Assembly: GCA_035455585.1 (NCBI GenBank)
Contig: DATIEW010000150.1
Location: 1-29,394 of the forward strand
Origin: Vicinamibacterales bacterium
Lineage (GTDB): Bacteria > Acidobacteriota > Vicinamibacteria > Vicinamibacterales > 2-12-FULL-66-21
Length of the DNA: 29,394 nucleotides
Reading direction: 5' to 3'
The translations under genes were made by a program, and so were the position numbers. Below the pieces are notes generated by a model that saw nothing but the letters and a program-made list of their open reading frames with translations, made no database searches and had not been told where the DNA came from. This document shows, one piece after another, positions 1-29,394 of the stretch (its first letter is position 1; each line of letters begins with the position of its first letter).

Positions 1-1582
1 CCATGCTGGCGCCCAGCACCGGCGCCTGGGCGATCGTGGCGGCGGCGTACGCGGCGAGCGCCACCAGCGGGGTGACCATCGACATCATCCCGAAATAGAA
101 GATGAACAGGTGTGCGGCGAGCGGAATGACCCCGAGCTGGCCGAGCACGGGGCCGATCAGCGTGGCCAGCAGCAGGTAGCAGACCGTCGAGGGGAGCCCC
201 ATGCCGAGAACGATCGACGAGGCCATGATGATGACGAGCGCGAGCAGCAGGCTCTCTTCGGCCAGCGGCAGGAGCGCGGCAGGGAAGCGCGTGCCGATGC
301 CGGTCAGCGTGACGATGCCGATGATGATCCCGACGCAGGCCGACGCGGCGATGAGCGGAACGGCGTCGCGCGAGGACTTCACGAGCGCCGTCTGCAGGCC
401 GGACCATGAGATCCGCGTGCGGGCGCTGAGGAAGCTCAGGGCCGCGATCACGACCAGCGATACGGTGACGGCGCGGAACGGCGTGTAGCCGACGGCGAGC
501 AGGAGCAGCAGCACGGCGAGCGCGCCGAAGAAAATGGTGCCCTCGATCCGCCGGGCGGCGCTCCCTGCGGCCGCCGCAGGCACCGCGAGGTCGCCCCTGG
601 CCATCATCGACCTGCGCGCGTAGAAGTGCACGTAGAGCAGCAGCGACAGGTAGTACAGGAGCGCTGGCAGCAGTGCCGCCCGGATGATCTCGAGATAAGT
701 CACGGGCGGGTCCACGATTTCGAGCATCATGTAAGCTGCGGCTCCCATCACTGGCGGCATCAGGGCCCCGCCCGAGCTCGCAGCGGCCTGGACACCGGCG
801 GCCGTGTCGGGGCGGAAGCCGGCGCTGCGCATGAGCGGAATCGTGAAGGTGCCGCAAGTTGCGGTGTTCGCCACCGCGCTTCCCGAGAGCGTGCCCATCA
901 GCCCCGCGCTCACGACGCCGACTTTCGCCGGACCGCCGGCGGAGCGGCGGAACGTGCGGGTGGCGAAATCGATGATGAACTCCGTCGCTCCGGTCAGCTC
1001 CAGCAGCGCACCGAGGATGACGAACAGGAACACGTAGCTGAACATCACGCTCAGCGCGACGCCGAACACGCCCTGAGCCTGGAGAAACGCCTGCGCCACA
1101 ATCCGTTCGATCGAGTAGCCCCGGTGGGGGAAGAGCCAGTCGGGCAGCGCCGATCCCCAGTAGGCGTAGGCGAGAAACAGCACTGAGAGCACCGGCAGCG
1201 CGGCGCCGATGGTCCGCCGCGCCGCCTCGAGCACGAGCAGGAGGCCGACGGTCCCGACGATGACGTCGGCAGTGGTCTCGAATCCCGCGCGGTTGCCGAG
1301 CGACTGTCCGGTGAGCCACCACCGCTCGAACGCCGGCTCGGTCTGAGTGACGACGAAGCCGCACACGAGCACCGTGAGCGCCGCGAGCAGCCAGTCGAGC
1401 GCCCGGCCGGGATTCTCCTTCCGCCAGCTCTTGCGCGCGGGGACCGTGAGGAACCCGATGACGAGTCCCAGCGCGGCGAAGATCGCGAGCTGGGCGTGCG
1501 GCGTGAGCCGCGGGTAGTTCACCTCCAGCAGCGTGAAGCCGCAGAGGATCAGGCTGAGCGCGCGGACGAGAAATGCAAGCAC
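1..1582 (-). CDS. TRAP transporter fused 4TM/12TM permease (TAXI-type DctQM); C-terminal part runs off the left edge of the window
   Basis: Open minus-strand frame from GTG 1582, translated by hand because it is absent from the ORF track: VLAFLVRALSLILCGFTLLEVNYPRLTPHAQLAIFAALG...HRGYSIERIVAQ...GVFGVALSVMFSYVFLFVILGALLELTGATEFIIDFA...GGPAKVGVVSAGLMGTLSGSAVANTATCGTFTIPLMRSAGF...AAASSGGALMPPVMGAAAYMM...IFYFGMMSMVTPLVALAAYAAA. These are hallmark TRAP fused-permease motifs. It starts 5 nt after the TAXI stop codon. Confidence 0.93.
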   Translation of the reverse strand, partial: MLAFLVRALSLILCGFTLLEVNYPRLTPHAQLAIFAALGLVIGFLTVPARKSWRKENPGRALDWLLAALTVLVCGFVVTQTEPAFERWWLTGQSLGNRAGFETTADVIVGTVGLLLVLEAARRTIGAALPVLSVLFLAYAYWGSALPDWLFPHRGYSIERIVAQAFLQAQGVFGVALSVMFSYVFLFVILGALLELTGATEFIIDFATRTFRRSAGGPAKVGVVSAGLMGTLSGSAVANTATCGTFTIPLMRSAGFRPDTAAGVQAAASSGGALMPPVMGAAAYMMLEIVDPPVTYLEIIRAALLPALLYYLSLLLYVHFYARRSMMARGDLAVPAAAAGSAARRIEGTIFFGALAVLLLLLAVGYTPFRAVTVSLVVIAALSFLSARTRISWSGLQTALVKSSRDAVPLIAASACVGIIIGIVTLTGIGTRFPAALLPLAEESLLLALVIIMASSIVLGMGLPSTVCYLLLATLIGPVLGQLGVIPLAAHLFIFYFGMMSMVTPLVALAAYAAATIAQAPVLGASM

Positions 1583-1587
1583 TATGG

Positions 1588-2568
1588 TCAGTCGCGCCAG
1601 ATCCCGATCTCGCGATAGTACCGGATGGCCCCTGCGTGGAACTCCGTGCCCGTGTCGCGTACTACGTTCTTCGGATTGATGGCGTTTCCGGCGGCATGCC
1701 GCTGGACGACCTGTTCGCGGTTCTCGTAGAGCGCCTTCGTCACCCGATAGACGAGATCCGCATCCTGGTCGGCGGCGGTGATGATGTGCATCGAGCCTAC
1801 GTCCAGGCCGTGGAAATCCGCCGTCTGGCCCCGGTAGGTGCCGGCGGGGATTACGGCTCTGTCGAAGAACACGTACGCCGCGGCGAGCTTCGCCACGGCC
1901 TCCTCGTCGAACGGCACGAAGAAGATGTCCATCGAGGCGGACGCCTGCGTGATGGACGCCGTCGGGACGGCGCCGCCGATGAATGCCGCCGCCGCCGAAC
2001 CGTCGGTCAGCATGTCCACAGCCGACGACTGCGTCGCGTTGAGCGGCGTGAAGTCCGCATACGTGACGCCGTGCGCCTCGAGGAGCGGCTTGACGAAGTA
2101 CTCGAACCCTGCGCCGGCCGGGCCGACGACGACCCGCTTGCCCTTCAGATCGGCGATCCGTGTGATGCGGGAGCCGGTCCTCGTAATGAAGAGCGCCACG
2201 TTCGGCGCGAGCGTCATGACCGCCCGCATCGGATACGCGCGGTCCCACCCCTCCGTGCCGCGCACGGCGAAGTAGGTGATCGCGGCGTTCGACAGCGCGA
2301 AGTCCAGCTCGCCGGTCGAAAGGCGCCGGATGTTCTCCTGCGAGCCGCTCGTCGACTCGCCCGTGACGTTCCACCCCTCCTCGGTCCGGGCGTTCAGCAC
2401 CTCGGTCAGCGCGCCGCCGACGACGAAGAACGCTCCTCCGGGGGGAGCGGTGCCGAAGCTCAGGAAGGCCCGCCCGCCGCCTGCCCCCGGCGCCTCGGAC
2501 CGGCCTCCACAGGAGGCTGCAATGGCGGCAGCGACCACGATCGCACAGAGACGGACAGCACGCGACAT
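1588..2568 (-). CDS. TAXI-family TRAP solute-binding protein, predicted lipoprotein
   Basis: 326 aa. FGTAPPGGAFF...STSGSQENIRRL...ELDFAL, DLKGKRVVVGPAGAG, FHAGAIRYYREIG are typical of TAXI proteins. Lipobox-like IAAS-C after a hydrophobic stretch. GGAGG upstream of the start. Confidence 0.93.
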   Translation of the reverse strand: MSRAVRLCAIVVAAAIAASCGGRSEAPGAGGGRAFLSFGTAPPGGAFFVVGGALTEVLNARTEEGWNVTGESTSGSQENIRRLSTGELDFALSNAAITYFAVRGTEGWDRAYPMRAVMTLAPNVALFITRTGSRITRIADLKGKRVVVGPAGAGFEYFVKPLLEAHGVTYADFTPLNATQSSAVDMLTDGSAAAAFIGGAVPTASITQASASMDIFFVPFDEEAVAKLAAAYVFFDRAVIPAGTYRGQTADFHGLDVGSMHIITAADQDADLVYRVTKALYENREQVVQRHAAGNAINPKNVVRDTGTEFHAGAIRYYREIGIWRD

Positions 2569-2595
2569 CAGCTCGAACCTCCAGCCAGGCGCAAT

Positions 2596-2611
2596 CGCCT
2601 ATGTTAAGGCG
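2596..2611 (-). promoter_or_regulatory. Candidate -10 hexamer (TAACAT, minus strand) of the TAXI operon, flanked by a 5-bp inverted repeat CGCCT/AGGCG
   Basis: Plus strand reads CGCCT-ATGTTA-AGGCG at 2596-2611, about 30 nt upstream of the TAXI ATG. Confidence 0.35.
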
Positions 2612-2659
2612 GTCGTGTCTCTTTTCCCACCCCCCTTTTCCTTGTCCCGGACCTCGGCA

Positions 2660-2665
2660 TAGAAT
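2660..2665 (+). promoter_or_regulatory. Candidate sigma70 -10 hexamer (TAGAAT) for the kinase-like gene
   Basis: TAGAAT lies 24 nt upstream of GTG 2690, with AAGGAGG SD in between. No convincing -35. Confidence 0.45.
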
Positions 2666-2689
2666 GGCCACGTTTCCAAGGAGGGAGCC

Positions 2690-3517
2690 GTGCACTTTCG
2701 CCAGCGAATCACCCTGACCGCGTTGTGCCTCGGGCTGCCTGCCTTCTGGCCGGCGCCGGCGGCCCAGTCCTCCGGCGCAACCCAGGCGGCCTCCACCGAG
2801 AGCGCCAAGACGTGGATCGAGCGCCGCGCGGAGATCGAGGAGTACCTCAAGACCGCCAAGGTCGTGAAGCTCACAGACATCGGTGTCGGCGTCACCAACC
2901 CGAAGCGGGCAGACCTCGAGCCGGGCGGGCTTGTCGCCGCCATGGCCTGGAAGCCGATCCGCCCCGGGATCTACAGCGGGTTCTGGGAGAGCTACAAGTC
3001 CGAGATCGCCGCCTACGAGCTGGACAAACTGCTCGGACTCGACATGATCCCGCCGACGGTCGAGCGGCGGGTCAACAACGACACCGGGGCGGCCGTCATG
3101 TGGGCGGCGCCCACGAAGAGCTTCAAAGAGCTCGGCGGACTGCCCAAGAACGTGCCGGCAGAGCATTTCGTATCGTGGAACCGGCAACTCACCATCGCGA
3201 AGATGTTCGACAATCTCATCTACAACAAGGATCCCAACCTCGGGAACTGGCTCGTCGACCCCGCATGGAACCTCATCCTGATCGACCACACCAGGGCTTT
3301 CACGTCGAGCCGCGACATGGTTCACGAGATGACGCGGATTGACGCGGAGTTGTGGGATCGGATGAAGGCGCTGACCGAGGAGAGCCTGAAGGCCGCCATC
3401 GGCAATTGGATGGGAGGCCGCGAGCTTCGCGCGATCCTGCAACGTCGCGACCGGATGCAGCAGATCATCGACAAGATGGTGGCCGAGAGGGGTGCCGCGA
3501 GCGTCTTCGTGAAGTAG
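2690..3517 (+). CDS. Exported atypical kinase-like protein (PI3K/PI4K-II / actin-fragmin / Fam20-like fold)
   Basis: 275 aa. N-terminal signal peptide, Gly loop DIGVGVT, beta3 Lys (AWK88P), alphaC Glu (SE105IAAYELDKLLGLDMIPPTVER), catalytic loop D181PNLGN186, metal-binding ID199H. Strong SD AAGGAGG. Confidence 0.72.
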   Translation: MHFRQRITLTALCLGLPAFWPAPAAQSSGATQAASTESAKTWIERRAEIEEYLKTAKVVKLTDIGVGVTNPKRADLEPGGLVAAMAWKPIRPGIYSGFWESYKSEIAAYELDKLLGLDMIPPTVERRVNNDTGAAVMWAAPTKSFKELGGLPKNVPAEHFVSWNRQLTIAKMFDNLIYNKDPNLGNWLVDPAWNLILIDHTRAFTSSRDMVHEMTRIDAELWDRMKALTEESLKAAIGNWMGGRELRAILQRRDRMQQIIDKMVAERGAASVFVK

Positions 3518-3557
3518 GCGAGATTCTTGTCCCTTCTCCCTTCGGGTTGCGCCGCGG

Positions 3558-4787
3558 TCAGCGGCCGCTGGCCGATTCGGCAAGCCCGTCGGTCCCCGCC
3601 AGTACGTTCCGGCCATCGTCGTAGATGGCCGTGATCCTGTCCCCGGAGATCTCGAGCGCGGAGGGTCTCCCGCCCTTGTAGTGCGTCGACAGCATTCCGG
3701 TGTCGATCAGATAGACCTGCCGCTCGAACCTCGGCTGAATCCGCATGGACGACAGCACGGTGTGGCCGACCACGAAACGGCGTGCGTGGTATTTCTCGAG
3801 GAGCTGAGCCACCTGGGGCGCGCCTTCCGCGGACGTCCACGTGCCGAAGCCGCGGAACCAGAGCGGCCCGTTGGGGTTGACCAGCGCCCACGCGGCGATG
3901 CGAACGACCCCCTGGAGCACGTCGAGGTGGCGCTGGTCGAGATCCGCGGGGAGCGGTTCACGGTCGGCTGACGCGGCAAGCGCCTGGAGTTCCGCCCGGG
4001 CGGCCTCCACGACCTCCTGGAGCGTGAAGAAGGGCAGGATCAGACCGCGGCTCGTCATGTGCCGCACGTACTCGTCGAACTGCCGGATCTCGCGCTGGAC
4101 CTGCTTGTTGAGGTCTTCGATCTTGTCGGGCGCCATCTGCGGATGGATACCGCCGTGCAGGAAGATCGTCTCGCCGAGCTGCAGGACTGCGGGGCGCTCG
4201 CGCAGCCATCGGCCGTAGCGGCCAGAGGGCGACATCGCGGTGCGGTACTCCAGGAATCCCGGAGGATGCGCCGCCATCCACTCGTCGCGGCCGAGGGTCG
4301 AGGGGGCGCCGCTTCGGAGCCGGGCCGCGCGAGCCTTTCCGTGCCGTTCGTAGCGCCTCCACGCATCCTCGCGACGCCGTTCGGACTCGGCGTCCGCGAA
4401 CGTGGCGAAGATCTCCGGCGTCACGTCCCGCGTCTCTCCGAGCAGGTTCATGGCTTCGTGATTGCCCAGCAGGACGTACGCGCGGCCGCCGGCCGCGGAG
4501 GCGCGCTCCTCCAGGCTCATCAGCAGATCCATGACCTGCTGGACGCCGGACCCGCGATCGGTGAAGTCCCCGGTCTGGACGAACGTTGCTCGACTGCCCG
4601 CAGTCCATGCGCCGGAGCCGTCGGTCAGTCCGACCCGTTCCAGGAGGTCGCTCAGCTGTTCGAAGGCGCCGTGAATGTCGCCCACGGCGACGATTCTCCC
4701 TGTCGGACGAGCCGGTTGGCCGGACGCCGCCAGGGCCGCGGTTCCAAGCAGGACGCCGAGTACGACGCGCACGTATCGAGCCGCCAT
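3558..4787 (-). CDS. Exported calcineurin-like metallophosphoesterase (Shewanella-like phosphatase type)
   Basis: Start reassigned to ATG 4787 (409 aa, signal peptide MAARYVRVVLGVLLGTAALAASG). All PPP-type motifs are present: GDIHG, GDFTDRG, GNHE, HGG, GPLWFRG, GHT, IDTG. Confidence 0.9.
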   Translation of the reverse strand: MAARYVRVVLGVLLGTAALAASGQPARPTGRIVAVGDIHGAFEQLSDLLERVGLTDGSGAWTAGSRATFVQTGDFTDRGSGVQQVMDLLMSLEERASAAGGRAYVLLGNHEAMNLLGETRDVTPEIFATFADAESERRREDAWRRYERHGKARAARLRSGAPSTLGRDEWMAAHPPGFLEYRTAMSPSGRYGRWLRERPAVLQLGETIFLHGGIHPQMAPDKIEDLNKQVQREIRQFDEYVRHMTSRGLILPFFTLQEVVEAARAELQALAASADREPLPADLDQRHLDVLQGVVRIAAWALVNPNGPLWFRGFGTWTSAEGAPQVAQLLEKYHARRFVVGHTVLSSMRIQPRFERQVYLIDTGMLSTHYKGGRPSALEISGDRITAIYDDGRNVLAGTDGLAESASGR

Positions 4788-4918
4788 CAGTCGAGTTTGT
4801 CCCCGCAAGCGCGAAGCCACGCGCATACTCTTCCGACGCCGGAACGGGCGTCGGCGTTTCGTGGGTCCGGGAAGTAATCGACTCGGGTTCCGGCCAGCCG
4901 GCCGCCGGCCGCGGACTG

Positions 4919-4943
4919 GCTTCCGCCTGAAGGCGGAAGCTAC
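4919..4943 (-). repeat. REP-like palindrome with a GTAG end (GTAG-CTTCCGCC-TTCA-GGCGGAAGC)
   Basis: Perfect 9-bp stem GCTTCCGCC/GGCGGAAGC with a 4-nt loop at 4919-4940. The minus strand begins GTAG, the tetranucleotide typical of RAYT-associated REPs. Single copy in this window. Confidence 0.6.
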
Positions 4944-4966
4944 GGACTCGGACACGCTCTTTCAAC

Positions 4967-5464
4967 TCACTCCAGCATATCGATTTCGGTACGCTCTTCG
5001 GCCGAGGGCCGCAGCCTCGGGTTCCGCGCGAGCAGGCGCACGCACGCGTTCCACCGCAGCAGCGCATCGTCGTTGCCCGGCGGCCGAATCGCCTCCGCGC
5101 GTTCGTAGCTCGTCATGGCCTCGCGCAGCCAGTCGAACGCGCCGCTGGTGGCGCCGCCGGCGCGCGCAAGCTGGGCTTTGGCGCGCCGCTCGGCGATGAT
5201 GCCGGCGTAGTACGCACGTTCGTATTCACCGGTGACGCCGGAGAGCACCTCGCGCGCGCGGTGATAGGCGTGCCCGTCATCGGCGAACTGGTCGGTGAGC
5301 GACAGCAGCAACGCGATCCGGGCCGCCTGATTGCCGGGCTCGATCTCGAGCACGTCGAGGCAGATGCTTTCAGCCTCTCCCGGTTCGTTCAACAGGCGGT
5401 ACCGCTCGGCCTTCAGCAGCGCCGTGTCGATGGCGTCCTTGTGCAGCGGCTTGAGTGCGAACAT
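4967..5464 (-). CDS. Hypothetical all-helical (TPR-like) cytoplasmic protein
   Basis: Start reassigned to ATG 5464 (GGAGG 6 nt upstream; 165 aa). MFALKPLHKDAIDTALLKAERYRLLNEPGEAESICLDVLEIEPGNQAARIALLLSLTDQF has TPR-like helix-pair spacing. Confidence 0.7.
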   Translation of the reverse strand: MFALKPLHKDAIDTALLKAERYRLLNEPGEAESICLDVLEIEPGNQAARIALLLSLTDQFADDGHAYHRAREVLSGVTGEYERAYYAGIIAERRAKAQLARAGGATSGAFDWLREAMTSYERAEAIRPPGNDDALLRWNACVRLLARNPRLRPSAEERTEIDMLE

Positions 5465-5677
5465 GACTGGCCTCCCTGATCCGTTTCTCGCGGCCCGGGC
5501 TCGCGGCGCACTCGCACGCGCTGCCGGCTGGAACTCCATCACGAAAAATCAGGCAAGTCTACCAAGCGAGGGGTCCTCTCGTCCTGGGGGTGTCCGGGCA
5601 CCGAGTCAACGCCCCAGCTCCAACTCCCAGGCACTCAACGTCCTCTCTGGAACCTGAGGTGCCTTCTGCCGCGGCGT

Positions 5678-6373
5678 TCAGTCGAACTCGCCGCCCGCGA
5701 TCCTCCGCGCCAGCTCGTCCAGCGACGCCACCCGCGGGCAGTCCGCGTCGGGCCTGAGATTCGCCTCGTCGAACAGCACGCCGCGCAGGCCTGCGCTGCG
5801 CGCGCCGGCGATGTCGACGTGGTAGAGGTCGCCCACGTGAACCGTCGTGTCGCGGCTGGCCCCGCTGCGGGCAAGCGCAATCTCGAAGAACCGGGGGTCC
5901 GGCTTTTCCACGCCCTCATCGGCGGAATCGAGCACGTGATCGAAACGACCCGCGAGCCCGAGCCTGGCGACGTGCGCTCGCAGCGTGCCGTTGGCGTTGG
6001 AGACGACGACGAGCCGCAGGCCTCTGGCGTGCAGGTTGTCCAGCGCGCTCACGACGCCGTCCGGCACCCACTCCCACAGGTTGCTGGTCGTGTGGTAGGT
6101 ATGCAGCTCATCGAGCGCACTGCTCGTCCGATCGGACAGCTCGACGCCCGCCATCGCGAGGACGAGATCGAAGTACAGCCACCCGCGGCTGGCATCGGTG
6201 CTCGACCCGACCGTGCGCAGGTCATCCAGGTGCCGGCGCGCCCGCGGATCGGCAGCCCGCAGCGTTTCGGGCGGTACCGCCACGCCGTGCCTGGCCAGAA
6301 CGTCGGAGATGCGCCACCAGTTGGGATGCATCAGGACGCCGCCCGCGTCGAGGAAGAGCGTCTCGAGAGGCAT
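5678..6373 (-). CDS. HAD-superfamily hydrolase, subfamily IA
   Basis: 231 aa. Motif I FLDAGGVL, motif II VVSNA, motif III EKPD, motif [15 protein letters not shown]. Confidence 0.92.
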
Positions 6374-6379
6374 TCTGCG

Positions 6380-6385
6380 AGTCTA
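6380..6385 (-). promoter_or_regulatory. Candidate -10 (TAGACT) of a leaderless promoter for the HAD gene
   Basis: Minus-strand TAGACT ends 6 nt before ATG 6373. No SD present. Confidence 0.55.
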
Positions 6386-6390
6386 CAGCG

Positions 6391-6418
6391 AACTCCCAAT
6401 CGCCAACTCCCAACTCCC
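6391..6418 (-). repeat. Degenerate inverted arm of the GGGAGTT heptamer (AACTCCC x~4 on the plus strand)
   Basis: Plus strand reads AACTCCCAATCGCCAACTCCCAACTCCC, the reverse complement of the downstream array. Confidence 0.85.
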
Positions 6419-6443
6419 GGCACCGATAACACCTCGGAGATGC

Positions 6444-6546
6444 GAGTTGGGAGTTGGGAATTGGGAATTGGGAGTTGGGAATTGGGAGTTGGGAGTTGGG
6501 AGTTGGGAGTTGGGAATTGGGAGTTGGGAGTTGGGAATTGGGAGTT
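6444..6546 (+). repeat. Tandem array of 14 heptamers GGGA(G/A)TT
   Basis: Counted by hand: 14 full units at 6449-6546 plus a partial GAGTT. Position-5 pattern is G,A,A,G,A,G,G,G,G,A,G,G,A,G. No spacers. Confidence 0.97.
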
Positions 6547-6570
6547 GACATTTCGGCATGCTGCTAGACT
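6545..6570 (+). promoter_or_regulatory. Candidate promoter of the GT4 operon: TTGACA (6545-6550) and extended -10 TGcTAGACT (6562-6570), leaderless
   Basis: TAGACT ends 6 nt before GTG 6577, with no SD. TTGACA is only 14 nt from the -10, which is short, so the -35 assignment is doubtful. Confidence 0.55.
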
Positions 6571-6576
6571 GAGCCC

Positions 6577-7875
6577 GTGCGGATTCTGTCGTTCACGGGC
6601 GGTGCCGGCGGCATGTACTGCGGCAGCTGCCTGCGGGACAACGCGCTCGCGGCCGAGCTGCTCGCACGCGGCAACGAGGTCGTGCTGACGCCGGTCTACA
6701 CGCCCACCCGCACCGACGAGCGCAACGTCAGCCAGCATCACGTGTTCTTTGGCGGCATCAGCGTGTTCCTCGAGCAGCACTCGTGGCTGTTCCGGCACAC
6801 GCCCCGGTTCGTCGATCGTCTCTGGGACGCCGAGTGGATCATCAGGATGGCGTCCAGACGCCAAATCAAGGTGGATCCGAAGGGACTCGGCGAGCTGACC
6901 GTTTCGATGCTCCGCGGCGAACAGGGATTCCAGCGGAAGGAGATCGCCAAGCTGCTGGCCTGGTTGACGTCGGAGCCGCGGTTCGATGTGATCAACCTGC
7001 CGTACACGCTGCTGCTCGGTGTCGCCGAACCCCTTCGCCGTACGCTTGGCGTGCCAATCTGCTGCACGCTGCAGGGCGAGGACCTCTTTCTCGACGGCCT
7101 GGGCGAGCCGTACAGGCAGCAGTCGATGGAGCTCATCCAGGCCGCGAGCGTGCACGTGGATGCGTTTCTGCCCGTGAGCCGCTACTACCTGGAATACATG
7201 CCCGGCTATCTCGGCCTTCCGCCGGAGAAGATGCGTCTCGTGCCGATCGGGATCAACCTCGAGGGCTACATGCCCGCCAGCGCGCGGCCGAGTCGCGATC
7301 CCTTCACGATCGGCTACCTGGCCCGCGTCGCTCCGGAGAAGGGCCTCCACGTCCTGGCCGAGGCGTACCGCATCCTGCGATCGCGGCCGGGCGTCGGCCG
7401 TTCGAGGCTCGTTGCGGCAGGCTACCTCGCGCCCGAGCATCAGGGATATCTCGACGGCGTCCGCAGGAGTCTCGAACAGTGGGGGATCGCCGGGGAGTTC
7501 GAGTACGTTGGTGAGGTCGATCGCGCGCACAAGATCGCGTTTCTACAGAACCTCGATGTCCTGTCGGTGCCCGCGACGTACCAGGAGCCGAAGGGTTTCT
7601 TCCTGCTCGAAGCCATGGCCACCGGCGTACCGGTCGTCCAGCCGCGCCGCGGCGCCTTTCCCGAGATCGTCGAGACCACCGGCGGCGGCCTCATCGTCGA
7701 AGCCGACAATCCGGACGCCCTGGCTGACGGGCTGCTGGAGCTGTGGCGCGACCCGGAACGCGCGGCCGCGCTCGGCAGGGCCGGCGCCGCTGGCGTGAAG
7801 GAACACTACACAGCAGGGCGGATGGCCGAAGAGGCCGAATCCGTCTACCGTGTGCTGAGTACGCGGAGACTCTGA
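6577..7875 (+). CDS. Glycosyltransferase family 4 (GT-B fold)
   Basis: 432 aa. [17 protein letters not shown], retaining-GT E-x7-E motif (EPKGFFLLE), [17 protein letters not shown]. Unusual N-terminal YCGSC. Confidence 0.93.
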
Positions 7876-7917
7876 GCCGATGTCTCCATCGTTCACGAAC
7901 GATCCGGATAGACGCGT

Positions 7918-8598
7918 GTGCTGATCGCCGACAACATCGCGAAGTCGTTTCCGACCCCGCGGGGGGAGCTTGAGATCCTCCGAGGGGTCTCGCTGTCGCT
8001 CGGACGTGGTGAGGCGGCCGCCGTCATGGGGCCGTCAGGCAGCGGGAAGAGCACGCTGCTCTACATCCTGGGCGCGCTCGATCCGCCGACGTCCGGTTCG
8101 GTGACGCTCGACGGCCAGGATCCCTACGCGCTCGGCGAGCACGAGCAGGCGGCGTTCAGGAACCGGCGCGTCGGATTCGTCTTCCAGGATCACTCCCTTC
8201 TGCCGCAGTGCTCCGTCCTGGAGAACGTGCTGGCGCCCACGCTCGTGGCGCCCCGTGGCGGCGATGGGCCCACCCGCGACGAAGCACGCGCGAGGGAGCT
8301 GCTGACCGAGGTCGGCCTGGGCGATCGACTCGACCACCGTCCGGGCGAGCTGTCCGGCGGCGAGAAGCAGCGCGCGGCGCTGGCGCGCGCCCTCATCAGG
8401 GATCCGCTGCTGCTTCTGTGCGACGAGCCGACGGGCAATCTCGATCGAGCATCGGCTGACACCGTCGCGTCGCTCCTGCTCGATCTGCACGAGAAGAACA
8501 GGACCATCCTGGTTGTCGTCACACACAGCGCCGCCCTGGCCCAGCGCTTCCCGGTCGTGTACGAGATGGACGCGGGCACGCTGCAGCGCGGCCGCTGA
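7918..8598 (+). CDS. ABC transporter ATP-binding protein, LolD/MacB-like
   Basis: 226 aa. Walker A GPSGSGKS, Q-loop GFVFQ, signature LSGGEKQR, Walker B LLLCDEPTGNLD, H-loop VTH. Confidence 0.96.
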   Translation: MLIADNIAKSFPTPRGELEILRGVSLSLGRGEAAAVMGPSGSGKSTLLYILGALDPPTSGSVTLDGQDPYALGEHEQAAFRNRRVGFVFQDHSLLPQCSVLENVLAPTLVAPRGGDGPTRDEARARELLTEVGLGDRLDHRPGELSGGEKQRAALARALIRDPLLLLCDEPTGNLDRASADTVASLLLDLHEKNRTILVVVTHSAALAQRFPVVYEMDAGTLQRGR

Positions 8599-8603
8599 TG
8601 CAT

Positions 8604-8663
8604 GGGCTATGGGCAATGGGCAATGGGCAATGGGCAATGGGCAATTGGGCAATGGGCGATGGG
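8604..8663 (+). repeat. Tandem heptamer array GGGC(A/G/T)AT, 8 units plus a terminal GGG
   Basis: GGGCTAT, GGGCAAT x4, GGGCAATT, GGGCAAT, GGGCGAT, GGG between the ATPase stop (8598) and the permease start (8718). Confidence 0.95.
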
Positions 8664-8717
8664 CCGTCATGAGGTACGAGCTGTGAGCCGACACCCCGTC
8701 GAACTCCACCTGGGCCG

Positions 8718-11700
8718 GTGAATCTGCAGACCCTCGTCCGCCGCGGCCTGACGTATCACTGGCGGACGAATCTCGCCGTCGCGCTTGGCGTGGCCGCTGC
8801 CGTTTCCGTGCTCGCCGGCGCGCTGCTGGTGGGCGACTCGGTCCGCGGCAGCCTGCGCGACATCGCGCTCGGCCGTCTCGGGCGAACGGATACCGTGGTG
8901 GCGTCGACCGGTTTCTTTCGCGACACGCTCGCCGCCGACCTGCGCGGCGCCGCGAGCGTCTCCGCCGCCGCCCCGCTCATCGTCGCAAGCGGTTTTGTCA
9001 CGCACGAGCGATCGGGCCGCCGCGCCTCGAAGGTGCTCGTCTACGGTGTCGACGGCCGCTTCTGGGAGTTTCATGGCCTCGAGGATCCCGATGGCGTGTT
9101 CGTGTCGCCGGCGTTGGCCGCCGAGCTCGACGCTGGCGACGGCGACGTGCTGCTGACGCGCGTGCAGCGCCCGTCGGAGATTCCCGTCGAGTCGCTCTTC
9201 GGACGAAAGGACGACGTTGGCCGGACGATCCGGCTCACGCTCGCCGGCACGCTCTCCCGCGAGCGGCTTGGCGAGTTCGCGCTCCAGCCGCAGCAGACGG
9301 AAGTGCGGGCCATCTTCGCGCCGCTCGGGCGCATCCAGCGCGATCTCGACGTGGGCGGCCAGGTGAACACGGTCATCCTCGCGGGAGAGGAGGCCGGAAC
9401 CCGCGCGCTCCGTTCCGCGCTCCGCCTCGAGGATCTCGGCGTCAGGGTGACTCCGATCGAGGGATCGCGCGCGCTCGTCCTGGAGAGCGCCACTGGAATC
9501 GTCAACGAGGCGCTCGAATCGGCGGCCCAGCGGGCTGGAGAGAGGCTGGGCGCGCGTCCCGTACCGGTCTTCACATACCTCGCCAACACGATGCGGGCGG
9601 GCGGCAGACAGGTTCCCTACTCGCTCGTCACTGCGACCGATCTTGCGCTGCTGCCACGATCGCGCCGCGAAAGTCCCGCAGCGCCGACCGACGCCGGGAA
9701 TCCCATCTTCCTCAACGACTGGGCCGCGCGAGAGCTCCAGGCAAGCCCCGGCGACCCGATCGACATCGAGTACTACCTGTGGGATCCAGCCGGCGGGCTG
9801 CTGACGCGGAACGCGGCCTTCACCGTGGCGGGTATCGTTCCGATCGAAGGCCTTGCCGCGGACCGCAGGCTCGCGCCCGAGTATCCGGGCATCACCGGGT
9901 CGGAAAGCCTCGCGGAGTGGGATCCGCCCTTCCCCATCGACCTCTCCCGCGTGCGTCCGCAGGACGAACGCTACTGGGAGGACTATCGGACGACGCCCAA
10001 GGCGTTCATTCCGTACGAGCGCGGCCGCGACCTCTGGACGTCGCGGTACGGCGGACTCACCTCCATGAGGTTCCTGCTGCCGGAGGGCAGCAGCGTGGCC
10101 GGCGCAGCCCGCGCGTTTCGGGCCGACCTCGGCGAGATGGTCGCTCCGCAGGCCATGGGTGTGACGATCTCCCGGGCCCGGGCGATGGCGCTCGAAGGAT
10201 CCCGGGGAGCGACGGATTTCGGCGAGTACTTCACGTACTTCAGTTTCTTCCTGGTCGTCGCGGCGCTGCTGCTCGCGGTCCTCTTCTTCAGGCTGGGGAT
10301 CGAGCAGCGGCTCCGGCAGATCGGCACCCTGCGAGCGTCCGGGTACAGCGTTGCAGCCGTCCGCCGCGTGCTCCTCGGCGAAGCGGTCGTTCTGGCCACC
10401 GCCGGCGCGGGGCTCGGCGTACTCGGTGCGATCGCGTACGCGCAGCTCGTCGTCTACGGCCTGCGAACGTGGTGGATTGGCGCCGTCGGGACGACGCTCC
10501 TGACAGTTCACGTGTCGCTGCCTTCGCTGGCCGCGGGCGCCCTTGGAGGCATCGCGGCAGCCATCGTCTGTGTGCTCGTCTCGCTCCGCGCCGTCGCGAG
10601 GCACTCTCCGCGTGCGCTCCTGGCGGCGCAGGCGCTCGACGTCGCCGATGCCGTCGATCCCCGGCGCGCACGCCGCAGCAGACGGGCCGCCGTACTTCTC
10701 GCCGCGGCAGGCGGCATGCTGCTGGCCGTCGGGTTCGCAAACCGCGCGGCGCAGGCCGGAGCGTTCTTCGGGGCGGGCGCCGCGCTGCTGATTGCCGCGC
10801 TCATGTTCCTTGCCGCGTGGCTCCGGGCGCGCGACGCGAGACCGATCCGCGGCCGCGGCCTGTGGGCCATCTCGCGGCTGGGCTTCCGGAGCGCCGCGTC
10901 GAGGCCCGGACGCAGCGTGCTCTCTGCCGCGCTCATCGCCGCGGCCGTCTTCATCATCGTGTCGGTGGACGCGTTCCGGCGCGGCGGCGGCGAGCTGTCG
11001 GCCGATCGCCGATCCGGCACGGGCGGTTACGCCCTGCTCGCCGAATCCGAGCTGCCGCTCCTGCACGATCCGAACGAGCCGGCCGGGCGCGAGGAGCTGC
11101 TCATTCGCGCGCCAGAGCTTGTCCGCGCGCGCTTCGCGCGCTTCCGTGTCCGCGAGGGCGAGGATGCAAGCTGCCTGAACCTGTACCGTCCGACCAACCC
11201 CACGATCGTGGCGCCGGAATCCTCCTTCATCGAGGAGGGGCGCTTCGCGTTTGTGGCGTCGCTGGCCGGGACGGAGGAAGAACGCGCGAACCCCTGGCTG
11301 CTCCTGCGAAGACGGTTCGACGATGGAGCAGTGCCGGTGATAGCCGACGCGACGTCTCTGCAATACGTGCTGCACCTGGGAGTGGGCGATTCGCTCTCGA
11401 TGGACATCGGCGCGGAGGAGCCGCTCGTGCTGCGCTTCGTCGCATCGCTCTCCGACAGCGTGCTGCAGCGTGAAATCATCATGTCCGAGGAGCAGTTCGC
11501 CAGGCTCTTCCCCCGGCAGGCTGGCTACCGCATGTTTCTCATCGAGGATCCCGGGACTCGCACGCGCGAAGAGACGGCACAGCTCGCCGGTATCCTGGAA
11601 CGCGAGCTCCGGCCGTTCGGCATCGACGCGATTGCCACGGTCGATCGGCTGGAGGAGTTCCACCGGGTCGAGAACACCTACCTCTCGACGTTCCAGGCGC

Positions 11701-12056
11701 TCGGTGGCCTGGGCCTGCTGCTCGGGACGGTGGGTCTGGCCACGGTCATGTTCCGGAACGTGCTCGAGCGACGCCGGGAACTCGCGGTGCTGCGGGCCGT
11801 GGGGTACGATGCCCGCAACGTGTCCACCATGATCCTCGCCGAGTCGGCGTTCCTCCTCGGTACGGGAGTCGCTGCGGGCGCCGGCTGCGCACTTCTCGCC
11901 ATCGCGCCGGCGTGGCTGGCTCGCGGCGGCACCGTTCCAGGCGCAGGACTCCTGCTGCTGCTCGGAGCCGTCGTCGCCGGAGGGCTGCTCTCGTCGCTCG
12001 TCGCGGTTCGTGCCGCGTCGAGCGGGCGGATGCTGGACGCGTTGAGGGCAGAATAG
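8718..12056 (+). CDS. Large FtsX/MacB-type (type VII) ABC permease with duplicated periplasmic domains
   Basis: 1112 aa. N-terminal TM (NLAVALGVAAAVSVLAGALLVGDSVRGSL), large soluble domain, TM cluster with EQRLRQIGTLRASGY, second half ending ERRRELAVLRAVGY...MLDALRAE. These are MacB/FtsX signatures. Confidence 0.92.
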   Translation: MNLQTLVRRGLTYHWRTNLAVALGVAAAVSVLAGALLVGDSVRGSLRDIALGRLGRTDTVVASTGFFRDTLAADLRGAASVSAAAPLIVASGFVTHERSGRRASKVLVYGVDGRFWEFHGLEDPDGVFVSPALAAELDAGDGDVLLTRVQRPSEIPVESLFGRKDDVGRTIRLTLAGTLSRERLGEFALQPQQTEVRAIFAPLGRIQRDLDVGGQVNTVILAGEEAGTRALRSALRLEDLGVRVTPIEGSRALVLESATGIVNEALESAAQRAGERLGARPVPVFTYLANTMRAGGRQVPYSLVTATDLALLPRSRRESPAAPTDAGNPIFLNDWAARELQASPGDPIDIEYYLWDPAGGLLTRNAAFTVAGIVPIEGLAADRRLAPEYPGITGSESLAEWDPPFPIDLSRVRPQDERYWEDYRTTPKAFIPYERGRDLWTSRYGGLTSMRFLLPEGSSVAGAARAFRADLGEMVAPQAMGVTISRARAMALEGSRGATDFGEYFTYFSFFLVVAALLLAVLFFRLGIEQRLRQIGTLRASGYSVAAVRRVLLGEAVVLATAGAGLGVLGAIAYAQLVVYGLRTWWIGAVGTTLLTVHVSLPSLAAGALGGIAAAIVCVLVSLRAVARHSPRALLAAQALDVADAVDPRRARRSRRAAVLLAAAGGMLLAVGFANRAAQAGAFFGAGAALLIAALMFLAAWLRARDARPIRGRGLWAISRLGFRSAASRPGRSVLSAALIAAAVFIIVSVDAFRRGGGELSADRRSGTGGYALLAESELPLLHDPNEPAGREELLIRAPELVRARFARFRVREGEDASCLNLYRPTNPTIVAPESSFIEEGRFAFVASLAGTEEERANPWLLLRRRFDDGAVPVIADATSLQYVLHLGVGDSLSMDIGAEEPLVLRFVASLSDSVLQREIIMSEEQFARLFPRQAGYRMFLIEDPGTRTREETAQLAGILERELRPFGIDAIATVDRLEEFHRVENTYLSTFQALGGLGLLLGTVGLATVMFRNVLERRRELAVLRAVGYDARNVSTMILAESAFLLGTGVAAGAGCALLAIAPAWLARGGTVPGAGLLLLLGAVVAGGLLSSLVAVRAASSGRMLDALRAE

Positions 12057-12124
12057 GGTATGGGCGATGGGCGATGGGCAATGGGCAAGCGGGAGGGGGA
12101 TTAGGGCACAGGGCACAAGGCAAA
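12056..12124 (+). repeat. Mixed G-rich heptamer cluster (GGGCGAT, GGGCAAT, GGGCACA)
   Basis: GGGTAT-GGGCGAT-GGGCGAT-GGGCAAT-GGGCAAGC-GGGAGGGGGATTA-GGGCACA-GGGCACA-AGGCAAA fills the permease/propeller spacer. Confidence 0.88.
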
Positions 12125-12129
12125 CGGCC

Positions 12130-13392
12130 ATGACTTACCTGATCGTTCAGGCGTTCCTCGTGCTCGCGCCGGTCTGGAAGGCGGCGGCGCCGGACGCGGC
12201 GTGGCTGCAGTGGGGCGGGCCCCGGCGCAACTTCATGGTCGAGACGGCCAATCTGGCGGAGAGCTGGCCGTCCGGCGGTCCGCGGCGGCTCTGGGAGCGG
12301 GCGCTCGGCGAGGGGCACTCGGCGATTCTCTTCGAGGATGGGCGGCTCTACACGATGTACCGGCCGCTCGGCCTGCTGTCGGCGATTCGCCGATCGCGGC
12401 AGGAGACGGTCGCGGCCTTCGATGCGGCGTCCGGAAAGACGCTCTGGGAGCACACCTACGATGCGCCGGTGGATGGCCTCGACCTTTCGGAGGGGGCCGG
12501 TCCGCATTCGACGCCGCTCATCGTCGGCGACCTGCTCTACGCCATGAGCAGCCGGCTCGAGATCTTCGCGCTCGAGAAGCGTTCCGGCAAAGTCGTCTGG
12601 ACCCGCGATCTGGTCCACGAGCTGAACTCGCCGCTCGACGACCGCGGATACTCCTCGAGTCCCATCGCGTATCGCGACACCGTCATCGTCCCGGCGGGCG
12701 GCGCCGGGTCGTCCGTCGTCGCCTTGAACCAGAAGACCGGCGAGATCGTGTGGAAGGGCGGCAATTTCAGGGCCGCTCCCAGCTCGCCGATCCTGATCGA
12801 CGTGAACGGCCAGGATCAGCTCGTCGTGCTGGGCGCCAACGAGATCGTCGGCATGGATCCGGCGAACGGCCGGATCCACTGGACGCACCCGCACAGCACG
12901 AGCTGGGGGCTGAACATCAGCACTCCGGTCTGGGGCGAGGGCAATCTGCTCCTGGTGTCGTCGGCGTACAACAACGGCACGCGCGTGCTGAGGCTCACGC
13001 AGAGCGATGGCTCGACGACGGTCCACGAGGAGTGGTATCAGAACCGGATGCGCGTCCATATCGGGACGGTGATCCGGCTCGGCGATTACGCGATCGGCTC
13101 GAGTGGCGACTTCGGCCCCTGCCCGACGACCGCCATCGACCTGAAGTCGGGCGCCGTGCTCTGGCAGAACCGGGAGTTCGCCAGGTCGACGTTCCTCTAT
13201 GCCGACGGCAAGCTGATCCTCATGGACGAGGACGGCCACCTCGGTCTGGCGGCCGTCTCGAGGGAGGGCATGAAGGTGCTGGCGAAAGCCCCGGTGCTGA
13301 CGAACCGGGCGTGGACGGTGCCGACGCTGGTTGGCGCGCGGCTATATGTCCGGGACCGCGAAACGATGATGGCCTTCGATCTCGGAGGCTGA
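12130..13392 (+). CDS. Exported PQQ-binding-like (BamB-like) beta-propeller repeat protein
   Basis: Start reassigned to ATG 12130 (420 aa, signal-like N-terminus). WLQWGGPRRNF, repeated AFDAASGKTLW / ALEKRSGKVVW / ALNQKTGEIVW / GMDPANGRIHW blades, C-terminal TVPTLVGARLYVRD. Confidence 0.9.
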   Translation: MTYLIVQAFLVLAPVWKAAAPDAAWLQWGGPRRNFMVETANLAESWPSGGPRRLWERALGEGHSAILFEDGRLYTMYRPLGLLSAIRRSRQETVAAFDAASGKTLWEHTYDAPVDGLDLSEGAGPHSTPLIVGDLLYAMSSRLEIFALEKRSGKVVWTRDLVHELNSPLDDRGYSSSPIAYRDTVIVPAGGAGSSVVALNQKTGEIVWKGGNFRAAPSSPILIDVNGQDQLVVLGANEIVGMDPANGRIHWTHPHSTSWGLNISTPVWGEGNLLLVSSAYNNGTRVLRLTQSDGSTTVHEEWYQNRMRVHIGTVIRLGDYAIGSSGDFGPCPTTAIDLKSGAVLWQNREFARSTFLYADGKLILMDEDGHLGLAAVSREGMKVLAKAPVLTNRAWTVPTLVGARLYVRDRETMMAFDLGG

Positions 13393-13397
13393 TCGGG

Positions 13398-13566
13398 GTC
13401 ACCGACAGCCATCGTGTCTGGTCGTTCGATCGCGGACCCGACGAGCCGACCCGTCAGCGACGGAAAGCTCCTCTACGTCATCGGCGATTCCGGCGTCGCT
13501 CACGCGCTGGAGGTCAAGACGGGGAACGTCATCGGGAAGGGAGGTCAGACGTCGGCAGGGCAGTAG
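13398..13566 (+). pseudogene. Frameshifted fragment of a second PQQ-type beta-propeller gene
   Basis: VTDSHRVWSFDRGPDEPT (frame of 13398) continues after a frame change at about 13451 as PVSDGKLLYVIGDSGVAHALEVKTGNVIG, then stops at 13564-13566. This is one propeller blade with no start codon. Confidence 0.68.
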
Positions 13567-13672
13567 GCGGACGCGGCGGCGAAGAGTGCAGTGTCAGGCC
13601 CCCAACTTCCGCTTCCCGGAACTTGGGAGTTGGGAGTAGGAGATTGGGTGTTCGGCGGGCGGCGAGTCCGCC
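13566..13672. terminator. Long imperfect hairpin region between convergent genes, containing inverted GGGAGTT heptamers; possible bidirectional terminator
   Basis: GGCGGAC (13566-72) pairs with GTCCGCC (13666-72). Inner CCCAACTTCC (13601-10) faces TTGGGAGTTGGG (13623-34). No U-tract. Confidence 0.4.
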
Positions 13673-14125
13673 CTACCCCTGTGGCTTGTAGTACAGCACC
13701 ATGCCCGCGCCGATGGCGGTGACGAGGAAGCCGACGTAGAGCAGCGGATGCGGCGCGACCTTGGGAGGGTGCGTGTACATCGTGTACAGCACGTTTACGA
13801 GCGGAGCGCCTCCAAAGACCAGCGGCATCACGTAGGTGGGCGTCCCGCCCGTCCGGAACGAGTAGATGATGCACACGGCGCCGATGGCGCCGAGCGCGCC
13901 GGCGACGGTTGCCGCCGCTGCGCCGATCCGGTTGAAGCCGGCCAGCCCCTGCCCCTGAGACGCCAGCGCGGCGACAGGCACGAGGACGCCGATCAGGAAG
14001 TAGGCGATGCCGACGCACAACAGCGCGCGCATCGGGCTTCCAAGCCTCACTTGTCCCTGGTGCAGCATCGCGCCATAGACGCCCCACGACAGCACCGCTC
14101 CCCCTACGAACGCCAGCCACGTCAT
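13673..14125 (-). CDS. Small integral membrane protein (about 5 TM), possibly DMT/EamA-superfamily related
   Basis: Start ATG 14125 (GGAG upstream; 150 aa). Hydrophobic helices and GGTPTYVMPLVFGGAPLVNVL. The family assignment is tentative. Confidence 0.7.
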   Translation of the reverse strand: MTWLAFVGGAVLSWGVYGAMLHQGQVRLGSPMRALLCVGIAYFLIGVLVPVAALASQGQGLAGFNRIGAAAATVAGALGAIGAVCIIYSFRTGGTPTYVMPLVFGGAPLVNVLYTMYTHPPKVAPHPLLYVGFLVTAIGAGMVLYYKPQG

Positions 14126-14140
14126 GAGCGCTCCAATCAC

Positions 14141-14200
14141 GAATGCTGATTGCTGAATGCTTCCGAATGGTGAACGTCGAGTTCCTTTTGCCTTGTTCCT
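14141..14200 (-). repeat. Two degenerate heptamer runs: (AAGGAAC-like)x4 and (CATTCAG-like)x~3
   Basis: Minus strand reads AAGGAAT-AAGGAAC-AAGGCAA-AAGGAAC ... CATTCAG-CAATCAG-CATTC. Confidence 0.75.
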
Positions 14201-14209
14201 TATTCCTTG

Positions 14210-14569
14210 CTATCGCCTCCACTCGGGAGCGTAATCGCGCCGGCGCCCACGCTCTTCGATCCACAGGCTCAGCATGAACACGCCGAATACCTCGATCAAC
14301 GCGATGGAGGCGTAGATCGCGTACCGCGTGAAGGCGCTCGGGTTCGGCCAGCTCGGGACGCCGTTGTCGAACGCCTCGCGCACCAGGCGGTCGAGCGCGA
14401 CGTGCTCCCGGAGGATGAGCGCGATGGCCGAGCCGAAGATGACCGCGGTGCCGGCGAGGTTGCCCAGCACCATCTGGCCGGTTCTCCAGAACGGGAGCGC
14501 GCTGAGCAGCGCCACGATGGGCGGGACGCTCAGCTCGAGGGCAATCCACGACCAGCTAAGCTCGTTCAC
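14210..14569 (-). CDS. Hypothetical 3-TM membrane protein
   Basis: Start reassigned to GTG 14569 (119 aa): NELSWSWIALELSVPPIVALL..., GNLAGTAVIFGSAIALILRE, AFTRYAIYASIALIEVFGVFMLSLWIE. Confidence 0.7.
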   Translation of the reverse strand: MNELSWSWIALELSVPPIVALLSALPFWRTGQMVLGNLAGTAVIFGSAIALILREHVALDRLVREAFDNGVPSWPNPSAFTRYAIYASIALIEVFGVFMLSLWIEERGRRRDYAPEWRR

Positions 14570-14640
14570 ACGGCTCTCATCGTGTCGGGCGGGCGGACTC
14601 CAGCCGCATTCCGCTCGCCCGGTCACAGGCGTGTCTTCCT

Positions 14641-14961
14641 CTACGCTCCGGGTGCGCGATACGGCACGGCCGTCTTGCACGCCGCGTCGACCTCCTCCGG
14701 GGTGATGAGCGGAATCGTGGACAGTCGGGCGGCGCCCGACGCGTTGACCGCCAGGCTGATCGCGAGTCCCGCGGTCGCATTGGGGAAGTCGGTGATCACG
14801 ACGGCGTCGTCCTCGCCGTAGGCGAAATAGAACGCCTCCACCTTCCCCCCCATGCTCTCGAGCAGCTTCGTCACGGCAGCGCGCCTTCCGGTGCCACCCT
14901 CCTTCATGAGTCCCCTGGTTCCCTCCGCGGTGTAGGACACCTTCACCATGAACTTTGCCAT
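14641..14961 (-). CDS. GYD domain-containing protein
   Basis: Start reassigned to ATG 14961 (GAGAGG SD; 106 aa): MAKFMVKVSYTAEGTRGL...ESMGGKVEAFYFAYGEDDAVVITDFP...LSTIPLITPEEVD. Confidence 0.88.
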   Translation of the reverse strand: MAKFMVKVSYTAEGTRGLMKEGGTGRRAAVTKLLESMGGKVEAFYFAYGEDDAVVITDFPNATAGLAISLAVNASGAARLSTIPLITPEEVDAACKTAVPYRAPGA

Positions 14962-15202
14962 CTTCCTCTCCACTTGTTGGCCGCTTGCTCCTGAATCTGC
15001 CGGAAGCCGGGCCTTCGGCCCCCGTCCGTCGACCAGCACGATAGCTCTTATCGTCACAACAGGTCCAGTCCGATCGGATTTGCGCGTTGCGGCCGCGCGT
15101 AGTATAGAGAGTGCGGCTTCCGGGGGAGCGGGTTCGCCACTGGCGCGGCGGCTGCGTGGCTTCGCCAGAGCCGGCGTTAAAACCCAGTCAGGAGAGGTTT
15201 CC

Positions 15203-15766
15203 ATGCACACCTTCGCATCGCTCGTCTCTCAGTACTGGTGGACGCTCGTACTGCGCGGTCTCGTCGCGATCCTGTTCGGCATTCTGGCATTCGTCTGGCC
15301 GGGGGTCACGCTGTCGGTTCTCGTGCTGCTCTTTGGCGCCTACGCGCTGGTTGATGGGATTGCCGCCGTCATGATGGGCGTCAGAGAGTATGGCGACCGT
15401 GAGCGCTGGTGGGCGACGATGCTCGCCGGCATCGCGGGCGTCGCAGCGGGGATCATCACGTTCGTCATGCCCGGCATCACGGCGATTGCCCTGCTCGCGG
15501 TGATCGCCTTCTGGGCCATCGCGATCGGAGCATTCGAAATCATGGCGGCGATCCGCCTCCGGCACGAGATCGAAGGCGAGTGGCTGCTGGCGCTGGGCGG
15601 GGTGCTGTCCATCGCATTCGGCGCGCTGATGCTCTTCTTCCCGGGTGCGGGCGCGCTGGCCGTCGTGTGGTGGATTGGCGCCTTCGCGCTGGTGCACGGC
15701 GCCGTGCTGACGATGCTCGGGTTCCGGCTCCGTGGGGTCGCGCGGCTGATTCGCACTCCGCACTGA
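15203..15766 (+). CDS. HdeD/DUF308-family membrane protein
   Basis: Start reassigned to ATG 15203 (AGGAGAGG SD; 187 aa): WWTLVLRGLVAILFGILAFVWPG...LFGAYALVDG...EGEWLLALGGVLSIAFG. Confidence 0.9.
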   Translation: MHTFASLVSQYWWTLVLRGLVAILFGILAFVWPGVTLSVLVLLFGAYALVDGIAAVMMGVREYGDRERWWATMLAGIAGVAAGIITFVMPGITAIALLAVIAFWAIAIGAFEIMAAIRLRHEIEGEWLLALGGVLSIAFGALMLFFPGAGALAVVWWIGAFALVHGAVLTMLGFRLRGVARLIRTPH

Positions 15767-15770
15767 CTTG

Positions 15771-18449
15771 CTAGTCCCCTCTCAACGCCAGTATCGGATC
15801 GATCGACGCTGCGCGTCGCGCGGGGACCCAGCCTGCCGCCAGGCCGACTGCGAGCAGTACCGCCACGATCGCGCCGCTGACGACGATATCTCCGGGCCGC
15901 ACTTCGAAAAGCAGGTCGGCCAGCAGCCGGCTCGTCCAGAAGGAGCCCGCCAGCCCCAGCGCGACTCCGATCGCCGCAGGCAGAAGCATCTGGCCGAGCA
16001 CGAGCCGGACGACAGCGGAGCGCGTGGACCCGAGCGCCATGCGTATCCCGATTTCCCGCCTGCGCTGTGAGACGTAGTACGAGAGCACACCATAGATGCC
16101 CACGGCCGCGAACGCGAGGCTGATCGCCGCGAAAACACCCAGCAGCCGCATGAACGATTGCCGCCATTCGACCGACAGTCCCACGACATCGGCCATCGTG
16201 CGAATCGAAGCTGGCGGGAGCGCGGGATCGATGCGTCGAAGCAGCTCCCGGAGCTCGCGCGCGCTGGAACCCGTCAGACTGCCGCGCGACTTCGCCACGA
16301 TCGTCATTACGGGCCACGCCGCCTGGCCGTACGGCACGAAGATCTCCGGTCCGGGTCGATCGTCGAGCCCGAAGTGGCGGACGTTGCCGGCGACGCCGAC
16401 GATCGTGAGCCAGGGGCTCCGGCTGGTGAATCCACCGATCTTCAACCGCTGCCCCACCGCGTCTTCGCCCGGCCAGTACCGGTCCGCTGCAGCACGATTG
16501 ACGATCACCGTGAGCGCTCCCTTCTGGCGATCGCCGATCGTGAAGTCCCGGCCGCCGGCAATCGGGATGCCCAGCGCGCGGAAGTAGCCCGGGCAGGACA
16601 CGCGGTAGTTTGCCGACGCCACCTCGTTCGGGGCCGGAGCCGGCCTCCCTTCGATACTGAAACTGCGTCCCGCGTTCGCGCCCGACAGCGGCAGATGGCT
16701 GACCGCCCCCACGACGGCGAACGACGATGCCGCGGCGCTGCGAGCGAGGTCCTCGCAGAACGCCGCCCGCTCGGCCGGCCCGTACGTGTCCGCCTGCGGC
16801 AGAGAGACCCGCATCGTCAGGACGTCCGCCGGATCCAGCCCTGGATCCACGTGCAGCAGGTTGGCCAGGCTCCTGACGAGCAGCCCGGCGGCGCAGAGCA
16901 CGAGGATCGCCAGCGCGATCTCGGCGGTCACGAGCGCACGATGCGGGCCCAGTGCGCTGCGAGACAGTCCGCGAACGCCTTCCTGCAGGGCGTCCTGCAA
17001 GCCCGAACGGCGAAGACCCGCGAGAGGCGCCAGCGAGAAGAACATCGCCGAGACCGTGGACGCCGCCGCGGCGAACGCCAGGATGCTCCCGTCGATGCGA
17101 ACGTTCGCCCTGCCGCGGAACCAGAACTCCAGGAGCTGCGGACCCAGAAGAGCATCGACACCGCGTGTACCGACCCATGCGAGAAGGAGACCCGCGAGCC
17201 CGCCGAGGGCGGCGAGCGCCAGACCTTCGATCAGGAGCTGGCGCGCGACTCTGCCCGTTCCGGCTCCGATCGCCATGCGAACGGCGAACTCGCGCCGCCG
17301 AACCAGCGCCTGGCCCATCTGCAGGTTTGCCACGTTCACGCACGCGATACAGAGCACGAAAGCGACCGCCCCGAACAGGACGATGAGTATCCGGCGGACG
17401 GTCTGCAGACCCATCTCGGACATCCGTGTCACGACGCCGGACTCGAATCGGTTCTCGGTGTAGGTGTCCGCGAGCTTCCTTCCGATCGCCTTGAACTCGG
17501 CCCGGGCCTGTTCGAGGCTCGTGCCGTCCTTCAGCCGGCCCGCGACGAAGAACGAGTGGGCATCGCGAGCGGCATCCTGTGGTGTGAAGGCGATGGGCAC
17601 CCAGAGACCCGTGCCCCCACGCGGGAAGACGAATCCGGCGGGCATGACGCCGATGACCTCGTTGGGCGCGTCGTTGAGCCTCAAGGTGCGGCCGATCACG
17701 TCCGGGTCGCCGCCGAACTGCGAGCGCCACACGGCCTCGCTGATCACGACGACGTGGTGGCCTGGTGCGTCCTCGTCGGGCCTGAACGTGCGGCCGAGCA
17801 CAGGTCGGATACCGAGGACATCGAACAGGCTCGACGAGGCCCGGACGCCCGCGACCTGCTCGGGCTCGTTTGCAGCCGCGATGTTGAACGTCACGAATTC
17901 CCAGATTCCCAGGCTCTCGAGCGTGGTGCTCATCCGACGCCAGTCCTCGTAGACGGGCGCCGCGACGATATATCTGCTGTCGGGGTCGTCGGGACTCCCT
18001 TCCCAGAGCAGCACGAGCCGATCGGGCTCAGGATACGGGAGCTCGTCGAACAGGACCGCCTTGAAGATGCTGAAGACGGCGGTGCACGCGCCGATGCCGA
18101 TGGCGAGTGTCAGGATGACCACGGAGGAGACCGCCGGCCGACGCCCGAAGAGGCGGCAGGCCTGCCGGACGTCGCCGCCGAGATGTGTCAGCCAGAGCCG
18201 CCGGCGGGCGGCGGCATCGAGTGGCTCGGCGCGAGCCCGTCGTCGCAGTGCGCGTGCGATGGGGGCAAGGCCTGCCAGCTCTGCGGCCGCAGCGGCCGCG
18301 GCCGTGTCCTCGCTGGCGCCGCCGGCACGCGCCGCGCGGTAGACGTCTTCGAGGTGCTGCGCCAGCTCCTCGATGGCATCGGCGTGGCGATCGGACGGCT
18401 CGCCTTCCGCGGCGAGCCGCGAGCGTACGAACGCGGACCAGTCAGGCAT
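15771..18449 (-). CDS. ADOP-type (acidobacterial duplicated orphan permease) MacB/FtsX-family ABC permease
   Basis: Start ATG 18449 (892 aa). EELAQHLED N-terminal prefix, VVILTLAIGIGACTAVFS, LCIACVNVANLQ...RRREFAVRMAIGAG, SQRRREIGIRMALG, RAASIDPILALRGD. Confidence 0.93.
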   Translation of the reverse strand: MPDWSAFVRSRLAAEGEPSDRHADAIEELAQHLEDVYRAARAGGASEDTAAAAAAAELAGLAPIARALRRRARAEPLDAAARRRLWLTHLGGDVRQACRLFGRRPAVSSVVILTLAIGIGACTAVFSIFKAVLFDELPYPEPDRLVLLWEGSPDDPDSRYIVAAPVYEDWRRMSTTLESLGIWEFVTFNIAAANEPEQVAGVRASSSLFDVLGIRPVLGRTFRPDEDAPGHHVVVISEAVWRSQFGGDPDVIGRTLRLNDAPNEVIGVMPAGFVFPRGGTGLWVPIAFTPQDAARDAHSFFVAGRLKDGTSLEQARAEFKAIGRKLADTYTENRFESGVVTRMSEMGLQTVRRILIVLFGAVAFVLCIACVNVANLQMGQALVRRREFAVRMAIGAGTGRVARQLLIEGLALAALGGLAGLLLAWVGTRGVDALLGPQLLEFWFRGRANVRIDGSILAFAAAASTVSAMFFSLAPLAGLRRSGLQDALQEGVRGLSRSALGPHRALVTAEIALAILVLCAAGLLVRSLANLLHVDPGLDPADVLTMRVSLPQADTYGPAERAAFCEDLARSAAASSFAVVGAVSHLPLSGANAGRSFSIEGRPAPAPNEVASANYRVSCPGYFRALGIPIAGGRDFTIGDRQKGALTVIVNRAAADRYWPGEDAVGQRLKIGGFTSRSPWLTIVGVAGNVRHFGLDDRPGPEIFVPYGQAAWPVMTIVAKSRGSLTGSSARELRELLRRIDPALPPASIRTMADVVGLSVEWRQSFMRLLGVFAAISLAFAAVGIYGVLSYYVSQRRREIGIRMALGSTRSAVVRLVLGQMLLPAAIGVALGLAGSFWTSRLLADLLFEVRPGDIVVSGAIVAVLLAVGLAAGWVPARRAASIDPILALRGD

Positions 18450-18786
18450 GGCGGAGGCCTGCCGCGCGCGACAGCGCACGAAGAAAGGCCGACCATCGCG
18501 TGCGCTGACCGGCCAGCGCGGTGCGGCCCTCCGCGGTCAGGCGATAGCACCGGCGCCGGCGCTGGCCCGCCGACTGGCGCCAGCGTCCTTCGATCCAGCC
18601 CCGACCCTCCAGCCGGTAGAGGAGCGGGTAGAGAGAAGCTGCCCGGAACGTCAGCACGCCGCCGGATCGATCGGCAATCGCGCGACAGATGTCGTAGCCG
18701 TGGAGCTCGCCGCGTTCGAGGCATGCGAGGATGAGCAGCTCGGCGCTTCCCTTGCGGGCCGCGGCGTCGGTGATGGGGTCGGTCAT
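18442..18786 (-). CDS. PadR-family transcriptional regulator (acidobacterial ADOP-associated type)
   Basis: 114 aa: RKGSAELLILACLERGELHGYDICRAI...SLYPLLYRLEGRGWI...RRRCYRLTAEGR. Its stop overlaps the ADOP start (ATGCCTGA), suggesting translational coupling. Confidence 0.95.
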   Translation of the reverse strand: MTDPITDAAARKGSAELLILACLERGELHGYDICRAIADRSGGVLTFRAASLYPLLYRLEGRGWIEGRWRQSAGQRRRRCYRLTAEGRTALAGQRTRWSAFLRALSRAAGLRHA

Positions 18787-18810
18787 ATATATGTGTCATA
18801 TATATATGAC
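18782..18810. promoter_or_regulatory. AT-rich palindromic operator candidate overlapping the padR start
   Basis: Perfect 16-bp palindrome GTCATATATATATGAC (18795-18810) preceded by the near-copy GTCATATATATGTG (18782-18795), in a roughly 70% GC background. Confidence 0.65.
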
Positions 18811-18914
18811 TGATGAAGTCAGCGGTCAAGCGGGCGGCCCTGCGGAGGTCGGACTGGCAGACCTGCCGGAACCTGGGACAAGATACCCTGTCGGGCGAAG
18901 GGAGAGAACCGGCG

Positions 18915-21110
18915 ATGATGCTTCCGCGATCCTTCGAGAGAGCTGCCATTGGACTACTCCTGATCGGCATATGTGGAGCGGCGCACGCGCAGACCGGGCG
19001 TCCCCGTGTCGGGGTGGCGTTCGGCGGCGGCAGCGCCAGGGGCATCGCGCACATCGGCGTCATCCGGTGGTTCGAGGAGCATCGCGTCCCGATCGATCTG
19101 GCCGCGGGCACGAGCATGGGCGGGCTGGTCGGCGGCGGCTTCGCCGCGGGGATGTCCGCCGACGAGCTGCAGCACCTGATCGAGACCACCGACTGGGACA
19201 TGATGTTCGGCAGCTCGTCGTTCCCCTTCAAGAACGTGCGCAGGAAGCTCGACGCGCGGCTCTACCCGTCGCGGCTCGAGTTCGGGCTCAAGCGGGGGAT
19301 CGTGCTGCCAACCTCGCTCAACAACGGCCAGCAGGTGGATTTCCTGCTGGCGCGGATTGCCGCGGCGTACTACGGGATCGATCATTTCGACGAACTGCCT
19401 ACGCCATTCCGCACCGTGGCGGTCGATCTCCGCACGGCGCAGCGCGTGGTGCTCGACAGCGGTTCGCTGGCGCAGGCGATGCGGGCGACCATGTCGCTGC
19501 CGGGGGTGTTTCCGCCAGTCGAGGTGGACGGGCAGGTGCTCGTCGATGGCGGCGCGCTCGACAACATTCCCGCGGACGTCGTTCGCGACATGGGCGCCGA
19601 CGTCGTGATCGCCGTGGACGTCGGCTACCTGCCGGAGGAGGAAGTCGAGCTTTCCCTCTTCGGGCTGATGAGCCGGACGGTCGATGCGATGATGCGTGCG
19701 AACACGGCCCGGGCGCTGCAGGCCGCCGATACGATCATCGCCGTGGACGTGCAGGAATTCGGCTCACTGGACTGGCGCCGCGCCGACGCGCTCATCCAGC
19801 GGGGATACGAGGCGGCCGAGCGCCATCGCGACGACCTGCTGCGGCTGGCCGTCGGCGAGGCGGACTGGCAGGCCTGGGTGGCCGCGCGCGCGGGCCGGCG
19901 GCGCCAGACGATTCCAGCGCCGCAGTCGATCTCCACGGCGGGCATCGTTCAGGCCGACGCCGCGCTGGTCCGCCGGACGCTCGCGCGTCATCTCGACCGA
20001 GAACTGAACCTCCCTGAGCTCGAGACGGATCTGGCGACGCTCTCCGGCCTCGACCGGTATCAGACCATCGGCTGGCAGATCATCGGCACGCCCGGCCGCG
20101 AGGGGCTCCTCCTGCACGCGAGCGAGAAGCCGTACGCGCCGCCCTTCCTCATGCTCGGCTTGAACCTCGAGAACACGACCTCGGACAGCTTCCGGGTCCA
20201 GCTCGCAGGGCGCTACCTGGCGTTCGACACGCTGGGCTCCGGGTCGGAGCTGCGAGTGGATGCTACCATCGGGTCCGATCCCTCCGCCGGCATCTCGCTC
20301 TACCGTCCCATACGCCGCAGCCGCGTGTTCGTCAGGCCGTTCGGCGTCGCGGAGACCAGCACACTCAACCTCATCGAGGACGACCTCGTCATTGCGGAGT
20401 ACCGCGAAACGCGTTTGTACGCGGGGGCCGAGATCGGCGTGAACCTGTCGCGCCTGACGGAGCTTGCCGGTGGCATTCGCGCCGGCCGCCTGGACGCGAC
20501 CGTCCGCGCGGGCGACCCGGATTTGCCGGAGCTCTCGGGGGGCGAAGCCCTGCTCCGGCTGCGGTTCATCCATGACGGCCACGACAGCCCCGTCGTGCCA
20601 TCTTCCCGCACGCGTGCGCTAGTGACGTTCGTGCATTATCTGCAGTCGCCCGACGCGGAGGGCGTTACCAGGACGAACGACGGCGTCAGTCAGCTCGAGG
20701 GCAGCGCCGCGACGTTCTGGACCTGGCGCAGGCAGAACCGGCTGTTCACGGTGGCTTCCGGGGGCACCTCGTTCGACGGCCGGCCAATCTCCCAGTTCCT
20801 GCTCGGCTACCCGTTCCGCCTCGACGCCTTCAGCCTGGGCGAACGGCGCGGCGATCACTACGCCGTGCTGACGCTCGGGTTCCTCCATCAGGTCGCGCGT
20901 CTTCCTGATTTCCTCGGAGGTCCGTTCTACGTCGGCACGTGGCTGCAGAACGGCTCGGCCTTCAACACGGACGAGGACGCGGACATCAATTCGCATGCTG
21001 CCTTCGGCGTCGTCGCCGACACGCTGCTCGGCCCGGTCGTCGCCGGAGCGAGCGTCGGCTTCGATGGCGGCTGGCGGACGTTCGTCGGCATCGGACGAGT
21101 GCTCCGCTGA
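18915..21110 (+). CDS. Patatin-like phospholipase fused to a predicted POTRA/outer-membrane beta-barrel (PlpD-like, type Vd)
   Basis: Start ATG 18915 (GGAGAG SD; 731 aa). Signal peptide ending AAHA-Q, oxyanion GGGSARG, nucleophile GTSMG, catalytic DGG. C-terminal about 330 aa of alternating beta-strand pattern ending TFVGIGRVLR. Confidence 0.88.
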   Translation: MMLPRSFERAAIGLLLIGICGAAHAQTGRPRVGVAFGGGSARGIAHIGVIRWFEEHRVPIDLAAGTSMGGLVGGGFAAGMSADELQHLIETTDWDMMFGSSSFPFKNVRRKLDARLYPSRLEFGLKRGIVLPTSLNNGQQVDFLLARIAAAYYGIDHFDELPTPFRTVAVDLRTAQRVVLDSGSLAQAMRATMSLPGVFPPVEVDGQVLVDGGALDNIPADVVRDMGADVVIAVDVGYLPEEEVELSLFGLMSRTVDAMMRANTARALQAADTIIAVDVQEFGSLDWRRADALIQRGYEAAERHRDDLLRLAVGEADWQAWVAARAGRRRQTIPAPQSISTAGIVQADAALVRRTLARHLDRELNLPELETDLATLSGLDRYQTIGWQIIGTPGREGLLLHASEKPYAPPFLMLGLNLENTTSDSFRVQLAGRYLAFDTLGSGSELRVDATIGSDPSAGISLYRPIRRSRVFVRPFGVAETSTLNLIEDDLVIAEYRETRLYAGAEIGVNLSRLTELAGGIRAGRLDATVRAGDPDLPELSGGEALLRLRFIHDGHDSPVVPSSRTRALVTFVHYLQSPDAEGVTRTNDGVSQLEGSAATFWTWRRQNRLFTVASGGTSFDGRPISQFLLGYPFRLDAFSLGERRGDHYAVLTLGFLHQVARLPDFLGGPFYVGTWLQNGSAFNTDEDADINSHAAFGVVADTLLGPVVAGASVGFDGGWRTFVGIGRVLR

Positions 21111-21252
21111 TCGCGGGTCAGAACACTGCCCTGAGGCCGAGCCGGGTCTGGCTGGCCGAGTGACGTGACGGTGCTGATGACCCGGCCGAAAGTGGCGGCC
21201 GGCGTGTGATAGAGAATCTTCGGTTCGTGAACCGTTTCAGGAGTCGCATTCG

Positions 21253-21462
21253 ATGCGGATACTGCTCGGCGCCGCGATCGCCGCGCTGTACGTCCTGCAC
21301 CAGGACGTCTGGTTCTGGGATCGCGCGCGCCCGCTGGTCTTCGGTTTCCTCCCGATCGGGCTCGCCTATCACGGCGCATTCTGTCTGGCGGCGTCGCTCC
21401 TCATGTGGTGGCTGACGCGAAGCGCCTGGCCCGGGCACCTCGAGGAGGACCAGCGCCGTTGA
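21253..21462 (+). CDS. Small 2-TM membrane protein (DUF3311-like), symporter-associated
   Basis: 69 aa: [29 protein letters not shown]. Its stop overlaps the TTG start of the symporter (TTGA). Confidence 0.85.
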
Positions 21463-23009
21463 TACCCGCTGCGATCGTCTTCGGCTATCTCGCCATCGTC
21501 CTCTACATCGGCATTTTCGCGTTCCGGCACCGCGGACCACGGGAGGGAGCGGAGGACTACTTCCTGGCCGGCCGATCGCTCGGGCCAGTAGTGTTCCTGC
21601 TGTCGCTCTTCGGCACGAACATGACGGCCTTCACGATCCTCGGATCCGCCGGGCACGCCTTCTCGAACGGCATCGTGACGTTCGGCCTGATGGCGTCCGC
21701 ATCCGCGTTCGTGATTCCGCTGACGCTCTTCTTCATCGGGACGCGGATGTGGGCGCTCGGCAAGCGGCACGGCTTCATGACGCCGGTCCAGATGTTCCGC
21801 CACCGCTGGGAGTGCGGGCACATCGGCACGGTCATCTTCGCGGTCCAGGCCGCGCTGCTCGTGCCCTACATCATCATCGGCGTCATGGGCGGCGGAACGG
21901 CGCTCAGGGCGACGAGCGGCGGCGTCATCCCGTACTGGTTCGGCGGCGCCGTCGTGGCGCTCGTGGTGATGAGCTACGTGTTCTTCGGCGGGATGCGCGG
22001 AACCGCCTGGGTCAATACGTTCCAGACGGTGCTGTTCCTGTCGTTCGGCGCGCTCGCGCTCGTGGTGATTGGAAGCGGGATGGGCGGTTTCCCGACCGCC
22101 GTCGAGTCGCTGATCGACTCGCCCTCCTCGGCGCACCTGCTGACGCGCGAGCGCATCTCGCCGCTCTACTTCTTCAGCTACACGTTCATCCCGCTGTCGA
22201 CGATCGCGTTTCCGCACATCACGATCTTCTGCCTCACCGCGCGGCGGATGGGCCAGTTCAGGCGGACGGTGATCTTCTACCCGCTCTGCATCCTCGCCAT
22301 ATGGCTGCCATGCGTGTTCCTGGGCGTCGCCGCCAACGCGCTCGGCGATGTCCCGGCGATCGAACGAAAGCTCGCGGCGCGCCAGAAGCTGGCGGCCGCG
22401 CCGCCGTCGATGCCGGTCGACGAGCGCACGGCGCTCCAGCGTCAGGCGTCGGGCGACGACGTCATCCCGATCATGCTGGACACCTTTGCGCCGCTGTGGC
22501 TCGCGGGGGTTCTCGGCGCGGGCATCATGGCCGCGGTCATGGCCAGCGACTCGCAGATCCTCGCGCTGTCGACGATGTTCACCGAGGACGTGTTCGCCTA
22601 TTACGGCGCCAAGGCGCGCTTCGGCGAGGCCGCGCAGGTGCACACGGGCAGGCTCTTCGTCGTGATCCTCACGGTCGTCGCGTACACGATCGCGCTCCAG
22701 GTGCCGCCGGGAATCTTCAACCTGGCGGTGCAGTACGCCTTCTCCGGCTATGCGGCGCTGTCGCCGCTCCTCGTGGCTGCGCTCTTCTGGAACCGGAGCA
22801 CGAAGTGGGGCGCGCTGGCCGTCGCGCTGTGGACGGCGTGTGCGGTGATCTACACGGCGCGGGTGCCCGGCGCCCTCGCCTGGCTCGGGCTCCTGCCGGT
22901 CGTGCCGATGACGCTCGTTTCGTGCGTGCTGATGGTCGTCGTGTCGCTGCTGACGCGCCCGCCCTCGGCGGAGACGATCGGTCACTACGGCCTGCGGCGT
23001 CCGGCCTAG
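21459..23009 (+). CDS. Sodium:solute symporter family (SSS) protein
   Basis: Start TTG 21459 (GAGGAGG SD; 516 aa). [60 protein letters not shown]. Confidence 0.94.
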
Positions 23010-23016
23010 TGTGGTG

Positions 23017-23074
23017 TCAACGCCAACTTCCAACTCCCAACCTGGGGGATTGGGAGTTGGAAGTTGGGAGTTGA
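23017..23074. terminator. Perfect 18-bp hairpin built from inverted GGGAGTT-type heptamers between convergent genes
   Basis: CCAACTTCCAACTCCCAA (23023-23040) and TTGGGAGTTGGAAGTTGG (23050-23067) with a 9-nt loop. Lies between stops at 23009 and 23082. Confidence 0.65.
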
Positions 23075-23081
23075 GCCGGTC

Positions 23082-23654
23082 CTACTTCCGACGCGCGTAG
23101 GTGATGCGCATCATCTGCATCTCCTTGCCGTCCGGTCCGGGGGCGTACATCGTCATCACCCGCTTCCCCTCCTGCGGCGTCTCGGAGACGGTTCGCGACT
23201 TCATCAGGTTGCCTGTCGCGTCGCGGCCCTCCATCCAGCCGGTCATCTTCTTCGACGCCGGATCCCACGTGCTTTCGCCGACGGCGATTCCCTGCGACAG
23301 AGAGTCGGTCCAGCTCCCGACGTATTTCTTCTTCCCGGGATCCCAGGCGGCGACCCCGTGGCCGTGGAAGGGCACGCCGGGCATCGCCTCGCCCTTGAAG
23401 TCCGAAATCAGGCATAGCCCGCCGCACCCGATCGTGTTGACCTCGACTCCCTTCGTCGTCACGGGCGTCGCGCCCGGTCCGGGAACGACCTCGATGATCG
23501 CATCCCAGGTGCCCTCGTCCATCTTCAGGATGGCATGCTCTGGACCGGGCTTCGGCTGCGGCGGGGGTTGCGTCGCGCGCGCGGGCGCGGCGGCGATGGC
23601 GAAAGCGGTCAGCGCGGCGAATGGGATTGCTGCGGCGATTCTCGACAGCCTCAT
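23082..23654 (-). CDS. Exported DUF1579-family protein
   Basis: Start ATG 23654 (GAGGAGG SD; 190 aa). Signal peptide, PKPGPEHAILKMDEGTW, FHGHGVAAWDPGKKKYVGSWTDS, MYAPGPDGKEMQMMRITYAR. Confidence 0.85.
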   Translation of the reverse strand: MRLSRIAAAIPFAALTAFAIAAAPARATQPPPQPKPGPEHAILKMDEGTWDAIIEVVPGPGATPVTTKGVEVNTIGCGGLCLISDFKGEAMPGVPFHGHGVAAWDPGKKKYVGSWTDSLSQGIAVGESTWDPASKKMTGWMEGRDATGNLMKSRTVSETPQEGKRVMTMYAPGPDGKEMQMMRITYARRK

Positions 23655-23680
23655 GGAGTTCCTCCTCATGGTGGCCCTGT

Positions 23681-23686
23681 ACTATA
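23681..23686 (-). promoter_or_regulatory. Candidate -10 hexamer (TATAGT) for the DUF1579 gene
   Basis: Minus-strand TATAGT lies about 26 nt upstream of ATG 23654. Confidence 0.45.
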
Positions 23687-23705
23687 ACGCCTCGGCACCC
23701 GGCAT

Positions 23706-25967
23706 TCACGCGAACAGGTCGGGACGCCGTGCCCGCAGGCTCTCGGACGCCGTTGCGAGCCACTCGCGGAGCCGTTCGCGCGACGCCTGGTAGTCAGCCT
23801 CCGCGATGGCGTCCGCTGCCGGAAAGTCGTTGCGCTTGAACTCGAGGACGTCCGGCGAGATGTAGACGTCGGCCAGGGCGGCCTTCTCGCGGCGATACGA
23901 GATCCCGCCGAACTCGATGACGCGCATGAGCACGAGCAGGATGCTGGGCCGGTAGATGCGCCTGCCGCGCGTGGGATTGAACCGGTGCCAGATCGCCCGC
24001 CACCCGGGGACGTCGTCTCCGTAGTCGGCTACGTGATCGAGCTCGTGCGGCGGTGAGACGTCCACGCCGATGACGATCCCCTCGTTCGAGAAGGTCCTCA
24101 TGACATCCACCGGCACGTTGTTGATCAGGCCGCCGTCCACGTGCAGCTCGCCGCCGATCACCACCGGGGGGAAGATGCCCGGCGCGCGCGAGCTGGCGAG
24201 GACGGCGTCGGCGAGGCTGCCGGACGTATGAACCTTCAGCTCCGCCCTGTTCAGGTTCGCGGACACGCAGAAGTAGGGAGTCCAGAGATCTTCGATCCGC
24301 GCGTCCCCGAAGAGCCCGCGGATGAACCGGCTGGCCTTGCCGCCGCGCTTGAAAGATAGAAAGGGCAGCGTCATGTCGTCGAACGAGTCGGCGAAGCCCG
24401 TACGCATCTCGCGGATGATCCCTTCGGATTCGGAGCCGCCAACCCACTGTGCCCCGACCAGCGCACCCATGCTCGCTCCGCCGATGGCGTCCACGGGGAT
24501 GTTCGCCTCGCGCAGGGCGCGAAGGACGCCGAGGTGGGCGAGGCCCCGGGCGAATCCGCCGCCCAGAGCAAGCCCGATCGCATTGCCGGTCAGGAACCTC
24601 GAGAGCCGCTCGTAGTCGGCATCGGCGCTTTTCCGGACATGGAGATGCCGTTCGAGCGTCCGTCCTTTCAACCAGCGCGCCGATCCCGTGGGAGCGGGGG
24701 CCGCGTCGCCGTGCAGCAGCGCGAGTGTGACGGGAGTCCGCCGGGAGCCGCGGGTCAGCAGTTCGGCCTCGATCTCGCCGGCAGCGCCGTCGCCCGCTGC
24801 GTCCGCTACCAGCAGCACTCGGTCCGCCTGCCGGACACAGCGCTCCGTCCAGGGGGACAACCGCGCGTCCGACTGATACAGGACGAACCGGTAGTCCACT
24901 TCCTGCTGCGCGAGCCACTCGACGAGGCCGAGAGTACCGCCCTCACGGTCGGGAGCCTGTGAAGCTCCGGGCCTCTCGAACCGCCGATCGACCCTTTCGC
25001 TCGTCAGATGCAGGGTGCGCCCCAGACGCGACAAAGCGGTCGCCAGCCTGGCTGCGAACTCGTGCAGGTTCACGCCGGGGGCCGCCGGCACGACGGCGAT
25101 TGTCGTGACGTCGGCGCGGCGCCGTCTGCCTCTCGACATGTCGCGTACGCGCGACACGAGCCGGCTGGTCAGCATGAAGAGCATCGACTGGGGATGGCGT
25201 GCCACGATTCGGGCGACCCCCTCCCTCGACAGCCGCGCGAGCTGCGAGTCGCGCATGGCGAAGACGGTGGCGGACCGCGGCTCGCCGCTGAGGACGGCCA
25301 TCTCGCCCACTGTCTCCCCGACGCCCAGCTCGGCGAGGACCGTTTCCGCTCCGTCCGCTTCGGACACCACCCGCAGCCGGCCGCTCACGACGATGTACAG
25401 ACTGTCGCCCTCGTCGCCCTGCCGGAAGAGCACTTCACCGCCGTAGAGCGCGACGGGCTCGAACTCCGCCCCGAGGTCCGCCAGCGCCTCCGCGTCCACA
25501 CGCGCGAACACCTCGCTCCGGTGCATGGTGGCCCAGAGCCGATGTCGGCGCAGCCGCGGTCGCAAGGCTTCCACGATCTGGAGAGCGCCCGCCGGCGAGC
25601 TGCGTGCGAACCGATCGAACCCTGCCCTGGTCAGCGCCGCAACGTCCGCGTCGCCTCGCGCGCGCACGCTCGCAGCCGCGGGCGCTTTCGAGAACAGGCT
25701 CACCTCGCCGACGATGCCGCCAGGCCCCACCTCGCCGTGGTGCGGTGAGCCGTGCCGGTCGACCGTCGCGGTCTCCAGCACGCCACTCAGAACCACGTAC
25801 AGCGCATCGGATGCACGATCCTGCTCGAGGAGGAGTTCACCATCGGACAGCGAGACGAGCGGCATCCCTGCCGCCAGAGAGCGAAGCTCGCCGTCCTCCA
25901 GGACACCGAACACGTCGGTCGATCGGAGCGTCGCTGCCAGCGACAATACGTCGCGATGCGGGATCAT
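23706..25967 (-). CDS. Patatin-like phospholipase with two N-terminal cyclic-nucleotide-binding domains (NTE/RssA-like)
   Basis: 753 aa. Two cNMP folds (LLEQDRASDALYVVLSG...GEVSLF; LFRQGDEGDSLYIVVSG...GEMAVLSGEPRSATV). Patatin motifs GGGFARG, GASMG and DGG. Confidence 0.93.
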   Translation of the reverse strand: MIPHRDVLSLAATLRSTDVFGVLEDGELRSLAAGMPLVSLSDGELLLEQDRASDALYVVLSGVLETATVDRHGSPHHGEVGPGGIVGEVSLFSKAPAAASVRARGDADVAALTRAGFDRFARSSPAGALQIVEALRPRLRRHRLWATMHRSEVFARVDAEALADLGAEFEPVALYGGEVLFRQGDEGDSLYIVVSGRLRVVSEADGAETVLAELGVGETVGEMAVLSGEPRSATVFAMRDSQLARLSREGVARIVARHPQSMLFMLTSRLVSRVRDMSRGRRRRADVTTIAVVPAAPGVNLHEFAARLATALSRLGRTLHLTSERVDRRFERPGASQAPDREGGTLGLVEWLAQQEVDYRFVLYQSDARLSPWTERCVRQADRVLLVADAAGDGAAGEIEAELLTRGSRRTPVTLALLHGDAAPAPTGSARWLKGRTLERHLHVRKSADADYERLSRFLTGNAIGLALGGGFARGLAHLGVLRALREANIPVDAIGGASMGALVGAQWVGGSESEGIIREMRTGFADSFDDMTLPFLSFKRGGKASRFIRGLFGDARIEDLWTPYFCVSANLNRAELKVHTSGSLADAVLASSRAPGIFPPVVIGGELHVDGGLINNVPVDVMRTFSNEGIVIGVDVSPPHELDHVADYGDDVPGWRAIWHRFNPTRGRRIYRPSILLVLMRVIEFGGISYRREKAALADVYISPDVLEFKRNDFPAADAIAEADYQASRERLREWLATASESLRARRPDLFA

Positions 25968-25993
25968 GATGACTTCTCAGTCGATGCACGGCC

Positions 25994-26228
25994 GCCGCCT
26001 GACCCACGCAGAATCGGTCAGGAGGCTCGTGAAACGCTCAGCCTGTGTGAGGAAGGCTCCGGTGGAAGTCAATACTACACGCGGAGGGTTGACCTCGCAC
26101 AGGCATCCGCAGCGCTTGGTGCTGCGGGCCTGGACGGCCAGCCGCGAGCAGCTGACGGGCGAGCTGCCCGCGTCGTGAAGGAGGGGACCTTCCCACACTG
26201 GCCTCTCACCCGTCAAGTAGAATGACGG
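25994..26228. other. Hairpin-dense divergent intergenic region; unidentified structured element
   Basis: At least six inverted repeats, the longest GCCTGTGTGAGG (26041-52) / CCTCGCACAGGC (26093-104). No known RNA family recognised. Confidence 0.35.
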
Positions 26229-26249
26229 CTGCTACTCCGGAGCTGACCA

Positions 26250-27104
26250 ATGAGATGGACTCGCGGCGATCGAAGGAACGTCGAGGACATGCGGGGACGA
26301 TCCGCCAGCATGCGGATGGGAGGGATTGGTCTGGGGGGCCTGCTGCTCGTGCTGTTGCTCACGTGGTTCACCGGGATGGACTTCCTCTCGCTCCTGGGGG
26401 GCGGCGGAGTGATAGTACCCGAGCCGGCTGGAACCTCCGGAGGGCCCGTCACCGCGTCTCCTGAAGAGGAGCGGCTCGTGGACTTCGTCGACGCCGTGAT
26501 GGAAGACGCGCAGTCCGTGTGGAGCGGGCTGCTCGACACCCGCTACCGGCGGACGACCACGGTGCTGTTCCGCGACGCGATCCAGTCCGCCTGCGGCTTC
26601 GCGCAGTCGGCGACGGGGCCGTTCTACTGTCCGGCGGATCAGCGCGTCTACCTCGATCTCGGTTTCTTCACCGAGTTGCAGAGACGGTTTGGCGCGCCCG
26701 GCGACTTTGCCCAGGCGTACGTGCTCACGCACGAGCTCGGCCACCACGTGCAATCGCTGCTTGGCATCGAGCGCCAGGTGCGGCAGCTGCAGCAGGCGCG
26801 CCCCGATCAGGCCAATCAGCTGTCCGTTCGCATGGAGCTGCAGGCGGACTGCTTCGCTGGTGTGTGGGGGCGTCATGCCGCGCAGCCCGGCCGCAGTGCG
26901 CTGGGGAGGGTCGAGCTGGAGCCGGGCGATCTCGAAGAGGGGCTGAACGCCGCCGCGGCCATCGGCGACGATCGGCTGCAGCGGATGGCAGGAACCCGGG
27001 TGGCGCCGGACCGTTTCACCCACGGGACCTCGCAGCAGCGCGTCAGCTGGTTCCGGCGCGGGTTCGAGACCGGCGATCCGCAGGCATGCGAGACGTTCCA
27101 GTGA
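26250..27104 (+). CDS. ypfJ: Neutral zinc metallopeptidase, YpfJ family, with one N-terminal TM
   Basis: 284 aa. SACGFAQSATGPFYCPADQRVYLDLGFF, GDFAQAYVLTHELGHHVQ (HExxH), SVRMELQADCFAGVW, AIGDDRLQ, FTHGTSQQRVSWF. Upstream TAGAAT (26218-23) and GGAG. Confidence 0.93.
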   Translation: MRWTRGDRRNVEDMRGRSASMRMGGIGLGGLLLVLLLTWFTGMDFLSLLGGGGVIVPEPAGTSGGPVTASPEEERLVDFVDAVMEDAQSVWSGLLDTRYRRTTTVLFRDAIQSACGFAQSATGPFYCPADQRVYLDLGFFTELQRRFGAPGDFAQAYVLTHELGHHVQSLLGIERQVRQLQQARPDQANQLSVRMELQADCFAGVWGRHAAQPGRSALGRVELEPGDLEEGLNAAAAIGDDRLQRMAGTRVAPDRFTHGTSQQRVSWFRRGFETGDPQACETFQ

Positions 27105-27114
27105 TTTTCGAGCG

Positions 27115-27137
27115 CTGAATGCTGAATGCTGATTGCA
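27115..27137 (+). repeat. Short TGCTGAA-type heptamer run
   Basis: GCTGAA-TGCTGAA-TGCTGAT-TGC; same family as 14141-14160. Confidence 0.7.
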
Positions 27138-27160
27138 GGATGTCCTCGATGAGGAGAACC

Positions 27161-28597
27161 ATGGAGTCACGCCGCATCCTGATGGCCGCCGTTCTGTGCG
27201 GTGTACTGACCGGCGCCGTCGGCGGCGATGCACGGACGCCGTCTCGCGATGCCACAATCGGAGAACGGAGCCAGGCGGCCGCACCGCGCACTGCCGGGGC
27301 CGAAGCGGCGGTCGCCGAACGGGTCGACGAGTACATGCAAGCGCAGGCGCGCGTCAACCAGTTCAGCGGGACCATCCTGCTGGCGCGGAACGGCGCGCCG
27401 CTCGTCTCGAAGGGCTACGGGTGGGCGAACGTCGAGTGGGAGATCCCCAACACCCCCCGCACGCGATTCCGGCTCGGCTCCATCACCAAGCAGTTCACGT
27501 CCATGGCCGTCATGCAGCTGCGGCAGCAGGGCCGGCTCGACGTGCAGGATCCCATCTGCAGGCACCTCACGCCGTGCCCGGATGCGTGGAAGCCTGTGAC
27601 GGTCCATCACCTGCTGACGCACACCTCCGGCATTCCCAGCTACACGAATCAGCCGGAGTACCGAAAGACGATGATGATTCCGAAGACGCTCGACGACATG
27701 GTGGCGGGATTCCGCGACCTGCCACTGGAGTTCGAGCCCGGATCGCGGTTCAGGTACAACAACTCCGGCTACTTTCTCCTCGGGATGATCATCGAGAAGG
27801 TGGCCGGGCAGCCCTATGAGCGTGTGCTCCGCGATCAGATCTTCGACCCGCTCGGCATGGACGACACTGGCTACGACCGTCCCGATACCATCCTGCCGCG
27901 CCGCGCATCCGGCTACAGGCGCACGCCGTCCGGGATTGGCAACGCCGCGTACCTCGACATGGTGCAGCCCTACGCGGCCGGCGCGCTGTACTCGACCATC
28001 GAGGATCTGCTGAAGTGGGATCAGGCGCTCTACACGGACCGCCTGCTGCCGGAGGGCGCGAGGACCGCGATGTTCACGCCGTTCAAGGAGAACTACGGCT
28101 ACGGCTGGGCGGTCCGGCCGCCCTCACCGGCCACGTTCAACAGGCGTCAGATCGATCATGGCGGTGGCATCAACGGCTTCTCCACCATGATCATCCGGCT
28201 TCCCGACGATCGGATCTCGGTGATCGTTCTCGCGAACAACGAGAATGCCGGCGCGGGGCGCGTGGCGCGCGATCTGCTCGCGATTCTCCTCGGCGAGCCG
28301 TACGAGCTGCCGGTGGTTCGAACCGTCGCGACAGTCGACAGGAGTCTCTACGACAGCTACGTCGGCGAGTATCAGCTCGCCCCGGCTTTCATCCTCACGA
28401 TCACCCGCGACGGCGATCGGCTCATGGCCCAGGCGACCGGCCAGCAGAAGCTCGAGATCTTCCCCGAGTCCGAGACGAAGTTCTTTCTGAAAGCCGTCGA
28501 AGCGCAGATCACCTTCGTCAAGGACGACCAGGGGAAGGTGACTCACCTGATCCTCCATCAGGGGGGCCGGGACCAGCAGGCGGCGAAGATCAAGTAG
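27161..28597 (+). CDS. Exported serine hydrolase, beta-lactamase class C / PBP family, with a C-terminal DUF3471-like domain
   Basis: Start ATG 27161 (GAGGAG SD; 478 aa). Signal peptide, SxxK (GSITKQF), YxN (YNNSGY), HGG triad equivalent (DHGGGING), C-terminal YDSYVGEYQL...IFPESETKFF. Confidence 0.93.
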   Translation: MESRRILMAAVLCGVLTGAVGGDARTPSRDATIGERSQAAAPRTAGAEAAVAERVDEYMQAQARVNQFSGTILLARNGAPLVSKGYGWANVEWEIPNTPRTRFRLGSITKQFTSMAVMQLRQQGRLDVQDPICRHLTPCPDAWKPVTVHHLLTHTSGIPSYTNQPEYRKTMMIPKTLDDMVAGFRDLPLEFEPGSRFRYNNSGYFLLGMIIEKVAGQPYERVLRDQIFDPLGMDDTGYDRPDTILPRRASGYRRTPSGIGNAAYLDMVQPYAAGALYSTIEDLLKWDQALYTDRLLPEGARTAMFTPFKENYGYGWAVRPPSPATFNRRQIDHGGGINGFSTMIIRLPDDRISVIVLANNENAGAGRVARDLLAILLGEPYELPVVRTVATVDRSLYDSYVGEYQLAPAFILTITRDGDRLMAQATGQQKLEIFPESETKFFLKAVEAQITFVKDDQGKVTHLILHQGGRDQQAAKIK

Positions 28598-28676
28598 TCC
28601 TTCGATCAGGCTCCGGTTGCACGACCCGCGCGCTTCGCGGGAACATCGGGGCGCCTCACCGGCGGGTGGAGTGACG

Positions 28677-29394
28677 ATGCGGAGTTGTTACGTGCTGGTG
28701 GTTCCTCTGCTCATGGCGGGCTCGTTCGGGCTTTCGAGGTCCCCGCTCCAGGCACAGACACCGGACATCCTGCAGGACCTGGAGAGCCCGATCCGTCCCC
28801 GCTCGGGAGTTCCGTGTCCGTCGCCGGACGTGTATTCACCTCTTCGGCCGGATCCGGCTGGGGTGCCAACCGTGGTCGGACTCAGCCTGGCGTTCCAGGA
28901 CGTTGCCCAGCTGAGCGATGTGGATCAGACGTTGACCGTGGACGTTTATCTGCTGGTCCGCTGGCGCGATCGCCGGCTGGCTGATCCGTCGCGGGGCGAC
29001 GGCTCGGCCGATTGTCCGATGCCAGGCGCGGAGCTGTGGATGCCTGCCATCGAACCCGACAACCTGCGTACGCGCCAGCAGTTCTATCAGGCCCACTTCC
29101 TGGTTGACGCGGACGGTCTCGTGACGGTCGGCCGGCGCTTCCTCGTGCAGGTGGCCAACCCTCTTGACTTTCGCAGGTTCCCTGTCGACACTCATCGGTT
29201 CCGGTTCACGCTCTGGCCCGTCGTGTCCCGGAGCGATGAAGTCCGATTCGTGGCTCTGAACCGGTTTCTGAGCCTGAACGACAGCCTCACCATCCATGGC
29301 TGGAACGTCGGCACCCTCACGGCGTCCGCGTCCGAGGGCGCCCGGGTCGGACGGGCCGGCATGTTTGCGCGATACGACGCCACGCTGGAGGTTC
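28677..29394 (+). CDS. Prokaryotic pentameric ligand-gated ion channel (GLIC/ELIC-like Pro-loop receptor): extracellular domain; TM domain lies beyond the right edge
   Basis: Hand-translated open frame of 239 codons from ATG 28677 (GGAG upstream), not in the ORF track. Signal peptide, RP57-58, PTVVGLSL, DQTLTVDVYLLVRWRDRRL, LWMPAIEPDN, and Pro-loop NPLDFRRFPVDTHRF (compare GLIC LDFRRYPFD and ELIC MDFRLFPFD). Confidence 0.86.
   Translation, partial: MRSCYVLVVPLLMAGSFGLSRSPLQAQTPDILQDLESPIRPRSGVPCPSPDVYSPLRPDPAGVPTVVGLSLAFQDVAQLSDVDQTLTVDVYLLVRWRDRRLADPSRGDGSADCPMPGAELWMPAIEPDNLRTRQQFYQAHFLVDADGLVTVGRRFLVQVANPLDFRRFPVDTHRFRFTLWPVVSRSDEVRFVALNRFLSLNDSLTIHGWNVGTLTASASEGARVGRAGMFARYDATLEV

Follow-up and report, generated by a model that had tools for sequence, protein, structure and literature searches.

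A dispersed palindromic heptamer repeat beside two probable leaderless-type promoters in a Vicinamibacterales genome

The locus and its two flanking genes

The window (the whole stretch of 29,394 nt that was analysed) belongs to the Vicinamibacterales MAG of a soil acidobacterium (G000; 4.96 Mb, 911 contigs, 73% complete). It contains a divergent gene pair whose adjacency is known from one short-read MAG contig. The gene on the minus strand encodes a HAD-family hydrolase (5678–6373; Pfam Hydrolase/HAD_2) and starts with ATG at 6373, and the gene on the plus strand encodes a GT4-family glycosyltransferase (6577–7875; Pfam Glycos_transf_1/Glyco_transf_4) and starts with GTG at 6577. Gene calls come from a simple in-house caller, so that start positions are approximate. 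In the HAD protein, motif I at D9 needs M1, which places the start at M1; orthologues in G016 and G017 show 63–64% identity. The GT4 N-terminus, MRIL, is kept across ~25 orthologues. The TAG of a TAGACT motif ahead of each gene is an in-frame stop for both ORFs, and neither can therefore start further upstream.

Probable leaderless-type promoters of HAD and GT4

The −10-like TAGACT of HAD lies at 6380–6385 on the minus strand, and that of GT4 at 6565–6570 on the plus strand, within an extended −10-like element, TGCTAGACT (6562–6570). The sequence-only reading had placed TAGACT exactly 6 nt from both start codons (6373 and 6577) and had seen no SD at either gene. Both points are confirmed, as neither GGAG, GAGG nor AGGA is present ahead of either start. 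Its proposal that the two genes are leaderless finds support in a genome-wide positional peak of TANNNT at a gap of 6 nt before starts (107 genes vs a background of ~18) and in the orthologues: the HAD orthologue in G017 is preceded by TAAGAT-N6-ATG, and the GT4 orthologues L015 and L016 retain ATAGACTGA 7–9 nt ahead of the start.

Leaderless promoters of Deinococcus-Thermus and Actinobacteria have a TANNNT 6–8 nt upstream and lack an SD or a conserved −35 (PMC12340547; PMC4007540; PMC3898074; PMC3160421), and HAD and GT4 fit this description. Both genes combine TANNNT at the expected distance with a supported start and no SD, in a genome that has the corresponding peak. The class comprises ~5% of genes here by our own count, compared with 20–60% in Deinococcus-Thermus and Actinobacteria; it has no −35 consensus in this genome, and TTGACA-like boxes, where present, stand at 17–18 nt. 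Leaderless genes have been predicted in Acidobacteria (PMC3160421). No study in the literature searched maps TSSs in a Vicinamibacterales genome, and the RNA runs share ≤0.11 of sampled words with the genome. Judging from these sequence patterns, HAD and GT4 are probably both leaderless and of the −10-only type.

A TTGACA had been noted ahead of GT4 and lies at 6545–6550. That it works as a −35 is not supported, as it is the terminus of the repeat element described below and separated from TAGACT by a spacer of 14 nt, vs the canonical 16–18 nt and the 17–18 nt seen for boxes of the leaderless-type class. A scan of 6250–6700 found no canonical sigma-70 promoter.

The heptamer element between the genes

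The element copy between HAD and GT4 extends over 6379–6555 on the plus strand, where two overlapping nhmmer matches to a family profile were obtained (scores 56.7 and 22.6). Its C-rich arm (6391–6418, plus strand) consists of four heptamers, AACTCCC, AATCGCC, AACTCCC and AACTCCC (TRF period 7, 4.0 copies), and fits the left arm of the profile. The loop (6419–6441, plus strand) starts with GGCAC, comparable to the AAGGCAC... of the family consensus in aligned copies. The G-rich arm (6442–6546, plus strand) comprises one degenerate GCGAGTT (6442–6448) and 14 perfect GGGARTT units (6449–6546), reported by TRF as 16.0 copies of period 7 with a score of 175. With S for GGGAGTT and A for GGGAATT, the units run S A A S A S S S S A S S A S, a sequence without a period. 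Repeat finding thus reproduces the C-rich 4-unit and G-rich 14-unit arms that had been proposed, plus one degenerate G unit. The element ends in GTTGAC(A) (6544–6550, plus strand), a terminus that is conserved across family copies and includes TTGACA, whose TT is indeed supplied by the final G-arm unit. The two promoters had also been described as mirror images, each with G-rich repeats on its own sense strand. The layout is mirror-like in approximation only, with the array edge 5 nt from the HAD −10 and 17 nt from the GT4 −10, and G-rich repeats on both sense strands are the automatic outcome of a palindrome in which a C-arm is followed by a G-arm. Two other family copies lie in the window, one at 13601–13654 on the minus strand (nhmmer) and one, a hairpin of compact C- and G-arms, at 23012–23078 on the plus strand between convergent genes (TRF, nhmmer). 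Rfam gave no match for the window or for seven long-variant loci.

The count of 14 units in the G-arm rests on a single short-read MAG contig. A chimeric join, or an array collapsed or miscounted through a repeat that occurs at hundreds of loci, could make either the HAD|GT4 divergence or this count unreal. HAD stands beside GT4 in no relative, most having a co-directional upstream gene, and 87 arrays are found at contig ends in the 911-contig MAG. An array-spanning Logan contig is absent in four soil runs, array words having depths in the thousands; JGI metagenome contigs, scanned twice for exact patterns, gave no match; no record of the exact GT4 protein was found, and the HAD-side contig ends inside the array. 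However, the aperiodic S/A order means that long k-mers or reads can thread the array, and an independent Logan contig (L037) is an exact match to the HAD side, loop and first four units. The interval 6291–6477 is covered by contigs from runs X3 and X4, flank depths are parallel in four runs (8.2/8.5, 3.0/3.1, 4.5/5.5 and 2.9/4.8), and the usual upstream neighbour gene is not found elsewhere in the MAG. We regard an assembly artefact as improbable.

A dispersed family of palindromic repeats

Seven is the commonest tandem-repeat period in this genome (1,311 arrays), and 322 of these arrays belong to the AACTCCC/GGGAGTT class. Heptamer arrays are intergenic in 689 of 780 cases, although intergenic DNA makes up 11.8% of the genome. 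The palindromic GGGAGTT family occupies ~297 loci, 190 of them near-full (nhmmer with the family profile). Its members, ~100 nt long, are built of GTCAAC, ~4 degenerate AACTCCC units, a loop AAGGCAC...GGGAAC, ~4 GGGAGTT-type units and GTTGAC. An inverted partner exists for 117 of 195 family arrays, and the C-arm comes first every time (24:0). Copies are sometimes clustered in tandem. In the family consensus the termini and loop are conserved and the arms consistently asymmetric, so that the paired form looks like a set of copies made from one master element.

The rate of family copies per spacer is 0.157 in convergent, 0.079 in tandem and 0.061 in divergent spacers (p=2e-7), and copies lie a median of 12 nt past a stop vs 57 nt before the next start. 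Their orientation shows no bias relative to the direction of transcription (47:50). An association of the family with promoters is not supported, convergent spacers and gene 3' ends being favoured. Among 166 two-armed family loci, arm asymmetry is most extreme in the HAD|GT4 copy (13 units vs ≤6 elsewhere).

Among relatives, the family is abundant in some sister genera, with 303, 285 and 224 matches to its pattern in G022, G002 and G011, respectively. It is missing from 16 further families in the order and nearly absent among 300 sampled Acidobacteriota. The closest relative has the GGGAGTT family but no copy in the GT4 spacer, so that conservation at this locus is not supported, and orthologous GT4 spacers in relatives contain different heptamer arrays or none. 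In the literature searched, nothing was found on heptamer repeats in Acidobacteria or Vicinamibacter.

The array had been seen as a tuner, specific to this locus, that acts on a glycan-export operon: as at a contingency locus, slippage in this array would reversibly tune the GT4-ABC export operon, HAD or both. The array is long and very pure (14 of 14 GGGARTT) and therefore slippage-prone, and the copy that holds it is expanded more than any other two-armed copy of the family. The promoter SSRs of Haemophilus, Neisseria and Moraxella are likewise pure, slippage-prone tracts at promoters of envelope-related genes. Further in favour of tuning, repeats upstream of a −35 are able to modulate promoters in some pathogens. 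Examples are given in PMC4679880. However, unlike the pathogen SSRs, the present tract belongs to a genome-wide family in a free-living soil host and lies outside the −35/−10 spacer and the 5' UTR. It is likewise not within an ORF, and its position upstream of the −10/−35 region (ending 17 nt from the −10 of GT4 and beginning 5 nt from that of HAD) means that unit changes leave core-promoter spacing and proximal sequence intact. As one of ~297 dispersed copies, it shares the intergenic habit of heptamer arrays in general; family loci stand beside all kinds of genes and are commonest where promoters are absent, and other long arrays of the family, such as C113 with its 13 units, are found between convergent or tandem genes. 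The array is not kept at the orthologous GT4 spacer, and for the analogous Xanthomonas repeats phase variation has been deemed unlikely (Rehm et al., 2015; PMC4692102). A tuner of this kind is highly improbable.

Arrays near gene starts

In divergent spacers, arrays lie ≤80 nt from the start more often at leaderless-type than at SD genes (17/68 vs 16/237, p=9e-5). This excess is gone when whole spacers are compared (16/78 vs 59/397, p=0.23). Within the free spacer, arrays at leaderless genes are placed ~uniformly; at SD genes their placement is skewed away from the start. Arrays that abut a −10 have many unit types, and for 18 of 32 the distance to it is ≤9 nt. A specific tie of arrays to the −10 was rejected, their placement being indistinguishable from uniform spacer filling. 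Promoter donation by the TTGAC terminus was likewise rejected for want of a signal at the 16–18-nt spacing: a TANNNT stands at 16–18 nt from 1 of 240 element termini, and at 14–15 nt from 8 of 240, a small excess.

A reading in which outward TTGAC termini, or the arrays themselves, boost −10-only promoters, and insertion beside a −10 is selected, would draw on this small excess, on the resemblance of the terminus to the −35 consensus and on the leaderless-type genes, at least 18 in number, whose −10 adjoins an array. In Deinococcus, a well-placed −35 (17 bp) enhances −10-only leaderless promoters, whereas a mis-spaced one (22 bp) gave no enhancement (PMC12340547). The near-empty 16–18-nt class, the unrelated units of abutting arrays, a spacer position not different from uniform and the family's preference for 3' ends and convergent spacers all weigh against such promoter building, which we hold to be very unlikely. 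The proximity of arrays to genes serves as a natural footprint, which suggests that leaderless-type promoters here need nothing upstream of ~−15.

Non-B-DNA potential of the arms

The G-arm contains 14 G3 runs with 4-nt loops (G4Hunter 1.29), and the proposed match of the repeats to the G-quadruplex consensus formally stands. A hairpin is predicted at the locus for single-stranded DNA (dG −36.5 kcal/mol, z = −4.7), and the consensus hairpin reaches −73 kcal/mol as RNA. The arms could act as a regulator if the ~11 G units left unpaired by the C-arm formed G-quadruplexes, or if the arms extruded a slipped cruciform, driven by negative supercoiling between divergent polymerases and coupling or insulating the two promoters. 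GGGAATC-type repeats give K+-dependent G4 in vitro, and the scarcity of such repeats in divergent spacers is seen by Rehm et al. as consistent with in vivo structures (PMC4692102). However, just 3 G3 runs are intact in the consensus arm (G4Hunter 1.10), so that G4 capacity is not the rule. A canonical motif occurs at only 58 of 297 family loci, so that G4 as the purpose of the family is not supported, and other abundant heptamer families such as AACCGCG, AATGCTG and AAGAAGG are without any G3 run. The arms show no compensatory evolution: 76.4% of cells are paired vs 75.7% expected, with no covariation, and maintenance of the hairpin by selection was rejected on these figures. We consider a structural switch at this locus quite unlikely.

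Comparison with known repeats

The closest known system is the G-rich heptamer repeats of Rehm et al. (2015; PMC4692102), namely GGGAATC/(GGGANTN)n in Xanthomonas and GGGGA(C/T)T in Nostoc. The units share the G3N4 form and differ from GGGAATC at 1–2 positions. The 14 GGGARTT units fall under (GGGANTN)n with at least two units, but the array contains no exact GGGAATC, which the operational rule of Rehm et al. requires. In both cases, hundreds of arrays are dispersed and ~90% intergenic, the modal arm has ~4 units with outliers of 14–26, many inverted pairs are able to form stem-loops, and arrays lie near the point where the ORF on their 5' side ends. Convergent spacers are preferred over divergent ones, no tie to surface or virulence genes is apparent, and length varies between related genomes. 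The GGGAGTT family shows the dispersal, intergenic bias, inverted pairing, proximity to upstream ORF ends and divergent scarcity of that class, and extends it from Xanthomonas and Nostoc to another phylum. It differs in its Acidobacteriota host, its conserved GTCAAC/GTTGAC termini and loop and its consistently asymmetric arms.

REP/BIME and REPINs of Enterobacteria and Pseudomonas are likewise short, imperfect, high-copy extragenic palindromes (297 loci here) that are enriched after genes and in convergent spacers, independently of orientation. However, the present family has no GTAG-type 5' end and no RAYT in its own genome or in the two element-richest relatives, and its arms are made of tandem heptamers that expand and contract. 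Many unrelated intergenic heptamer arrays per genome, with slippage proposed, are also seen as cyanobacterial STRR, as the TAACTGA repeats of Beggiatoaceae, as the four-heptamer elements of Geobacter metallireducens (PMC4679880; PMC2700814) and in the LSSR genomes of Mrazek (2007). TAACTGA repeats are mostly direct and lie just upstream of start codons, whereas the GGGAGTT family is palindromic and lies at gene 3' ends.

Origin and mobility

No target-site duplication is visible at element copies. Searches for a RAYT gene (PF01797), which in REP/REPIN systems is the cognate gene and as a rule has the repeats on its flanks, gave no match in G000 (73% complete), G022 or G011, and a RAYT/Y1 transposase was rejected as the mobilizer, being absent from the element's own genome and present in relatives without relation to element load. 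Membership among MITEs was also rejected: the termini are conserved, but there is neither a TSD nor a transposase-bearing parent, and a search for such a parent via distant termini gave a sole distant pair, enclosing a TonB-domain gene.

In G022, one gene-bearing relative carries a TIGR02436 gene and not a transposase. TIGR02436/PF05635 is the four-helix-bundle '23S rRNA intervening-sequence protein' family. In G000, genes enclosed by inverted same-family arrays are not in excess over those enclosed by direct pairs (47 vs 50), and one such enclosed gene is an ordinary cupin. Given no general excess of enclosure in G000, the enclosure signal is specific to TIGR02436 genes. The GGGAGTT hairpin might be the gene-less form of undescribed foldback elements that carry a TIGR02436/PF05635 gene between inverted heptamer arms, each gene with its own heptamer family; their arms would change by slippage, and copies beside −10-only promoters, the present one included, would cause heritable variation in expression. 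We offer this origin tentatively and think it rather unlikely. If the link between TIGR02436 and heptamer arms holds, it would provide the first candidate protein partner for this class of repeats.

Interpretation of the HAD|GT4 spacer

The segment ~6386–6550 is likely to be one copy of a dispersed palindromic intergenic repeat beside two −10-only promoters, selfish or neutral here rather than a dedicated regulator; the lack of a regulatory role is inferred from the distribution of the family. In the right arm, the GGGAGTT/GGGAATT units nearest the loop have expanded to 14 perfect copies, most likely by replication slippage, in a bacterial order in which 7-nt units appear strongly favoured. 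According to the summary in PMC4679880, Mrazek (2007) attributes the heptamer preference to polymerase slippage. The copy would occupy a divergent spacer in which each gene is read from TAGACT-N6-start, with a TGn extended −10 for GT4. Both promoters would be ordinary members of their class with their essential parts outside the repeat, and the apparent −35 is no more than the out-of-register terminus of the element. In this genome, heptamer arrays occupy spacer DNA that is free of constraint, and beside leaderless genes such DNA extends to the −10. The array being periodic and upstream of the −10, gain or loss of units spares the promoter-proximal 30–45 nt. A change in unit number would thus be expected to alter only the inter-promoter distance and the non-B-DNA potential.

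The story of a phase-variable G4 switch at a single locus gives way to one at the level of the genome. Heptamer arrays and hairpins with heptamer arms saturate the genomes of the Vicinamibacterales, a lineage abundant in soil. Such repeats disrupt short-read assembly and can look like promoter elements, which matters for the annotation of promoters and terminators in these MAGs.

Separately, the most expanded two-armed copy of the family is found in the under-represented divergent context, which runs against a neutral reading and could reflect local selection and not chance.

Organization of the HAD/GT4 spacer

The HAD-family hydrolase gene (5678-6373, minus strand; Pfam; ATG at 6373) and the GT4 glycosyltransferase gene (6577-7875, plus strand; Pfam; GTG at 6577) diverge from a spacer that the sequence-only reading had described almost to the base. 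A TAGACT lies 6 nt before each start codon (6380-6385 in the HAD sense; 6565-6570 for GT4, with TGC in front, making an extended -10), and no SD-like GGAG, GAGG or AGGA precedes either start. The C-rich arm (6391-6418, four heptamers) is separated by a 23-nt loop from the G-rich arm (6442-6546), which comprises one degenerate unit and 14 perfect GGGARTT units, followed by GAC-A. A TTGACA (6545-6550) does draw its TT from the end of the last unit, as had been noted. The TAG within TAGACT is an in-frame stop ahead of both ORFs, so neither can start farther upstream. HAD motif I is at residue 9, the GT4 N-terminus MRIL is kept in about 25 orthologues, and the DNA upstream of GT4 is not kept.

Across the window's own genome (G000), TANNNT peaks sharply 6 nt before the start codon (107 genes against a background of ~18), with shoulders at 7-9 nt and a normal SD peak alongside; such leaderless-type genes make up ~5% of the total. 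The HAD orthologue in the relative G017 has TAAGAT-N6-ATG, and two GT4 orthologues (L015, L016) retain ATAGACTGA 7-9 nt ahead of the start. A computational study of three Acidobacteria predicted leaderless genes in every one of them (Zheng et al., PMC3160421). Together with the missing SD, the genome-wide peak and the orthologues point to the HAD/GT4 spacer probably containing two divergent leaderless-type promoters, as first proposed. Seven divergent spacers of G000 have leaderless-type promoters on both sides.

The leaderless-type promoters of G000 show no -35 consensus and only a weak TGn, and a sigma-70 scan of 6250-6700 found no canonical promoter. In Deinococcus, no more than the -10 motif is needed; a -35 gives a benefit when 17 bp away and none at 22 bp (PMC12340547). 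The few TTGACA-like boxes at the leaderless-type promoters of G000 lie at 17-18 nt (12 cases), and only two, including the one at this locus, lie at 14 nt. The TTGACA was rejected as a functional -35 of GT4, being the terminus of a repeat element placed only 14 nt from the -10.

A dispersed, oriented palindromic element

At 73% completeness, the MAG comprises 4.96 Mb in 911 contigs, the window being the longest of them. TRF found 1,311 period-7 arrays in this genome, above every other period, falling into 188 unit classes, of which AACTCCC/GGGAGTT is the largest (322 arrays). With genes called by a purpose-made coding-potential caller (4,368 genes, 88% coding), 689 of 780 solid heptamer arrays are intergenic, while intergenic DNA makes up 11.8% of the genome.

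The element consensus was built from the listed AACTCCC-class arrays and an alignment of compact copies. Its left half reads (CG)TGTCAAC, then ACCCAAT CTCCAAC TCCCAAC TCCC; the loop is AAGGCAC(T)CAC...CCGGGAAC(C)TT; and the right half is GGGAGTT GGGAATT GGAAGTT GGGAGTT, then GAC(AC). The TTGACA is the conserved terminus of the element, and G-rich repeats lie on each gene's own sense strand because the layout is palindromic. The C-arm always precedes the G-arm (24:0). Deviations from perfect arm complementarity are identical in kind from copy to copy and the loop sequence is kept, so the copies go back to one master sequence and are oriented. Searching G000 with a profile gave 297 loci, 190 of them near-full and three inside the window. 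Convergent spacers contain 0.157 copies each on average, tandem spacers 0.079 and divergent ones 0.061 (chi-square p=2e-7), and tandem-spacer copies lie a median of 12 nt past the upstream stop and 57 nt ahead of the next start. Orientation is indifferent to transcription direction (47:50). Arms pair in 76.4% of cells versus 75.7% expected under independent variation, which gives no sign of compensatory evolution.

Conservation stops ~5 nt beyond the termini, a number of copies form head-to-tail clusters, and no target-site duplication is visible around copies. A Y1 transposase/RAYT was rejected as mobiliser: it is absent from the 73% of G000 recovered, and its presence in relatives is unrelated to element load. 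The 16-mer GGGAGTTGGGAGTTGG (at most 1 mismatch) has 498 occurrences in G000 and 303, 285, 224 and 110 in four sister genera; most others have 0-7, and a further 16 families of the order have none. Without mismatches it is found almost exclusively in G000 among the 300 Acidobacteriota sampled. G022, whose GT4 is 83% identical, is the closest relative; the element family occurs in it, but no copy lies at its GT4 spacer.

In a longer variant of ~210 nt, these heptamer arms flank a conserved core of ~110 nt (GGCACCTGGCTCGGGG...CAAGTTCCAGAAGTGCGGTCAAC...); the variant ends in GGGAGTTGATCCG, often with an AGAACTC array next. Its ~30 copies (70-94% identity; C313:13332-13571, C100:8691-8930, contigs C552, C529, C117 and others; loci L030-L036) lie mainly in convergent or tandem spacers of G000, and it has no Rfam match.

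Expansion of the window copy

The window tract represents this lineage-specific, heptamer-armed palindromic repeat in an exceptionally expanded form. The arms differ by 0-2 units in 154 of 166 two-armed loci, but by 13 in the window copy, the next largest difference being 6. Its units are pure (G/A at position 5 only) and of the loop-proximal type, which fits recent slippage expansion. Long AACTCCC-class arrays also occur where a promoter is absent, as on contig C113, where a convergent spacer is filled by 13 units.

An assembly artefact could also produce such a tract. None of the Logan contigs obtained from four soil runs crosses the whole array; its words, being common to many loci and organisms, have depths in the thousands. 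Exact-pattern scans of JGI metagenome contigs gave no match. HAD adjoins GT4 in no relative, synteny being broken at the spacer (window 6374-6576 against L001-L029). In most relatives, GT4 follows a co-directional gene with the ending ...LNWLQPHEGN...FRARAFQ; the 73% complete MAG yielded no such gene. Given the lack of a spanning contig and of a relative with this gene pair, the unit count, any variation in it and the adjacency rest on one short-read contig. Flank depths on the HAD and GT4 sides nevertheless agree in 4/4 soil runs, and the assembly matches an independent contig (L037) from the HAD side through the loop to the fourth unit, where L037 ends. An artefact thus appears improbable, and we retain the expanded copy as the reading of the tract.

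Relation of arrays to promoters

Arrays of many unrelated units extend up to the -10 of leaderless-type genes. Of 32 leaderless-type genes that have an array in the 60 nt upstream, 18 have its edge at most 9 nt from the -10, and where arrays end 1-9 nt from it the entire -35 and spacer region is repeat DNA. Differing units end at such distances at C560:337, C710:1534, C318:2055, C727:14569, C328:1168 and C334:2008. Within 80 nt of the start in divergent spacers, arrays accompany 17/68 leaderless-type versus 16/237 SD genes (p=9e-5), but over whole spacers the difference is gone (16/78 versus 59/397, p=0.23). Array position in the free spacer is approximately uniform for leaderless genes and shifted away from the start for SD genes, and outward TTGACN termini stand 16-18 nt from a TANNNT in only 1/240 cases. 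The simplest reading is that arrays occupy unconstrained DNA, which beside leaderless genes extends to the -10. Since the array is periodic and upstream, a change in unit number leaves the promoter-proximal sequence unchanged. The suggestion of a dedicated tuner of the glycan operon did not hold up, the tract being one of 297 dispersed copies that favour convergent spacers.

Quadruplex potential and the Xanthomonas repeats

The proposed fit to the G-quadruplex consensus stands in form for the window array (14 G3 runs, G4Hunter 1.29) but not family-wide, as only 58/297 loci have a canonical motif. The consensus arm has three G3 runs (G4Hunter 1.10), and other large heptamer families of G000 have none. 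The single strand is predicted to form a slipped hairpin (dG -36.5 kcal/mol, z -4.7).

The closest known system is the GGGAATC repeats of Xanthomonas, which form K+-dependent quadruplexes and share nearly the same genomic layout: 186 arrays of 2-26 units, most often 4, with 70-75 pairs inverted; ~90% are intergenic and the distance to the 5' neighbour ORF is 28 nt, divergent spacers standing at 7-8% and convergent ones at 16% (Rehm et al., PMC4692102). No regulatory role was found and phase variation was judged unlikely (Rehm et al., PMC4692102). The G000 family extends this system to another phylum and adds conserved termini and a conserved loop.

Association with PF05635/TIGR02436 genes

Genes for the PF05635/TIGR02436 four-helix bundle ('23S rRNA IVS protein') number three in G000, with 29 matches in five relatives. 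Inverted heptamer-array arms with locus-specific units enclose the gene in at least 20 of these 32 loci, in six genomes; arm length is 25-79 nt, complementarity 79-100% and the distance between the arms 460-850 nt. Enclosed loci include L066:1329-1983 (G022), L049:167-1150 (G000 C328), L050 (G000 C504:1449-2110), L055, L058, L060, L061, L063, L070 and others. In G022, the gene P0001 (TIGR02436, 57 bits) is flanked by an AACTCCC-type arm (L066 1329-1381) and a GGGAGTT-type arm (1931-1983), both composite and without GTCAAC termini. Across G000, same-family arrays enclose genes no more often as inverted than as direct pairs (47 versus 50), so the enclosure signal is specific to TIGR02436 genes. 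These arrangements are suggestive, short of proof, that the hairpins may be gene-less versions of elements carrying the gene. A literature search found no paper on such a link. The C504 copy is frameshifted, and one gene enclosed by inverted same-family arrays in G000 is a cupin.

Other heptamer arrays

Further window spacers contain arrays of unrelated units (8602-8664, 12060-12122, 14141-14209, 27114-27136; ATGGGCA x9, ATGGGCG, GAATGCT/GTTCCTT, GCTGAAT). One separates the ABC ATPase and permease genes of the putative GT4 operon and would be transcribed if the operon genes form one unit. Period-8 arrays of G000 are also mostly intergenic (103/134) and may represent either a class of their own or heptamer arrays altered by indels. 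In 140 kb of relatives' loci, period 7 is again the most frequent, with units differing from those of G000, and orthologous GT4 spacers contain other heptamer arrays (CCTGAGC, GAGGTCC), an 11-mer or none. The reversed control pattern GGTTGAGGGTTGAGGG has 21-47 matches in G056, G115 and G162, one genus of another acidobacterial family, so other Acidobacteriota have their own abundant heptamer families. Heptamer arrays likewise lead up to the starts of the HAD homologues in L046 (G014:C8) and L044 (G016:C25): 12 GCAATCN units and then TACACT-N7-GTG in one, AATCTGC-type units as far as the ATG in the other.
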